A DNA stretch of 53,746 nt from contig CAYXOF010000001.1 in the NCBI GenBank assembly GCA_964466905.1, positions 1 through 53,746 on the forward strand. Direction: 5' to 3'. The position numbers and the translations under genes were made by a program. Shown in pieces: positions 1-53,746 of this stretch; the first letter of the stretch is position 1; each line of letters begins with the position of its first letter. The notes beneath the pieces are model-generated. The model was not told the origin of the DNA. It did not search any database and worked only from the letters and a program-made list of their open reading frames with translations. Origin of the DNA: an uncultured Candidatus Saccharibacteria bacterium. Its GTDB lineage: Bacteria; Patescibacteriota; Minisyncoccia; Phycocordibacterales; UBA918.

Positions 1-1
1 A

Positions 2-955
2 CCCGTCGAGGCGAGTGCCTTCGATGAAGATATTGCCGGAGAATTTAGTGGGGTAGGGATGGAGATCGGTCTCCGCGACGGTCTGGTGACCGTCATTGCA
101 CCACTTCCGAATACACCAGCCGAGCGGGCGGGTATCATCGCTGGTGATGTACTCGTGGCGATTGATGAGACGACGACGGAAAATATGCGCGTGGATGAGG
201 CGGTAAAACTCATCCGCGGCGAGCGAGGTACAACGGTGACGTTACGGATTTATCGCGAGGGTGAGACTGAGTTTCTTGATATACCAGTTACCCGCGATAC
301 CATCGAGATTCCCACGAGTAAAACGGAGGTAGTTGATGGTGTGTTTATCGTGTCGTTGTATAGTTTCAATGCTGTTTCAGAACAGCAGATCAGAGCTGCC
401 ATGCTTGAATATAAGCAAGGGAACTATGAGCGGATGATTCTTGATCTCCGTGGTAACCCGGGTGGCTTTCTCCAGAGTGCGGTAGCGATCGCTAGTCATT
501 TTGTGCCAGCCGGCAAGGTAATCGTCAGCGAACAGTTTGGTGGCGATACACCGGGTGACGTGTTTCGTAGTCGTGGTCGGCAGGCTGGAGCATTTTCCCC
601 AGAAACGCTTGTGGTGCTCGTTGATGGCGGTTCGGCGTCAGCCTCAGAAATTGTCGCTGGTGCCTTGAAGGATCATGGGGTGGCGACGGTCATTGGTGCA
701 CAAACCTTTGGGAAAGGCTCTGTGCAAGAACTCGTACGACTTGATAGTAAAGCATCGCTTAAGGTGACCGTCGCGAGGTGGTTGACGCCAAATGGGACAT
801 CTATTTCTGAAGGCGGGCTGGCACCTGATATCACGATCACTCGCTCCGCTGCCAATCGACTCGCGAATGAGGATCCACAACGGGCTGCCGCACTTCAATT
901 TTTAGCGGGTGAGTTGGTTGAGAGTGAGACTAATTTACCGGTGGTAGCAGACTAA
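2..955 (+). CDS. S41 family C-terminal processing peptidase (PDZ + peptidase domain); N-terminus lies outside the window
   Basis: Frame is open from nt 2 (PVEASAFDEDIAGEFSGVGMEIG...). PDZ-like GIIAGDVLVAIDE. S41 motifs LDLRGNPGGFL and GSASASEIVAGALKD...TFGKGSVQ. Confidence 0.85.
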   Translation, partial: PVEASAFDEDIAGEFSGVGMEIGLRDGLVTVIAPLPNTPAERAGIIAGDVLVAIDETTTENMRVDEAVKLIRGERGTTVTLRIYREGETEFLDIPVTRDTIEIPTSKTEVVDGVFIVSLYSFNAVSEQQIRAAMLEYKQGNYERMILDLRGNPGGFLQSAVAIASHFVPAGKVIVSEQFGGDTPGDVFRSRGRQAGAFSPETLVVLVDGGSASASEIVAGALKDHGVATVIGAQTFGKGSVQELVRLDSKASLKVTVARWLTPNGTSISEGGLAPDITITRSAANRLANEDPQRAAALQFLAGELVESETNLPVVAD

Positions 956-1031
956 CCTACAATTATACTAGTGACTTCTCGGTAAATTTGGTACACTCCT
1001 TTGGTATTTATTAGTAATAATATAAGTCTGT

Positions 1032-1472
1032 ATGAAAGTAGTCTTACTGCAAGATGTAGCAAAGATTGGTCGGAGACATGAGGTAGTTGATGTCCCAACT
1101 GGGTATGCACAAAATATGCTCATTCCGAAACAAATGGCTGCGCCTGCCACCCCTGATAACCTCAAGAAAGTTTCAGCCCATAGCCAGGCAGCTGCTTCAC
1201 AGCAAGCCTCCGTAGAAGCTGCGTTTACGACTGCCTGTCAGTCGCTTAAAGACACATCGGTGACAGTAATCGCTGAAGCAAATGAGCAGGAGCATCTATT
1301 TAAGGCAATTCATGAGTCTGATATTGTCCTTGCTGCAGCTGACCAAGGCATCACGTTTGAGGGGAGTTCGATTAAGATAGCAGAACCGATTAAATCTCTT
1401 GGTAAACATGTGGTCACGCTCGTGTGTCAGGCAAAGCAATGCGATTTTACGGTGTCTGTCATTAAAAAATAA
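1032..1472 (+). CDS. rplI: 50S ribosomal protein L9
   Basis: MKVVLLQDVAKIGRRHEVVDVPTGYAQNMLIPK is the canonical L9 N-terminal domain. 146 aa. Confidence 0.9.
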   Translation: MKVVLLQDVAKIGRRHEVVDVPTGYAQNMLIPKQMAAPATPDNLKKVSAHSQAAASQQASVEAAFTTACQSLKDTSVTVIAEANEQEHLFKAIHESDIVLAAADQGITFEGSSIKIAEPIKSLGKHVVTLVCQAKQCDFTVSVIKK

Positions 1473-1499
1473 TGAGCTAATTCATAAGTATCTATCAGT

Positions 1500-2213
1500 A
1501 TGAGTACAGATGTTGTCACAAAATCACTTCCCGTTGTCGCGGTGCTCGCGGTGTGCGGTATGCTCGTCGTTGGTCTGGCTATCTGGTCGCAGGGGCCAGC
1601 GACTGAAACCGCCATCGGCACTACTGATGCGGTCGAGTTGCTCCCGGCACCACTCGCACCCGAGTCTCTCGAAGCTTATAATGTAACTATTGCTAATACT
1701 ATGAACCCGATTGCTGTACTTGAGACGTCTGCCGGAGTGATTGAACTTGAGCTCTTCGCAGATACGATGCCAATCACCGCTGGAAATTTTAGAAAGTTAG
1801 TCGAAGAAGGTTTTTACAACGGTACAAAGTTTCATCGAGTGATTGATGGATTTATGATTCAAGGAGGGGATCCGAATACCAAAACTGACGAAGTCATGCG
1901 TTACGGTACTGGTGGTCCTGGCTACGCGATCCCGGATGAACACATTGAAGGTGATTTGCTCACAAACGTCCGTGGCACCATCTCTATGGCGAACAGTGGT
2001 CCTAACTCTGGTGGCAGTCAGTTCTTCATCAATCTCGTTGATAATACGAATCTAGACTTCAACAAGCCGCCACTCTCTTCAAAGCATCCCGTGTTTGGTC
2101 GTGTGGTGTCTGGTATGGAAGTAGTTGATGCGATCGGAAAGGTGGAGGTGAATGGTAATGATCTTCCGCTTGAGGATGTGATGATTACGAGTGTGACGAT
2201 TCGTGAGTCATAA
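1500..2213 (+). CDS. Cyclophilin-type peptidyl-prolyl cis-trans isomerase with N-terminal membrane anchor
   Basis: FHRVIDGFMIQGGDP and SMANSGPNSGGSQFFI cyclophilin signatures. Hydrophobic N-terminus VVAVLAVCGMLVVGLAIW. Confidence 0.9.
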   Translation: MSTDVVTKSLPVVAVLAVCGMLVVGLAIWSQGPATETAIGTTDAVELLPAPLAPESLEAYNVTIANTMNPIAVLETSAGVIELELFADTMPITAGNFRKLVEEGFYNGTKFHRVIDGFMIQGGDPNTKTDEVMRYGTGGPGYAIPDEHIEGDLLTNVRGTISMANSGPNSGGSQFFINLVDNTNLDFNKPPLSSKHPVFGRVVSGMEVVDAIGKVEVNGNDLPLEDVMITSVTIRES

Positions 2214-2242
2214 GTTGCTCAATCGGAAAGCGTGCAACGATC

Positions 2243-2276
2243 ACAATAACACCGCCCTAGTGGGCGGTGTTATTGT
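2243..2276. terminator. Bidirectional stem-loop between the convergent PPIase and rpmA genes
   Basis: Perfect 15-bp stem ACAATAACACCGCCC / GGGCGGTGTTATTGT with loop TAGT. Lies between two convergent stop codons. Confidence 0.6.
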
Positions 2277-2320
2277 ATCTGTAGTCTGAGGCAGGAGATG
2301 TATATTCTTTCGTAGTTCCC

Positions 2321-2602
2321 CTAGGCTGCAGCGACGACGTCAACTGCCTTTTTAGCAATCGTCTTACCATCAAACCGCATCTTACGGATTGAGCGGAAAG
2401 AGACAATGCCATCGATCATGGCGAAAATAGTGTGGTCTTTGCCAGCTTTCACCCCTTTCCCAGGCTCAATCTTTGTTCCTCGTTGGCGGACAATCACTTG
2501 TCCTACCTGGACGGCTTGGCCGTCAGCGCGCTTCACTCCGAGGTATTTTGGTTGTGAGTCACGCAGGTTTTTCGCGGTACCCGCGGCTTTCTTGGTTGCC
2601 AT
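2321..2602 (-). CDS. rpmA: 50S ribosomal protein L27
   Basis: MATKKAAGTAKNLRDSQPKYLGVK...VIVRQRGTKIEPGKGVKAGKDHTIFA matches the L27 consensus. Confidence 0.92.
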   Translation of the reverse strand: MATKKAAGTAKNLRDSQPKYLGVKRADGQAVQVGQVIVRQRGTKIEPGKGVKAGKDHTIFAMIDGIVSFRSIRKMRFDGKTIAKKAVDVVAAA

Positions 2603-2653
2603 ATAATTACGGTATAATGTTTATGAAATCTAACGCGGTGAAGTATACGATAT

Positions 2654-3052
2654 ATGTTTGAAAAACTCAAGACCCACTTACAGTCTGATCAGGTGTTCAT
2701 TATTTTGATTTTAGTGCTGGTGGGTGTTGCCTCGTTTGGTTTGGGGAGACTGTCGGTACTGCCAAATCACTTTGAGGCTCATCCAGGAGAGGCTCGAGTC
2801 CTCATTACACCGAGTTCTGGTATGAGATCTTCTGTCGATACAACCCTGCGGGACAGTCCAGCACCCACTGTGGATACGAACGCAACATCACCACAGCCTG
2901 TGGTGGCTTCACGATCCGGCACTAAGTATCACTTACTGACCTGCCCTGGTGCGAGTCAGATTAAGGCTGCGAATCGGATTGAGTTTGCCTCTCCCGCTGA
3001 GGCGCGAGCAGCTGGATATACGCCAGCCGCAAATTGTCCTGGTGTATACTAA
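2654..3052 (+). CDS. Membrane-anchored protein with C-terminal Ada-like / sunset-type metal-binding motif
   Basis: One TM helix (VFIILILVLVGVASFGLG). C-terminal YHLLTCPGASQIKAANRIEFASPAEARAAGYTPAANCPG (YH-x3-C ... C-P pattern). Family assignment is from memory. Confidence 0.55.
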   Translation: MFEKLKTHLQSDQVFIILILVLVGVASFGLGRLSVLPNHFEAHPGEARVLITPSSGMRSSVDTTLRDSPAPTVDTNATSPQPVVASRSGTKYHLLTCPGASQIKAANRIEFASPAEARAAGYTPAANCPGVY

Positions 3053-3059
3053 AGTGTAT

Positions 3060-3845
3060 ATGCAGGATTGGTTATTGGTGAGAGCGGGTTGGCGGTGGTA
3101 TGACCAATACGCAGACTATATGGCAGCCTCGGTTGCTTACTATGCACCACTCGCGATTATTCCACTGGCATATATCGTGGTGACTATTTCTGGAGTAATT
3201 TTTGACGGTGTCTACATTGAGGCTTGGCTCCTACAGAAGGGGGCAGGACTCGGTCCTGAACTCACGAGTTTGATCAGAGATGGGGTATTGGTGTTTGCTG
3301 ACACGACCAAGGGCCAGACCGTGCCGTTTTTGAGTGTATTGTTTTTTTCGGTCGTGGTGATCGTTGCGTTCAACACTTTGATCGGGGGCATTCACCAGGT
3401 GTGCCAGGTACCACATAAAGGCATCAAAGGCTGGGTTGAAAAATGTCTTCGGTCTGCCATATTTCTCGGTATTTTGGGCGGCTATGTCACTGCACTGTTG
3501 GTAGCCGAACGAATCTTTCAAGTGTGGGAAAGTGATTTTGCCACCGTGCTCAGCTGGGGTATGTTTTGGTTTTTAACCACTGTCCTGTGTACGGTGGCGT
3601 ATGCGGTATTGACGTGGTATCCGCTTTCATTTTCGGCTCGGTGGCGGGGAGGCTTGGCGGCGAGTGGTCTGTTGTTGCTCGGTCAATCATTCATTAGTGC
3701 GTACGCTGCCACTGCCGGTGTGCCCGGATTATTTGCCGCTGCACAGTTAGTGGTCGTGTTGCTTTTGTGGGTGTATGCCATTGTGTGTATCATTTTGTAC
3801 GGTGCAGCGGTGGCGTATGAATATGACAGCAAAATAATTCGCTAA
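3060..3845 (+). CDS. YihY/BrkB (ribonuclease BN-like) family integral membrane protein
   Basis: MQDWLLVRAGWRWYDQYADYMAASVAYYAPLAIIPL is the typical YihY N-terminus, followed by 5-6 TM segments. I chose the internal ATG at 3060 because the 2949 start overlaps the upstream CDS by about 100 nt. Confidence 0.7.
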   Translation: MQDWLLVRAGWRWYDQYADYMAASVAYYAPLAIIPLAYIVVTISGVIFDGVYIEAWLLQKGAGLGPELTSLIRDGVLVFADTTKGQTVPFLSVLFFSVVVIVAFNTLIGGIHQVCQVPHKGIKGWVEKCLRSAIFLGILGGYVTALLVAERIFQVWESDFATVLSWGMFWFLTTVLCTVAYAVLTWYPLSFSARWRGGLAASGLLLLGQSFISAYAATAGVPGLFAAAQLVVVLLLWVYAIVCIILYGAAVAYEYDSKIIR

Positions 3846-3851
3846 AATTGT

Positions 3852-4442
3852 ATGCTTGTACTAGACATTGAGGCATCGGGAACCAATTATGAAAAACACT
3901 CGATCGTATCGATTGGTGCGCTAGATCTCAATGATCCAAACAATCGATTTTATGAGGAGTGCAGTATCTGGGATGGGGCACATATTATGGATGGAGCTCT
4001 GGCGGTAAATGGCTTTACCGAAGCGCAAATAACTGATCTGAGTAAGCCGACTGAAGCTGATATTGTGAGGCAGTTCTTAGTGTGGACACAAACCCTCTCT
4101 GATCGGACCTTGGTGGGACAAAATGTGTCATTCGATCGTGATATGCTACGCGCCGCCGCTGATCGAGCTGATTGTAACTGGGATATTGCTTATCGCACTA
4201 TCGACACCCACACGCTCTGCTACATGCACATGGTGAAGCAGGGGATCGCCCCGCCCTTTGACACAAACCACCGCCGCACCTCGCTTAATCTTGATGCGAT
4301 ATTACAGTATTGTGGTATCCCGGATGAACCTGAGCCACATAATGCCCTGACGGGTGCGCTGTGTCATGCTGAAGTGGCGTCACGCCTTCTTTTCAACCGA
4401 CCACTTCTCCCCGAATTCGCCCACTATCCACTCCCGTGGTAG
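3852..4442 (+). CDS. DnaQ-like (DEDD) 3'-5' exonuclease domain protein
   Basis: ExoI LVLDIEASG, ExoII GQNVSFDRDML, ExoIII-like HNALTGALCHAEV. The last acidic residue is not obvious. Confidence 0.7.
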   Translation: MLVLDIEASGTNYEKHSIVSIGALDLNDPNNRFYEECSIWDGAHIMDGALAVNGFTEAQITDLSKPTEADIVRQFLVWTQTLSDRTLVGQNVSFDRDMLRAAADRADCNWDIAYRTIDTHTLCYMHMVKQGIAPPFDTNHRRTSLNLDAILQYCGIPDEPEPHNALTGALCHAEVASRLLFNRPLLPEFAHYPLPW

Positions 4443-4445
4443 GGA

Positions 4446-5207
4446 GTGAGTGATACAATGCCCTATATGCCTAATATGAAAAAAACCATCCCCAAGAAAA
4501 AGCCAAAGAAAGATCCGTGTGCTCGCGTTGTGTCAGAATTACTTGATCCGAAAGGAGCTGATGGCGATGCGGTGCAGTCGTGGCGAGTGTTTCGCATTAT
4601 GGCGGAGTTTGTTCAGGGCTTTGAACTTCTCCGTGAACATGGTCTAGCGGCCACCTTCTGGGGTAGTGCCCGTCTCGAGCCGACTGATCAGTACTACAAA
4701 GCCGCTGAAGAGCTCGCGGCAAAATTAGCGAAGGACGGGTTTTCTATCATTTCCGGTGGTGGACCAGGTATTATGGAGGCTTCTAACGTGGGTGCATTTA
4801 AGGTGGGCGGGAAATCTGTCGGTCTGAATATTCAGTTGCCATTTGAACAAAAATTGAATCCCTACACCACAGATTCGCTTGATTTTGATTTCTTCTTTTC
4901 TCGTAAAGTAATGCTCACCTTCGCGTCGGAAGTCTACGTGTATTTCCCGGGTGGCTTCGGCACATTTGATGAGTTATTTGAAATTCTGACGCTCATTCAG
5001 ACAAAAAAGATTGAACGCCTGCCGGTGTTGCTCTACGGGGCAGATTTTTGGTCACCATTTGTCCAGCTGTTTGAAAAACAGCTTTTGCAGCGCTATAAAA
5101 CCATCAGTCCAGAAGATCTTGAATTATTTGTCGTGGTAGATAGTGTGAAAGAGGCTTATGCGTATATTAAAAAGCACGTGAACCGATCAAGTGTGAATCA
5201 AATCTAA
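4446..5207 (+). CDS. LOG family protein (TIGR00730-type nucleotide phosphoribohydrolase)
   Basis: GGGPGIMEA and PGGFGTFDELFE motifs. GTG start at 4446; an ATG at 4458 is an alternative start. Confidence 0.85.
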   Translation: MSDTMPYMPNMKKTIPKKKPKKDPCARVVSELLDPKGADGDAVQSWRVFRIMAEFVQGFELLREHGLAATFWGSARLEPTDQYYKAAEELAAKLAKDGFSIISGGGPGIMEASNVGAFKVGGKSVGLNIQLPFEQKLNPYTTDSLDFDFFFSRKVMLTFASEVYVYFPGGFGTFDELFEILTLIQTKKIERLPVLLYGADFWSPFVQLFEKQLLQRYKTISPEDLELFVVVDSVKEAYAYIKKHVNRSSVNQI

Positions 5208-5220
5208 TAATACCTTACGT

Positions 5221-6471
5221 ATGCAAATTACTTATTTTGACCAAGACTTTGTGACCAAGACCGCGATTGATCGGGGCACCAAACAGCTCCTTCCATACGC
5301 ATCCGATATTGCCTCGGTTGGTCAGCAGCTTGATGTGTCTCGACATGAGTATGCACTATTTCATGCTGGTACAGCAGAAATACAAGCTGTGACTGAGCAG
5401 GTCGCTCGGCTCGCTACTAAGACAAAACACGTACTCGTTATTGGAATAGGTGGGTCATCTCTCGGACTGGAAGCGGTGTATCAAGCCGTGCCAGCCAAGC
5501 GAGCATTAACCGTACTTGATACGACGACAGCACCCAATATTACGACCGCACTTGAAGCCCTGGCTCCTTACAAAAAGGTAGAACAGATCGCTGTTTGTAT
5601 CATTAGTAAGTCAGGAGGTACGACGGAAACAATGGTAAATGCGAGCGTTGTACTCGAAGCACTACAAAAGCACTTTGGCCCAGCCTTGGCCGATCGAGTT
5701 TTTTGTGTAGGAGACGCGAGCACACCGTTTTTTGAACACGCCAAGCGAAAAAAATATCACACGTTCGCTATGCCAAAATCGGTCGGTGGAAGATACTCTG
5801 TTGCGACAGAGGTAGGAATTGTTCCGCTTACGCTCTTGGGCTATGACACTGACACATTCATCGCTGGCGTACTGGATGCAAATGAGGTTTCATTTATCGA
5901 AGTGGTTGCAGAAAGTGCTGTACGACTTTCTTTGTATATAAAAAAAGGGTTTCGACATTATAATTTCTTTGCATTTGAGCCTCGGTTGGCAAAGCTTGGT
6001 GCATGGTATCGACAGCTGCAGGCTGAAAGTCTAGGAAAAGATACTGATCGAGCCGGCAAAAGTTTCCGTCAGGGTATGGTACCAACAATATCGACAGCGG
6101 TTGAGCTTCATTCAATTGGTCAGCTCTATCTCAGTGGGTTTGCTGGAGTATATACTGATTTTGTGACGTTTGACGATGATACGGTTGACTTTTCAATTCG
6201 TAAACAAGGCCTCGCTGCGACGTGGGCCGGCTTTACGGCGCAAGAAATCGCGACGGCAATCTACGGTGGGGTAATACAGGCCTACCAAGCCAAACAACTC
6301 CCATATCGAACGACTGTCTTTGATGAAGATGTGTTGTATTCACTCGGGATGTTTATGGCAGCCCGGATGCGAGAAACTATGTACGTCGCTGATCTGCTGA
6401 ACCTCGACGCCTTTGATCAGCCACACGTAGAACTCTACAAACAAAAAACGAAGGCTATCCTTGGTTTATGA
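5221..6471 (+). CDS. pgi: Glucose-6-phosphate isomerase (short form, 416 aa)
   Basis: IGIGGSSLG, SKSGGTTET and VGGRYSV motifs of the phosphoglucose isomerase SIS domains. Confidence 0.85.
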   Translation: MQITYFDQDFVTKTAIDRGTKQLLPYASDIASVGQQLDVSRHEYALFHAGTAEIQAVTEQVARLATKTKHVLVIGIGGSSLGLEAVYQAVPAKRALTVLDTTTAPNITTALEALAPYKKVEQIAVCIISKSGGTTETMVNASVVLEALQKHFGPALADRVFCVGDASTPFFEHAKRKKYHTFAMPKSVGGRYSVATEVGIVPLTLLGYDTDTFIAGVLDANEVSFIEVVAESAVRLSLYIKKGFRHYNFFAFEPRLAKLGAWYRQLQAESLGKDTDRAGKSFRQGMVPTISTAVELHSIGQLYLSGFAGVYTDFVTFDDDTVDFSIRKQGLAATWAGFTAQEIATAIYGGVIQAYQAKQLPYRTTVFDEDVLYSLGMFMAARMRETMYVADLLNLDAFDQPHVELYKQKTKAILGL

Positions 6472-7316
6472 ACATCCTTGTCTTTGATATTGGCGGAACC
6501 AAAATGCGCATTGCCTGCTCAGGTGACGGCACATCACTGAGTGAGGTGATGACATTCGCCACGCCGCGCACGCTCGAGGCTGGAGTAAATCATATCAAGA
6601 CAGCAGCGGCCAAGCTTGGTATTGATACGCCAACTATTGTCGTTGGAGGGATACGTGGTCTTTTGTCCGAAGATAAGTCAGGTATTCAAAATGACGGCGT
6701 GTTAATTAAGTGGATAGGAAAGTCACTCGTGGCTGCACTCCAAAATGAGTTTAAAGCCCCGATTTATTTAGAAAATGACACAGCATTGGCTGGTCTTGGT
6801 GAGGCAGTGTTTGGAGCCGGGAGAGGGCTCGATATTGTTGCCTACCACACCGTCAGTACCGGGGTGGGAGGGGTAAAGGTGGAGGAAGGGAAGATCGATG
6901 AAGCAAGTATGGGGTTTGAGCCCGGTCATCAAATACTTGATATCGACCGTACTATACTTGGAGATGATATCACTCCAACGCTTGAAAATTTAGTGTCCGG
7001 CACTGCGCTAGAGTCTCGGTATGGTATGAAAGCCTACGATATACCTCAAACGGATGTGGTCTGGGATGAGTTAGCAGAATACTTAGGCCAAGGCTTACGT
7101 AATACCATTCTCTATTGGTCACCCGATGCGGTAGTGCTCGGTGGGGCGATGATCGTGGGGGATCCAGCAATTTCGGTTGATGCGATCCGTAAGTATACCG
7201 TTGCCTCACTCGATCAGTTTGTGCCCTGTCCACTCATTACGAAAGCCACCTTAGGCGACAGTAGTGGTCTGTATGGCGCACTCGCCTACGCATCACAACA
7301 CCTTGTAAAACAGTAA
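6468..7316 (+). CDS. ROK-family sugar kinase (putative glucokinase), lacking the Cys-rich zinc motif
   Basis: ILVFDIGGTKMRIA (phosphate-1) and ENDTALAGLGE (ROK signature). 4-nt overlap with pgi. No CxCGxxGC motif after GHQ. Confidence 0.7.
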   Translation: MNILVFDIGGTKMRIACSGDGTSLSEVMTFATPRTLEAGVNHIKTAAAKLGIDTPTIVVGGIRGLLSEDKSGIQNDGVLIKWIGKSLVAALQNEFKAPIYLENDTALAGLGEAVFGAGRGLDIVAYHTVSTGVGGVKVEEGKIDEASMGFEPGHQILDIDRTILGDDITPTLENLVSGTALESRYGMKAYDIPQTDVVWDELAEYLGQGLRNTILYWSPDAVVLGGAMIVGDPAISVDAIRKYTVASLDQFVPCPLITKATLGDSSGLYGALAYASQHLVKQ

Positions 7317-7348
7317 GACTCACTGAACAGTCACATTCATAGAAATGT

Positions 7349-7377
7349 TTGACTTTATACATAATATATTGTATAAT
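7349..7377 (+). promoter_or_regulatory. Near-consensus sigma70-type promoter TTGACT-17-TATAAT
   Basis: TTGACT at 7349-7354, a 17-nt spacer, and TATAAT at 7372-7377, about 90 nt upstream of the GTG at 7468. Confidence 0.55.
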
Positions 7378-7467
7378 AATAAAAATCCGTGAATTGTGAT
7401 ATGATTTCTCGGTCATCAGCTTTGGCTGATGTTTGTCAGTTAAGACCCTCGGCTTATTTTATCCTCT

Positions 7468-7896
7468 GTGATTCTGGCGTTTCTTTCAGTCACAACCGCT
7501 ACAGCAGTTGTACCACCAGAAACCGCCTACGGACACATTGCGATGGAAGTGATAGAAGCACCCGAGTCAACTTTCGTATCATACGATGCAGAAAAAATCG
7601 TTCGATCATATTTTCGGGATATTCCGATTATGATCGAAGTTGCTCGCTGCGAATCTACCTTTCGCCATCAGCTCGCAGATGGGTCAGTCCTTACGGGACG
7701 AGTTGATCCAGCTGACACCGGGGTAATGCAAATCAACAAGCGTTACCATGAGTCAACTGCGCGCGCAATGAATCTTGATCTCAACGATATTTATCACAAT
7801 ATGGCGTATGCCCGGTTTCTCTATGAGACGCAAGGGACCCAACCATGGAGTGCTTCAGCTTTTTGCTGGAACAAGTCATTGGCAGCAAATATCTAA
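7468..7896 (+). CDS. Small secreted lysozyme-like / SLT-type transglycosylase domain protein
   Basis: Hydrophobic N-terminus. CESTF (catalytic Glu-Ser), GVMQIN, and NMAYARFLY resemble the SLT/goose-lysozyme motifs. The start (GTG 7468) is uncertain. Confidence 0.6.
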   Translation: MILAFLSVTTATAVVPPETAYGHIAMEVIEAPESTFVSYDAEKIVRSYFRDIPIMIEVARCESTFRHQLADGSVLTGRVDPADTGVMQINKRYHESTARAMNLDLNDIYHNMAYARFLYETQGTQPWSASAFCWNKSLAANI

Positions 7897-7902
7897 CAAA
7901 CG

Positions 7903-7930
7903 TACACTCTCCTCGGGGAGTGTATTTTTG
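7903..7930 (+). terminator. Rho-independent terminator
   Basis: TACACTCTCC-TCGG-GGAGTGTA stem-loop followed by TTTTTG, 7 nt after the stop codon. Confidence 0.7.
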
Positions 7931-7953
7931 TGTAGACACGGTATACTGGAAAT

Positions 7954-8418
7954 ATGCAGTATTGGCTCATGAAGAGTGAACCTGAAGCCTATAGTATTAC
8001 GATGCTTGCAACCGACGACGCTGGTCGCTGGGATGGGGTGCGTAATTACCAGGCCAGAAATTTTTTGCGGTCAATGCGAGTAGGTGATCGGGTAATTTTT
8101 TATCACTCGAATGCCAAGTCTGCAACCGGGGCGGTGGGGGAGATGGAGGTGATACGCGAGGCGTATCCTGATCCAACCCAATTTGACTCAAAGAGCGACT
8201 ATGTTGACGCAAAGTCCTCCAAAGCAAATCCTCGGTGGTCTGCCGTGGATGTACGATATGTGAATACGTTTCCACGTTGTGTCACACTCAAGGCGATGCG
8301 AAATGTATCGGCATTACAGCATTGTCGACTCCTGGCTCGAGGTAATCGCTTATCAGTTATACCGCTTTCACTTCGTGAATACCGTGCGATCGTCACAAAA
8401 GGGCGGTCTGCCAAGTAA
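7954..8418 (+). CDS. EVE (PUA-like) domain protein
   Basis: MQYWLMKSEPEAYSI...WDGVRNYQARNFLR...GDRVIFYHS is the typical EVE-domain N-terminus. Confidence 0.8.
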   Translation: MQYWLMKSEPEAYSITMLATDDAGRWDGVRNYQARNFLRSMRVGDRVIFYHSNAKSATGAVGEMEVIREAYPDPTQFDSKSDYVDAKSSKANPRWSAVDVRYVNTFPRCVTLKAMRNVSALQHCRLLARGNRLSVIPLSLREYRAIVTKGRSAK

Positions 8419-8432
8419 TAATCTATTCTGGT

Positions 8433-9227
8433 ATGAAAATCGGCTTCTTTGATTCGGGTTTAGGAGGGTTAGTGATTTTGCGGTCGGTGACTCGGGCGTT
8501 ACCAGCCTACGACTATTTATATTACGGCGATACAGTACACCTCCCGTATGGCGATAAGTCCGAAGCTGAAATCTACGCATTTTCGCAAGCGGCAATGGAG
8601 TATTTATTTAATCATGACTGTGCACTCGTGATTATTGCGTGTAATACTGCCTCAGCTGAGACGCTCAGACGTCTCCAGGATGAATGGTTACCAACGCAGT
8701 ACCCTGATCGTCGGATTCTTGGTGTGATTATTCCTACTATCGAGGTACTTAGTGCGACGGGTAGTCATCAGGCGCTTTTGATCGCGACGAAGCGAACAGT
8801 GGAGTCAAAAAAATATGAACGCGAATTATGCTTACGCGGAGATACCACGTGCACGTTGACAGCGATCGCAACTCCGGCGCTGGTACCGATGATCGAGGCA
8901 GGTGAGATAGCGGTAGCTGTTGAGTCCGCCTGGCAGACCATTACTCCGCACCTTCAGATCGTTGATACCATTATTCTTGGTTGTACCCACTATGCCGAGC
9001 TTAAAACAGCACTGCGCGAGAGGTTAGTAGCGGGGAAGTGGGACGTACGTATTTTGTCACAAGATGAAATTATTCCGCAGAAGCTGCAAGAATATTTAGA
9101 AGCCCACCCAGAAATGACTAAAAAACTCACTATCGCAGGCACGCGAACGATCCATTTGACGGCACATCGGGCTGAATATGATCGTATTGCTGGTCAGCTA
9201 CTCGGAGGTGTGTTTGTGGGGGAGTAG
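8433..9227 (+). CDS. murI: Glutamate racemase
   Basis: KIGFFDSGLGGLVIL, the two catalytic Cys motifs IACNTAS and LGCTHY. Confidence 0.92.
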   Translation: MKIGFFDSGLGGLVILRSVTRALPAYDYLYYGDTVHLPYGDKSEAEIYAFSQAAMEYLFNHDCALVIIACNTASAETLRRLQDEWLPTQYPDRRILGVIIPTIEVLSATGSHQALLIATKRTVESKKYERELCLRGDTTCTLTAIATPALVPMIEAGEIAVAVESAWQTITPHLQIVDTIILGCTHYAELKTALRERLVAGKWDVRILSQDEIIPQKLQEYLEAHPEMTKKLTIAGTRTIHLTAHRAEYDRIAGQLLGGVFVGE

Positions 9228-9233
9228 GGTGCG

Positions 9234-10193
9234 TTATGTCGCCGGTTCGTTGCCACCATGGAATTTTTCATGTATATCGCGTAGGCGTTTATTGGTAACG
9301 TGCGTATAAATTTGTGTCGTCGCTACGTTTTGGTGCCCGAGTAGCTCTTGTACGCTACGGAGGTCTGCACCATGCTCAAGTAAATCAGTTGCATACGTAT
9401 GGCGTAGGGTGTGCGGGGTGACTTTCTTTGAGAGGCCAGCGAGGCGAGCGGTTCGACTAATCATGAGTTGAATCGCTCGGGGTGTTAGGCGACGCTCATT
9501 TGGATCTTTAGAACGGTAGTTAATAAAGAGCGGTTTACATGCATCGGTACGAGTTTTGAAATAGAGACGGAGCCAGTGAGCCGCTCGGGGTGACATAAAA
9601 ATTGTTCTGATGTGCTTACCTTTACCGACGATCGAAAGTTCGTATGTGCGCGATTCGTTATTGTCGGAGAGGGCAGAGAGTTGGTCTCGGTTGAGGGCGA
9701 CTAGCTCGGAGATGCGCATACCAGAGGAGAAAAATAATTCCATAATGGTTCGATCACGCAAACCAATGGTAGTTTTTGTGTCTGGTAGCTCGAGGAGTTT
9801 GAGGATGTCGCGGACGTCCAGGAAAGTAATGGTTTCGTCGGCCTTTTGTTTTGCCAGTTTGATTTTGCTCGAGGGCAGTGTCGACACGTCTCGGTCAGCC
9901 AGGAAATCAAGCAGGGCACGCAACGCTATGAGATAGTAGTTTTGAGATTTCTTACCGAGATACTCACCACGGTTTGTTTTGTAGGTACGGGCGAGAAAGA
10001 GGCGATAGTCCCACACATGCTTCGGAGTTAATGCTTCAGGGGTTAAATTCGGTGTGCCATTAATACTCAGCCACCTGACGAATAGCTTGAGGTACTGTTC
10101 ATAATTACGTTGGGTATTGTTCGACAGACCTTTTTCAATTTCGCAGTAATCGAGGAAGGGGAGAATGTGTTCTTTGAGCGGTAGGGACTTCAT
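9234..10193 (-). CDS. Tyrosine site-specific recombinase, XerC/XerD-like
   Basis: C-terminal HTLRHTYATDLLEHGADLRSVQELLGHQNVATTQIYTHV (R-H-R-Y catalytic set). N-terminal SAM-like core-binding domain. Confidence 0.9.
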   Translation of the reverse strand: MKSLPLKEHILPFLDYCEIEKGLSNNTQRNYEQYLKLFVRWLSINGTPNLTPEALTPKHVWDYRLFLARTYKTNRGEYLGKKSQNYYLIALRALLDFLADRDVSTLPSSKIKLAKQKADETITFLDVRDILKLLELPDTKTTIGLRDRTIMELFFSSGMRISELVALNRDQLSALSDNNESRTYELSIVGKGKHIRTIFMSPRAAHWLRLYFKTRTDACKPLFINYRSKDPNERRLTPRAIQLMISRTARLAGLSKKVTPHTLRHTYATDLLEHGADLRSVQELLGHQNVATTQIYTHVTNKRLRDIHEKFHGGNEPAT

Positions 10194-10199
10194 ATGGCT

Positions 10200-10229
10200 A
10201 GTATACTACATACTGTATTATTCGCACAA
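10200..10229 (-). promoter_or_regulatory. Promoter-like TTGTGC-18-TATACT ending 6 nt before the xer ATG (predicts a leaderless mRNA)
   Basis: Minus strand reads aTTGTGCgaataatacagtatgtagTATACTagccatATG. Confidence 0.45.
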
Positions 10230-10232
10230 TAT
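10220..10232. repeat. Copy 1 of the exact 13-nt direct repeat ATTCGCACAATAT
   Basis: Identical 13-mer recurs at 10692-10704. Overlaps the -35-like element of the xer promoter. Confidence 0.8.
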
Positions 10233-10691
10233 ATGTAAAACGAATAAAACTGTATAGCGAAGTCTATGTGATGCATTAGATTCCTCAATCACTTCCAGCT
10301 TCCGGCGTTGGGATTCAAGCATGCTGTTTGTAGTTTCAGTATGGTGTCCGACCTGTGAGCTGTTTAACCGGTGCATGTCATTCTGATTGGGTTTTTTTGT
10401 CTTGATGTACTGAATAGTCACGTGACTTGCTCGGCATTGCAGCTGCGGTTAACCTTGTACTTTTCTACACTGTTTCGTAAGTAGACTGAGATATTGAGCC
10501 CGGTTATACAGTAATGTGTACGAGCAAAATCTTTTTGGCGACGCTTTTCTACATGATGGTGTACTGTGCAGGGTGTCTCCCCCACAGCGAAGTTTGATTA
10601 ATCAAGATCAGCTCAAGAGTTTTGTGTGACCATGCACTTTTATCCAACATTGTAGATCAGTTGGAGTGTGCATCAATATACGATTTGGTTC

Positions 10692-10704
10692 ATTCGCACA
10701 ATAT
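10692..10704. repeat. Copy 2 of the exact 13-nt direct repeat ATTCGCACAATAT
   Basis: Identical to 10220-10232. On the minus strand it gives TTGTGC-15-TATATT, a second promoter-like arrangement. Confidence 0.8.
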
Positions 10705-10958
10705 GACGCTGCATAGGTGGAAGATACATAGTCAGCTGACAGTTGCTGATTGAATACGAAGGTTGATTTTAAGGGAGAAAGGCTCGTAGGTTTGAGCCCT
10801 AGAAACCCGCTTGTGCGGGCTTCTGTGAGGGTAAGTTCCTACGATGCATTGCATCGCATATGTATACTAGCACTTATCCCCCGCCTTAACCACAGTCAAA
10901 AAGGCACTTTTCCACAGTTTTATCAACAATGGCTATGAGCGGTAATCGGAGACCGCTT

Positions 10959-12284
10959 CTATAAAGCCCATCTAACGTTACTTGGGGCTGGCAGATAAAG
11001 CATCGGATCTATATATGCCTCAGTGGCTGCCACTGGTGTAGTGGCTGGTCCACAGCTCGTGACTGTTTTTATTTCATTAAATTTACGGACTGATACCCCA
11101 TCCTTAGCGTAGACCGTAAAGTGTAGGTGTGGACCCGTTGAGAAGCCGGTACTTCCGATGTAGCCAATAATCTCACCAGTGCTTACTCGCTGTCCTGCGG
11201 TCACGCTGATAACATCCTGGTGCGCATAGAGTGTTGTCAGACCATTCGCATGATCTATCAGAGTCCATTTACCCCATGAGTAACATCCTGGCACCGCGTC
11301 AGTGTTGCCTGTGGCGCGCACGGTACCAGAGAGCGGCGCGTGGATGGTGGTACCTCGTGGTGCTCCAAAATCAACCCCAGAGTGGTAGGGACGGCCACCG
11401 TAGGCAGCAGCGTTACGTGCGGCAAATTCTGTGCCACCAAATAGCTGGGTGATGATGATATCTTTTAGCGGCCAATCAAAAACTGCTGTACCGGGCGGTG
11501 GAATAGTATTTGGATCAAGAATAAACTGTAATTTTGATTCATACTCACGGAGTTCCTTAAGAATTTGTTCGCGAGCCTGACGTCGGCTCGCAAGGAGTTG
11601 TTGATAGTTTTGTTCTTCGCTTTTTGTTACCTCAAGGAGTTTTGCTTGTTCATTTTTATTACTCGTGAGCACGGTATTCTGGTCGCTGTACTGTGCTCGT
11701 AGACTTGATAACTCATTGCGCTTACGAGTGTTGGTGTCACGTTGCTCCTCAAGTAGTTTTTGAAATGTACTGAGCTCGGTTACCTTAAACGCCATACTAT
11801 TACGAACAGTGTCGAGGGCTTCAAGTGTGTTCCAGAATTCTGATAAACGGTGGTGCTGGAGTAGTAACTCAACCATTGATTCATCTGCATTTTTGTATTC
11901 TGCACGGATAATTTCAGCAATCGCTGACTCGGTTGTATGAATCTCATGTTCAGTACTATCGATCTCAAGGATCAGCTTATTAATCTCTAGATCGGTTGAA
12001 GTGATCAGATTTTCAGTGCGTGAAATTTCTGCCTGGACTTTTTTTCGTTCGAGTTCGAGCTGATTGATAGCTGATTGAAGCGTTTTTTTCTCACTGCCAA
12101 CGACATTAAGTTCAGCTTCAAATTTTGCTATCTCAGCCTCAATGTCTGATAGTCGTGAGCTTCGTTCATTGATTTGATCGCGCAGCTTTTCAATTTCACT
12201 TTGGGCAGCGACTGGCTGCACAAACAACACGCTTGGTAGTAAGCTCAGTCCGAGTATAAATGCGATAAAGTGGCGACGCGACAT
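10959..12284 (-). CDS. M23 family metallopeptidase with N-terminal coiled coil (EnvC-like)
   Basis: Signal/TM N-terminus and about 230 aa of heptad-rich sequence. M23 motifs HSGVDFGAPRGTTIHAPLSGTV and GSTGFSTGPHLHF. Confidence 0.88.
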   Translation of the reverse strand: MSRRHFIAFILGLSLLPSVLFVQPVAAQSEIEKLRDQINERSSRLSDIEAEIAKFEAELNVVGSEKKTLQSAINQLELERKKVQAEISRTENLITSTDLEINKLILEIDSTEHEIHTTESAIAEIIRAEYKNADESMVELLLQHHRLSEFWNTLEALDTVRNSMAFKVTELSTFQKLLEEQRDTNTRKRNELSSLRAQYSDQNTVLTSNKNEQAKLLEVTKSEEQNYQQLLASRRQAREQILKELREYESKLQFILDPNTIPPPGTAVFDWPLKDIIITQLFGGTEFAARNAAAYGGRPYHSGVDFGAPRGTTIHAPLSGTVRATGNTDAVPGCYSWGKWTLIDHANGLTTLYAHQDVISVTAGQRVSTGEIIGYIGSTGFSTGPHLHFTVYAKDGVSVRKFNEIKTVTSCGPATTPVAATEAYIDPMLYLPAPSNVRWAL

Positions 12285-13741
12285 TATCCGCGTATTTTAT
12301 CACACGCAAGCGAGATACGCCGCAGCGTTTCTTCTTTACCAATAATATAGGCAATGATAAAAGGATCAGGTGAACGTTCTCGACCAGAGAGCGCAACACG
12401 GAGTGGCCAGAGTACGTGCCCCCGCCCCACCTCATCAGCGTATGGGAAGATGGCTGCTTTAATTGTTTCAGTATCTGTAAATGTGACAGGGTCGAGCAAT
12501 GTATGAACATGATTAAGACGAGGTAGTGCATCGGCCGCTGTACTGTCTTGTTTAAAGCGAAGGAGTGCTGTGTCGTAGGTTGGTGTAACAAACGCGAAAT
12601 CATACTCCCCACTCTCCCCTGCTATTTTGATTTCGAGCTGGTTATGGATTCGTTCAAGTGCAACAGGTGCAAGTTTAGTTGCAATTTCTGGTGCATATCC
12701 AGGCAGTTGCTTCGTTTGGGGCGGTAGTGCCTGAATAAAGTAATTGGTCTGAAATGTAAGCGGTTTTTTGCCTAAATGTTGTTTATTCATCCAGTCTAAC
12801 TTTTCTTCGTTCAAGGCCGCTCCAGCGGCGTGGATCCGGTCAATTTCAAACGTCTCGATCAGTTCGGTGGTCGTAAATAACTCTTGTTCTGTACCAGGAT
12901 TCCATCCAATCAAAGCCAAAAAGTTCATCATGGCTTCAGGTAAATAGCCCTCGGTACGGTACTCGAGAATATCTTTTGCCCCATCACGCTTTCCAAGTTT
13001 TTTGGTGCGATCATCACGGAGAATTGGGGGTAAAGTTACGAACGTTGGGTAAGAAAAGCCAAGGGCGTCGTAAATACTTAAGAACTTTGGTGTACTTGAG
13101 ATGAACTCATCTGAGCGCATAATATGGGTGACCCCCATTTCATAGTCGTCAATGATGTGCGCAAAGTTATAGGTTGGATAGCCATCGGACTTGATAAGAA
13201 TAATGTCGTCCAACATCTCTTCACCGGCTGAGAGTGTGCCCCGAGCTGCATCTTCCCAGGTATAGCGCTTGACTGCAGGCACCTTAAGACGAAGTGGTTT
13301 GGTTCCGTCCCACGTCTCAAATGAGGTAGGGCGATGATCGCGATAAAGAAATGGGCGCTTTTCAACCTTGGCACGGGTTCGAAACGCTTCCAGTTCTGAT
13401 TCGGTATACGGATCAGGATACGCCAGCCCCTTCTCAATGAGTACCTGTGCCCACTTCGTGTAGTGGTCGAGTCGTTCAGATTGAATACAAGAACCAAATG
13501 GTCCAGGTTTATTCGGACCGTAATCCCAATCAATCCCCAACCAAAGCAAGGATTCTATCAGGTGCTCACGTGAGCCAGCGACTTCTCGGGTTTTGTCGGT
13601 ATCTTCTATACGAAGAATAAATGTCCCGTTATGCTTACGGGCCCACAGCCAGGCATAGAGGGCGGTACGCATACCCCCGACGTGTTGAAAGCCGGTTGGT
13701 GAAGGAGCAAACCTTGTGACGACAGGTGGATTATGAGCCAT
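12284..13741 (-). CDS. gltX: Glutamate--tRNA ligase
   Basis: VVTRFAPSPTGFQHVGGMRTALY (HIGH-type motif) and KLGKRDG (KMSKS-type motif). 485 aa. Confidence 0.92.
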   Translation of the reverse strand: MAHNPPVVTRFAPSPTGFQHVGGMRTALYAWLWARKHNGTFILRIEDTDKTREVAGSREHLIESLLWLGIDWDYGPNKPGPFGSCIQSERLDHYTKWAQVLIEKGLAYPDPYTESELEAFRTRAKVEKRPFLYRDHRPTSFETWDGTKPLRLKVPAVKRYTWEDAARGTLSAGEEMLDDIILIKSDGYPTYNFAHIIDDYEMGVTHIMRSDEFISSTPKFLSIYDALGFSYPTFVTLPPILRDDRTKKLGKRDGAKDILEYRTEGYLPEAMMNFLALIGWNPGTEQELFTTTELIETFEIDRIHAAGAALNEEKLDWMNKQHLGKKPLTFQTNYFIQALPPQTKQLPGYAPEIATKLAPVALERIHNQLEIKIAGESGEYDFAFVTPTYDTALLRFKQDSTAADALPRLNHVHTLLDPVTFTDTETIKAAIFPYADEVGRGHVLWPLRVALSGRERSPDPFIIAYIIGKEETLRRISLACDKIRG

Positions 13742-14843
13742 GTTCGGTACCGATTGAGATTAAAATGTTTGCCAGTTTAGGGGCTGCATCAGGTATAAAG
13801 AATTGAGCGCACGCAGCCTTCATTGTGGCCGTCTTCGCTTCGTCTGTGATAATAGAATGAATCTCTGTAATCAGCAAGTGTGGGGTTAGGTTGTGCTCTT
13901 CAAGCACTGAAGCGGCACCAGTTCGGGCATAGGCGTAGGCATTCGAGCGTTGGTCACGACTAACGTCTTCAGGGATCGGGATGACAATTGAAGGCTTCTG
14001 GTGGTGTGCAATCTCAAATAACGTTGTGCTACCGGCCCGAGTGACCACAACTGATGCAGCTGCGAGCAAGGCAGACACACTGGCTGCTGGGAGTGTGGGT
14101 TGTAGGTAGTACCGTTCAAGTAGTGTTTGGTCAGGCACGAGGCTTTGAGCGGCGAGGCGGATCTGATCGATGTGTGCCGTCCCCGTCTGATGCACGATCC
14201 GGTAGTGTGGAAGCAGTTCTGCAAGTGTTTGTAAAATGAGATTATTAATCCGTTCTGCCCCCAAGGATCCGCCCGTGATATAGATGAGTGGAAGATCATT
14301 TGGAATACTGAGGGCAGCAAACGGGTCGGTCGGGATAGTCGTTAGCTCTGGACGGAGTGGGATACCGGTCAGTGCGGTTTTCTCAGGTGGGAAGAACTGT
14401 GCGGCGTCATCGTATGAAATCGCAATGTACCGGGCGTATCGGCGCACAAGCAGGTTCGCTCGGCCAGGCACAGCATCTGACTCATGGATGACCACGGGGA
14501 TACGGAGAAATTTTGCAGCGAGTAGGATCGGGACGCTCGTATATCCTCCTTTACTAAAAATCACGTCCGGATACCAGACATACAGCTTATAGATAGCGAT
14601 GAAGATGCCAAAAAAGTTACGAAAGAGATCGAAGAAATTTTGGACAGAAACATAACGACGTAATTTACCAGCCGGACAAAATTCGAAACGAATCTCATGT
14701 TCGATCAAAGCTGCTTGGTCATATGGTTCAGGACCGAAGTAGAGCAGTTCAGGTTTCTTTGGTGTGGATTGTAGACTGTCGGCCACTGCGATAAGCGGAT
14801 AGAAGTGTCCACCAGTCCCACCACCAACTAACCCGATACGCAT
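13731..14843 (-). CDS. murG: Lipid II synthase MurG (undecaprenyl-PP-MurNAc-pentapeptide GlcNAc transferase)
   Basis: MRIGLVGGGTGGHFYPLIAVA N-terminal G-loop. GT28 C-terminal domain ...ITGGSLGAERIN... VVTRAGSTTLFE. Confidence 0.9.
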   Translation of the reverse strand: MRIGLVGGGTGGHFYPLIAVADSLQSTPKKPELLYFGPEPYDQAALIEHEIRFEFCPAGKLRRYVSVQNFFDLFRNFFGIFIAIYKLYVWYPDVIFSKGGYTSVPILLAAKFLRIPVVIHESDAVPGRANLLVRRYARYIAISYDDAAQFFPPEKTALTGIPLRPELTTIPTDPFAALSIPNDLPLIYITGGSLGAERINNLILQTLAELLPHYRIVHQTGTAHIDQIRLAAQSLVPDQTLLERYYLQPTLPAASVSALLAAASVVVTRAGSTTLFEIAHHQKPSIVIPIPEDVSRDQRSNAYAYARTGAASVLEEHNLTPHLLITEIHSIITDEAKTATMKAACAQFFIPDAAPKLANILISIGTEHGS

Positions 14844-14869
14844 AGTACATTAAGTGTACCATGAGTATC

Positions 14870-15985
14870 CTAGCGTGTAGTCTGAAATTTCGACACATTG
14901 AGGACTATTCCAAGAGCTGCCAGTGTTGCTAAGAGGGCGGTTCCGCCATGACTAATAAACGGTAACGGCAATCCAGATAATGGAGCAACGCCAAGCATAG
15001 CCGCGATATTGAGAAACGCCTGGGTACAGAGGATGGTAATAAACCCAACGACGAGTAAACACCCAAAACTATCTCTCGCATGACTCGCAATCCGGTAGCC
15101 GCGAGCTGTAATGCCAACGTAAAGTGCAATCAGGAGTACACTACCAAAAAAACCAAATTCTTCTGCAAATACTGCAAAAATCGAGTCCCCGATTGGCTCA
15201 GGAAGATATTCAAATTTTTGGATACTTTGCCCATAGCCACGTCCCGTTACTCCCCCGCTCCCAACCGCGATGAGTGACTGTTGAATCTGGTATCCGCTTC
15301 CTTGTGGATCAGCCTCAGGATTCAAAAAAGTGGTAAAACGATCCATCACGTAGGGACGTGTCAAGGCCACGAGAGTCAGGAGCAGAACACCTCCGATACC
15401 CATGATCAGGATGTGACGCCATGGTGCTCCAGCCACGAGATACATGGCCGAGCCAGCGGCAGCCATGATCATGAAGGTGTCGGTATCTGGTTGCTTGAGC
15501 ATAATAATGCCCACAATGGCAGTGATACCAATAAAGGGTAATAATCCGCGAGTAAATGTATGCAGATGCGACTCGACACCGGATAACCAGGTGGCAAGGT
15601 AGATGACAAAAGCAATCTTGAGAAATTCTGATGGCTGTAGAGTAGTGAAGCCAAGGTCAATCCATCTCGTGGCGCCACCGTGCGTCATCCCCAGTCCAGG
15701 AATGAACACGAGGAGCGTGGTGAGGAGTGCAAATATAAAAATATAAAATGCATATTGACGGTAGTGCCGATAGTGGATACTGCTGGTGATCAGGAATGCG
15801 AGACTACCCCCAACGACACCAAAGACAAATTGGCTAAACGCGACTGAGTTAAAAGTAGCCCCATCACGGGCGAGGAGACCGAGTGAGGCTGAAGAAAAGA
15901 TCAGGAATCCAAACCCAACCATGACAATAATAAGTAACACAAAAATTGTATCAACTGATTTTGGGAGGAGATTAGTTACTTTCAT
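14870..15985 (-). CDS. ftsW: FtsW/RodA/SpoVE (SEDS) family protein
   Basis: About 10 TM segments. SEDS motifs PSEFLKI, QPDTDTF, PEPIGDSIFA, ISHGGTALL. The ATG at 15985 gives an ATGA overlap with the mraY stop. Confidence 0.88.
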   Translation of the reverse strand: MKVTNLLPKSVDTIFVLLIIVMVGFGFLIFSSASLGLLARDGATFNSVAFSQFVFGVVGGSLAFLITSSIHYRHYRQYAFYIFIFALLTTLLVFIPGLGMTHGGATRWIDLGFTTLQPSEFLKIAFVIYLATWLSGVESHLHTFTRGLLPFIGITAIVGIIMLKQPDTDTFMIMAAAGSAMYLVAGAPWRHILIMGIGGVLLLTLVALTRPYVMDRFTTFLNPEADPQGSGYQIQQSLIAVGSGGVTGRGYGQSIQKFEYLPEPIGDSIFAVFAEEFGFFGSVLLIALYVGITARGYRIASHARDSFGCLLVVGFITILCTQAFLNIAAMLGVAPLSGLPLPFISHGGTALLATLAALGIVLNVSKFQTTR

Positions 15986-17037
15986 ATGAGGGTGGCAGTA
16001 ATAACACCAAGCACCGCGCAAATCAAGCTGATAAGCCAATAACGCATCGTTACCTTGTATGATGGCCAGCCGATTGCTTCAAAGTGGTGATGGAGAGGTG
16101 CGATACGAAATAACTTACGCCCATACATTCGGCGATAGCTAATTTGCAGTACGTTTGAAATGACGGTAGCAAGCAGTGGTAGCCCAATGAGCGGTAAAAG
16201 CAGAATCCCATTTCCGCCTCCGAGTGAATCGGTCATAAAAACAATGGAGGCTAAAGTGAGTGTGAGTGCCATCGAGCCAGTTTCAGTCATCCAGAAGCGT
16301 GCGGGTGGAATATTGAACCATAAAAAGGCAATGATGCCCCCAACGATGGCTGCCGAAAAGCTGGCAAGTTCAAATTGGCCATTCAGAAGCGCGACCCCTG
16401 TATACGCGGCAAACACCGAAGCGAAGACTCCCCCAGAGAGCCCATCGATGCCGTCAATTACTCCGCTGGCATAGAGGGCGATAGTAAGAGTGATATAAAA
16501 TGGAATAATCAACCAACCGATAGTGAGCACATCGCCAAACGGTAGATTAATGTCCGTCACACCGAGCTTCGTATAAAACCACCACCCGAGTACGAGCGAG
16601 AGTATGGTAATAAGGCCAAGACGGGCCGACAGTCGCAGTCCTTTTCCGTCATGGGTGATATCATAAAAATCACTCATAAAACCGATAATGGCCCCAACGA
16701 GCATCGCTGAAAACGGAATCCAGGTTTGACTGCGGCTTAGGAATGAAATACTCGATCCTGATTCACCGGTAAGTTCGCTTATCAGAAAGCCCCCCAGAGT
16801 AACAATCGCGACACTCCCCCAGATTACTAGTCCGCCCATTCGGGGAGTTTTAGTCTCGTCAGCCCCTTTCAGGCGATTGAATTCAGTAGCGTCGTGTCCG
16901 CCAAGCGCTTGTTTACCACCCTGTTTTTTCCAGACTTTAAAGTGGTAGAGGTAGTGAGTAATGAGTGGTGTAATGAGAATACCAACGATAAATGTCGCAA
17001 GAGCTGGTGCCAGAGTCGTAAGGAGTGTGGTATCCAT
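15982..17037 (-). CDS. mraY: Phospho-N-acetylmuramoyl-pentapeptide transferase
   Basis: KTPRMGGLVIW, GVIDGIDGLSGG, APLHHHFE motifs. 351 aa polytopic protein. Confidence 0.92.
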   Translation of the reverse strand: MDTTLLTTLAPALATFIVGILITPLITHYLYHFKVWKKQGGKQALGGHDATEFNRLKGADETKTPRMGGLVIWGSVAIVTLGGFLISELTGESGSSISFLSRSQTWIPFSAMLVGAIIGFMSDFYDITHDGKGLRLSARLGLITILSLVLGWWFYTKLGVTDINLPFGDVLTIGWLIIPFYITLTIALYASGVIDGIDGLSGGVFASVFAAYTGVALLNGQFELASFSAAIVGGIIAFLWFNIPPARFWMTETGSMALTLTLASIVFMTDSLGGGNGILLLPLIGLPLLATVISNVLQISYRRMYGRKLFRIAPLHHHFEAIGWPSYKVTMRYWLISLICAVLGVITATLI

Positions 17038-17040
17038 GGC

Positions 17041-18042
17041 TTAGTTGTTAGGAACGACGAGAGCTGGAGTCACGGCGGTGAGTAATGTCAACACATCAGC
17101 AAAGCGTCCCTCCCGCGATGAGCCAAGCACGGTAATAATAATTGGCCGATTGAAGCCTGCGTCGTAGGCAATAGTGAGATTTCCACCAGCCAGATCAGTG
17201 TAGCCAGTTTTGGAGGCAAGTACGTTTGGAATGTCTTGCACGATATGATTGGTATTTACAACCGAGTGATATTCTCCGGCTTCATTGAGGACTCGTGTCT
17301 CCTCCGCTTGGGTAATCGTGAGGAGTTCCGGATAGGTTCGTAAAATGTATTCAAGTAAGAATGTTACATCACGAGCGGTGCCATAGGCACCAGCCTCGGT
17401 TGGTGAGAGATCAAGCCCCGTTGCATTCTTAAATGCAAGACTTGAAAACCCAAGTTCGTTTGCTCGAATGTTCATGGCCTTAATGAATTGTGCGGTATTG
17501 TCACTCGCACTTTCATCGAGTGCACTCCCAACACTCGCAGCAAGCGCATGCGCGGCGTCGTTTGATGAAGCAATGAGCGCAAGTTGAGAGAGTGCTCTAA
17601 GTGAGAGTGACTCGCCGGCTGATAGACCACTACTCCCCTCTTGGCGGATGGCACTGAGCGGTACCGCGGTGGCTTGATTGGGGTCGGTGAGTTCAACTGC
17701 AACGAGGGAAGTCATGAGTTTTGTGAGTGACGCAAGCGGCAGGACATCGTTTGGGTTTTTAGCAAAGAGTACTCGCTGATTGGCAACATCCCACACATAC
17801 GCTGATTTTGCCTCGATTGGCACATCGGAAATTTTCTGTGGCAGCGTAATCGTTGCGGTATTGGTGGGCTGTGGCAATGCCGGTTGTATCGGACTTAGAT
17901 TGTTCTGTGTCGGAGTAATCTGTTCTTTAAGCCATGGCGAAAAAATCATTACTAATAGTATGCCAAGAATGACGAGTTGACTTACTACTGGAAATCGTTT
18001 GAAGGTAGTGAAATTGGTGATGTGAGGTGGAAGTACTGGCAT
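17041..18042 (-). CDS. Serine-type D-Ala-D-Ala carboxypeptidase (S11/PBP5-like), membrane anchored
   Basis: SxxK (LASLTKLMT), SxN (ASSNDAA) and KTG (SKTGYT) motifs. N-terminal TM helix. Confidence 0.85.
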   Translation of the reverse strand: MPVLPPHITNFTTFKRFPVVSQLVILGILLVMIFSPWLKEQITPTQNNLSPIQPALPQPTNTATITLPQKISDVPIEAKSAYVWDVANQRVLFAKNPNDVLPLASLTKLMTSLVAVELTDPNQATAVPLSAIRQEGSSGLSAGESLSLRALSQLALIASSNDAAHALAASVGSALDESASDNTAQFIKAMNIRANELGFSSLAFKNATGLDLSPTEAGAYGTARDVTFLLEYILRTYPELLTITQAEETRVLNEAGEYHSVVNTNHIVQDIPNVLASKTGYTDLAGGNLTIAYDAGFNRPIIITVLGSSREGRFADVLTLLTAVTPALVVPNN

Positions 18043-18044
18043 GG

Positions 18045-18578
18045 TTATGTTGCGGTAGTGTTCGTTTCAGTATCAAATTGTTCCAATGCGTTCATGACGC
18101 TTGAAAAATGTGGCAATTCTTGTCGTGTCGTGATACCGAGTTCAGCATAGCAGGCTACCGTCAAATGGTAGGTGCCGGCAGTGGTTCCACCATTTCGTTC
18201 AATGAGCCCACGTACCATGAGGTTGCGTATGATAGTGGCAGAATTAACCCCTCGAATCCGATCAATCGCCGCTTTAGAGATGGGACCACGGTATGCAATG
18301 ATCGCTAGTGTTTCTGCACCCGCCGGACCAATATCACCCTTGAGCTCGTCTTTGCGGAACTCTTCAATGAGCGGTGCGACTGTGGCATTGGTAGTAAGTG
18401 CTATGGTGGTATCGGTTTGTGTGAGGGCCAAGGCAGAACCCGTTAGTCGCTTGGAGAGTGCAGTTATCGTCGCCTCAAGGACAGCTTCCTCTATCATGAG
18501 TAACTCCAAAAGCTGCCGCTTTGAAACGGGCACCGCTTTATAAAAAAGAATAGCTTCTAAGGCTACATCATGTCTCAT
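18045..18578 (-). CDS. scpB: Segregation and condensation protein B
   Basis: EAILFYKAVPVSKRQL..., and the tandem winged-helix pattern ...AETLAIIAYRGPISKAAIDRIRGVNS... Confidence 0.85.
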   Translation of the reverse strand: MRHDVALEAILFYKAVPVSKRQLLELLMIEEAVLEATITALSKRLTGSALALTQTDTTIALTTNATVAPLIEEFRKDELKGDIGPAGAETLAIIAYRGPISKAAIDRIRGVNSATIIRNLMVRGLIERNGGTTAGTYHLTVACYAELGITTRQELPHFSSVMNALEQFDTETNTTAT

Positions 18579-18738
18579 ACCGTCATGTTAACTATGGTAG
18601 CAGTGTATCATAGATTGAGACTCGTCTCGGTTTTTGTTGACAACCCGCCATAAACAGATATTGATTCTTTCCAGATCAATGGTGTATTGTCAGTGTTCGA
18701 GGAAACGTGCGTTTGTATAGTAAGGGTGCCGATGATTG

Positions 18739-19476
18739 CTACATATAGCGTGGTGTTGCGGCGCTGTCACGTTCGACTGTAATATCACTAAAACGACTCG
18801 ATTGACTGACGATAATGTCGCCCTGTTTAACAATCTCAAGAATCGCGAGAAAGCTAACGATGATGTTTTTGTGCTCAGTCTCCCCTGCTCGTAATTCAGC
18901 AAAACTAACGCTGAGTTGTCGTTCAATCCGTTCATAGAGGCGAGTAATCATCATTTCAAGGGTGATCGTTGGTTTTACTTTAGCAGTTGGTTTAGGTGGC
19001 TCTGGTCGAGGTAGCGCATGGAGTACGCGCGTTATGGCATCTTTCAGTGCCGGCTGGCTGCAGTACTGGTCTGGCTTAAATACGACGTTACGCCGGACAC
19101 TATTTTCTGGTAAGGCTAGACGTAGTGTACCAAATTGTTTGCCTAAGTGCTGACTTTCGCGCTTGAAGAGCTGATAGTATTTGAGTCGCGCTTCAAGGTC
19201 TTCAATAGTTGCAGTTTCCTCTGAGGTCAGTTCCAAGATAGGCAGTAGCGATTTTGATTTGATAAGCAGCAGAGTGGCCGCCAGCGCAACGAACTGAGCG
19301 GTGTGTGGTACCGATGCGTCTTGCATCGCACTGACGTGTGCCATGTATTCATCAGTGACAGTAGCCAAGCTAATATCATTAATCAAGAGTTTACGCTTTT
19401 CTACCAACTCAATGAGTAGATCGAGTGGCCCCTCAAATACTGCGGTTTTAATAGCAAAACTTGTTGCGTTCACCAT
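18739..19476 (-). CDS. scpA: Segregation and condensation protein A (kleisin)
   Basis: FEGPLDLLIELVEKRKLLINDISLATVTDEY is the ScpA N-terminal signature. Confidence 0.88.
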   Translation of the reverse strand: MVNATSFAIKTAVFEGPLDLLIELVEKRKLLINDISLATVTDEYMAHVSAMQDASVPHTAQFVALAATLLLIKSKSLLPILELTSEETATIEDLEARLKYYQLFKRESQHLGKQFGTLRLALPENSVRRNVVFKPDQYCSQPALKDAITRVLHALPRPEPPKPTAKVKPTITLEMMITRLYERIERQLSVSFAELRAGETEHKNIIVSFLAILEIVKQGDIIVSQSSRFSDITVERDSAATPRYM

Positions 19477-19537
19477 TCTATCGTATCACACATCCCACTC
19501 ATAAAATTGGTTAGTTTGTCTTGTGCGAACGGGTCTT

Positions 19538-20950
19538 TTATTGATGTTGGCTCAAAAATGCAATGAGCAAGCGAACTGGTTCACCAGTCGCTCCCTTAGC
19601 CAACTTATCGCTTGGAATACTATCCATTCGTGGCGCAATGTCGATGTGTGCCCAGGGAATGTTGGTGGGGGCGAAAAATGATAGAAAGGTTGCTCCTTCG
19701 ATACAGCCTCCCCACTTGGCAAATGAGGTGGAGATATTACTCACATCGGCTCGATGACTTTTTAAGTATTGTTTGTACTCGTCCCAGAGTGGGAGTGGCC
19801 AGACGTAGTCACCCGTTTCTTCGCCAAGAGCAGTGAGGATTGCACCAAGCTCGTCATCCTTTGTGAGAATAGCGCTTGCATGTTGTCCGAGGGCTACCAG
19901 TGAAGCTCCGGTGAGCGTTGCAACATCAATGATCATGGCTGGCTTGAAGTGTTTTGTGGCGTAGCTATAGGCGTCAGCTAAAATGAGTCGACCTTCGGCA
20001 TCGGTGTGCAGGATTTCCACTGTCTTGCCAGTATGCGAAGTAACAATGTCACCAGCTCGCATGCTACGATCTGAGATAGCATTTTCAGCGGCGGGGATAA
20101 TGGCAACGATATTTTGCTTGATCTTAAGTGCTCCCGCCGCACAGATGGCTGCGATGACAGCTGCTCCGCCAGACATATCAAGGTGCATATCATGCATGCT
20201 CCCCGCTGGTTTGACATTAAGTCCACCCGTATCGAATGTCACACCCTTGCCAATAAGGACAACCGGGGCAGTACCTTTTTTGCCACCCTCGTATTCCATG
20301 ACAATCAGGCGAGGTGGATTCATAGCACCCTTCCCAACCGCCTCAAGGAGACCCAATTTTTCTTTTTTGATCGCCTTTTCATCAAGGATTTTTGTTCGGA
20401 CGTTAGTGCCCATCGCCAGTGTCTTGGCAGCCGTTGCGAGTGCGTTTGGAGTCATGTGTTCTCCCGTGGTGTTCGCGATATCTCGCGCCTGATTAACGTA
20501 GCGTGCAATCACTACGCCGCGTTTGAGGTCGGGGGTAGCAGTCGTCACTAGTTCGCCACACAGTAAGACGTCACTGAGGGCTGGCTGTTTTGCTGGTTTT
20601 GATTTGTAGGTCTTAAACTCATAGCCAGCGAGCAGTATGTTTTCGGTGATAGTCGTAGCGAGCCAGGCTACGCCGTGTTCTTCCAGGCGAGGGAATTGTG
20701 TGCTGGTAATTTCGAGCGCGATCGCGGTTAGTTGATGTGATTTCGCTGCTTGGATGATACTGCGTAGTAATGTACGAAACGTCCGTGGCGTTACATCATT
20801 CCACTTCCCTACGCCCATTCGATACTCGAGTGAGCCGTCAGTACACTCAACTAAGCGGTGCCACTCAGTACTAGCTTCGGTGAGTATGATGCGACAATAC
20901 TTTTTGGGTGCTGCAGTGAGTGATTTTTTTGAGTACGAAATGGTAAGCAT
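19538..20950 (-). CDS. pepA: Leucyl aminopeptidase (M17)
   Basis: VGKGVTFDTGGLNVKP and HTDAEGRLILAD (M17 signature NTDAEGRL). Confidence 0.9.
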   Translation of the reverse strand: MLTISYSKKSLTAAPKKYCRIILTEASTEWHRLVECTDGSLEYRMGVGKWNDVTPRTFRTLLRSIIQAAKSHQLTAIALEITSTQFPRLEEHGVAWLATTITENILLAGYEFKTYKSKPAKQPALSDVLLCGELVTTATPDLKRGVVIARYVNQARDIANTTGEHMTPNALATAAKTLAMGTNVRTKILDEKAIKKEKLGLLEAVGKGAMNPPRLIVMEYEGGKKGTAPVVLIGKGVTFDTGGLNVKPAGSMHDMHLDMSGGAAVIAAICAAGALKIKQNIVAIIPAAENAISDRSMRAGDIVTSHTGKTVEILHTDAEGRLILADAYSYATKHFKPAMIIDVATLTGASLVALGQHASAILTKDDELGAILTALGEETGDYVWPLPLWDEYKQYLKSHRADVSNISTSFAKWGGCIEGATFLSFFAPTNIPWAHIDIAPRMDSIPSDKLAKGATGEPVRLLIAFLSQHQ

Positions 20951-20984
20951 ATGGGAGCTAGTATATCAGAAAGCGATGGCACAC

Positions 20985-21019
20985 ACACTGAGCGAAACAC
21001 GTTGTGTCTCGCTCAGTGT
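20985..21019. terminator. Strong stem-loop downstream of aspS (11-bp perfect stem; no U-tract on the minus strand)
   Basis: ACACTGAGCGA-N13-TCGCTCAGTGT. The inner ACAC/GTGT extends the stem. Lies between the aspS stop and the pepA promoter region. Confidence 0.45.
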
Positions 21020-21063
21020 TTTGTGGGAGCTACGTCTTTAGGACAGATGCGTATCGGTATTAC

Positions 21064-22416
21064 CTAGAAATCCGCTTCCTCAGATTGTTCTTTTGACGTA
21101 AAGGTGTCGATGCGATTAATGTCGCGTGGGAAGAGTGTTGCCTCTTTGACATTCCCCACCCCGCAGAATTTAGCGGTGAGGCGCTCTAGTCCCATACCGA
21201 TTCCACCATGGGGTGGAATACCGTACTTGAAGGCCTGCAGGTAGAATTGGAACTTATCAGGATCGAGCCCTTTGGCTTTTATACGCTCGACAAGTTCCTC
21301 GTAGCGGTGTACTCGTTGTCCGCCCGAACACATCTCGAGCCCACGGAATAGGAGGTCAAAACTGCGCGTAAACTCTGGTGTGGCGGGATCGATGTGGGTG
21401 TAAAACGGTCGCTTACTGGTCGGAAAATGAGTAACAAAGACGAAGTCAGATCCGAGGTGTTCATGAGCATATTCGCATAAGAAACGTTCATCTTCTGGTT
21501 CTAAATCTGGCTCGTTCGTTTTATCGACACCAGTTTCTTGTAAGATCAGTGCTTGGGCTTCTCGGAGCGTCATGACTGGAAATGTTTCTGGAGCAAGTGC
21601 GAGCGGTGCACCAAGGAGTGTCAGTTCTTCAGCACACGTCGTCTGCACGTGCTCAGTAATTGCACGCATGAGCGCGGTCACGAGGGTGATGACATCGGTG
21701 TGATCTCGGATGTAGGCCATCTCGAGATCAAGCATCGAAATCTCTGAAAGATGACGGGTGGTCGCACTTTTCTCCGCTCGGAAGGTCGGTCCGACCGCAA
21801 ACACTCGCTCGAATACCCCTGCCATGATTTGCTTGTAGAGCTGTGGACTCGTGGCGAGGCTGGCTTCGACGCCTTTAAAGTACTTGACCCGAAATACCTC
21901 TGCTCCGCCCTCAGCGTCGCCCCCAACAAGCTTCGGTGCTTGAAACTCGGTAAAGCCTTCGCTATTAAGGAAATTTCGGTACGCAACTAAGATTTCACTT
22001 TGGACTTTAAATATTGCTCGTTCCCTGGGTCGACGGAGCGTGAGGGGGCGGTAGTCAAGTAAGGTATCGAGATTGAGCTCGCTGTCAAGATCAAACGGAA
22101 GTGCCTCAGCTTCGGCGAGTATTTCGATCGCCGTCACTTCGAGCTCAAGGTGGCCGTTCTTAAGATGTTGATTGACTTGCTTGCTGTCGCGTTCTTTGAC
22201 AATACCAATCACCTGTACGGCAGACATTACCTTTAGCTTACTGGCGATCGTCAGTACTTCAGGTTTACCAAATACGACACATTGCAGGCTTCCGCGGTAG
22301 TCGCGGAGGTCAAAAAATGCCACCTTACCTTGGGCCCGGACAACGTCTATGCTGCCAGACAACTGAACCGTTTCTCCAATATGTGAGCTGAGCTCATGTA
22401 ATAGTATTCGGGTCAT
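21064..22416 (-). CDS. aspS: Aspartate--tRNA ligase, archaeal/type-2 form (450 aa)
   Basis: Class II motifs SPQLYKQ, FRAEKSATTRHLSE, GGQRVHRYE and YGIPPHGGIGMGLERL. Short length is typical of type-2 AspRS. Confidence 0.82.
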   Translation of the reverse strand: MTRILLHELSSHIGETVQLSGSIDVVRAQGKVAFFDLRDYRGSLQCVVFGKPEVLTIASKLKVMSAVQVIGIVKERDSKQVNQHLKNGHLELEVTAIEILAEAEALPFDLDSELNLDTLLDYRPLTLRRPRERAIFKVQSEILVAYRNFLNSEGFTEFQAPKLVGGDAEGGAEVFRVKYFKGVEASLATSPQLYKQIMAGVFERVFAVGPTFRAEKSATTRHLSEISMLDLEMAYIRDHTDVITLVTALMRAITEHVQTTCAEELTLLGAPLALAPETFPVMTLREAQALILQETGVDKTNEPDLEPEDERFLCEYAHEHLGSDFVFVTHFPTSKRPFYTHIDPATPEFTRSFDLLFRGLEMCSGGQRVHRYEELVERIKAKGLDPDKFQFYLQAFKYGIPPHGGIGMGLERLTAKFCGVGNVKEATLFPRDINRIDTFTSKEQSEEADF

Positions 22417-22718
22417 AGTGATTGTTTTGAAACGCTCATAATCATAATTTCTTCCTGGGTTTCTTCATCGACTCTACCACCGTATGTCACCGCATAGTCT
22501 GCACCGAGAAGATCTTGTATCTCATTTCTTACCTGTTCAAACAGGTTTGGCGGTAATTCGTCTACAAAAAAGTGTACCCACCCGTCTTGATCAGTCTTGT
22601 GTTCACGGTCAATATTGTATGTATCACCGAGGAGTGCATGAATATCTGCGAGTTGTGTTTCAGTCAGACAAGGAATGTTTTCGTTTGGTCCAAATATCTC
22701 TGGTTCATGAGATTGCAT
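22413..22718 (-). CDS. Hypothetical small acidic protein (101 aa)
   Basis: ORF only. 4-nt overlap with the aspS start and 12 nt after the trpS stop. No motif recognised. Confidence 0.5.
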   Translation of the reverse strand: MQSHEPEIFGPNENIPCLTETQLADIHALLGDTYNIDREHKTDQDGWVHFFVDELPPNLFEQVRNEIQDLLGADYAVTYGGRVDEETQEEIMIMSVSKQSL

Positions 22719-22730
22719 AGTGACTCATTA

Positions 22731-23678
22731 TTATCTAATACCGATCGCCTGTCGTACTCGCTCAAGGGTGACCTGTGAGATCGCTTTTGCCTTCATCACC
22801 CCGTCTGCTAAAACTGCGTGCACATCATCATCACTGATGTGAGCACGTTGTTCTCGGAGTGGTGCGATGAAGGTTTCGAGATCCGTGACAAGGATTTTTT
22901 TGAGGTCACCATAGCGGCCTCGGTGCGCTTCATAGAGAGGGTCGAGTTCCGCGGCTGATTTGAGTAGTCGGTGAATTGCGTAGACGTGCTCTGGTCGCTC
23001 ACCGGTAGAATCTGTCACAATACTCATCACGGCCGTACTGATTTCCTCTGTCGTACCAAACAGTGGAATAGTATTACCGTAACTTTTGCTCATCTTTTGT
23101 CCATCTGTACCAGGAACTATACCGACGTTTTGGATAATTCGTTCAGCTGGCTCCTTGAGGAGCGCTTCTCCGTACGTTCGGTTAAACTTCCCCACCGCTT
23201 CGCGCGTGTACTCTAAGTGTTGTCGTTGGTCCTCTCCGACGGGGACGATGTCTGTATCATAGAGGACAATATCAGCAGCCATCAGCATTGGGTAAGTGAA
23301 TAGTCCAGCGTTGGCATCAATTCCCTTTGCTACTTTATCTTTGTATGAGTGCGCTTGTTGGAGGAATGGCACGGTAACCATACAATTCAAGATCCAGGCC
23401 AGCTCCATGTGGTCTTGATTGTCTGACTGCCGGAACAGGGTGCAGGTAGCGGGATCGACGCCAACTGCTAGATAATCTTTCACCACGTCAAGCACATTAC
23501 GTCGCAAGAGTTCCGGGTCTCGCACGCTCGTCAGCGAGTGGTAGTCGGCCACCATCAGGAAGCTCTCGTAGTCTTGGTAGGTGTCGGTAAAGGGTTTCAA
23601 CGCACCGAAGTAGTTGCCGATATGTAGTGTGCCAGAAGACTGAAGGCCGGTGAGTAAGCGTGGTTTCGTGGTAGTCAT
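22731..23678 (-). CDS. trpS: Tryptophan--tRNA ligase
   Basis: TGLQSSGTLHIGNYFGA (HIGH) and KMSKS. I chose the start at ATG 23678 (MTTTKPRLL) because a TATCAT hexamer sits 9 nt upstream. Confidence 0.9.
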   Translation of the reverse strand: MTTTKPRLLTGLQSSGTLHIGNYFGALKPFTDTYQDYESFLMVADYHSLTSVRDPELLRRNVLDVVKDYLAVGVDPATCTLFRQSDNQDHMELAWILNCMVTVPFLQQAHSYKDKVAKGIDANAGLFTYPMLMAADIVLYDTDIVPVGEDQRQHLEYTREAVGKFNRTYGEALLKEPAERIIQNVGIVPGTDGQKMSKSYGNTIPLFGTTEEISTAVMSIVTDSTGERPEHVYAIHRLLKSAAELDPLYEAHRGRYGDLKKILVTDLETFIAPLREQRAHISDDDVHAVLADGVMKAKAISQVTLERVRQAIGIR

Positions 23679-23723
23679 TGCTTGACTATGATAGCAGAAC
23701 ACCCCGCTCCTGACTACTACACC

Positions 23724-25403
23724 CTACATAACGAGTGGCAAGGTAAGTGAGAAGCGCGATCCTCTCCCGTCACCATCGGAGTGAGCGGTAATGTTCCCCT
23801 CCATTGCTTTTGCCATTTGGAGCGCGACGTAGAGGCCGAGGCCAGTGCCGCTTACGTTGACGCTGTTTGCGTTCTCGGCGCGTTCAAATTTTTGGAAGAT
23901 AGTATGCATGGTGTGCTCATTCATGCCGATACCAGTGTCCGTGATATCGACGGTAATTTTTTTTGCTCGGGTGTCGTCTTTGAGATGTACGACAATACTC
24001 CCCTGCTTGGTGTACTTGATTGCGTTATTGATGAGGTTGTGAATGATTTGTTGTGTCTTGCCAATATCTGCATGCACCACACTGCGACTTTTGATATCAC
24101 TCCGGAAGAGCAGAACCAATCCAGACTTAAGGGCGATCGGACGCAAATCATCGCAAATGTGTTCAACTTCATCACGGAGGCTGAAGTCCGAGAGGTTATA
24201 TTTCATGTTCCCCCCTTCGATCCGAGAGACATTGAGGTAGTCTTCGATTGAGGTGGCTATCAGTTTGGCGGATTCTTCGATCCGTGTCAGGGGGTCTTTC
24301 GCCGCCTCTGGCATGTGTCCGTAGCTATTTTCTAGGAGGAGTGACGCGTAGCCACGAATGGCGGTGACTGGGCTGCGGAGCTGGTGTGAGGCGATGGAGA
24401 CGAACTCAGACTTCAGCTTATCAATTTCTTTTAATCGCACATTTGCCTTTTCGAGCTTTACTGCGAGTCGCTCGATTTGCTCGCGCTGGTTAACTTCTTG
24501 TCTCACGTTACGGATCAGGAGGTATCCTAAAACCGTAAAAAGCACGAGAGTAACCATCGCAATGACCTGCTTATTTTCAATTGTACGAACGAAAAGAATT
24601 GATAACAGTAAGATGAAAGTTCCGATAAATAACACTTCAGCAGTAAGGATCTTTACTTTGAAAGCCTCGTATCTGACTATGGTATAGGCTAGAAAGCAAA
24701 CTAAAATTGGCATGCCAAATAGACCAATCTGTCCTATTTCCCAATCTGTTTCAATACTACCAAGAATATTACCCAGTGAAAAAAGTGCTAAGAAGAGCAA
24801 GACACCTGTAGTCACTAAAACAAGTTCAACCCGCTTAGTCTTTGGTACGATATGGTAGTTTAATATAACCAAAACCAGAATTGCTAATGCGATTAGAATC
24901 TCAACTATATAGACATACCATTGCCACAACGGGCCTTCAATTGCCTCGCGCCAACAGTTAGTAAAGTCGTACGCCAATAGATTTAATTCAGTATGTGCGA
25001 ATAAAAATAGTGGTATAAATAGTGCAAAAATAACTATCTCTTGCCATATGCCCGGCCTTCCCTCGGTAATGTATGCATATACAAAATAGAAACTCCCCAC
25101 GTACACTAATAGATCAAAGTATATTAGTGATGACCAGGCAAACATGATGAGGTCTGGTCGGTCAGAGGCCCAGAGAAATAGGTCAATTAAGCTCCAGGCG
25201 GTGAATGCTGTGGTAACAAACAGTAAAGCCTGTGCAGTCTTGCTGTCTGTCGAGTAGCGAAATACAAAAAGTGCAACAATGAGTCCAGTGAGCGATGGAA
25301 AAAGATGAGAGTAATAAATAAAATCACCCCAAATGTTTTCAGAGAAGAATAACCAGCTTGTTGAACCCCACTCACAGATTTCAAACTGGCTTTGGTCTAA
25401 CAT
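23724..25403 (-). CDS. Sensor histidine kinase with about 8-TM N-terminal domain (no cognate response regulator in the window)
   Basis: H-box FVSIASHQLRSPVTAIRGY, N-box IINNAIKYT, G-boxes DTGIGM and GTGLGLY. About 300 aa polytopic N-terminus. Confidence 0.88.
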   Translation of the reverse strand: MLDQSQFEICEWGSTSWLFFSENIWGDFIYYSHLFPSLTGLIVALFVFRYSTDSKTAQALLFVTTAFTAWSLIDLFLWASDRPDLIMFAWSSLIYFDLLVYVGSFYFVYAYITEGRPGIWQEIVIFALFIPLFLFAHTELNLLAYDFTNCWREAIEGPLWQWYVYIVEILIALAILVLVILNYHIVPKTKRVELVLVTTGVLLFLALFSLGNILGSIETDWEIGQIGLFGMPILVCFLAYTIVRYEAFKVKILTAEVLFIGTFILLLSILFVRTIENKQVIAMVTLVLFTVLGYLLIRNVRQEVNQREQIERLAVKLEKANVRLKEIDKLKSEFVSIASHQLRSPVTAIRGYASLLLENSYGHMPEAAKDPLTRIEESAKLIATSIEDYLNVSRIEGGNMKYNLSDFSLRDEVEHICDDLRPIALKSGLVLLFRSDIKSRSVVHADIGKTQQIIHNLINNAIKYTKQGSIVVHLKDDTRAKKITVDITDTGIGMNEHTMHTIFQKFERAENANSVNVSGTGLGLYVALQMAKAMEGNITAHSDGDGRGSRFSLTLPLVM

Positions 25404-25404
25404 A

Positions 25405-25563
25405 TTATTGCTCTTTTCCTTCTGTAAAATAATCGCTTGTATCGGGCCCGTCAGGATTAGTTAGGATAATGAAGTCCGCCAGAACAACTTTAGTGTAGTA
25501 AATCAATCCAATTGAGGAGCAGATACAAAGCATTAGTAGTACACGAACCGCCATATGAAACAT
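25405..25563 (-). CDS. Possible 52-aa hydrophobic micro-protein (below the ORF-track cutoff)
   Basis: My hand translation gives MFHMAVRVLLMLCICSSIGLIYYTKVVLADFIILTNPDGPDTSDYFTEGKEQ*. The stop lies 1 nt before the kinase ATG. No clear RBS. Confidence 0.3.
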   Translation of the reverse strand: MFHMAVRVLLMLCICSSIGLIYYTKVVLADFIILTNPDGPDTSDYFTEGKEQ

Positions 25564-25591
25564 TATAGTTCATTGCGCAAAGTATTTTTTT

Positions 25592-26083
25592 CTATTCTGG
25601 TGATAAGTGATGGTGGGTGGTATACGATTTCCAAAAACGTTTAGTAAAGAGGTGTTTACGTTTTTTAACAAATTGCAACGGGAGAGCATGGACTGATGTA
25701 ATAGTGCCACGGCACTCAAGCGTACCACATTGGCAGTTATTGATTTTCCATTCGGCCTCGGCTTCAGTGAGTGAGTAGTCCATGGTGAGCTCTGTCCCTT
25801 TTGGGATATTTTTCAGCGCATATACTCCGCGCTTTGTTTTTATAAATGTATTTGGAGAACATGAATGATTTATAAATCTAAAATCTGATTCAGTTGTGTC
25901 AATCCAGGTATGCTTACCAACTCCTATCCAGTCAAGTATCTTCGTTGAAATTTCGGGTGTAAATTCCCTTACCACTACAGTGGGACCATGAATAAAGTCT
26001 ATAAGCTCACCCTTGCGTATGTCTGTTTCGCAGAACAAACCAACGCCATGAATAATGCTCTTACCTACATACAATTTTTTCAT
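25592..26083 (-). CDS. SET-domain protein (putative protein-lysine N-methyltransferase) with post-SET Cys cluster
   Basis: GVGLFCETDIRKGELI, FINHSCSPNT (NHSC motif), GTELTMDYS (ELxxDY), CQCGTLECRG (post-SET). Confidence 0.85.
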   Translation of the reverse strand: MKKLYVGKSIIHGVGLFCETDIRKGELIDFIHGPTVVVREFTPEISTKILDWIGVGKHTWIDTTESDFRFINHSCSPNTFIKTKRGVYALKNIPKGTELTMDYSLTEAEAEWKINNCQCGTLECRGTITSVHALPLQFVKKRKHLFTKRFWKSYTTHHHLSPE

Positions 26084-26094
26084 GCAATACTTAC

Positions 26095-26817
26095 CTATGC
26101 TACTACACTCGGCGGTGAGATTACTGACTTACTACCACTTGTCTGCATATCTTCTAATGGCGCTCTGACAATCACAATTATTCCTACTAGTGCATGAAGT
26201 AATGCATTAGAGACAGGATAAAACATCAATGAATGCCATAATTTGTCATGTGTCAAAAATGTAATCATAGCCAATATGACATACGCGGCTGACCAAATCA
26301 TCCACGGAAGCCAATCTTCACGTTCAGGATTCTTATAGGTTGTACTAAATATCGGATAAAAAGCTGAAAAAGTTGAGAGGTTCGACAAAAAAAGGAAAAC
26401 CAGTGCCGCCCACTCCTTTTGCTCAGGTGTCACCCATGATATGAGTAAAAATAGCCATGCGCAAATATATCCGATAGTAATAAAAATATCACTCTGGAAT
26501 GATAGTTTTTCGAATTTATCTTCCGGCCACCAATCAGCCGGCCACCATAATTTCGGATTCTTTACTCTGGCGTGCAGCCAGCAACGCACTGATACAACCA
26601 CACCGAGTACCCCACAGACTATGGGTAAAATCAATTCAGCAAGAGTCGCTTCGCCGTCCCATTCAAGCACGACCAATATAACGGTGCCATACGCAAACAT
26701 GAACCAGGTTACGGGATTTGGATCGATCTCATCATTTCGTAAGTAGAGTACGTATCCGACTAACTGTAAGAGTCCGGAGATAATACCAGCCAAAAATAAA
26801 GGTTGAAGGAAATCCAT
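26095..26817 (-). CDS. Polytopic membrane protein of unknown function (about 7 TM, Trp-rich loops)
   Basis: Hydrophobicity pattern only. 11 nt upstream of the SET gene. Confidence 0.6.
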   Translation of the reverse strand: MDFLQPLFLAGIISGLLQLVGYVLYLRNDEIDPNPVTWFMFAYGTVILVVLEWDGEATLAELILPIVCGVLGVVVSVRCWLHARVKNPKLWWPADWWPEDKFEKLSFQSDIFITIGYICAWLFLLISWVTPEQKEWAALVFLFLSNLSTFSAFYPIFSTTYKNPEREDWLPWMIWSAAYVILAMITFLTHDKLWHSLMFYPVSNALLHALVGIIVIVRAPLEDMQTSGSKSVISPPSVVA

Positions 26818-26877
26818 TTAGTATTTATAACACAAAAGAACTAAAAAGTAAATACTTCTGGGGAGTAGTAGTTTACC

Positions 26878-27402
26878 TTAGGAGGTTGCGGCGTAGAGGA
26901 GTGCGAGTGGTCCGAGGAGCCACCAAAACACGTATTCGGCGGGTGCAAACACAGCTTGGATTGGGGTGCCAGCTGGGATATGATCAGTCAGTGGTACGAC
27001 TTGGAAAATAACGACGAGGAGTACGATGGTCGTTGCACTCGCAGCGAGTAATTTTTTACCCAATCCTTCAAATTTTCCTTCTCGAAACTCGTCAGGCATG
27101 AGGCGGGTCGTGATGTGAGTACTAAGTACTGAGAGTGCGGTAAATAGAACAGCCGTTGCGATCGTTAGGTTTACTCCACTGAGGTTTGTAAGTAGTCCTG
27201 TCGAAGCAAACTGTAGTGTCAGGAGTGTCCCAAGGTAGATGCCAATGACGGCGTTGATGGTCGTTTGTCTACCTCTGACTGTGGCATACAGGAGGGCACC
27301 ACCAAAGATACCGAGCGCAAGCGCAAGTTCAGACAATAACTGTAGGACTGAAGCGGTGTCTGGCATTTGAGGTAATACTACTGACGCACACAGTGCGCTC
27401 AA
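26878..27402 (-). CDS. Membrane protein of unknown function (4-5 TM)
   Basis: Hydrophobicity pattern only. Lies directly downstream of dnaJ. Confidence 0.55.
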   Translation of the reverse strand: MSALCASVVLPQMPDTASVLQLLSELALALGIFGGALLYATVRGRQTTINAVIGIYLGTLLTLQFASTGLLTNLSGVNLTIATAVLFTALSVLSTHITTRLMPDEFREGKFEGLGKKLLAASATTIVLLVVIFQVVPLTDHIPAGTPIQAVFAPAEYVFWWLLGPLALLYAATS

Positions 27403-27408
27403 CAGGCA

Positions 27409-28473
27409 TTATATACCCTCAGCTCGCAGTTGCTCAACGAGTTGTTGGACTTTCCGGGATAGTTTTTTGGGGGTTTCAATCGAAACCTTTACCATGAAAT
27501 CACCACGACCTCGATCGACTGGTACACCCTTATCTTTAATCCGGAGTAGTTCGCCGTGTGCGATGCCGGCGGGAACATTGATTTCTACCTCACCGTCTAG
27601 GGTTTCTACTCGGTATAGACCACCAAGTAGTGCGTCAGTAAGTTTAATAGGTAAGACGGTACTGAGTGTACTGCCCTCACGCTTAATGGTCTTGTGTGTT
27701 TCGACGTGAATTTTGATGTAGAGATCACCAGGTTCACCGTGTGGCATAGCCTCGCCCCGTCCGGTCATGCGGATCACCTCACCGTTTGAGATTCCCACCG
27801 GTACGGCGATGGTGATTTCTTCTTGGGAACGCATGACGCCAGCTCCGGCACAGTGTCCACAACGTTCTTTTGGAATCTGGCCAGTTCCATGACAGGCACT
27901 ACATTCACGTACGGTGGTAAAGCTCCCCATAATACTTTGACGGGTTTCGCGGATTTTTCCGTTGCCACTACATGTGGTACATGTCGTTGTGCCAGCACCT
28001 GGCTTGGCCCCTGTGCCACTACAGTGGGTACAGGTGTTGTTCTTGGTGATCAGTACCTTTCGGGTAACGCCGAAGATAGATTCTTTGAAGGTGAGATTAA
28101 TGTCAATTGAGACATCTCGCCCCCGGGCTGTTTGGCGGCCTCCGCCAAAGCCAAAGTTTTGGAAGATATCATTGAGATCAAACTCAAAGCCTTGTGCCCC
28201 AAATCCACCCGGTTGCTGACCAAAATCTCCCCAGTTGAAACCACCTCCGCCGTTACCTCCCCCACCAGAAAACGCATGCCCATATGCATCGTATTCAGCC
28301 TTTTTCTTTTCATCACCGAGCACGGCGTAGGCTTCAGTCACCTCCTTGTACTTCTCCTCATCACCGGTTTTTTTATCAGGGTGGTATTGTCCCGCGAGTT
28401 TTCGAAAGGCCTTCTTTACTTCATCTCGAGAGGCTCCCCGCTCTAAACCTAATATAGCGTAGTAATCTTTCAT
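27409..28473 (-). CDS. dnaJ: Molecular chaperone DnaJ
   Basis: J domain DYYAILGLERGASRDEVKKAFRKLAGQYHPDK, a G/F region, and four CxxCxGxG zinc-finger repeats. Confidence 0.95.
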   Translation of the reverse strand: MKDYYAILGLERGASRDEVKKAFRKLAGQYHPDKKTGDEEKYKEVTEAYAVLGDEKKKAEYDAYGHAFSGGGGNGGGGFNWGDFGQQPGGFGAQGFEFDLNDIFQNFGFGGGRQTARGRDVSIDINLTFKESIFGVTRKVLITKNNTCTHCSGTGAKPGAGTTTCTTCSGNGKIRETRQSIMGSFTTVRECSACHGTGQIPKERCGHCAGAGVMRSQEEITIAVPVGISNGEVIRMTGRGEAMPHGEPGDLYIKIHVETHKTIKREGSTLSTVLPIKLTDALLGGLYRVETLDGEVEINVPAGIAHGELLRIKDKGVPVDRGRGDFMVKVSIETPKKLSRKVQQLVEQLRAEGI

Positions 28474-28570
28474 ACCGATACCAAGCTTAGTTTCGTAATG
28501 TATTGATTATTGCACAAACTGTACTCAGGTGCAAAACCAACTGCGTTATACCAATGTTGTTCAGTGGTCA

Positions 28571-30466
28571 CTACTTTGCCTCGTCTTCTTTGACATCGGC
28601 GTCACGGACGGGAGCGTTATCGGTCGGCTCATCTGGTGTACCTGTCTTTTCAGTTGCCGCTTCTGCTGCTTTGCTCATGATGTCACCAATTTTTTGTAGG
28701 GCTGCAGATAGTGCTTCGGTGGCAGTTAGGATGGCCGCCTTGTCGTCCTTATCTTTCACCTCTTTGACTGCTGTAATTTTACCCTCAATCTCTGTTTTTA
28801 CGTCAGTCGGAATGTCCTTCTCATGATCTTTGAGAGATTTTTCAGCGGTGTAAATCAATTGCTCAGCGGTATTACGTACCTCGATCAGTTCCTTTTTCTT
28901 TGCATCCTCAGCGGCATGATCTTCGGCTTCCTTTTGCATACGATCAATCTCTTCTTTGCTGAGACCTGATGATGCTTCAATGCGGATGGACTGCTCCTTT
29001 CCGGTGGTCTTGTCCTTCGCAGTTACTTTCAGTACGCCGTTGCTATCGACATCGAAGGTGACTTCGATTTGTGGTACACCCCTGGGTGCTGGTGGGATAC
29101 CATCGAGATTAAACTCACCGAGAAGCTTATTATCGTTGAACATTGGACGCTCACCTTGCGATACCCGAATCATGGTTGATGTTTGGTTATCGCTGGCAGT
29201 TGAGAAGACTTGGGACTTTTTGGTGGGAATGTGGGTATTTTTTTCAATGAGTTTTGTTGCTACACCTCCCATAGTTTCGATGCTGAGTGAGAGTGGAATC
29301 ACGTCAACAAGCGTGATGTCATGCACATCTCCTTGGAAGATACCAGCTTGAATGGCAGCGCCGAGCGCGACGACTTCATCAGGGTTAACGCTCCGGTTCG
29401 GATCCTTACCAAAGAGTTTCTTTACTGCTTCCACAATCGCCGGCATACGCGTCTGCCCACCGACTAAAATAATTTCGTCAATGTCTCCGACTTTAAATGG
29501 TGACGCTTCAAGCGCGCGCTTCGTGATTTCAATTGAACGGTCAATGTGTTCTGCGGCGAGTTCCTCCAGTTTTGCACGGGTGAGTGTGATGAGGAGATTT
29601 TTTGGTACACCGTCCACGTTCGCTATGAATGGGATATTGATCTCAGTTGATGGAGAATTTGAGAGTTCTTTTTTAGCTTTCTCAGCTTCATCATCGAGGC
29701 GCTGGAGCGCGAGTGGGTCTTTTGAAATATCAATCCCCTCTTCTTTGCGAAACTCATCAATCAGGTACTTTACGATTTTTTGGTCGATGTCACGTCCACC
29801 CATGTGCGCGTCACCATCGGTTGCCTGTACCTCAACAACATCATCACCGACCTCAAGGACGGTGACATCAAAGGTCCCTCCACCAAAGTCGTACACAACA
29901 ATCTTTTCCTCTTTCTTCTTGTTGAAACCATAGGCTAACGCAGCAGCGGTTGGTTCATTAATGATACGCTTCACATCAAGACCAGCGATTTTACCAGCGT
30001 CTTGCGTCGCCTTGCGCTGTGAGTCATTGAAGTAGGCTGGAACTGTGATGACGGCTTCAGTGATTTTTTCTCCCAGTTTTGCTTCTGCGTCTGCCTTTAG
30101 CTTTGACAAGATCATCGCCGACACCTCTTCCGGACGGTATTCTTTCCCATCCATGATCACCACCGCTCCGCCATCAGTTCCTTTCTTAATCTCGTAGGGC
30201 ACGATTGCCTTATCTTTTTGGACCACGTCTTCGTCAAAGGTATGACCCATGAAGCGCTTGATTCCGTAGATTGTATTATGTGGATTGGTAACTGCTTGTC
30301 GTTTTGCGATTTGTCCAACCAACCGCTCACCCTTTTTAGAAATCGCAACAATTGAGGGGGTGGTACGATTACCTTCAGCATTTTCAATGATTTTCGGCTC
30401 TCCTGCTTCGATGACTGCGATTGCTGAGTTTGTGGTTCCAAGATCAATTCCTAGTATTTTTGCCAT
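28571..30466 (-). CDS. dnaK: Molecular chaperone DnaK (Hsp70)
   Basis: [19 protein letters not shown] and [11 protein letters not shown] signatures. 631 aa. Confidence 0.97.
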
Positions 30467-30501
30467 AGTAATATAACTGAATTAGGTAACTAAATGTATG
30501 A

Positions 30502-31095
30502 CTATTCTTCGATACTGCCGATAATGACACGGGCTGGTCGGATGATTGTGCGCTGCCCACCTTTGACTCTCACATAACCTGGTTGCACGACAGAGACAAT
30601 AGTGTCTACCTGATCAGCCTCGACGGGAGTTTGTCCGACGGCTTCGTGTTCATTTGGATCAAAGGCTGCACCCATTGGACTGATCAGGGTGACATCGTAC
30701 TGCGTTAACACCTGTTGTAATTGGGTGTAGATCCCCTCAATCCCATTTTTCCAGGCCGGATCGGCCGTTTGCCAGGACGGCTGGCCGAGTGCCATGGTAA
30801 AGCTGTCGCAAACGGGGAGTAATACTTCTATGTGTCGCTCGAGTTGACGCTCGCGGTCACTAATTTGCTCTTCGGCCAACCGCTTTCGAGCATTTAAGAA
30901 GTCAGCCTGCACCCGACTGGATTCCTCACGGATTGCTCGCTTATCTTCTTCACACTGCTGTAACTTATGTCGTAACTGTTTAATTTTATCGGCGACTTTT
31001 TCTTCGGTGTCTTGTAATTCCATTGCTTCTTCATTTTCAGAATGCTCGTTGGTGATTTCGATATCTGAATCGTTTTCATTTTGTTTATTCACCAT
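30502..31095 (-). CDS. grpE: Nucleotide exchange factor GrpE
   Basis: Acidic N-terminus, a coiled coil, and a C-terminal beta domain ...FDPNEHEAV...GYVRVKGGQRTIIRPARV. Confidence 0.9.
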   Translation of the reverse strand: MVNKQNENDSDIEITNEHSENEEAMELQDTEEKVADKIKQLRHKLQQCEEDKRAIREESSRVQADFLNARKRLAEEQISDRERQLERHIEVLLPVCDSFTMALGQPSWQTADPAWKNGIEGIYTQLQQVLTQYDVTLISPMGAAFDPNEHEAVGQTPVEADQVDTIVSVVQPGYVRVKGGQRTIIRPARVIIGSIEE

Positions 31096-31103
31096 ACCTT
31101 TAC

Positions 31104-31132
31104 ATTATAAATCTGAAAGTGGTCTTTGTAAA
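31104..31132 (-). promoter_or_regulatory. Strong promoter TTTACA-17-TATAAT for grpE-dnaK-dnaJ; the -10 ends 8 nt before the grpE ATG
   Basis: Minus strand reads TTTACAaagaccactttcagattTATAATgtaaaggtATG. Confidence 0.6.
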
Positions 31133-31147
31133 GTTGAGCCTGATATG

Positions 31148-31181
31148 ACAAAAACAAACCACCCGCGTACGGCGGGTGGTT
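31148..31181 (-). terminator. Rho-independent terminator after rpsI
   Basis: Minus strand has AACCACCCGC-loop-GCGGGTGGTT followed by TGTTTTTGT. Confidence 0.75.
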
Positions 31182-31190
31182 GTGTGAATC

Positions 31191-31601
31191 TTATCGCTTA
31201 CTCCAGGCTGGTCGCTTACGAGCCTTAACGAGACCGAATTTCTTACGCTCTACCGAACGTGGGTCACGCTTTAGGTAGCCCTCGCGTTTGAGGGGGATGC
31301 GTCGATTGGCTTTCTCACGTACAAGGGCTCGAGCAATACCAAGCTTGATCGCATCAGCCTGAGCTGAAATACCTCCGCCAACGACATGAACGGTAATGGT
31401 GTAGTGTTCGATCCCCGCATCCTTAGTACCGAGGACTGACATGACTGCTTGCTGGAGTGAGGTGTGTGTAAAGTACTCAGTGAGGGGTCGATCATTGATA
31501 ATAACCGACGTCTCTGTAGCTGGAGTGAGTCGGACTCGAGCAGACGCAGTTTTGCGTCGACCAATCCCCTCTACATATACTGGTTTAGTGGTGGCAGCCA
31601 T
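31191..31601 (-). CDS. rpsI: 30S ribosomal protein S9
   Basis: ...GGGISAQADAIKLGIARAL... and C-terminal RKKFGLVKARKRPAWSKR. Confidence 0.93.
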   Translation of the reverse strand: MAATTKPVYVEGIGRRKTASARVRLTPATETSVIINDRPLTEYFTHTSLQQAVMSVLGTKDAGIEHYTITVHVVGGGISAQADAIKLGIARALVREKANRRIPLKREGYLKRDPRSVERKKFGLVKARKRPAWSKR

Positions 31602-31605
31602 ACAA

Positions 31606-31962
31606 TTATTCGGTAATTACTAATTGTGCTAAACGGACTTTCTTTAACTTGTTACTCGGAAGCATCCCGGCAACCGTGCGGCGGACCACTTCCGCATAAC
31701 CTCGTCTGGTTGCTAGGTGGCCGAGTGTCTCAGTTTTTCGTCCTCCTGGGAACCCAGTAAATCGTTGATAAATTTCACTCTGCTTTTTTTCTGGGATGTC
31801 AAGTTTGCTGACGTTAGTGATGGTCAACTGCATTGGTGCGGCAATGTGACGTGCAAATTCAGGACTGGTTTTGCCAATCAAAATTTTTGCCGCTTCAGTT
31901 GCAACAATACCGAGTCGCTTACCGGTGGCGTCAATGGTATGTTCGGTAGGGGTAGTATTCAT
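31606..31962 (-). CDS. rplM: 50S ribosomal protein L13 (short, 118 aa)
   Basis: IDATGKRLGIVATEAAKILIGK...FTGFPGG...MLPSNKL. The rplM-rpsI pairing is conserved. Confidence 0.88.
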   Translation of the reverse strand: MNTTPTEHTIDATGKRLGIVATEAAKILIGKTSPEFARHIAAPMQLTITNVSKLDIPEKKQSEIYQRFTGFPGGRKTETLGHLATRRGYAEVVRRTVAGMLPSNKLKKVRLAQLVITE

Positions 31963-31967
31963 ATTGA

Positions 31968-32324
31968 TTAGGCTACAAATGAAATGACGGCTTCTTCTCG
32001 TCCTGGACTAGTGGCGCCGAGCTTGATAATACGGGTGTACCCTCCATTTCGTTCTGCGAAGCGAGGAGCAATTTCGGAAAACAATTTCTTTTCGATAATA
32101 CTTGATGGTTCACCGAGTCGGGTGTTAACCAAACGTCGTGATTGGACAGTATTCTTCTTGGCGTAGGTTACTAAACGCTCAATGTGTGGCTGAAGTTCCT
32201 TCGCTTTCGCGAACGTTGTTTTGATTTGCTCATCTCGGATGAGTGACACAGCCAAACCACGAATTAAGGCCGTTCGTTGGCTGCGGGTGCGACTTAATGT
32301 GCGATTTTTGTTGGCGTGTCTCAT
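31968..32324 (-). CDS. rplQ: 50S ribosomal protein L17
   Basis: MRHANKNRTLSRTRSQRTALIRGLA...GGYTRIIKLG. Confidence 0.93.
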   Translation of the reverse strand: MRHANKNRTLSRTRSQRTALIRGLAVSLIRDEQIKTTFAKAKELQPHIERLVTYAKKNTVQSRRLVNTRLGEPSSIIEKKLFSEIAPRFAERNGGYTRIIKLGATSPGREEAVISFVA

Positions 32325-32342
32325 AGTAATATAATCAGCTGT

Positions 32343-33302
32343 CTATGCCTCAAGGGTGAGGTGCATCTTGGCGAGTAAATCTTCGATTTCTTGGAGGCCT
32401 TTTGGTCCAATACCGTCGAGGGCTAGAATATCATCTTTTCGCTTTCGCACAAGCCCCCCGACAGTTCTGATGCTGGCTTCTTCAAGAGCCTGCAGGGTTC
32501 GCGTGGTAAGGTCAAGTGTTTCAATTCGGGTTTTCAGTACTTCCTGGTCAGGCTGCGCTGGAGTTTCGTTGATTGCTGGCTCAACGATTGTGTCTGCTTT
32601 CGTCGGAGACTCTTGAAAGCCAATCACTGCTTTGAGTTGATGGACCATTATCTCGATTGACTTCTCAAGTGCTTCACGGGGCGTGTAGGTACCATCAGTT
32701 TCAAGTACGATACGGAGGCGGTTATAGTCAGTTCGGTCACCGACACGCATGTTCTCAACTTCGTAGTTGGCTCGTCTGATCGGAGTAAATACTGCATCAA
32801 GGGCAATCGTACCAATTTCAACCTTGTCTTTTTGGTGCACTTCACGTGGGACATAGCCAAGACCTCGCTCAACGAGTAGTTCAATGTTGAGCGCTGTGTT
32901 ATTGCTTGTGATCGTTGCAATGTGTTGGTCTGGGTTCAAGATATCTACCTGTGAGGGGGCGATGATATCAGCAGCAGTGACCGGACCGATACCGCCCTTT
33001 TTGAGTGAGATAGTGATCGGCTCGTCACCATGTAGTGCGAGACGAATCCGACGGATGTTAAGCAAGATGGTGATGATATCTTCTTTGACACCGTCGAGCA
33101 CTGAGAACTCATGCTCGACACCGTCGATCTTCACTTGGGTGACCGCTGCTCCTGGTAATGACGATAGGATAATGCGACGAAGTGAATTACCAAGGGTGTG
33201 ACCGTAACCAGGGTATAAACCATCGATTTCGAAGACACCTTTAAACTGATCCTCAGACACGACGCGAGGCTTTGACGGGAGAGTGACATTAGATTCCAAC
33301 AT
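32343..33302 (-). CDS. rpoA: DNA-directed RNA polymerase subunit alpha
   Basis: GYGHTLGNSLRRILLSS-type motif (GYGHTLGNSLRRIILSSLPGAAV). C-terminal domain LDLTTRTLQALEEASIRTVGGL. Confidence 0.95.
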   Translation of the reverse strand: MLESNVTLPSKPRVVSEDQFKGVFEIDGLYPGYGHTLGNSLRRIILSSLPGAAVTQVKIDGVEHEFSVLDGVKEDIITILLNIRRIRLALHGDEPITISLKKGGIGPVTAADIIAPSQVDILNPDQHIATITSNNTALNIELLVERGLGYVPREVHQKDKVEIGTIALDAVFTPIRRANYEVENMRVGDRTDYNRLRIVLETDGTYTPREALEKSIEIMVHQLKAVIGFQESPTKADTIVEPAINETPAQPDQEVLKTRIETLDLTTRTLQALEEASIRTVGGLVRKRKDDILALDGIGPKGLQEIEDLLAKMHLTLEA

Positions 33303-33333
33303 ACGTGCAAAAATTATTGGTTAAAGTCCAATT

Positions 33334-33942
33334 CTATCGACTATAGAATTCCATTACTTGCTCAGGGTCAAAGAGGGTTTCGGTCGGGTTGTAAATCGGT
33401 GCCTGAGTAACAGTCCCAGCGTGCTTCTTTGGATCAAAGGTTACCCACGCTGGTAAGCGAGCCGCGTCAAACGTATTACTAAGCTCAATGAATAATCCAG
33501 TTTGACGACTTCCTTCTCGAATAGTGATCTCATCACCCACCTTGACGCGATGTGATGGAATAGTCATTCGCTTACCGTTGACGCAAATGTGACCATGGGA
33601 AGCGATTTGTCGAGCTAGTCGACGGGTTTTAGCTAAGCCCATTCGGTAAATGACGTTATCAAGCCGTGACTCGAGCCGATCCATGAGGACGGCGACTGGT
33701 TGATGACCCGTCTTACTTACTGCCTCATCGACATAGCGACGAAGCTGCTTTTCTGTTATGCCATATGAGAAACGCATTTTTTGTTTCTCGGTCATTTGTT
33801 TCTTGTAGTCACTTGCCTGGCCAGCTCGCTTGACGCGGCGACCACCGCGTGCCAGTGATAATTCAAACTTTTGTGTTTGCGTTTTCTCGAAGATCGGGGC
33901 TCCAAGGCGCTTCGCAATTTTGTATTTCGGACCAATTTTCAT
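33334..33942 (-). CDS. rpsD: 30S ribosomal protein S4
   Basis: MKIGPKYKIAKRLG...SDYKKQMTEKQKMRFSYG and an S4 RNA-binding domain. I chose the start at 33942 to avoid overlapping rpsK. Confidence 0.9.
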   Translation of the reverse strand: MKIGPKYKIAKRLGAPIFEKTQTQKFELSLARGGRRVKRAGQASDYKKQMTEKQKMRFSYGITEKQLRRYVDEAVSKTGHQPVAVLMDRLESRLDNVIYRMGLAKTRRLARQIASHGHICVNGKRMTIPSHRVKVGDEITIREGSRQTGLFIELSNTFDAARLPAWVTFDPKKHAGTVTQAPIYNPTETLFDPEQVMEFYSR

Positions 33943-33952
33943 ATAGTAAAAA

Positions 33953-34384
33953 TTATACCCGTCGTGCCTTAGGAGCACGTGGACCATTAAATGGCACTGG
34001 TGTTTTATCGGTAATACGGGTGATCGTGATACCCTTACCAGAGAAAGCTCGAAGGGCAGATTCACGTCCAGTGCCTGCACCACGGATAATCACGTCAGCA
34101 TCTTTCATGCCCATTTGCTGTGCCTTTTCACCAATAATCTCTCCCACCTTCGCGGCAGCAAATGGAGTACTCTTTCGGGAACCTTTAAAACCAAGTGCGC
34201 CACTTGATGCACTCATGACTGCATTACCCTTGGTATCACACAGTGTGAGGAGCGTATTATTAAAGGTAGCAAGGATGTTGAGTGTACCAGCAGCGAGCCG
34301 ACGCTTCGGGATACGGTTGAGTGCCCGTGAGGTACCTGCCACATCTGAGCCACCGCTCTTTTTCATGATTCGTTTCTTACCCAT
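33953..34384 (-). CDS. rpsK: 30S ribosomal protein S11
   Basis: GTLNILATFNNTLLTLCDTKGN...GFKGSRKSTPFAA... Confidence 0.93.
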   Translation of the reverse strand: MGKKRIMKKSGGSDVAGTSRALNRIPKRRLAAGTLNILATFNNTLLTLCDTKGNAVMSASSGALGFKGSRKSTPFAAAKVGEIIGEKAQQMGMKDADVIIRGAGTGRESALRAFSGKGITITRITDKTPVPFNGPRAPKARRV

Positions 34385-34414
34385 ATGTCAATACGATTAT
34401 GATTCTATTAAATA

Positions 34415-34792
34415 CTAGGTTTTCTCTAGCTTACGGCGACCGCTACCCATCGTCTTCTTGGCACCCTTGAGAGTGCGTGCGTTGGTCTTTGAGCGTTGTC
34501 CTCGGGCTGGAAGACGTTTGGTATGTCGTGAACCCCGATATGACCCGATGTCTTTTAGTCGCTTAATATTCGATGAGATTTCGCGTTTGAGTTCTCCTTC
34601 GATTCTAAATGATTCGATTTTTTCACGAATGGCATTCTCTTGATCAGTCGTCAGATCTGTCGGCTTAGTAGTTGGGGGAATAGCGAGCTCTGTGAGTAAT
34701 GTCTTTGATCGAGACAAGCCTACACCGTACACAGCAGTGAGTGCGTATGCCAGTTGCTTGTCGTCAGGAATTGTAATACCGGAAATTCTCAT
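34415..34792 (-). CDS. rpsM: 30S ribosomal protein S13
   Basis: MRISGITIPDDKQLAYALTAVYGVGLSRS...GSYRGSRHTKRLPARGQRSKTNART. Confidence 0.93.
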   Translation of the reverse strand: MRISGITIPDDKQLAYALTAVYGVGLSRSKTLLTELAIPPTTKPTDLTTDQENAIREKIESFRIEGELKREISSNIKRLKDIGSYRGSRHTKRLPARGQRSKTNARTLKGAKKTMGSGRRKLEKT

Positions 34793-34797
34793 ATGTT

Positions 34798-34914
34798 TTA
34801 TCCTTGTCGCTGCTTATGTCGAGGCTTTTTTTTGTTAATAACGAATACCACTCCCCGACGCTTCACAATCTTGTCGTCAGGACTCATTTTTTTGACCGAT
34901 GAACGTACTTTCAT
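34798..34914 (-). CDS. rpmJ: 50S ribosomal protein L36, cysteine-free (C-minus) form; missing from the ORF track
   Basis: My hand translation gives [38 protein letters not shown]. Sits at the canonical infA-rpmJ-rpsM position. Confidence 0.85.
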
Positions 34915-34919
34915 AATAA

Positions 34920-35144
34920 TTAATTTCGCTTAGTGATTCTCGCCTTTCCTCCATATGGATCAAGTATCATTCCTACTGTGTCACCGACGAGGACTCTGAT
35001 ACGAAATTTGCGCATCCGTCCTGAGAGGAACGCTAGGATAACCTCATCAGAATTCTTGAGGCGTACTCTAAAAAGCGCATTGGGAAGCGCCTCCTCTACG
35101 ACCCCGTATTCGAGTTCATCAATAACAACGTTTTCTTGATCCAT
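34920..35144 (-). CDS. infA: Translation initiation factor IF-1
   Basis: [44 protein letters not shown] (S1-like OB fold). ATG at 35144; the track start at 35156 is a TTG. Confidence 0.9.
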
Positions 35145-35156
35145 TAAACGATGCAA

Positions 35157-35185
35157 AGTCTAACAAATAAAAGTTGGTGCGTCAA
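35157..35185 (-). promoter_or_regulatory. Promoter TTGACG-17-TAGACT for the infA-rpmJ-rpsM-rpsK-rpsD-rpoA-rplQ operon
   Basis: Minus strand reads TTGACGcaccaacttttatttgtTAGACTttgcatcgtttaATG. Confidence 0.55.
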
Positions 35186-35236
35186 ATTATTTCTGCACAG
35201 TCAGTCACACTGACGATTAATCAGGCGCAGTTTGTA

Positions 35237-36550
35237 CTATATTGATGGGTCGTGCACCTCCTCGATGCGAATATTTTCGGGTTGGGCTGGGAAGGACTGT
35301 CGCCAGAACGGTGTAATGGTTACTTTCGCCGCCCGGATACCCGGGTACGCGGTAATGGCGTTGTTGAGAGCAGTTTTAGGGAGGGTTGCAAGATCCTTTG
35401 CGAGCTTCAGAGCGTCAAACTGCCACACTAAGAGCGGTTTACCAACGAGCGAGAACGTGAGAGATGGCTCGTTTGCTATCACACTCGCGCTGGTTGTACT
35501 ATTTGTGTACGAAAATGTTAGTACGGTCGGATCTTTCACACGGACATCTCCCCCATCGTAGGTCGCAATTGCCTCACTGGCGAGGAAGGTTCCAAACATC
35601 AGTTCTTCAAAAAGAGGTATCTGTAATATGGCCTGTTCCTTAAGGGTGACGAGGTCATTGCCATACGCAACTGTTGGCAACATAGTGTACGTCAGCGCCA
35701 CCGCTTCCATAAACGCAATGGTGCCAGCTGGGCGTTCAGTCTGAATGCGATTAAGCAACTGATCACGCAACTCAATTTGTAGTGCTTGCCGTGCTGTACT
35801 CAGCTCGGCATCATCTATCTGATACTGAGGGCCAGCAAAGCCACCAGTGAATGCTTCAGTGTTTTCTGCGTAGATAGATTCGTAGAGGGCTGTAAACCCA
35901 TTCTCTTGAAACCCAGGTACAGTGAAGCGGGTTTTGGCTGGCAGGTTATACGACTCGCCTGGCTCCGCCGCGGTTACGCTGGCTTGGATCGTTCCCGGGA
36001 CAGTGGCGCCACTGCCATCTTTGATGGCACCGGGGACCACCACTGCTTCACTTATACGGAAAATTTTGCCATCGGGTGACCGAAAGCGGGTATTGGCGAT
36101 CAATCGTTCGGCTCCAGGGGTGTTTTTAATGATGGTAATGGTACCGGTAGTGGTTTCTGTCACCTCAACCTGACCACTCGCTTTCACTTGTCGTTCACCG
36201 GTCGCTTCCAGAGTGAGAATCGTATAGCTAAGAGCATTTTCACGTGGTGTCGGGTAGGCAGTGAATTCAGCATTAATATTTGGTTCTTTAATTTGTGGGT
36301 AGACAGTGAGGACAGTTTTACCAGTAAATGCAGAAATAGTTACGGTCACAATAATAATGAGTGCAAAGGCTGCAATGATGTAAAACGGACGACGGCTTTG
36401 TCTCGAACGGCCATCTTCAATGACTATGTGTGGAATATCATCTGGGGCTGCCACGGTGGTCGGGCGTGATGCGTGTGGGGGGCGGGTAACAGGTCGAGGC
36501 TGACGCGGTGCTGCTGGTCTAATATCTTGCAGATTCCATTTTTGTGACAT
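35237..36550 (-). CDS. Bitopic membrane protein: Pro/Arg-rich cytoplasmic N-terminus, one TM helix, about 360-aa beta-rich exterior domain (possibly baseplate-J-like)
   Basis: RPAAPRQPRPVTRPPHASRP, then FYIIAAFALIIIVTVTISAF, then repeated patterns such as TGTITIIKNTPGAERLIANTRFRSPDGKIFRISEAVVVPG and VTAAEPGESYNLPA. The family resemblance is from memory only. Confidence 0.55.
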   Translation of the reverse strand: MSQKWNLQDIRPAAPRQPRPVTRPPHASRPTTVAAPDDIPHIVIEDGRSRQSRRPFYIIAAFALIIIVTVTISAFTGKTVLTVYPQIKEPNINAEFTAYPTPRENALSYTILTLEATGERQVKASGQVEVTETTTGTITIIKNTPGAERLIANTRFRSPDGKIFRISEAVVVPGAIKDGSGATVPGTIQASVTAAEPGESYNLPAKTRFTVPGFQENGFTALYESIYAENTEAFTGGFAGPQYQIDDAELSTARQALQIELRDQLLNRIQTERPAGTIAFMEAVALTYTMLPTVAYGNDLVTLKEQAILQIPLFEELMFGTFLASEAIATYDGGDVRVKDPTVLTFSYTNSTTSASVIANEPSLTFSLVGKPLLVWQFDALKLAKDLATLPKTALNNAITAYPGIRAAKVTITPFWRQSFPAQPENIRIEEVHDPSI

Positions 36551-36579
36551 ACGTTTACTTAGTATAACTCTTTTTGGGT

Positions 36580-37779
36580 CTATTCGCTCTGTTTCTGTTG
36601 CATGATGTGGAAAAGCTGGGCAGTGGCAAGTTCGATACCACCTACTGACTGAGTGGTGGTTGAGGTGCGTGTTAAGTGGGAGGTGAGTAGTTCTACGGTT
36701 GGCTGATTATGGGTGGCTTTCTTGACTGATCGTTTTATACTCGGTTCAAGGAGTGGTGCGTATTTGGCTTCGCAGTTGAGTAATAAGGTTGAAGGTAGAA
36801 TCAGTCCGTCTCCAGTTTCGAGAAAAAGTTCACTGAGCGTCTGTTCATACGTTGAGAGTGTCGCTTTCACCATTGCTTGTTTTTGTTCGCCCGCACGTGT
36901 CATAAAATCGAGTGGTTCTGGTGATCCAAAGTAGCCGAAAATTTCTCCTGCCGGGATGTTTGTTTGCTCAGAAAGTTGGCGCACGAGTGTGTAGAGTCCA
37001 ACCGGTGTGTGGGTGGTGTACGCAAGAATACCGTCACGAATGACTCCAATTTCGGTTGCTTCGTACCCCACTGATACAATCGCAGCGTGGGATGTGGTCG
37101 GTCGCATGGTGCGGAGTGTCTCATATAGGGCCAACATCGATGTCGTGATAAGTAGCTCAGCCGCGGGGAGAGTTTTTTGTTGGATGTCAGTGACGGCTTC
37201 AATAAGATAGGAGTGTGCAATAGCGCTCAGTTGGGTTAAGGTAATCGTGTTTGCAATCTGATCTTCGGGCTCGCGCACAACGTAGCCGTTGCAGGTTACT
37301 TCAGCAATCATGCGGTGAGTAATTGAGAGACCAAGCTCTGCAATAGCGGTTTGCGCTTTTAGATCAGTATCAACTTTTTGATCCGCTTGCTCGGTCAGGT
37401 CGCGGATGAGCTCAGCTGACACACGGATGGGAGTCGGTTGTGTGTAGGTAATGGTCTGAGGGATTGTGTACGACCAAGGAGCTGCCACGGTGACCTGAAC
37501 AGATTCGATTTTGGCCCGTGGATATTTCGCATGTAGCGCGTGCAGCGCCTGAGTGTTGATGGCCAGAGACGCATTCATGAGCGACGTGATCATCGCCTTC
37601 GTGATTTGTTCAGGGGTCGCACGTGGGTGGAGTGGCTGATGTTCTCGACTTGACCAGATGATTTCAGGTGTGGATGCGTCGTGGTGGCTCGCTACCACCG
37701 ATGCGAGCGTGCTCCCAGATCCGATATCTATCAACAAACCAAATTCACTTTTTTGTTTTGATAGTAAAGAGCGAAACAT
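36580..37779 (-). CDS. Divergent actin-fold (ASKHA; FtsA/PilM-like) ATPase
   Basis: Phosphate-1 LLIDIGSGSTLASVV and phosphate-2 IVSVGYEATEIGVIRDG. About 400 aa. No closer family recognised. Confidence 0.6.
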   Translation of the reverse strand: MFRSLLSKQKSEFGLLIDIGSGSTLASVVASHHDASTPEIIWSSREHQPLHPRATPEQITKAMITSLMNASLAINTQALHALHAKYPRAKIESVQVTVAAPWSYTIPQTITYTQPTPIRVSAELIRDLTEQADQKVDTDLKAQTAIAELGLSITHRMIAEVTCNGYVVREPEDQIANTITLTQLSAIAHSYLIEAVTDIQQKTLPAAELLITTSMLALYETLRTMRPTTSHAAIVSVGYEATEIGVIRDGILAYTTHTPVGLYTLVRQLSEQTNIPAGEIFGYFGSPEPLDFMTRAGEQKQAMVKATLSTYEQTLSELFLETGDGLILPSTLLLNCEAKYAPLLEPSIKRSVKKATHNQPTVELLTSHLTRTSTTTQSVGGIELATAQLFHIMQQKQSE

Positions 37780-37795
37780 ACGTATCTAGTATACC

Positions 37796-37826
37796 AAGCA
37801 GGCGACCACAAAGTGGTCGCCTGCTT
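37796..37826 (-). terminator. 14-bp perfect stem-loop after alaS, abutting the next gene's extended -10
   Basis: AAGCAGGCGACCAC-AAA-GTGGTCGCCTGCTT, followed on the minus strand by GGTATACT. Confidence 0.55.
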
Positions 37827-37850
37827 GCGTGTTCCCGTGGATAGAATAGT

Positions 37851-39797
37851 TTATTCTAAAATCGCTTTGATTCTTCGAATACCCGCCGCAGAAGATTCTT
37901 CCTTAGTAATTTTGAACGTGCCCTGAATATTCTCTAGTCGGGTGACATGTGGTCCTCCACAAAGTTCACGAGATACAACCATGCCATCATTGGTTGTCAT
38001 GGTGTACACCTTGACCTCATCGGGGTAGCGATCCCAAAATGACGCTTCAATCGTGTGGTCTTGTTCTGCGTCGGCCTTTTTCATCATTACTATGTGTACC
38101 TCTCCACCTTTTCTGATTGCCTCATTGACGTATGCTTCAACTGCAGCCAGCTGATCTGGTGTTATTTTATCTGGGTGGGTTATGTCATAGCGCAGACGCT
38201 CCCCTGTGATATTGCTTCCAGCTTGGTGGACATGAGAGCCGAGAATCTTTCTCAGGCCAGCGAGCATGAGGTGGGTGCAGGTGTGATATGCAACCACTCG
38301 TTCTGAACTGTCGGCCAATCCTCCTTTGAATTGTTGTTCTGATCCAGCTCGACTTTTATCACGATGTTCATCCATTAACGAATTGAACCCAGCTCGCTCA
38401 ACCACCAGACCTTTTTCAGCTGCGATTTCTTCAGTCAATTCAATTGGAAAACCATAAGTAGTGTATAGGTCAAACGCATTTTGTGCGCTGATGGCTTTGA
38501 CTGCGGTCGGAGGAATAGTCTTATCCACGATTGTTTTCCCATCAACTTCCTTACTTTGCACGTGGATTTGCAGCGATATTTTATTAAATTGTCTGAGTCC
38601 GGCTTCAAGTGTTTTGCGAAACTGTTCTTCTTCGCGGGTGATAGCGAGTAGAATCTGATCTCGCTCTGTTACTAGGTTTGGGTAGTGGTTAGCGTACGTA
38701 TCAATCACGGCAGTTGCGAGTTCCGCAAATCGGCCAGCAGGGATACCAATGGTGTCGGCGTATCGTACTGCCCGTCGGAGTAAGCGACGAACGAAGTAAC
38801 CTTGTTGCTCATTACTTGGTAACACCCCATCACCGATCATAAAGACAGCCCCGCGAATGTGGTCGGTGATGACTCGAAACGCGACGAGGTGGTCTAAATA
38901 TTTTTTACCGGACAGTGTTTCAATATGGGCAACGACGGTCGCGAGTAAGTCAACTCGAAAGACGTCCGGATCTCCCACTTTAGCCGCTGCGATCCGTTCC
39001 AGTCCCCCACCAAAGTCAACGTTACGTTGTGGTAATTTGGTGAAGCTACCATTTACTTGCTTGATATATTCAATAAACACAGAGTTACCGATCTCTAAAA
39101 ACTGACCCGAGTCACTATTTGGATGTGGAAGTAGTTGACCGTAAGTGGGGTGGGTCGCGTGTTCGGAACCAAAATCGTAGAATACTTCACTATCTGGCCC
39201 ACCGATTTCACCAACCGGCATCTTTTCTGGGGTACCAGACCGACTCCACCAATTCTTGGTGGCATCATAATAAAAGATCCGCCCGCCTTGCATACCGATC
39301 TCGTAGCCGGCCTCTTCTGAACCAATAAAGACATCTTTCGCGTCAATTCCGCGCTCAGCAAAGAGGGTTTTCCAGATGTGTACTGACTCTTCATCACGTG
39401 GAATGCCAAGGGTTTCGTCACCCGCAAATACTGTGACATAAATGCGCTGCGGGTCTAGACCAACCTCATCTACAAGGTATGTAAAAAAGTAACGCAACTG
39501 CTCCTCTTTGAAGTAGTCCCCTAAAGACCAGTTTCCCAGCATTTCGAAAAAGGTGGTGTGGCGATTGTCACCTACTTCCTCTATGTCATTCGCTCGGAAA
39601 CATTTTTGTGAGTCGGCCAACCGGGTTCCCATCGGGTGCGGTTCGCCCAAGAGGTATGGAATAAGGGGTTGCATACCGCTTCCGGTGAAAAGCGTGGTCG
39701 GATCATTTTCCGGCACAAGGGCTGCCGACGGAATGATGGCATGACCACGCTCTGCCATAAACGCTAGAAATTTGCTCCGAACCTCATTTCCGCTCAT
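37851..39797 (-). CDS. alaS: Alanine--tRNA ligase, short form (about 648 aa; ends after the editing domain, no C-Ala domain)
   Basis: MSGNEVRSKFLAFMAERGHAIIPSAALVPENDPTTLFTGSGMQP, editing-domain motifs HTCTHLM...H and CGGPHV. Confidence 0.9.
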   Translation of the reverse strand: MSGNEVRSKFLAFMAERGHAIIPSAALVPENDPTTLFTGSGMQPLIPYLLGEPHPMGTRLADSQKCFRANDIEEVGDNRHTTFFEMLGNWSLGDYFKEEQLRYFFTYLVDEVGLDPQRIYVTVFAGDETLGIPRDEESVHIWKTLFAERGIDAKDVFIGSEEAGYEIGMQGGRIFYYDATKNWWSRSGTPEKMPVGEIGGPDSEVFYDFGSEHATHPTYGQLLPHPNSDSGQFLEIGNSVFIEYIKQVNGSFTKLPQRNVDFGGGLERIAAAKVGDPDVFRVDLLATVVAHIETLSGKKYLDHLVAFRVITDHIRGAVFMIGDGVLPSNEQQGYFVRRLLRRAVRYADTIGIPAGRFAELATAVIDTYANHYPNLVTERDQILLAITREEEQFRKTLEAGLRQFNKISLQIHVQSKEVDGKTIVDKTIPPTAVKAISAQNAFDLYTTYGFPIELTEEIAAEKGLVVERAGFNSLMDEHRDKSRAGSEQQFKGGLADSSERVVAYHTCTHLMLAGLRKILGSHVHQAGSNITGERLRYDITHPDKITPDQLAAVEAYVNEAIRKGGEVHIVMMKKADAEQDHTIEASFWDRYPDEVKVYTMTTNDGMVVSRELCGGPHVTRLENIQGTFKITKEESSAAGIRRIKAILE

Positions 39798-39852
39798 CAT
39801 ACACATGTGTTTAGATGCTACTAATGTAGTGGCACTATACCAGAATTTTGGA

Positions 39853-40128
39853 TTATGGCGAGATTGAATTGATCACGGTAGCTGCACAGTCATCGCCACT
39901 ACAGTGGAAGAGTGCCGTCGGTGAATAAAAGTATACCTCCATGAGGTACCCCGTTACAATGAGGACTAACCCGATGAAGGTCAAAAACCGTTCCTGGTGG
40001 TAGGTTAAAATAACCTTTTTATCGATTCGATGTTCCTTTATGAGTGAGTGATGCATATGAAGAACAGCCAACACAACAAGCACTTTACCAAAAACACCGA
40101 GGGTGATTCCCCAAAACAGAATATTCAT
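39853..40128 (-). CDS. Small membrane protein (91 aa, 2-3 TM)
   Basis: Hydrophobicity only. A CATACT hexamer lies 7 nt upstream of the ATG. Confidence 0.5.
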   Translation of the reverse strand: MNILFWGITLGVFGKVLVVLAVLHMHHSLIKEHRIDKKVILTYHQERFLTFIGLVLIVTGYLMEVYFYSPTALFHCSGDDCAATVINSISP

Positions 40129-40133
40129 ATGAA

Positions 40134-41423
40134 CTAGTATGCCATAGTTTTATGGAATGCTTGGATAGCCTTTTGCACAGGTACAACTGGTCCGGCTCCG
40201 CTCACGGTGATGGCGCTCGGGATAAGATATGTACGAAGTGCCTGGTTGACCTCTTCGCGGGTGAGGGTGCTGATACGCTCCTTACGCTCTTTGATTTCAG
40301 CGACCGTGAAGCCCTCTTTATGGTAGCTATGGAGCGATCGTAATTGCGCCCCAATTGAATCCTGTTCGAGTACTTGGCCAGTCATCAGAATGCGCTTAAA
40401 GCGCTTTAATTCTTCCTCAGTGATGCCGTGTGTGTGTATAGTAGTAATTTCTCGAAAGGTGCTGGTGAGTCCCTGTACTGCTTTATCGGGGGCGAAAAAA
40501 GTCATGATCCGCCACATGCCAAATTCTGGACCATTAAATTGTTCGAGAGTAGCATAGATACCGTAGGTCAGACCCTCTTTTTCTCGCACGGTACTCATGA
40601 GTCTCCCGGTGAAGCCACCCCATTTTCCAAGGACGGCGAGACCAAACATGAAAGGAATATACTGGGGGTGGTGAAGGGAGATGGGTACGGGGGCACCAAT
40701 GCTAAAATCGATATTCTGACGGCTTGGAATATTGATGAGGAGTGACTGTGGGGCTTGATTACGTTGTGTATGTACGCCGGTTTTAGATTGTATTACATGA
40801 GATTTGCGGAGTGCATCACACCAACGCTTCGTGTCCGTAATGGTCTTTGTATCACTGGCAATTGAAACGGTGAAATATGAGGAGAGTATGCGGTTGAGCA
40901 CCCGTTCAAGGTCTTTTTTTGTTACCTGTGAGACGGCTTTGATAGTATCTTCAATACTATAGGTATATCGACGATCGGCCGTATCGTAATAGTGATTAAT
41001 GAGAGCCGAGTGCGCGCGGCTGCGACTATCTTCTTTGGCTTCATAGAGTTGATTGATGATGGTTTTTTTGGCGCGTGCGAGTTCAGTAGCGTTAAAGGTT
41101 GCGCTTGTCAGAATGGTAGTGAGTAGTGAGCGTAATTTAGGAATGACAGAAGTAAGACCTTTGATCGATACCGTCAATGAGCCACCTGAGAGCGTGATTG
41201 AGAGCGAACCACCAGTGTCATTGATAGCGCCAAATATGTCAGCCCGACTGAGTGACCCAGCTCCGGATAGGAGCATATCAGCAAGTAAGAGCTCGGTGGC
41301 TTGGTAGCGCAGTGAGTTTTCAGTGTGGATATCTGCTGAAAGATACATCGTTGTGGTTGGCAAAGCATCAGCTGATAGCTCAGCCAAGGAAAATGTTTCG
41401 AACGGTGTAATAGTAGGTTGCAT
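40134..41423 (-). CDS. M16 (pitrilysin/insulinase) family protein, non-catalytic partner (no HxxEH)
   Basis: Size and position immediately after the active M16 subunit. C-terminal-domain-like sequence. No zinc-binding motif. Confidence 0.65.
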   Translation of the reverse strand: MQPTITPFETFSLAELSADALPTTTMYLSADIHTENSLRYQATELLLADMLLSGAGSLSRADIFGAINDTGGSLSITLSGGSLTVSIKGLTSVIPKLRSLLTTILTSATFNATELARAKKTIINQLYEAKEDSRSRAHSALINHYYDTADRRYTYSIEDTIKAVSQVTKKDLERVLNRILSSYFTVSIASDTKTITDTKRWCDALRKSHVIQSKTGVHTQRNQAPQSLLINIPSRQNIDFSIGAPVPISLHHPQYIPFMFGLAVLGKWGGFTGRLMSTVREKEGLTYGIYATLEQFNGPEFGMWRIMTFFAPDKAVQGLTSTFREITTIHTHGITEEELKRFKRILMTGQVLEQDSIGAQLRSLHSYHKEGFTVAEIKERKERISTLTREEVNQALRTYLIPSAITVSGAGPVVPVQKAIQAFHKTMAY

Positions 41424-41426
41424 ACG

Positions 41427-42755
41427 TTATGAATGACTGGATGTGCCAATAATGTAGCCCATAGTCTGAACCGATTCATCGAGCAGAGTAGTGCGGCTAT
41501 GGAGAATGTCTTTCATGGTAATTGAGCGCAGGATAGTCGGTGTCTCATGGTAGACATTGATCGCGTCAGCGGCTGCGTACTCGGTGAGTTCTCGCGCAAT
41601 ACCAAGTGAACTCGATCGACTAAAGTACTCGCTTGTGAGCAACTGTTGAATGACTTGTTTGAGACGTTTTTTGAGGTCAGCGGTAGTTATGTTAGCAAAG
41701 GCTTCTCTCACATCGTGTTCTAGATTCGAATGGGTTTCCCCTGGTGCCAGGGTGAAGGTAAGCATGCCAAGATTCGTGTCGACGGTCGGTTCTTGTGACC
41801 ACTCGATACTCGCACATCGGCCGGTATCAACAAATTTTTTTTGAAACGGACTGTCCGGACCACTCACAAGGCAATCAAAGAGCACTTTTGTGACAAACCA
41901 ATCACGAGTCGGAAAACCGGCGTGCTTGAAGCCAAAAGCCACCGCATTGGTCGTCGTTGGTCGACTGATAGTGACTCGACGAATTCCTTCTTGGACCGGT
42001 TCTTTAGGGTAGTTACGAGGAATGGCGGTTGGTGGATTTTTGATCGCACTGAAATGGGCGGCAACGGTGCGGAGTGCGCGTGTACGTTCTAAGTCACCAA
42101 TCACCATCATGACAGCATTATGCGGAGTATAGTAACGTCGGTAGAAGCGATCGAGTGCTTCGGCGGTATAGCGCTCGATATCTTCTCGGTAACCAATGGT
42201 TTCGTGCCCGTACGGATGGGAGAAGAACGCGGTACTCACCATGCACACCGAGAGCGCGAAGAATGGGTCACCGTGGTACATATCAAATTCACTGAGTACA
42301 TTACCCTGCTCAGGCTCGAGTACCGCCGGGGTAAGAATGGTCCCTGTCATCCGCTCGGCTTCAATCCGCACTGCGGTGTCAAAGTTTTCGACTGGGTAAT
42401 TGAAAAAGTATGTTGTGCGGTCTTTCCAAGTGTTTGCATTGAGGATGCACCCACTATCTCGCTCAAATTGCATAGCGCTACCAGCAGTAACATTCGCTGC
42501 GATATCATAGGTGGTTGGTTTAAAGAGCATATGCTCGAGCATATGCGCGATGCCGGTCTCACCACGGGCTTCATCTCGAGCTCCAACGCGATAGGTGATG
42601 TTGGTGGTCGCGGTACCGGTGTTTGGCCGGTATTGATAGATCACTCGTAAGTTATTGCTCTTAAGTTGGTACTCTTCGATTTCACCGTAACAACCGATAA
42701 ATCGGTATTCACGCGGGACGCCCTTAGGTGGTTTTTGAGATACTGGTTTCGACAT
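41427..42755 (-). CDS. M16 family zinc peptidase, catalytic subunit
   Basis: GIAHMLEHMLFK (inverted zincin motif HxxEH) and a downstream E in the ...NANTWKDRTTY region. Confidence 0.85.
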   Translation of the reverse strand: MSKPVSQKPPKGVPREYRFIGCYGEIEEYQLKSNNLRVIYQYRPNTGTATTNITYRVGARDEARGETGIAHMLEHMLFKPTTYDIAANVTAGSAMQFERDSGCILNANTWKDRTTYFFNYPVENFDTAVRIEAERMTGTILTPAVLEPEQGNVLSEFDMYHGDPFFALSVCMVSTAFFSHPYGHETIGYREDIERYTAEALDRFYRRYYTPHNAVMMVIGDLERTRALRTVAAHFSAIKNPPTAIPRNYPKEPVQEGIRRVTISRPTTTNAVAFGFKHAGFPTRDWFVTKVLFDCLVSGPDSPFQKKFVDTGRCASIEWSQEPTVDTNLGMLTFTLAPGETHSNLEHDVREAFANITTADLKKRLKQVIQQLLTSEYFSRSSSLGIARELTEYAAADAINVYHETPTILRSITMKDILHSRTTLLDESVQTMGYIIGTSSHS

Positions 42756-43320
42756 CGATAAGAAAGTTTTTATATTCGGTAAATACGTGATTGAACTCGT
42801 GTACTATATCACTTTTCAAGCGAGCGTTGATTACGTTTGACATATCCTGGTAGACTTCTGCCCGATCAGCCAGGTTTTTGCCAAAATCTTGGAGAAATCG
42901 CACATGATCATCGTAGTATTCTTCAACCGTCGTGCGGAAGTTGTGGATTTTATCCGCCGCAGCAATGAGAATCGCGTCGTCACTTCCCTTCTTGAGTTGT
43001 TGGGCGTAGGTCTTTTTACGTTCTTTCCAGGTGAGTTTAGTACCGTCTTTATCTTTTGGCTCAGTGAGTGTGAGCACGAGCTCAGCGACTGGGTAGCCGA
43101 AGTCGTCACGGAGTTCTTCAAACGTGTAGTCAGTATCTTCCAGTGTGTCGTGCAACAGGGCGGCGATGATCACCTCTTCATTATCGGTGTAATCAAGTAA
43201 GATCAGACTCACTGCCATCAGGTGTGTGATGTATGGCAATGGAATCGAGCCTTTGCGCAGTTGATCCTGGTGGAGGATACTGGCGGCACGAATGGCTTGC
43301 TCAATGCGGAAGGAGTACAT
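42724..43320 (-). CDS. Stand-alone RelA/SpoT-type HD hydrolase (small alarmone hydrolase-like)
   Basis: HQDQLRKGSIPLPYITHLMAVSLIL...AALLHDTLEDT...FGYPVAELVLTLTE matches the (p)ppGpp hydrolase HD domain. Confidence 0.8.
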   Translation of the reverse strand: MYSFRIEQAIRAASILHQDQLRKGSIPLPYITHLMAVSLILLDYTDNEEVIIAALLHDTLEDTDYTFEELRDDFGYPVAELVLTLTEPKDKDGTKLTWKERKKTYAQQLKKGSDDAILIAAADKIHNFRTTVEEYYDDHVRFLQDFGKNLADRAEVYQDMSNVINARLKSDIVHEFNHVFTEYKNFLIDVETSISKTT

Positions 43321-43325
43321 GTGTT

Positions 43326-43595
43326 TTACTTATCTTGCGCAGCTTGTCTACGGCGTTCGTCATCTTCTCGCTGTCGAAGTCGCTTAAGCTCTTGCTCGTG
43401 AGTATCAATATCTCGTTCAAGATCTTGACGCCGATGTTCGAGTGACTCAATGGCCCGCTGACTCTCGTGTCGTAATTTGTCCATCGCTGCGTCAGCGTTT
43501 CGTCTGGTATTACTAATTTCCGTATTTAATTGTTGTTGCTCAGATCGGAGTCGTTGAAGTTTTTCCTCCTCACGCTTAATGTCTGGTTCGAACAT
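43326..43595 (-). CDS. Small coiled-coil protein (89 aa)
   Basis: Charged heptad-like sequence EEEKLQRLRSEQQQLNTEISN...ELKRLRQREDDERRRQ. I chose the start at ATG 43595 to avoid overlapping the MGMT-like gene. Confidence 0.5.
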   Translation of the reverse strand: MFEPDIKREEEKLQRLRSEQQQLNTEISNTRRNADAAMDKLRHESQRAIESLEHRRQDLERDIDTHEQELKRLRQREDDERRRQAAQDK

Positions 43596-43600
43596 ATGTC

Positions 43601-43858
43601 TTATAGTGTAACACCCTCGGCCACTAAACGTCGATACTTTTCCGCTTCCCCGCCCCGGTTGTACCCACCTGCTGTACCATCGCTGCGGATGACGCGGTGA
43701 CAAGGAATGGTGGGGTCGAAGTTACGAGCCATCAAGTTGGCGACCGCACGGGCGGCGTTGGGGTACCCTGCTTGCGCTGCAACGCCCTGATATGAAAGTA
43801 CGGTACCAGCTGGTATCTGCTTCACAACTGCTATCACGGCCGTTTGGAAGGGTGTCAT
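43601..43858 (-). CDS. MGMT-family DNA-binding/alkyltransferase domain protein (85 aa, C-terminal domain only)
   Basis: VLSYQGVAAQAGYPNAARAVANLMARN...IPCHRVIRSDGTAGGY contains the PCHRV active-site motif. AAGGA Shine-Dalgarno-like sequence 6 nt upstream. Confidence 0.85.
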   Translation of the reverse strand: MTPFQTAVIAVVKQIPAGTVLSYQGVAAQAGYPNAARAVANLMARNFDPTIPCHRVIRSDGTAGGYNRGGEAEKYRRLVAEGVTL

Positions 43859-43867
43859 GATTATTCC

Positions 43868-44665
43868 TTAATCCTTTTGCGTTGCTTTTGTTTGTTGGTG
43901 TATGGTCAACAATCGTCTACCGACGGCCTCCCGATATGGACAAAATTCACAGTTGGGTCCAGTTGAAGGGATTGTTTGGCTTTCAAGGCAGGTTTTGATC
44001 GCACCAAGAGTGGGTTCAATCCAATCCGATTCAGTGTTAACGGGGACTAATGTGGTCTCAAATAGTAGTGTGTCAGAGAAGGTGTCTGCGGTTTTGTCGG
44101 CGTTGGCGTATACCAAGTAGCCGGTTGGTGCCACCGTAAAACCGTTTTGTTCCAGGAGCCAACGGTAGACGCCGAGCTGACGGGTATATTGCTGCTCCCA
44201 GGGACTATCACCCAGTGTTTCGATGCGACCGTCTTTGGCGGTCGCTTTATAGTCAACGATAATTAATTCTTGTGTCGGAGTGATCCAGATATCGTCTACC
44301 CCACCACTGACAAGCAGTCCCGTTTCAGAGTGGGTGTGCGTGATTCCGACAAATGGATCCCGCCAGGTATCAAGGTCAGGATGGTAAAACGGAATAGCGT
44401 CTATCTTGTACTCAAGCATTAATGGATGTGGCGCTTTTGTTTCTCGGTAGTGGTCAAATTCACGTTTAAAGAGTTCGTCAACTGCGATATTGAGATTAAA
44501 TGACGGGAAGCCAGGACGCTTGATGCCGAGTACATTGTCTACGTAGAAGCATCGTGGACACTCTAGAAAGGCATCTATTTTTGAACGTGATAGCTTCCAT
44601 TTACTTCCCCGGTAATTCCAGTCACTATGGCGGTTTGGGTTATATCGCTTAACGTATTCAGACAT
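43868..44665 (-). CDS. PD-(D/E)XK nuclease family protein (Cas4/RecB-like) with CxxC...CxxC cysteines
   Basis: ECPRCFYVD near the N-terminus, GGVDDIW...IIVDYKA (D...D-x-K), QLGVYRWLL, C-terminal CEFCPY. ATG 44665 is preferred because TATACT lies 9 nt upstream; the alternative start is 44686. Confidence 0.75.
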   Translation of the reverse strand: MSEYVKRYNPNRHSDWNYRGSKWKLSRSKIDAFLECPRCFYVDNVLGIKRPGFPSFNLNIAVDELFKREFDHYRETKAPHPLMLEYKIDAIPFYHPDLDTWRDPFVGITHTHSETGLLVSGGVDDIWITPTQELIIVDYKATAKDGRIETLGDSPWEQQYTRQLGVYRWLLEQNGFTVAPTGYLVYANADKTADTFSDTLLFETTLVPVNTESDWIEPTLGAIKTCLESQTIPSTGPNCEFCPYREAVGRRLLTIHQQTKATQKD

Positions 44666-44696
44666 ATACAATGTAGTATACAGCATGAGCCAAACA

Positions 44697-44730
44697 AGCC
44701 GAGCCTGGACCGTATGGTCCAGGCTCGGCT
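44697..44730 (-). terminator. 15-bp perfect stem-loop terminator
   Basis: AGCCGAGCCTGGACC-GTAT-GGTCCAGGCTCGGCT, followed on the minus strand by TGTTTGG. Confidence 0.6.
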
Positions 44731-44751
44731 ACTTCTTTATAAACAAGATGG

Positions 44752-45300
44752 TTATTCAGCAGTAAATGTGGCAAAAATGGTGTCAATCTGGACGTCTCCA
44801 GCGAGGTTGAACGAAAAGTCACCATTCTCTGTGAAAATTACCACAGCATACTGGCGACCAGCAATGGTGGGGGTCTGGAGTGGGATAGATGTTGGTACTC
44901 GTCCCTGAGACTCGCTAAAGCGAGTGACGCCAAGGATGGTGCCGAGTTGATCATTCTGATAGTTACGTACCCCAATCCATCCTTCAGCGACTGGGAAGAC
45001 GGCTTCGTCGAGCGCTACTTCTAGAGAAGCTGGCTGGTTCATCACACTGACTGCACCGTCACCAACTGGCAACGTCGGTGTAGTTGGTGCATCCGCTTCG
45101 TCTTCTGGAGTAGGCTCAGTATCTGCTTCAGTATCAGTGTTTGCTTCGTCATCGGCTACTTCAACAGTAGCTGGGCTCATGTCGTCAACGTGGTCAGTGT
45201 GTGGGTCTGAGAATGCCCACACGAGCATACCACCGATAAGTAATCCAACTACAAATGCTACAATAGTCTTTTGTCCGTCTTGCTGAGTTTGTTCTGCCAT
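44752..45300 (-). CDS. Membrane-anchored exported protein with acidic linker (182 aa), unknown function
   Basis: TM helix IVAFVVGLLIGGMLVWAF, a D/E/T-rich linker, and an about 100-aa beta-rich C-terminal domain. Confidence 0.55.
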   Translation of the reverse strand: MAEQTQQDGQKTIVAFVVGLLIGGMLVWAFSDPHTDHVDDMSPATVEVADDEANTDTEADTEPTPEDEADAPTTPTLPVGDGAVSVMNQPASLEVALDEAVFPVAEGWIGVRNYQNDQLGTILGVTRFSESQGRVPTSIPLQTPTIAGRQYAVVIFTENGDFSFNLAGDVQIDTIFATFTAE

Positions 45301-45391
45301 ACGATTGAAATGTAATGCTGTTTAACTAATACGGTAGAGTATATCACGCCTAAATATAGGCGTTTACTTGACAAAAATCATCAAAAGATGG

Positions 45392-46231
45392 CTAATGGGC
45401 GTTCGAGATAAGCGTTGCTTCTTGCAATACGGCTTCTTGTTTACGAGGAGCGAGATGCAGGTGTCGCAACAGATGGGGTTGGGCGACCAGGTCGCTGCAG
45501 AGAATTGCTCCACGTTCGATAAGGGTCGCTGCTTGTGCAACATGGAGTGACTCGAGGACAGTAATCGGATACACCCGGGCTCGCTGGATACGGTCATGGA
45601 GGTTGTTGCGTCTCGGATAGTCCCAACTAAGGAGATTGAGTCCAACACAGGCGCCGTACTTCTCGGCCGCAGAGGTAAATTTTGTATTGGTAATAAGCCA
45701 GAATTCGGTTATCCCACAAATATCATCGGTGCATATCCGCGCTGCTTTTAGGTCCAGCAGTCGTGCATACGAGTACATCGCCACTTGAAGGTCTGATTTT
45801 ACGCCTGGTCGAGAGTGGAATTTAGCTTCCCCTACAAAACTGTGATCAGCTTTGTAGGCTGCAATATCGATTTCATGTAGGGCACAGTTACCTTGAATCA
45901 TGATGCCGGTTTTGGTGGTGTACCCGTCACTGGCAAATAATCTGCCTAAAAAAACTTCAAACGGAAACCCGGTTGGACCGAGTCCAAACAGTGCGCGCCG
46001 CAGGGAGTAACGGGCGGCGGCTGGTGGTTTACTCTGATGGAGGAATGTAAACGCGAGACGATAGATCTCCTGGGTGGTCATTTCATCTCGGATTAGGCCC
46101 AGAATATGGGTGACAATTTCATTTATTTCATCTGGACGTGCACCAGCTCGTCTGAGTGAGCGCCTGAGTTTTTCGACTTTAAAGAACTCTTGGCTACCAT
46201 CAGCCTTGGTCACACGTACAGACTCTAGCAT
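45392..46231 (-). CDS. ATP-cone domain fused to an Mrr-like (PD-(D/E)XK) restriction-endonuclease-fold domain
   Basis: N-terminal VRVTKADGSQEFFKVEKLRRSLRRAGARPDEINEIV (ATP-cone pattern). Central HEIDIAAYKADHSFVGEAKFH (D...E-x-K). Confidence 0.7.
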   Translation of the reverse strand: MLESVRVTKADGSQEFFKVEKLRRSLRRAGARPDEINEIVTHILGLIRDEMTTQEIYRLAFTFLHQSKPPAAARYSLRRALFGLGPTGFPFEVFLGRLFASDGYTTKTGIMIQGNCALHEIDIAAYKADHSFVGEAKFHSRPGVKSDLQVAMYSYARLLDLKAARICTDDICGITEFWLITNTKFTSAAEKYGACVGLNLLSWDYPRRNNLHDRIQRARVYPITVLESLHVAQAATLIERGAILCSDLVAQPHLLRHLHLAPRKQEAVLQEATLISNAH

Positions 46232-47295
46232 GCCGCTATCATACCACCGCCGAGGCAGATGTCTCCATCATATAGTACACAGGATTGTCCAAGTGCTGGT
46301 TGCTCAGTGCTGTGGTCGGGGATGACTTCGAGAGTGTTGTCCTGCGTGTCGAAGCCTTGGATTGTTACGGCAAATGGTGTTTGGCGGTAGCGGATTTGGG
46401 CTTCGACTCGTTTTGGTACGTGATGTCGCATGACCACCCTAGAAAGCTGCCAAGTAGCGAGGGGTGCTGTGGTGGCTCGGGTTGTGTCCACGATCAGCGT
46501 GTTACGGCTGACATCTTTTTTAATGACGTAGTACGGTGTTTGGGTTGCGTTTTGTGTATGGATCGTAAAACCGTGTCGTTGACCAACGGTATATATTTGT
46601 GCACCGCGGTGCGTACCAATCACTGTCCCCGCGATATCGAGCACTGGTCCTGGAGTCAGTTCTAGGTAGTGAGACAAAAAGTCACCAATATCGATCTGGC
46701 CAAGGAAGCAAATGCCTTGGCTGTCGTGTTTGGAAGCTACGGGTAAGCCGGTTGCTTGTGCCACTCTGCGGATGGTAGATTTGGGAGAGTCCCCGACGGG
46801 AAATAGACTATCTGCTAATTGCTCTTTCGTGAGTGACCATAAAAAGTATGTCTGGTCTTTCTCTGGGTCGTTGCCGCGTTTGAGTGCAGGCGTACCGTCC
46901 TGGTGTATTACTCGTTCAGCGTAATGTCCGGTTGCAATGAAGTCGGCACCAAAGGATTTTGCAAAGGCGCGAAAGACACCAAATTTTACGTATTGATTAC
47001 AGAGAATGTCTGGATTTGGTGTGATTCCCGCTTCATAGCCAGCAATGAAATCTTTTGCCACTTCATCACGATAGGCTGCTTCCCCATCGCATGTTAAAAA
47101 TGGGATACCAAGATGCGCTGCCACGCGCATAGCATCGAGTCGTTCCTTCTCCCAGTTGCACACCAAAAAATCAGGGTGCCATACTTTAATAAATATCCCG
47201 ACAACATTGTAGCCACTCTGCAGGAGGCGCAGCGCCGCGACTGATGAATCTACCCCACCTGATAGGCCGACAAAGACGGTTTTTCCCTTAGACAT
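46225..47295 (-). CDS. mnmA: tRNA 2-thiouridine(34) synthase
   Basis: VFVGLSGGVDSSVAA PP-loop, catalytic Cys context ...DILCNQYVKF... and ...SQGICFLG. Confidence 0.92.
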   Translation of the reverse strand: MSKGKTVFVGLSGGVDSSVAALRLLQSGYNVVGIFIKVWHPDFLVCNWEKERLDAMRVAAHLGIPFLTCDGEAAYRDEVAKDFIAGYEAGITPNPDILCNQYVKFGVFRAFAKSFGADFIATGHYAERVIHQDGTPALKRGNDPEKDQTYFLWSLTKEQLADSLFPVGDSPKSTIRRVAQATGLPVASKHDSQGICFLGQIDIGDFLSHYLELTPGPVLDIAGTVIGTHRGAQIYTVGQRHGFTIHTQNATQTPYYVIKKDVSRNTLIVDTTRATTAPLATWQLSRVVMRHHVPKRVEAQIRYRQTPFAVTIQGFDTQDNTLEVIPDHSTEQPALGQSCVLYDGDICLGGGMIAAC

Positions 47296-47321
47296 ACCGG
47301 TACGCTATCAGCTCATCATGA

Positions 47322-48323
47322 CTAACGCAAATATCGTTCGATGTTACGCTGGTGCTCTGTATAGGTTTCAGCATAGTAAAATACCCCATCATTGCCAGTA
47401 ATATAGAAGAGGTAGGGTGACTCAGTCGGATTTAAAACCGCCAGAATCGCATCGAGGCCCGGATTACCAATCGGTGTTGGTGGAAGGCCACGGTAGAGAT
47501 ACGTGTTGTAGGGTGTATCAATGGTGAGGTCTGCTGGAGTCAATTGCGACAGTGGCTTGTTGAGAGTGTATTCAATCGAGGCATCAGCTTGAAGCGGCAT
47601 GCCGATAGAGATTCGTGAAAGGAGGATACCCGCTACCATGCGCTTGCTGTCAGGATCGTTCGCTTCGCGTTCAACGATTGAGGCTAAGGTGATAATGTCT
47701 GATTCAGATAGTGGATGGGAGTCTATGGCAGCTTGGTGTGGAGCCAGTGTGGTGCGATACGTCTCGGTGAGTAGCGTAAACACATCATCTGAAGTAAAGG
47801 TGGGTGGAACCAGATAGGTGTCTGGAAAAAGCGTACCCTCATGTGGCTCAGCTAGCGTAACAAACGCTTCGGCGTCGAATTCAGGCAATGTCTCACTCAG
47901 GCGAGCGGCAAGCTGACGAACACGCTCACCTTCTATGTGTGTGATTCGTACGAGTGTGCTTTCATAATCACCTTCCATGAGTCGCTCCGCGACGTCTGTA
48001 GTCGAGAGAGGTTCATTAAATCGGTACGTACTCGCTTTAATCGTCGTTGGATCGTGTGACCACGAAAGGAGTACGTACAGCAAGGTGGCAGATCGAATTA
48101 CTCGTGCTGCTTGCAAGGTTTCAGTGATTGCTCGCACTGATGTGCCCGGAGCAATAGTGATTTCGGTTCCACTGGGAAAGTTATCTGGCGGTCGGTTGAG
48201 CTCAGTTGCATACCAACTGAACGCAAGCAGTATGAGGCAGAGACCACATACTGATACACAGAACCAAATCAGCCAGTGTCGTGGCTTGCCTGTCTGAGGT
48301 TCTGTAATGGGATCGGGTTCCAT
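47322..48323 (-). CDS. mltG: Endolytic murein transglycosylase MltG (YceG-like)
   Basis: N-terminal TM helix. LASIVEREA and TPYNTYLYRGLPPTPIGNPG motifs. Confidence 0.9.
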   Translation of the reverse strand: MEPDPITEPQTGKPRHWLIWFCVSVCGLCLILLAFSWYATELNRPPDNFPSGTEITIAPGTSVRAITETLQAARVIRSATLLYVLLSWSHDPTTIKASTYRFNEPLSTTDVAERLMEGDYESTLVRITHIEGERVRQLAARLSETLPEFDAEAFVTLAEPHEGTLFPDTYLVPPTFTSDDVFTLLTETYRTTLAPHQAAIDSHPLSESDIITLASIVEREANDPDSKRMVAGILLSRISIGMPLQADASIEYTLNKPLSQLTPADLTIDTPYNTYLYRGLPPTPIGNPGLDAILAVLNPTESPYLFYITGNDGVFYYAETYTEHQRNIERYLR

Positions 48324-48329
48324 ATGACA

Positions 48330-49661
48330 TTATATCCCAAACGGAATACCAGTTGGCAGATTGCTCGGAGCTTCACGACGCGTCGACTCGATGCGCGGTA
48401 GCCCAGGAGTCATCACTACTTTACCAGGGATGTGATATATCGTTGCCAATTCTTCGACTGACATCACTTTGGGAGCATCGATATGCGTTTTTTTATCACC
48501 GTCATCATAGCTACGCTTTTTATATAAATCGAGTTCTTTCTTTTTCAGGGCAATTTTTTTCTTACCATTCCAGTCTGAAAACCAGTTGTAGTCAAAGTCG
48601 GTACGCCAGCGTACCCCGAGTGCATTGCGACCTAGAATGTCATACTGAGAGAAGGGCTTTAAAAGGAGGCCGATTTTTTCACCATCAAATTTGTTTACCT
48701 CAGTAATATACATCGCCCGAATGGCTACTTCGTAGGCATACTTCCCAACGTTGCGTTCGATGGCAGCAATCGTATCACGTTCTCCCGCCGTGAGTCGCAC
48801 CTGCTCTTCCCCTTCATTTGGTCCAAGTTTTTTATTGTTTCGACCAGACATCTCATTGATGGTCGCCTTTGCATCTGCTTCCCAGGTGCCAGATTCACTG
48901 ATATCACCAGTCTTAAAATTTTTCTTGGCATGGGGCTTTAAAAGGAACTGTATCCATAGCCGCTCGTGCGCCGCCGCCTTTCCAAGGGCCTCAAGCATTG
49001 GTGCCATCGGCTCAAATTTCTCCTCTTCTTTAGGCATCCGATCGAGACCATAGTCAATGTACGTTTTAATCGGGAATATCGACTTCTCTTTTTTGACGAT
49101 GTGAAATGACATCATGTCGTATTTTTTGGGGTCCCACGTTATTTCACCAGTGTAGTCGATCGGTTCTTCGACGATCTCGATGCCAGGGTATTGAGAGTAT
49201 AGTTGTGCTTCAACAGCATTCTTAATTTTTTTGGTGGGAACATTGGCATAGAAACGCACCTCTCCCCCAATTGACACGAGTTCAAAGCTCAGTGTCAGCG
49301 GTGACTTACCGTCGATATAGGCTTGCCAGAGGTTTTCTGGACCATTTGGGTTGTGGAGTTGCGCAAAGACACTTTCCATCGCCTCTGGCGACTTGAAAAC
49401 TTCTTGTGGCAGTTTGATGCGTAGGGTGGTTCGTCCATTCTCGAGTGCGAATTTTAAGCGCACGTAATCCATCCACCGTTCATACAAAATATAAAAGAAT
49501 GTGGTGGGAAGCCAGATTGGTGTTAGGGCAATCACAATGGAGACGATTGGCTCCAGGTTAATGCCGAGTCGAGTAAAGACGAAATACATCATGCCAAGCC
49601 CCACAAATAAAATAAGTGGACCGCCGATGGCACCAAACAACGTAGTAACGAGATCTTTCAT
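48330..49661 (-). CDS. Conserved-looking membrane protein of unknown function (2 N-terminal TM + about 360-aa cytoplasmic domain, no P-loop)
   Basis: TLRIKLPQEVFKSPEAMESVFAQLH...LSFELVSIGGEVRFYANVP...AQLYSQYPGIEIVE...MSVEELATIYHIPG. From memory this resembles the non-ATPase N-terminal module of some TraG/VirD4-like proteins. No Walker A motif seen. Confidence 0.55.
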   Translation of the reverse strand: MKDLVTTLFGAIGGPLILFVGLGMMYFVFTRLGINLEPIVSIVIALTPIWLPTTFFYILYERWMDYVRLKFALENGRTTLRIKLPQEVFKSPEAMESVFAQLHNPNGPENLWQAYIDGKSPLTLSFELVSIGGEVRFYANVPTKKIKNAVEAQLYSQYPGIEIVEEPIDYTGEITWDPKKYDMMSFHIVKKEKSIFPIKTYIDYGLDRMPKEEEKFEPMAPMLEALGKAAAHERLWIQFLLKPHAKKNFKTGDISESGTWEADAKATINEMSGRNNKKLGPNEGEEQVRLTAGERDTIAAIERNVGKYAYEVAIRAMYITEVNKFDGEKIGLLLKPFSQYDILGRNALGVRWRTDFDYNWFSDWNGKKKIALKKKELDLYKKRSYDDGDKKTHIDAPKVMSVEELATIYHIPGKVVMTPGLPRIESTRREAPSNLPTGIPFGI

Positions 49662-49689
49662 GTCGTGATGATATTGTACTATATTAAAT

Positions 49690-49717
49690 CAAGCGGAGAT
49701 GCTGACATCCCCGCTTG
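49690..49717 (-). terminator. Stem-loop terminator after the sigma-r4/HARE-HTH gene
   Basis: CAAGCGGAGATG-CTGA-CATCCCCGCTTG (12 bp, 1 mismatch), followed on the minus strand by ATTTAATAT. Confidence 0.5.
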
Positions 49718-49742
49718 ACTCACTGCATACTCATGTGTAGTT

Positions 49743-50768
49743 CTACTCTGCGAGCGTGTATGTTCCGTTACTCAGACGACGAAATAGGTTGGCATCTTGA
49801 AGATTGACCAGAATAGTATTGTCTTTTACGTAGCGTTCTTTGCGGACCTTATCAATAATTTCTTCACGTGAGAGTGGTCCTTCTTGTGCCAAGATATCAC
49901 GCAGGACATCCTTCACAACTCCAGCGGTGTAACCCCACTCAGTCAGTGCGTAAAGTCCACGACCGACGAGGACAAACCGAGCGTCTTTAATGAGTTCGTT
50001 GTGAGTCGTCGCGACGTGTGCCTTGTGACCAAAGAGTTCATCAATTGAACCAGCGACTTCGCGGAAGTGCATCGGAGACCCGTGGCGTTTGACTGCGAGG
50101 TAGGCGTAATCACGAATTCCCTTGACGCGAACATTTGGACTATCAGCTGGTCCCCAATCACCAAGCGGGTTACGCCCAATTTGCTTTGAGATGGAGAGCC
50201 AGCGCTTTAGCACGTGCTCATCATGCTTGTCAGCAATCTCCATGAGTTCAGTACGGAAACGATTGAGGATTTCGGCTTCACTGACGAGTTCATCACGGTC
50301 GAGTGTCTTGTAGACATTGCGCAGTGCTTGCTCGACTGAATCAGCGGTTTTTCTTTCAGTAAACCAGCGGTGTGCGTAGTGAGGATTTTCCTTACTCTTA
50401 TAAAATGGATCACCGACAACAAGTAAAAAGTATACGTGGTTTCGAGTGGCGGCATCATTCGTTAACTCATCAAGTAGTACGTGCTCAGCGATGACTCCCC
50501 CGCCAAGCTGATCAATGAGTTTTTGGAGCTCTAGGAAAAGATCATAATGCTTTTTATACGCATCAGATTTTTGGATTGATGAGATGCCGTAGTTTTCGAT
50601 CTGACGGACTCGTTCACGAGTGATACCGTATGATTGCCCAATGGCTTCGAGAGTGTACGTTTCTCCATCTGCACCAAGTCCGTAACGCTTTTCGAGTACA
50701 TCTCGAGCTCGTTCGGGAAGTGCTTCCAGGAGAATTTTGGTGACTTGCTTTGGCTTAAAGGTAATCAT
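49743..50768 (-). CDS. DNA-binding protein: N-terminal sigma-70 region-4 HTH + C-terminal HARE-HTH (RNAP delta-like) domain
   Basis: LPERARDVLEKRYGLGADGETYTLEAIGQSYGITRERVRQIENYGI (region 4.2 pattern). YAYLAVKRHGSPMHFREVAGSI...FVLVGRGLYALTEWG (HARE-HTH pattern). Confidence 0.7.
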   Translation of the reverse strand: MITFKPKQVTKILLEALPERARDVLEKRYGLGADGETYTLEAIGQSYGITRERVRQIENYGISSIQKSDAYKKHYDLFLELQKLIDQLGGGVIAEHVLLDELTNDAATRNHVYFLLVVGDPFYKSKENPHYAHRWFTERKTADSVEQALRNVYKTLDRDELVSEAEILNRFRTELMEIADKHDEHVLKRWLSISKQIGRNPLGDWGPADSPNVRVKGIRDYAYLAVKRHGSPMHFREVAGSIDELFGHKAHVATTHNELIKDARFVLVGRGLYALTEWGYTAGVVKDVLRDILAQEGPLSREEIIDKVRKERYVKDNTILVNLQDANLFRRLSNGTYTLAE

Positions 50769-50814
50769 GTGTATGTGGGTAAATAAGTTGGTAGTACTTC
50801 AATGCGTGGCGTAA

Positions 50815-50843
50815 TTTATAACACGTGCTGAAAAAAAGGTCAA
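50815..50843 (-). promoter_or_regulatory. Promoter TTGACC-17-TATAAA upstream of the sigma-r4/HARE-HTH gene
   Basis: Minus strand reads TTGACCtttttttcagcacgtgtTATAAA, starting 7 nt after the leuS stop. Leader of about 40 nt. Confidence 0.5.
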
Positions 50844-50849
50844 CAGGGG

Positions 50850-53746
50850 TTATTCCACAGCCTCGCTGCCGATAAAATTAAGGATACGCGATGGCACGTA
50901 AACGACTTTGGTGACAGTAAGTGCTGCCAGGCGCTTTGCTAGGCTTGGTTCGTTTTTTGCGAGTCCAATTGCTTCAGTTTCACTCGCTGTCGGGCTCAGG
51001 GTAATATCACCCCGGACCTTACCGTTGATTTGCACACCTATCGTGACCGATTGATCGCGCGCGAGCTCAGGGTCAAACACTGGCCAGACAGCTGTATGGA
51101 TACTGTCACGACAGCCCGCCTCGTGCCAGAGCTCAGCTGCAAGGTGTGGCGCAAATGGTGCGAGTAGCCGAAGAAAGGCCTCATAACTTGTGTGTGTGAG
51201 ACCAGCTTTTTCTACCTCGTTTAAATAGATCATCATCGCGCTAATGGCGGTGTTGAACTTGAAGGCTTCTATGTCCTCACTCACCTTCTTGATGGTTTTG
51301 TGGAGTGTGCTAGCGGCGCTCATTGGTTCTGTATCGACGATATGCGATGCCAGTCCATTCACTCGCTCCAAGAAGCGGCGGGCACCGACGAGACCATCTT
51401 GGCTCCAGGCGATAGTATTTTCGAAGGGACCCATGAACATCTCATAGACGCGGAGTGTATCAGCACCTACGAGCGACACAATATCGTCAGGATTGATTAC
51501 ATTCCCCCACCGCTTGCTCATCTTGCGGCCGTCTTCAGCGAGAATAAAGCCGAGAAACTCAAGTCGCTGAAATGGTTCGATGGTCGACACGACGCCAATA
51601 TCATAGAGAAACTTATGCCAGAAGCGGGCGTAGATTAGGTGTCGCACGGCATGATCGCCACCAACGTAAACATCGACGGGTTGCCAATCCTTCTCTTTCT
51701 GGGGATCAATGAGTGCTTCAGTATTATGTGGGTCAATATAGCGTAGGTAGTACCAGCTGCTGCCCGCCCATTGCGGCATAGTATTGGTCTCGCGCGTGGC
51801 GTTAAGGAGTGTCTGTCCGGCCGGTGCCTCGCTCGCCACCATAAAGTCACCCTCATCAGTGAGGTAGCCAGTAACGTTTACCCAGTCACTGATGGTCGAG
51901 AGCGGTGATTGGCCATCCCCAGCTGGTTCGTAGTGTTCCACCTCTGGCAGCGTAACGGGTAGTTGAGCAAAGGCCACCGGTACTGCAGTACTGTCTTCCA
52001 AGTGCACAATTGGAAACGGCTCACCCCAGTACCGCTGTCGACTAAAGACCCAGTCCTTAATTTTATAGGTTTTTGTCATTCGACCCCCCACCTTTTCAAC
52101 GATCGTTCGTTTTGCGTCTTCTGAATTCATCCCGTCAAATTCACCTGAATGAATCAGTGTACCCGTGCCTGTATGTAGTTCACCATGTAGAAAACATCTC
52201 CAGGCTCGAGCGTGCCAAGACCACGTGATCAATGCTGCGATCTGGTCTTTCTGTACCCATTCAATAGTATGCTTACCTTCATCAATCTCAGATGGAACCT
52301 GATGGAGTGAATTTAGTTTTATGTGATAGAAACTTGATGTGCCTTGTTGGTTTTTTAGTTTGCTGTGTCGGTAGCCAATCGAGCTGGTGCAAAATATTGG
52401 TGTGGCGCTCACAAACGTAAAATCAGTGAATCCCGTCTCTTCGCGCAGCTCCTTTGTAACAGCCACATGATCAGTGTCGCCATCCTTTCCCCCACCTACA
52501 AAGTGGGCGAGATTTCTATTGTCAGTATCAATTTCTCTTTGTAGTAAAAACGTCCCATCTGTCGGGTGTTCAATAATGATGTCAATACTGTCTCTTGTTG
52601 CGAGTGTTTCGACGTCAGAGCGTGGAGCGTCTGCACCATCAGCAATGAATGACTCCGTAATTACTGGTTGGATAGTGAGGCCAAATTTCTTTGCAAATGC
52701 ATAATCTCGTTCGTCATGCGCAGGGACAGCCATAATGGCGCCGGTACCGTATGAGGCAAGCACGTAATCGGCTATATAGACCGGGATCACTGCGCCACTG
52801 GCTGGGTTAGTGGCAGTGACGCCTGCAAGCTTCACACCGGTTTTTTCTTTTGTATCATCAAGACGATCCATTTCTTTCTTCTCCGCCACGTCACTAATAT
52901 ATGCTTCAACTTCAGGCCAATTTGTGATGGTGGCCTTATAGGTTCTAATCAGCGGATGTTCTGGAGCTAGTACCAGGTAGGTGGCGCCGAAGAGGGTGTC
53001 CGGTCGGGTCGTGAAGACGGTTACCGTATCACCAGTTGAGAGCGTGAAGTCGATTTCTGCTCCCTCACTCCGTCCAATCCAATTCCGCTGCGCTTCTTTA
53101 ATGTGCTCTGGCCACGCGAGGGTGTCGAGATCTTGGAGTAGACGGTCAGCGTACTCACGGATCTTCAAGGTCCATTGTCGCATCGGTCGCTTCTCCACTC
53201 TACTATCACAGCGCTCACAGGTACCATCGCTGTTGAGGTCCTCGTTTGCGAGTCCCGTCTGACAGCCAGGGCACCAGTTGATCGGTTCGTGACTTTCATA
53301 CGCTAGTCCCTTTTTGAAGAGTTGAATGAAGATCCATTGTGTCCAGGTATAAAAATCTGGATCTGTGGTGTTGATCTCGCGCGACCAATCGTAGTCAAAC
53401 CCAAGCTTCTCGAGTTGGGCTTTAAAGTTTGCGATATTTTGGTCGACGGCGACGCGCGGGTGAACTTTGTGTTTGATGGCGAAGTTTTCGGCTGGCAGCC
53501 CAAACGCATCCCAGCCCATCGGATGGAGCACTTCATGTCCACACATGCGTTTGAAGCGGCTGTAGATATCAGTTGCTATGTAGCCTTTTGGGTGCCCCAC
53601 ATGTAGTCCCTCACCTGAGGGGTACGGAAACATGTCGAGCACAAATGTTTTTGGTTTCGGTGAGCTGTCTTTTGTAATGTATATGTTGTCTGCTCGCCAG
53701 GATTGCTGCCACTTCGCTTCGATCGTGCCGTGATCAAATTTTTTGT
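50850..53746 (-). CDS. leuS: Leucine--tRNA ligase carrying an internal Nudix-like domain insertion; the extreme N-terminus lies outside the window
   Basis: Frame is open to the window edge (KKFDHGTIEAKWQQSW...). PYPSGEGLHVGHP (HIGH), CPGC...CERC, editing-domain TTRPDTLFGAT and GTGAIMAVPAHDERD, KMSKR. Extra segment with GGGKDGDTDHVAVTKELREETGF. Confidence 0.93.
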   Translation of the reverse strand, partial: KKFDHGTIEAKWQQSWRADNIYITKDSSPKPKTFVLDMFPYPSGEGLHVGHPKGYIATDIYSRFKRMCGHEVLHPMGWDAFGLPAENFAIKHKVHPRVAVDQNIANFKAQLEKLGFDYDWSREINTTDPDFYTWTQWIFIQLFKKGLAYESHEPINWCPGCQTGLANEDLNSDGTCERCDSRVEKRPMRQWTLKIREYADRLLQDLDTLAWPEHIKEAQRNWIGRSEGAEIDFTLSTGDTVTVFTTRPDTLFGATYLVLAPEHPLIRTYKATITNWPEVEAYISDVAEKKEMDRLDDTKEKTGVKLAGVTATNPASGAVIPVYIADYVLASYGTGAIMAVPAHDERDYAFAKKFGLTIQPVITESFIADGADAPRSDVETLATRDSIDIIIEHPTDGTFLLQREIDTDNRNLAHFVGGGKDGDTDHVAVTKELREETGFTDFTFVSATPIFCTSSIGYRHSKLKNQQGTSSFYHIKLNSLHQVPSEIDEGKHTIEWVQKDQIAALITWSWHARAWRCFLHGELHTGTGTLIHSGEFDGMNSEDAKRTIVEKVGGRMTKTYKIKDWVFSRQRYWGEPFPIVHLEDSTAVPVAFAQLPVTLPEVEHYEPAGDGQSPLSTISDWVNVTGYLTDEGDFMVASEAPAGQTLLNATRETNTMPQWAGSSWYYLRYIDPHNTEALIDPQKEKDWQPVDVYVGGDHAVRHLIYARFWHKFLYDIGVVSTIEPFQRLEFLGFILAEDGRKMSKRWGNVINPDDIVSLVGADTLRVYEMFMGPFENTIAWSQDGLVGARRFLERVNGLASHIVDTEPMSAASTLHKTIKKVSEDIEAFKFNTAISAMMIYLNEVEKAGLTHTSYEAFLRLLAPFAPHLAAELWHEAGCRDSIHTAVWPVFDPELARDQSVTIGVQINGKVRGDITLSPTASETEAIGLAKNEPSLAKRLAALTVTKVVYVPSRILNFIGSEAVE

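Follow-up and report, generated by a model that had tools for sequence, protein, structure and literature searches.

The leucyl-tRNA synthetase (LeuRS) gene at the edge of the window, a 53,746-nt stretch of DNA from an uncultured Candidatus Saccharibacteria bacterium, encodes a bacterial-type enzyme with a Nudix hydrolase domain nested in frame inside its CP1 editing domain (Table 1). Profile searches with hidden Markov models (HMMs), predicted structure, fold searches and independent assemblies agree on this core proposal of a first-pass annotation of the DNA. Nudix-in-LeuRS is no one-off: it is widespread in the Patescibacteria and is already visible in precomputed Pfam annotations. Full-text literature searches found no described aminoacyl-tRNA synthetase (aaRS) with an embedded Nudix domain, as the annotation had supposed.

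The minus-strand reading frame is open over 964 codons (50853-53744, with the stop codon at 50850-52), including both junctions of the insert, and a single polypeptide of at least 964 aa had indeed been claimed. The full LeuRS is 966 aa; only Met-His lies beyond the window edge, as seen in a public protein that is 100% identical (P0003). The protein scores 941 bits against the bacterial LeuRS model TIGR00396 (leuS_bact; cut-off 548) and carries both the HIGH and KMSKS signatures. An AlphaFold2 (AF2) model of the full-length protein (pLDDT 86.2) has E. coli LeuRS as its top PDB match (5on2_A, TMt 0.80). Every LeuRS landmark cited in the earlier annotation is present (Table 1), and the host LeuRS retains all elements for aminoacylation and post-transfer editing. 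The leucine-specific domain is absent: in the alignment with T. thermophilus (Tt) LeuRS, query 737 to 742 spans Tt 580 to 638, leaving Tt residues 581-637 unmatched. This absence is compatible with LeuRS membership, as the domain is present in most, not all, LeuRSs; M. mobile LeuRS has GKDG at the same site, and loss of the domain is a known natural variation, also seen in B. subtilis (PMC3643597). At the position of the ZN-2 hairpin, where the relative P0019 retains CPECGG, the window LeuRS has a variable loop free of cysteine; this loop is a third insertion site and bears a Nudix domain in the relatives P0133, P0144 and P0179.

Table 1. Features of leuS and its nested Nudix domain (all on the minus strand; listed in the order of the protein)
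Feature	Position (nt)	Strand	Detail or basis
leuS, bacterial-type leucyl-tRNA synthetase	50850..53746	-	ORF and translation; 964 codons within window
HVGH (HIGH), class I signature	53592..53603	-	motif search
ZN-1 zinc knuckle, CPGC...CERC	53208..53273	-	CPGC 53262-53273, CERC 53208-53219
CP1 editing domain before insert	52656..53087	-	aa 220-363; PF13603 positions 1-143 of 185
T-rich motif TTRPDT in CP1	52995-53012	-	motif search
GTGAIMAVPAHDERD, CP1 editing/conserved Asp motif	52704-52748	-	motif search
Nested insert: complete Nudix domain plus a short connector at each terminus	52164..52655	-	164 aa, aa 364-527
Pfam NUDIX (PF00293) match	52212..52595	-	aa 384-511; profile positions 3-127 of 134
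Nudix box GGGKDGDTDHVAVTKELREETGF	52428..52496	-	aa 417-439
E432-L-R-E435-E436, metal-binding glutamates of REUxEE helix	52437..52451	-	alignment
CP1 editing domain after insert (GTLIHSGEFDG...)	52092..52163	-	aa 528-551
SRQRYWGEP landmark	52017-52043	-	motif search
Cysteine-free variable loop GYLTDEGDFMVASEAPAGQTLLNATR, at ZN-2 hairpin position	51792..51869	-	~aa 626-651; Tt LeuRS alignment and P0019 comparison
AEDG ahead of KMSKR	51528-51539	-	occupies usual site of ~50-aa leucine-specific domain
KMSKR (KMSKS) catalytic loop	51510..51524	-	motif search

A phmmer comparison matches query residues 2-363 to Tt LeuRS 3-363 and query residues 527-737 to Tt 380-580; the extra segment stands in place of Tt residues 364-379. 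The CP1 domain of the window LeuRS, which contains both the T-rich and the Asp motif, scores 200 bits against PF13603. When the insert is removed in silico, the match becomes a single contiguous one (positions 1-183 of 185); therefore, the insert lies within CP1, about three quarters of the way through. The earlier idea that a linker following CP1 had been replaced was right about an extra in-frame segment but not about its location, a variable surface loop within CP1, and the Tt alignment slightly corrects the bounds first given (52173-52610) to those in Table 1. The residue just past the insert, G528, is invariant across the insert-bearing family, and among relatives this CP1 loop holds 5 to 166 extra residues.

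Several lines of evidence identify the insert as a Nudix domain. Its PF00293 match exceeds the gathering threshold of 21.1 bits both in the whole protein (27.9 bits) and with the insert alone (32.0 bits; E = 1.5e-7), and an HMM profile built from the inserts matches 186 PDB Nudix sequences, the top one at 1e-13. The AF2 model of the insert (pLDDT 95.3, pTM 0.88; pLDDT 84-96 in the full-length context) is an independent α/β/α-sandwich Nudix fold, as had been predicted. Of the 410 PDB matches that Foldseek finds for this model at E <= 1e-3, the 50 listed are Nudix proteins without exception, the best being 2azw (E = 2.8e-9, TM 0.71/0.79). In the full protein, only aaRS families and NUDIX lie above the curated Pfam cut-offs. 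An intein or other self-splicing element was considered and rejected: no Hint/intein or homing endonuclease domain reaches a Pfam cut-off, and the Nudix fold accounts for the whole insert.

The Nudix box reads G-x5-D-x7-K-E-L-x-E-E-x-G-F, exactly as first reported, with two conservative swaps (E to D at position 7, R to K at position 15); the relatives P0001 and P0002 carry the canonical box. In an alignment of 86 sequences (the window plus 85 insert-bearing LeuRS clusters), the REUxEE glutamates E432, E435 and E436 (box E16, E19 and E20) are invariant (86/86), and they are likewise invariant in A1; conservation elsewhere in the box is 85/86 for G418 and 67/86 for each of E423 and R431. Since the catalytic Glu residues are invariant, the insert is very probably a catalytically active pyrophosphohydrolase. 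Its similarities to known subfamilies are weak and scattered. Among the NCBIfam equivalogs tested (MutT, NudI, NudG, RppH, YtkD, NudB, NudC, ADPRase and NudE), the insert reaches no cut-off, its best scores being 19.5 bits for RppH (cut-off 118) and 19.3 bits for MutT (cut-off 148); for inserts of the other nine subtypes no score exceeds 37 bits, where the cut-offs are 95-475. The top NCBIfam and PDB similarities are to NudI, MutT, NudG and RppH, and those from Foldseek range across MutT, NudI, Ap4A hydrolase, ADPRase, NudB and RppH.

The same nested architecture recurs far beyond the window. Seven variants that are at least 90% identical, each of 966 aa, are found in JGI, ENA and Logan assemblies, and dozens of further assemblies share the architecture. 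Among the 120 closest LeuRS clusters (Patescibacteria/CPR), 85 have a Nudix domain at the same CP1 loop, which answers the question of whether other CPR LeuRSs share the insertion. A DGR-type hypervariable target was also considered and rejected: the seven population variants differ by 0 amino acid changes in the 164-aa insert versus 7 in the LeuRS body, and the variation consists of whole-cassette replacement. The unchanged insert sequence in these variants also favours catalytic activity.

Such replacement is seen directly between near-identical LeuRSs. In the relatives P0019 and P0081, leuS flanks of 96.0% and 97.95% identical DNA enclose a Nudix cassette of ~510 bp that cannot be aligned, and P0053 (with Nudix) and P0070 (with a 43-aa filler) have near-identical LeuRS bodies. 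Body identity and insert identity are uncorrelated (r = -0.02, 3570 pairs); for 10 of the 15 closest body pairs the inserts are only 12-28% identical. Thus, the insert and the LeuRS body evolve independently. At least 10 Nudix subtypes with mutual identity below 35% are present, with 1-3 copies per LeuRS at three different loops. Some LeuRSs contain other guest domains (Ham1 or α/β-hydrolase), and P0195 combines Nudix with a Ham1/ITPase domain. Given how strongly the LeuRS flanks are conserved, the module is best pictured as a cassette that is swapped between lineages, presumably by homologous recombination. The GC3 of the window insert (0.40, versus 0.54-0.61 in the flanks) is at the 8.8th percentile for the genome and is no outlier; therefore, it does not demonstrate a recent foreign origin of this cassette.

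Relatives of the insert also occur as free-standing genes. The P0161 and P0190 genes lie immediately upstream of leuS; in three contigs with P0190, that leuS is insert-free. P0160 and P0270 adjoin other class I aaRS genes, with argS and IleRS- or MetRS-like genes among the neighbours; P0237 follows fpg/mutM by 4 nt in three assemblies, and the P0270 locus contains a dUTPase, a thymidylate kinase and a second Nudix. Downstream of leuS the synteny in the loci examined is of a housekeeping type (a sigma-like gene, DUF8128, YceG and MnmA). There is thus a Patescibacteria-wide association of one clade of small Nudix enzymes with class I aaRSs, above all LeuRS. With LeuRS it takes three forms: a gene abutting leuS, 1-3 nested copies at three loops, or absence of the Nudix. 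Nesting has occurred repeatedly and independently at three loops, and relatives adjoin aaRS genes; together these point to some functional connection with aaRSs that pure hitch-hiking does not account for. Near-identical strains also diverge immediately upstream of leuS (L002 versus L003, L017 versus L018).

The reading that is on balance probable is that the insert is an autonomous, active Nudix pyrophosphohydrolase tethered to LeuRS and exchanged by recombination, and that it creates no new editing site. The module would fold on its own in the hypervariable CP1 surface loop, outside LeuRS chemistry and apparently independent of LeuRS catalysis, and would be produced in equal amounts with its host. 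It would hydrolyze a compound of the nucleoside-diphosphate-X class, most likely in a MutT/NudI-like house-cleaning of non-canonical (d)NTPs or related dinucleotides. The Ham1/ITPase partner domain, the mutM and dUTPase neighbours and the weak NudI/MutT/NudG/RppH similarity suggest this house-cleaning theme. A role in a new kind of pre-transfer editing, raised in the first-pass annotation, is disfavoured: near-identical LeuRSs carry a Nudix, lack it, or carry an unrelated one, and therefore LeuRS chemistry does not depend on it. Ap4A-type clean-up and general nucleotide sanitation are both possible as putative roles.

An alternative, possible but rather unlikely, is that the Nudix is coupled to LeuRS chemistry through local clean-up of Ap4A, Ap3A and other ApnN, or of damaged ATP analogues that would poison the synthetase. 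ApnN would arise when Leu-AMP reacts with ATP or other nucleotides at the synthetic site, and aaRSs are established sources of Ap4A and ApnN (reviewed in PMC7705103); nothing was found to single out LeuRS as a strong source of Ap4A. The independent nesting at three LeuRS loops, combined with relatives abutting leuS, argS and IleRS-/MetRS-like genes, is a fusion-plus-neighbourhood signal of the kind expected from such coupling, and the Ap4A hydrolase 3i7u is among the top fold matches. In addition, Y458, nearly invariant in the N1 subtype, lies in the specificity X-loop 18-19 residues past the box (19 in the window, 18 in most N1 members). A Tyr in this loop correlates with ApnA hydrolases (Srouji et al. 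2017, PMC5389931), at ~16-18 residues downstream of the box as Dunn (1999) is cited there, and is a correlate of ApnA hydrolysis, not a proof. However, the Tyr is not kept across subtypes (48/86 at that column family-wide), and relatives adjoin mutM and dUTPase as well. Moreover, near-identical LeuRSs have no Nudix or have one that is <25% identical; therefore, any coupling must be dispensable and independent of geometry.

The turnover of cassettes is extreme, and resembles diversifying or conflict-driven evolution more closely than it does ordinary housekeeping; a further alternative, which is doubtful, takes this literally. Under diversifying or balancing selection, the cassettes would neutralize nucleotide-based weapons or signals: phage or host signals derived from NAD/ADP-ribose, ADP-ribosyl or nucleotidyl adducts on tRNALeu or LeuRS, or nucleotide-type LeuRS inhibitors. 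The conserved leuS flanks would then serve as recombination arms for fast exchange. Strain-level replacement and presence/absence polymorphism within an essential gene, uncorrelated insert and host phylogenies, the many divergent subtypes with varying copy number, and the differing leuS-upstream regions are all consistent with such a conflict, and Nudix domains recur in conflict systems centred on NAD/ADPr (PMC7159879; PMC7824862). However, the loci examined contain no linked defence or toxin genes and their downstream synteny is housekeeping; selection within a subtype is purifying, with no point hypervariability; and the Ham1 partner and the mutM and dUTPase neighbours suggest sanitation instead. 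Frequent recombination between highly conserved flanks could also give the pattern neutrally.

It is very unlikely that the domain is a non-catalytic scaffold or RNA-binding appendage, contacting, for example, tRNALeu or a partner protein. Some proteins with the Nudix fold are not enzymes (PMC5389931), the window box deviates at two positions, and box positions 7, 15 and 22 are Q, A and A in the N2 subtype; however, the metal-binding glutamates are invariant while overall identity between subtypes is only about 20%, the pattern expected of catalysis and not of a scaffold, and a specific binding interface fits poorly with swaps between unrelated subtypes and with complete loss of the domain. 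The idea of a chimeric assembly, or of a frameshifted pseudogene fusing a Nudix gene to leuS, is effectively refuted: leuS is split into five gene calls at one related locus (L001) and a separate 143-aa protein is called on a low-coverage fragment (L010), but the frame is uninterrupted across both junctions, the full-length AF2 model is confident through them, and the architecture is shared by the independently assembled variants and by most of the nearest LeuRS clusters.

The tethered enzyme can be compared with several known systems. Free-standing MutT/NudI-type enzymes (2azw of E. faecalis, NudI 6dt3/3oga, MutT 1mut and Ap4A hydrolase 3i7u) have the same fold, a length of ~140-160 aa and the box, and they are the best profile and fold matches; free-standing members of the same clade occur in Patescibacteria. 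Unlike these, the insert is nested in a domain of another enzyme with both termini joined to LeuRS, and it is only 14-20% identical to any characterized Nudix enzyme, with no subfamily cut-off reached. Bifunctional NadM-Nudix joins an NMN adenylyltransferase of the HIGH superfamily to an ADP-ribose pyrophosphatase in one polypeptide (PMC7824862). The likeness is that the catalytic cores of class I aaRSs belong to the same superfamily, and NadM-Nudix NCBIfam models are among the weak insert matches, far below cut-off. However, in NadM-Nudix the two enzymes are fused end to end and follow a defined ADPR/NAD logic, whereas the LeuRS Nudix is nested and of a different, variable subtype. In NF040702 ([quoted passage not shown]) a small-molecule enzyme domain is likewise found in or attached to a class Ia aaRS; guest and host are different, its match to the window LeuRS is far below cut-off, and no description of cassette exchange for such aaRSs was found. 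An IleRS-like gene with a nested His_Phos_1 domain was also seen, a further case of this kind beside the LeuRSs with Ham1 or α/β-hydrolase domains. Finally, LeuRS has native modules inserted in its Rossmann fold, and the enzyme can stay active when these are deleted or transplanted (PMC3643597). The modularity of these insertions (CP1, the leucine-specific domain and the ZN modules) fits the tolerance of the CP1 loop. However, native modules take part in aminoacylation or editing and evolve together with LeuRS, whereas the Nudix insert is an enzyme unrelated to LeuRS and evolves separately from its host.

The domain architecture of bacterial aaRSs is regarded as very stable, and CP1 is a well-studied drug target. 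No published description of nested Nudix domains being swapped, lost, multiplied or found as neighbouring genes in this pattern was found in full-text literature searches. A broader and tentative proposal, rather unlikely, is that leuS of Patescibacteria is an intragenic accessory island, in which hydrolase cassettes (many Nudix subtypes at 1-3 copies, Ham1 or α/β-hydrolase) can replace one another in three permissive loops flanked by near-invariant LeuRS sequence. Recombination would shuffle them between strains under diversifying selection, and tethering to the synthetase would be functionally required. Selection might come from toxins based on nucleotides, from signalling nucleotides of phage or host, or from salvaged nucleotides that are damaged. 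If true, this would be a new organization of the accessory genome, with accessory enzymes nested in a core enzyme, and would connect nucleotide hydrolysis functionally with tRNA charging, a link that is also new. For protein engineering, the CP1 loop accommodates insertions of >160 residues, a whole second enzyme, across much of a major bacterial phylum. For evolution, it is unusual that an essential gene swaps an internal domain at the strain level, and the case offers a clean natural system for domain gain, exchange and loss by recombination. For CPR biology, the link between a nucleotide hydrolase and a class I synthetase is lineage-specific and directly testable with recombinant protein, and nesting may explain how ultra-small genomes continue to express house-cleaning functions.

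The leuS gene at the end of the window encodes a protein that is 100% identical to a public protein, P0003 (966 aa, N-terminus MHKKFDHG), and thus lacks only two codons. Every LeuRS landmark listed in the first-pass annotation is found in its translation, and the protein has all the computable features of a bacterial LeuRS, scoring 941 bits against the NCBIfam leuS_bact equivalog (cut-off 548). A full-length AlphaFold2 (AF2) model (pLDDT 86.2, pTM 0.74) has E. coli LeuRS-tRNA complexes as its best PDB matches (5on2_A, TMt 0.80). Since the editing motifs (TTRPDT and GTG...HDERD) and the synthetic motifs are all intact, the host protein looks like a working LeuRS.

Within this protein lies a 164-aa segment, the insert, whose Nudix box sits exactly where the first-pass annotation had placed it. 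The Pfam family NUDIX (PF00293, gathering score 21.1) covers aa 384-511; it scores 27.9 bits when the full protein is searched and 32.0 bits (E = 1.5e-7) for the segment by itself, and a profile of the insert family finds 186 Nudix matches among PDB sequences, the best at 1e-13. AF2 predicts a Nudix fold for the isolated segment with pLDDT 95.3 and pTM 0.88 (pLDDT 84-96 within the full-length model). A Foldseek search with this model gives 410 PDB hits (E <= 1e-3); all 50 of those listed are Nudix proteins, led by 2azw, an uncharacterised E. faecalis MutT/nudix protein (TM 0.71/0.79). A Nudix domain in LeuRS, as first proposed from sequence alone, is thus far above chance, and the insert has every computable property of the Nudix superfamily. 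Across 86 aligned sequences that carry the insert, the three glutamates of the REUxEE motif (E432, E435, and E436) are invariant, and G418 is present in 85, E423 in 67, and R431 in 67. The D423 and K431 of the window protein are minority variants and conservative swaps; in its close relatives P0001 and P0002 the box is canonical. Invariance of the metal-ligand glutamates against a background identity of ~20% argues for a catalytically active domain. No characterised Nudix subfamily could be assigned by NCBIfam, PDB sequence search, or Foldseek (PDB and viral libraries), and no insert subtype reaches any NCBIfam equivalog cut-off. An intein was ruled out by a Pfam search of the LeuRS, and a DGR by population variants, none of which differ within the insert.

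The domain had been thought to replace the linker that follows CP1. Instead, alignment with T. thermophilus LeuRS places it inside CP1. The Pfam model of the LeuRS editing domain is interrupted at about position 143 of 185 in the window protein, and deleting aa 364-527 in silico makes the match contiguous (positions 1-183), indicating that the Nudix domain is nested within CP1.

Features of the window leuS, Nudix sites in LeuRS, other guest domains, and free-standing relatives of the insert
Feature	Position	Strand	Remarks
leuS	50850 (stop codon included) to beyond window end	-	open frame 50853-53744, 964 codons
Nested insert	52164-52655 (aa 364-527)	-	phmmer against T. thermophilus LeuRS; 16-residue loop replaced
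Nudix box GGGKDGDTDHVAVTKELREETGF	52428-52496	-	translation of window leuS
LeuRS before insert	aa 2-363		T. thermophilus LeuRS 3-363 (phmmer)
LeuRS after insert	aa 527-737		T. thermophilus LeuRS 380-580 (phmmer)
LeuRS, C-terminal part	aa 742-958		T. thermophilus LeuRS 638-875 (phmmer)
Nudix site, as in window	inside CP1		~94 domain instances among the matches listed
Nudix site	between N-terminal catalytic half and CP1		20 domain instances among the matches listed
Nudix site	ZN-2 loop, C-terminal catalytic half		3 domain instances among the matches listed
P0129, P0075	before CP1 of LeuRS		α/β (Ser_hydrolase) domain; P0075 from precomputed Pfam annotation
P0195 (1330 aa)	between catalytic core and anticodon domain		Ham1/ITPase at this position, in a LeuRS also containing Nudix
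P0148 (1318 aa)			not LeuRS: M17 leucyl aminopeptidase with two GNAT domains and Nudix
IleRS-like gene	L022 5094-8498		nested histidine-phosphatase (His_Phos_1) domain
P0161, free-standing	ends 1 nt before leuS		that leuS itself contains a Nudix
P0190, free-standing	3 nt upstream of insert-free leuS		three contigs, two from NCBI MAGs
P0160, free-standing	L025 40-1218; L026		40 nt upstream of 208-aa ORF, the C-terminal half of a class I MetRS-like aaRS
P0270, free-standing	between argS and IleRS-like gene		locus with dUTPase, thymidylate kinase, second Nudix
P0237, free-standing	4 nt after fpg/mutM		three assemblies
P0204, free-standing	elsewhere		adjoins another Nudix gene
P0211, free-standing	short contig		no LeuRS match

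The nested domain is not an assembly artefact. The 90%-identity cluster of the window LeuRS contains seven variants, each of 966 aa, recovered in JGI, ENA, and Logan assemblies; 7 positions vary among them, all outside the insert, which also rules out point hypervariability. In contigs L017 and L018 the gene is 99.8% identical. An insert of 138-166 aa occupies the same loop in 85 of the 120 LeuRS clusters nearest the window protein; the remaining clusters have 5-80 unrelated residues there. Insert-bearing relatives carry source names such as Candidatus Kaiserbacteria, Candidatus Paceibacteria, and similar (taxon being judged from these names and from nearby genes with DUF5671 and DUF8128), and the insert also occurs in less similar LeuRSs (37-45% identity) from MAGs named "Patescibacteria group" and "Saccharibacteria". 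A word-indexed search with the insert alone gave two relatives, and a GTDB genome scan with an alignment of one subtype (N1) gave six distant loci, swamped by the generic REUxEETG pattern; the distribution became visible through the full-length LeuRS query and an exhaustive profile search. Two loci have irregular genes. On the 993-kb JGI contig L001 (5227-8057) gene calling splits the orthologous leuS, with its Nudix, into five successive ORFs, probably owing to long-read frameshift error and not because it is a pseudogene; serine recombinase genes lie ~3-5 kb upstream. On the MAG contig JAHJJO010000063.1 (L004, 2198-4737) LeuRS residues 536-846 match both strands; this inverted part-duplicate of leuS at the contig end is apparently a palindrome created during assembly.

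The LeuRS host and its guest domain evolve independently of each other. At least 10 insert subtypes can be told apart, with <35% identity between them, whereas LeuRS bodies (the protein outside the insert) are 65-98% identical, and body and insert identities are uncorrelated (r = -0.02, 3570 pairs). Ten of the 15 most similar pairs of bodies (86-98% identical) have inserts that are merely 12-28% identical; in the reverse case, some inserts are closer than their hosts (e.g., 90% vs 80%). The proteins P0019 and P0081 share ~98% identity in the body and ~24% in the insert, and their DNA flanks match at 96.0% over 1179 bp and at 97.95% over 2390 bp, into the same downstream gene, while the ~510-bp cassette has no blastn match between the two. 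P0053, with a Nudix, has a body near-identical to those of P0070 and P0073, with a 43-aa filler. These comparisons indicate replacement of whole cassettes, and their gain and loss, at the level of strains. Judged from this mosaic identity, the swaps would best be explained by homologous recombination, with the near-invariant flanks in LeuRS as the recombining sequence. GC3 is 0.40 in the insert versus 0.54-0.61 in the leuS flanks; the dip is real within leuS but not anomalous for the genome, and was not accepted as proof of recent transfer. No further copy or donor cassette was found in the window when the insert profile was compared with all ORFs of at least 50 aa.

DNA directly upstream of leuS is wholly different in two strain pairs whose leuS genes are 96-100% identical. 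In the pair L017 (1-1900) and L018 (1-1516), one contig has an HAD hydrolase and a 298-aa ORF at the place of three small ORFs in the other, and between L002 (1-3175) and L003 (1-577) a 147-aa ORF takes the place of three small ORFs. Downstream synteny (a sigma-like HARE-HTH protein, DUF8128, YceG, and MnmA) is kept. A variable region seems to adjoin the start of leuS.

In an exhaustive HMMER search, the insert profile matches 3183 representative proteins at E <= 1e-10, with LeuRS segments in ~103 of the best 149. Among the matches listed, a LeuRS can contain up to three Nudix copies. Further whole enzymes (Ham1/ITPase, α/β-hydrolase, GNAT, and histidine-phosphatase domains) are likewise lodged in housekeeping proteins of these bacteria. 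The ZN-2 loop, which houses a Nudix domain in P0133, P0144, and P0179, is altered in the window protein (51792-51869, minus strand): its hairpin cysteines are gone, with HLEDSTAV for HCEKCG and a 26-aa acidic loop for CPECGG. Both CxxC motifs are kept in close relatives such as P0019. The leucine-specific domain is also absent (51510-51539, minus strand; T. thermophilus 581-637 unmatched), and the AEDG that precedes KMSKR is reminiscent of the GKDG linker in LeuRS from Mycoplasma mobile (PMC3643597).

Complete free-standing proteins of the insert clade (160-170 aa) also exist. Class I aaRS genes adjoin four of the seven such relatives; the other informative contexts are those of nucleotide or DNA sanitation. 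The 208-aa ORF that follows P0160, on short contigs, holds a KMSKT loop and an anticodon-binding domain, and at this locus the Nudix ORF may separate the two halves of a split aaRS gene. P0145, at first sight a free-standing N1 Nudix, was left uncounted because it is a piece of a Nudix-bearing LeuRS from a low-coverage contig of 616 bp.

Most likely, the insert acts as a self-contained, active Nudix pyrophosphohydrolase that is tethered to LeuRS and takes no part in LeuRS catalysis. Three observations favour this reading: LeuRS evidently works with another Nudix or with none, the position and copy number of the Nudix vary, and the enzyme can also be encoded by a gene of its own. The Ham1 domains, the mutM and dUTPase neighbours, and the best, although weak, subfamily similarities of the inserts (NudI, MutT, NudG, and RppH) point to house-cleaning of non-canonical nucleotides, a putative substrate class. 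A role coupled to the synthetase, such as clean-up of ApnN, is kept alive by the recurrent physical and genetic linkage of Nudix to class I aaRSs, by the production of Ap4A and ApnN by aaRSs (PMC7705103), and by a near-invariant X-loop Tyr in the N1 subtype, a correlate of ApnA hydrolases (PMC5389931). The extreme turnover of the cassettes would allow an explanation of the conflict type; however, no defence genes were seen linked to the loci, and selection within subtypes is purifying. The "new pre-transfer editing" first suggested is least compatible with the presence/absence polymorphism of the Nudix.

In a full-text literature search, no paper was found that describes an aaRS, LeuRS included, with a Nudix domain, in line with the first-pass annotation, and neither "tRNA" nor "synthetase" occurs in a comprehensive analysis of the Nudix clan from 2017 (PMC5389931). 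Since the architecture is present in precomputed Pfam annotations, it is unnoticed rather than invisible. Near analogues are NadM-Nudix, in which a nucleotidyltransferase of the HIGH superfamily is likewise joined to Nudix (PMC7824862), the GNAT-containing IleRS described by an NCBIfam model, and the transplantable modules of LeuRS itself (PMC3643597).

Elsewhere in the 53.7 kb, no RNA family (tRNA, rRNA, riboswitch, or other) reaches the Rfam gathering level, and a 437-aa ORF (35237-36550, minus strand) matches none of the Pfam families at E <= 1e-5. The window also encodes at least three further aaRSs (AlaRS, GluRS, and a class II D/K/N-type enzyme) and an ordinary M17 aminopeptidase, none of which contains a nested foreign domain; the AlaRS, of 651 aa, ends directly after its tRNA_SAD domain.
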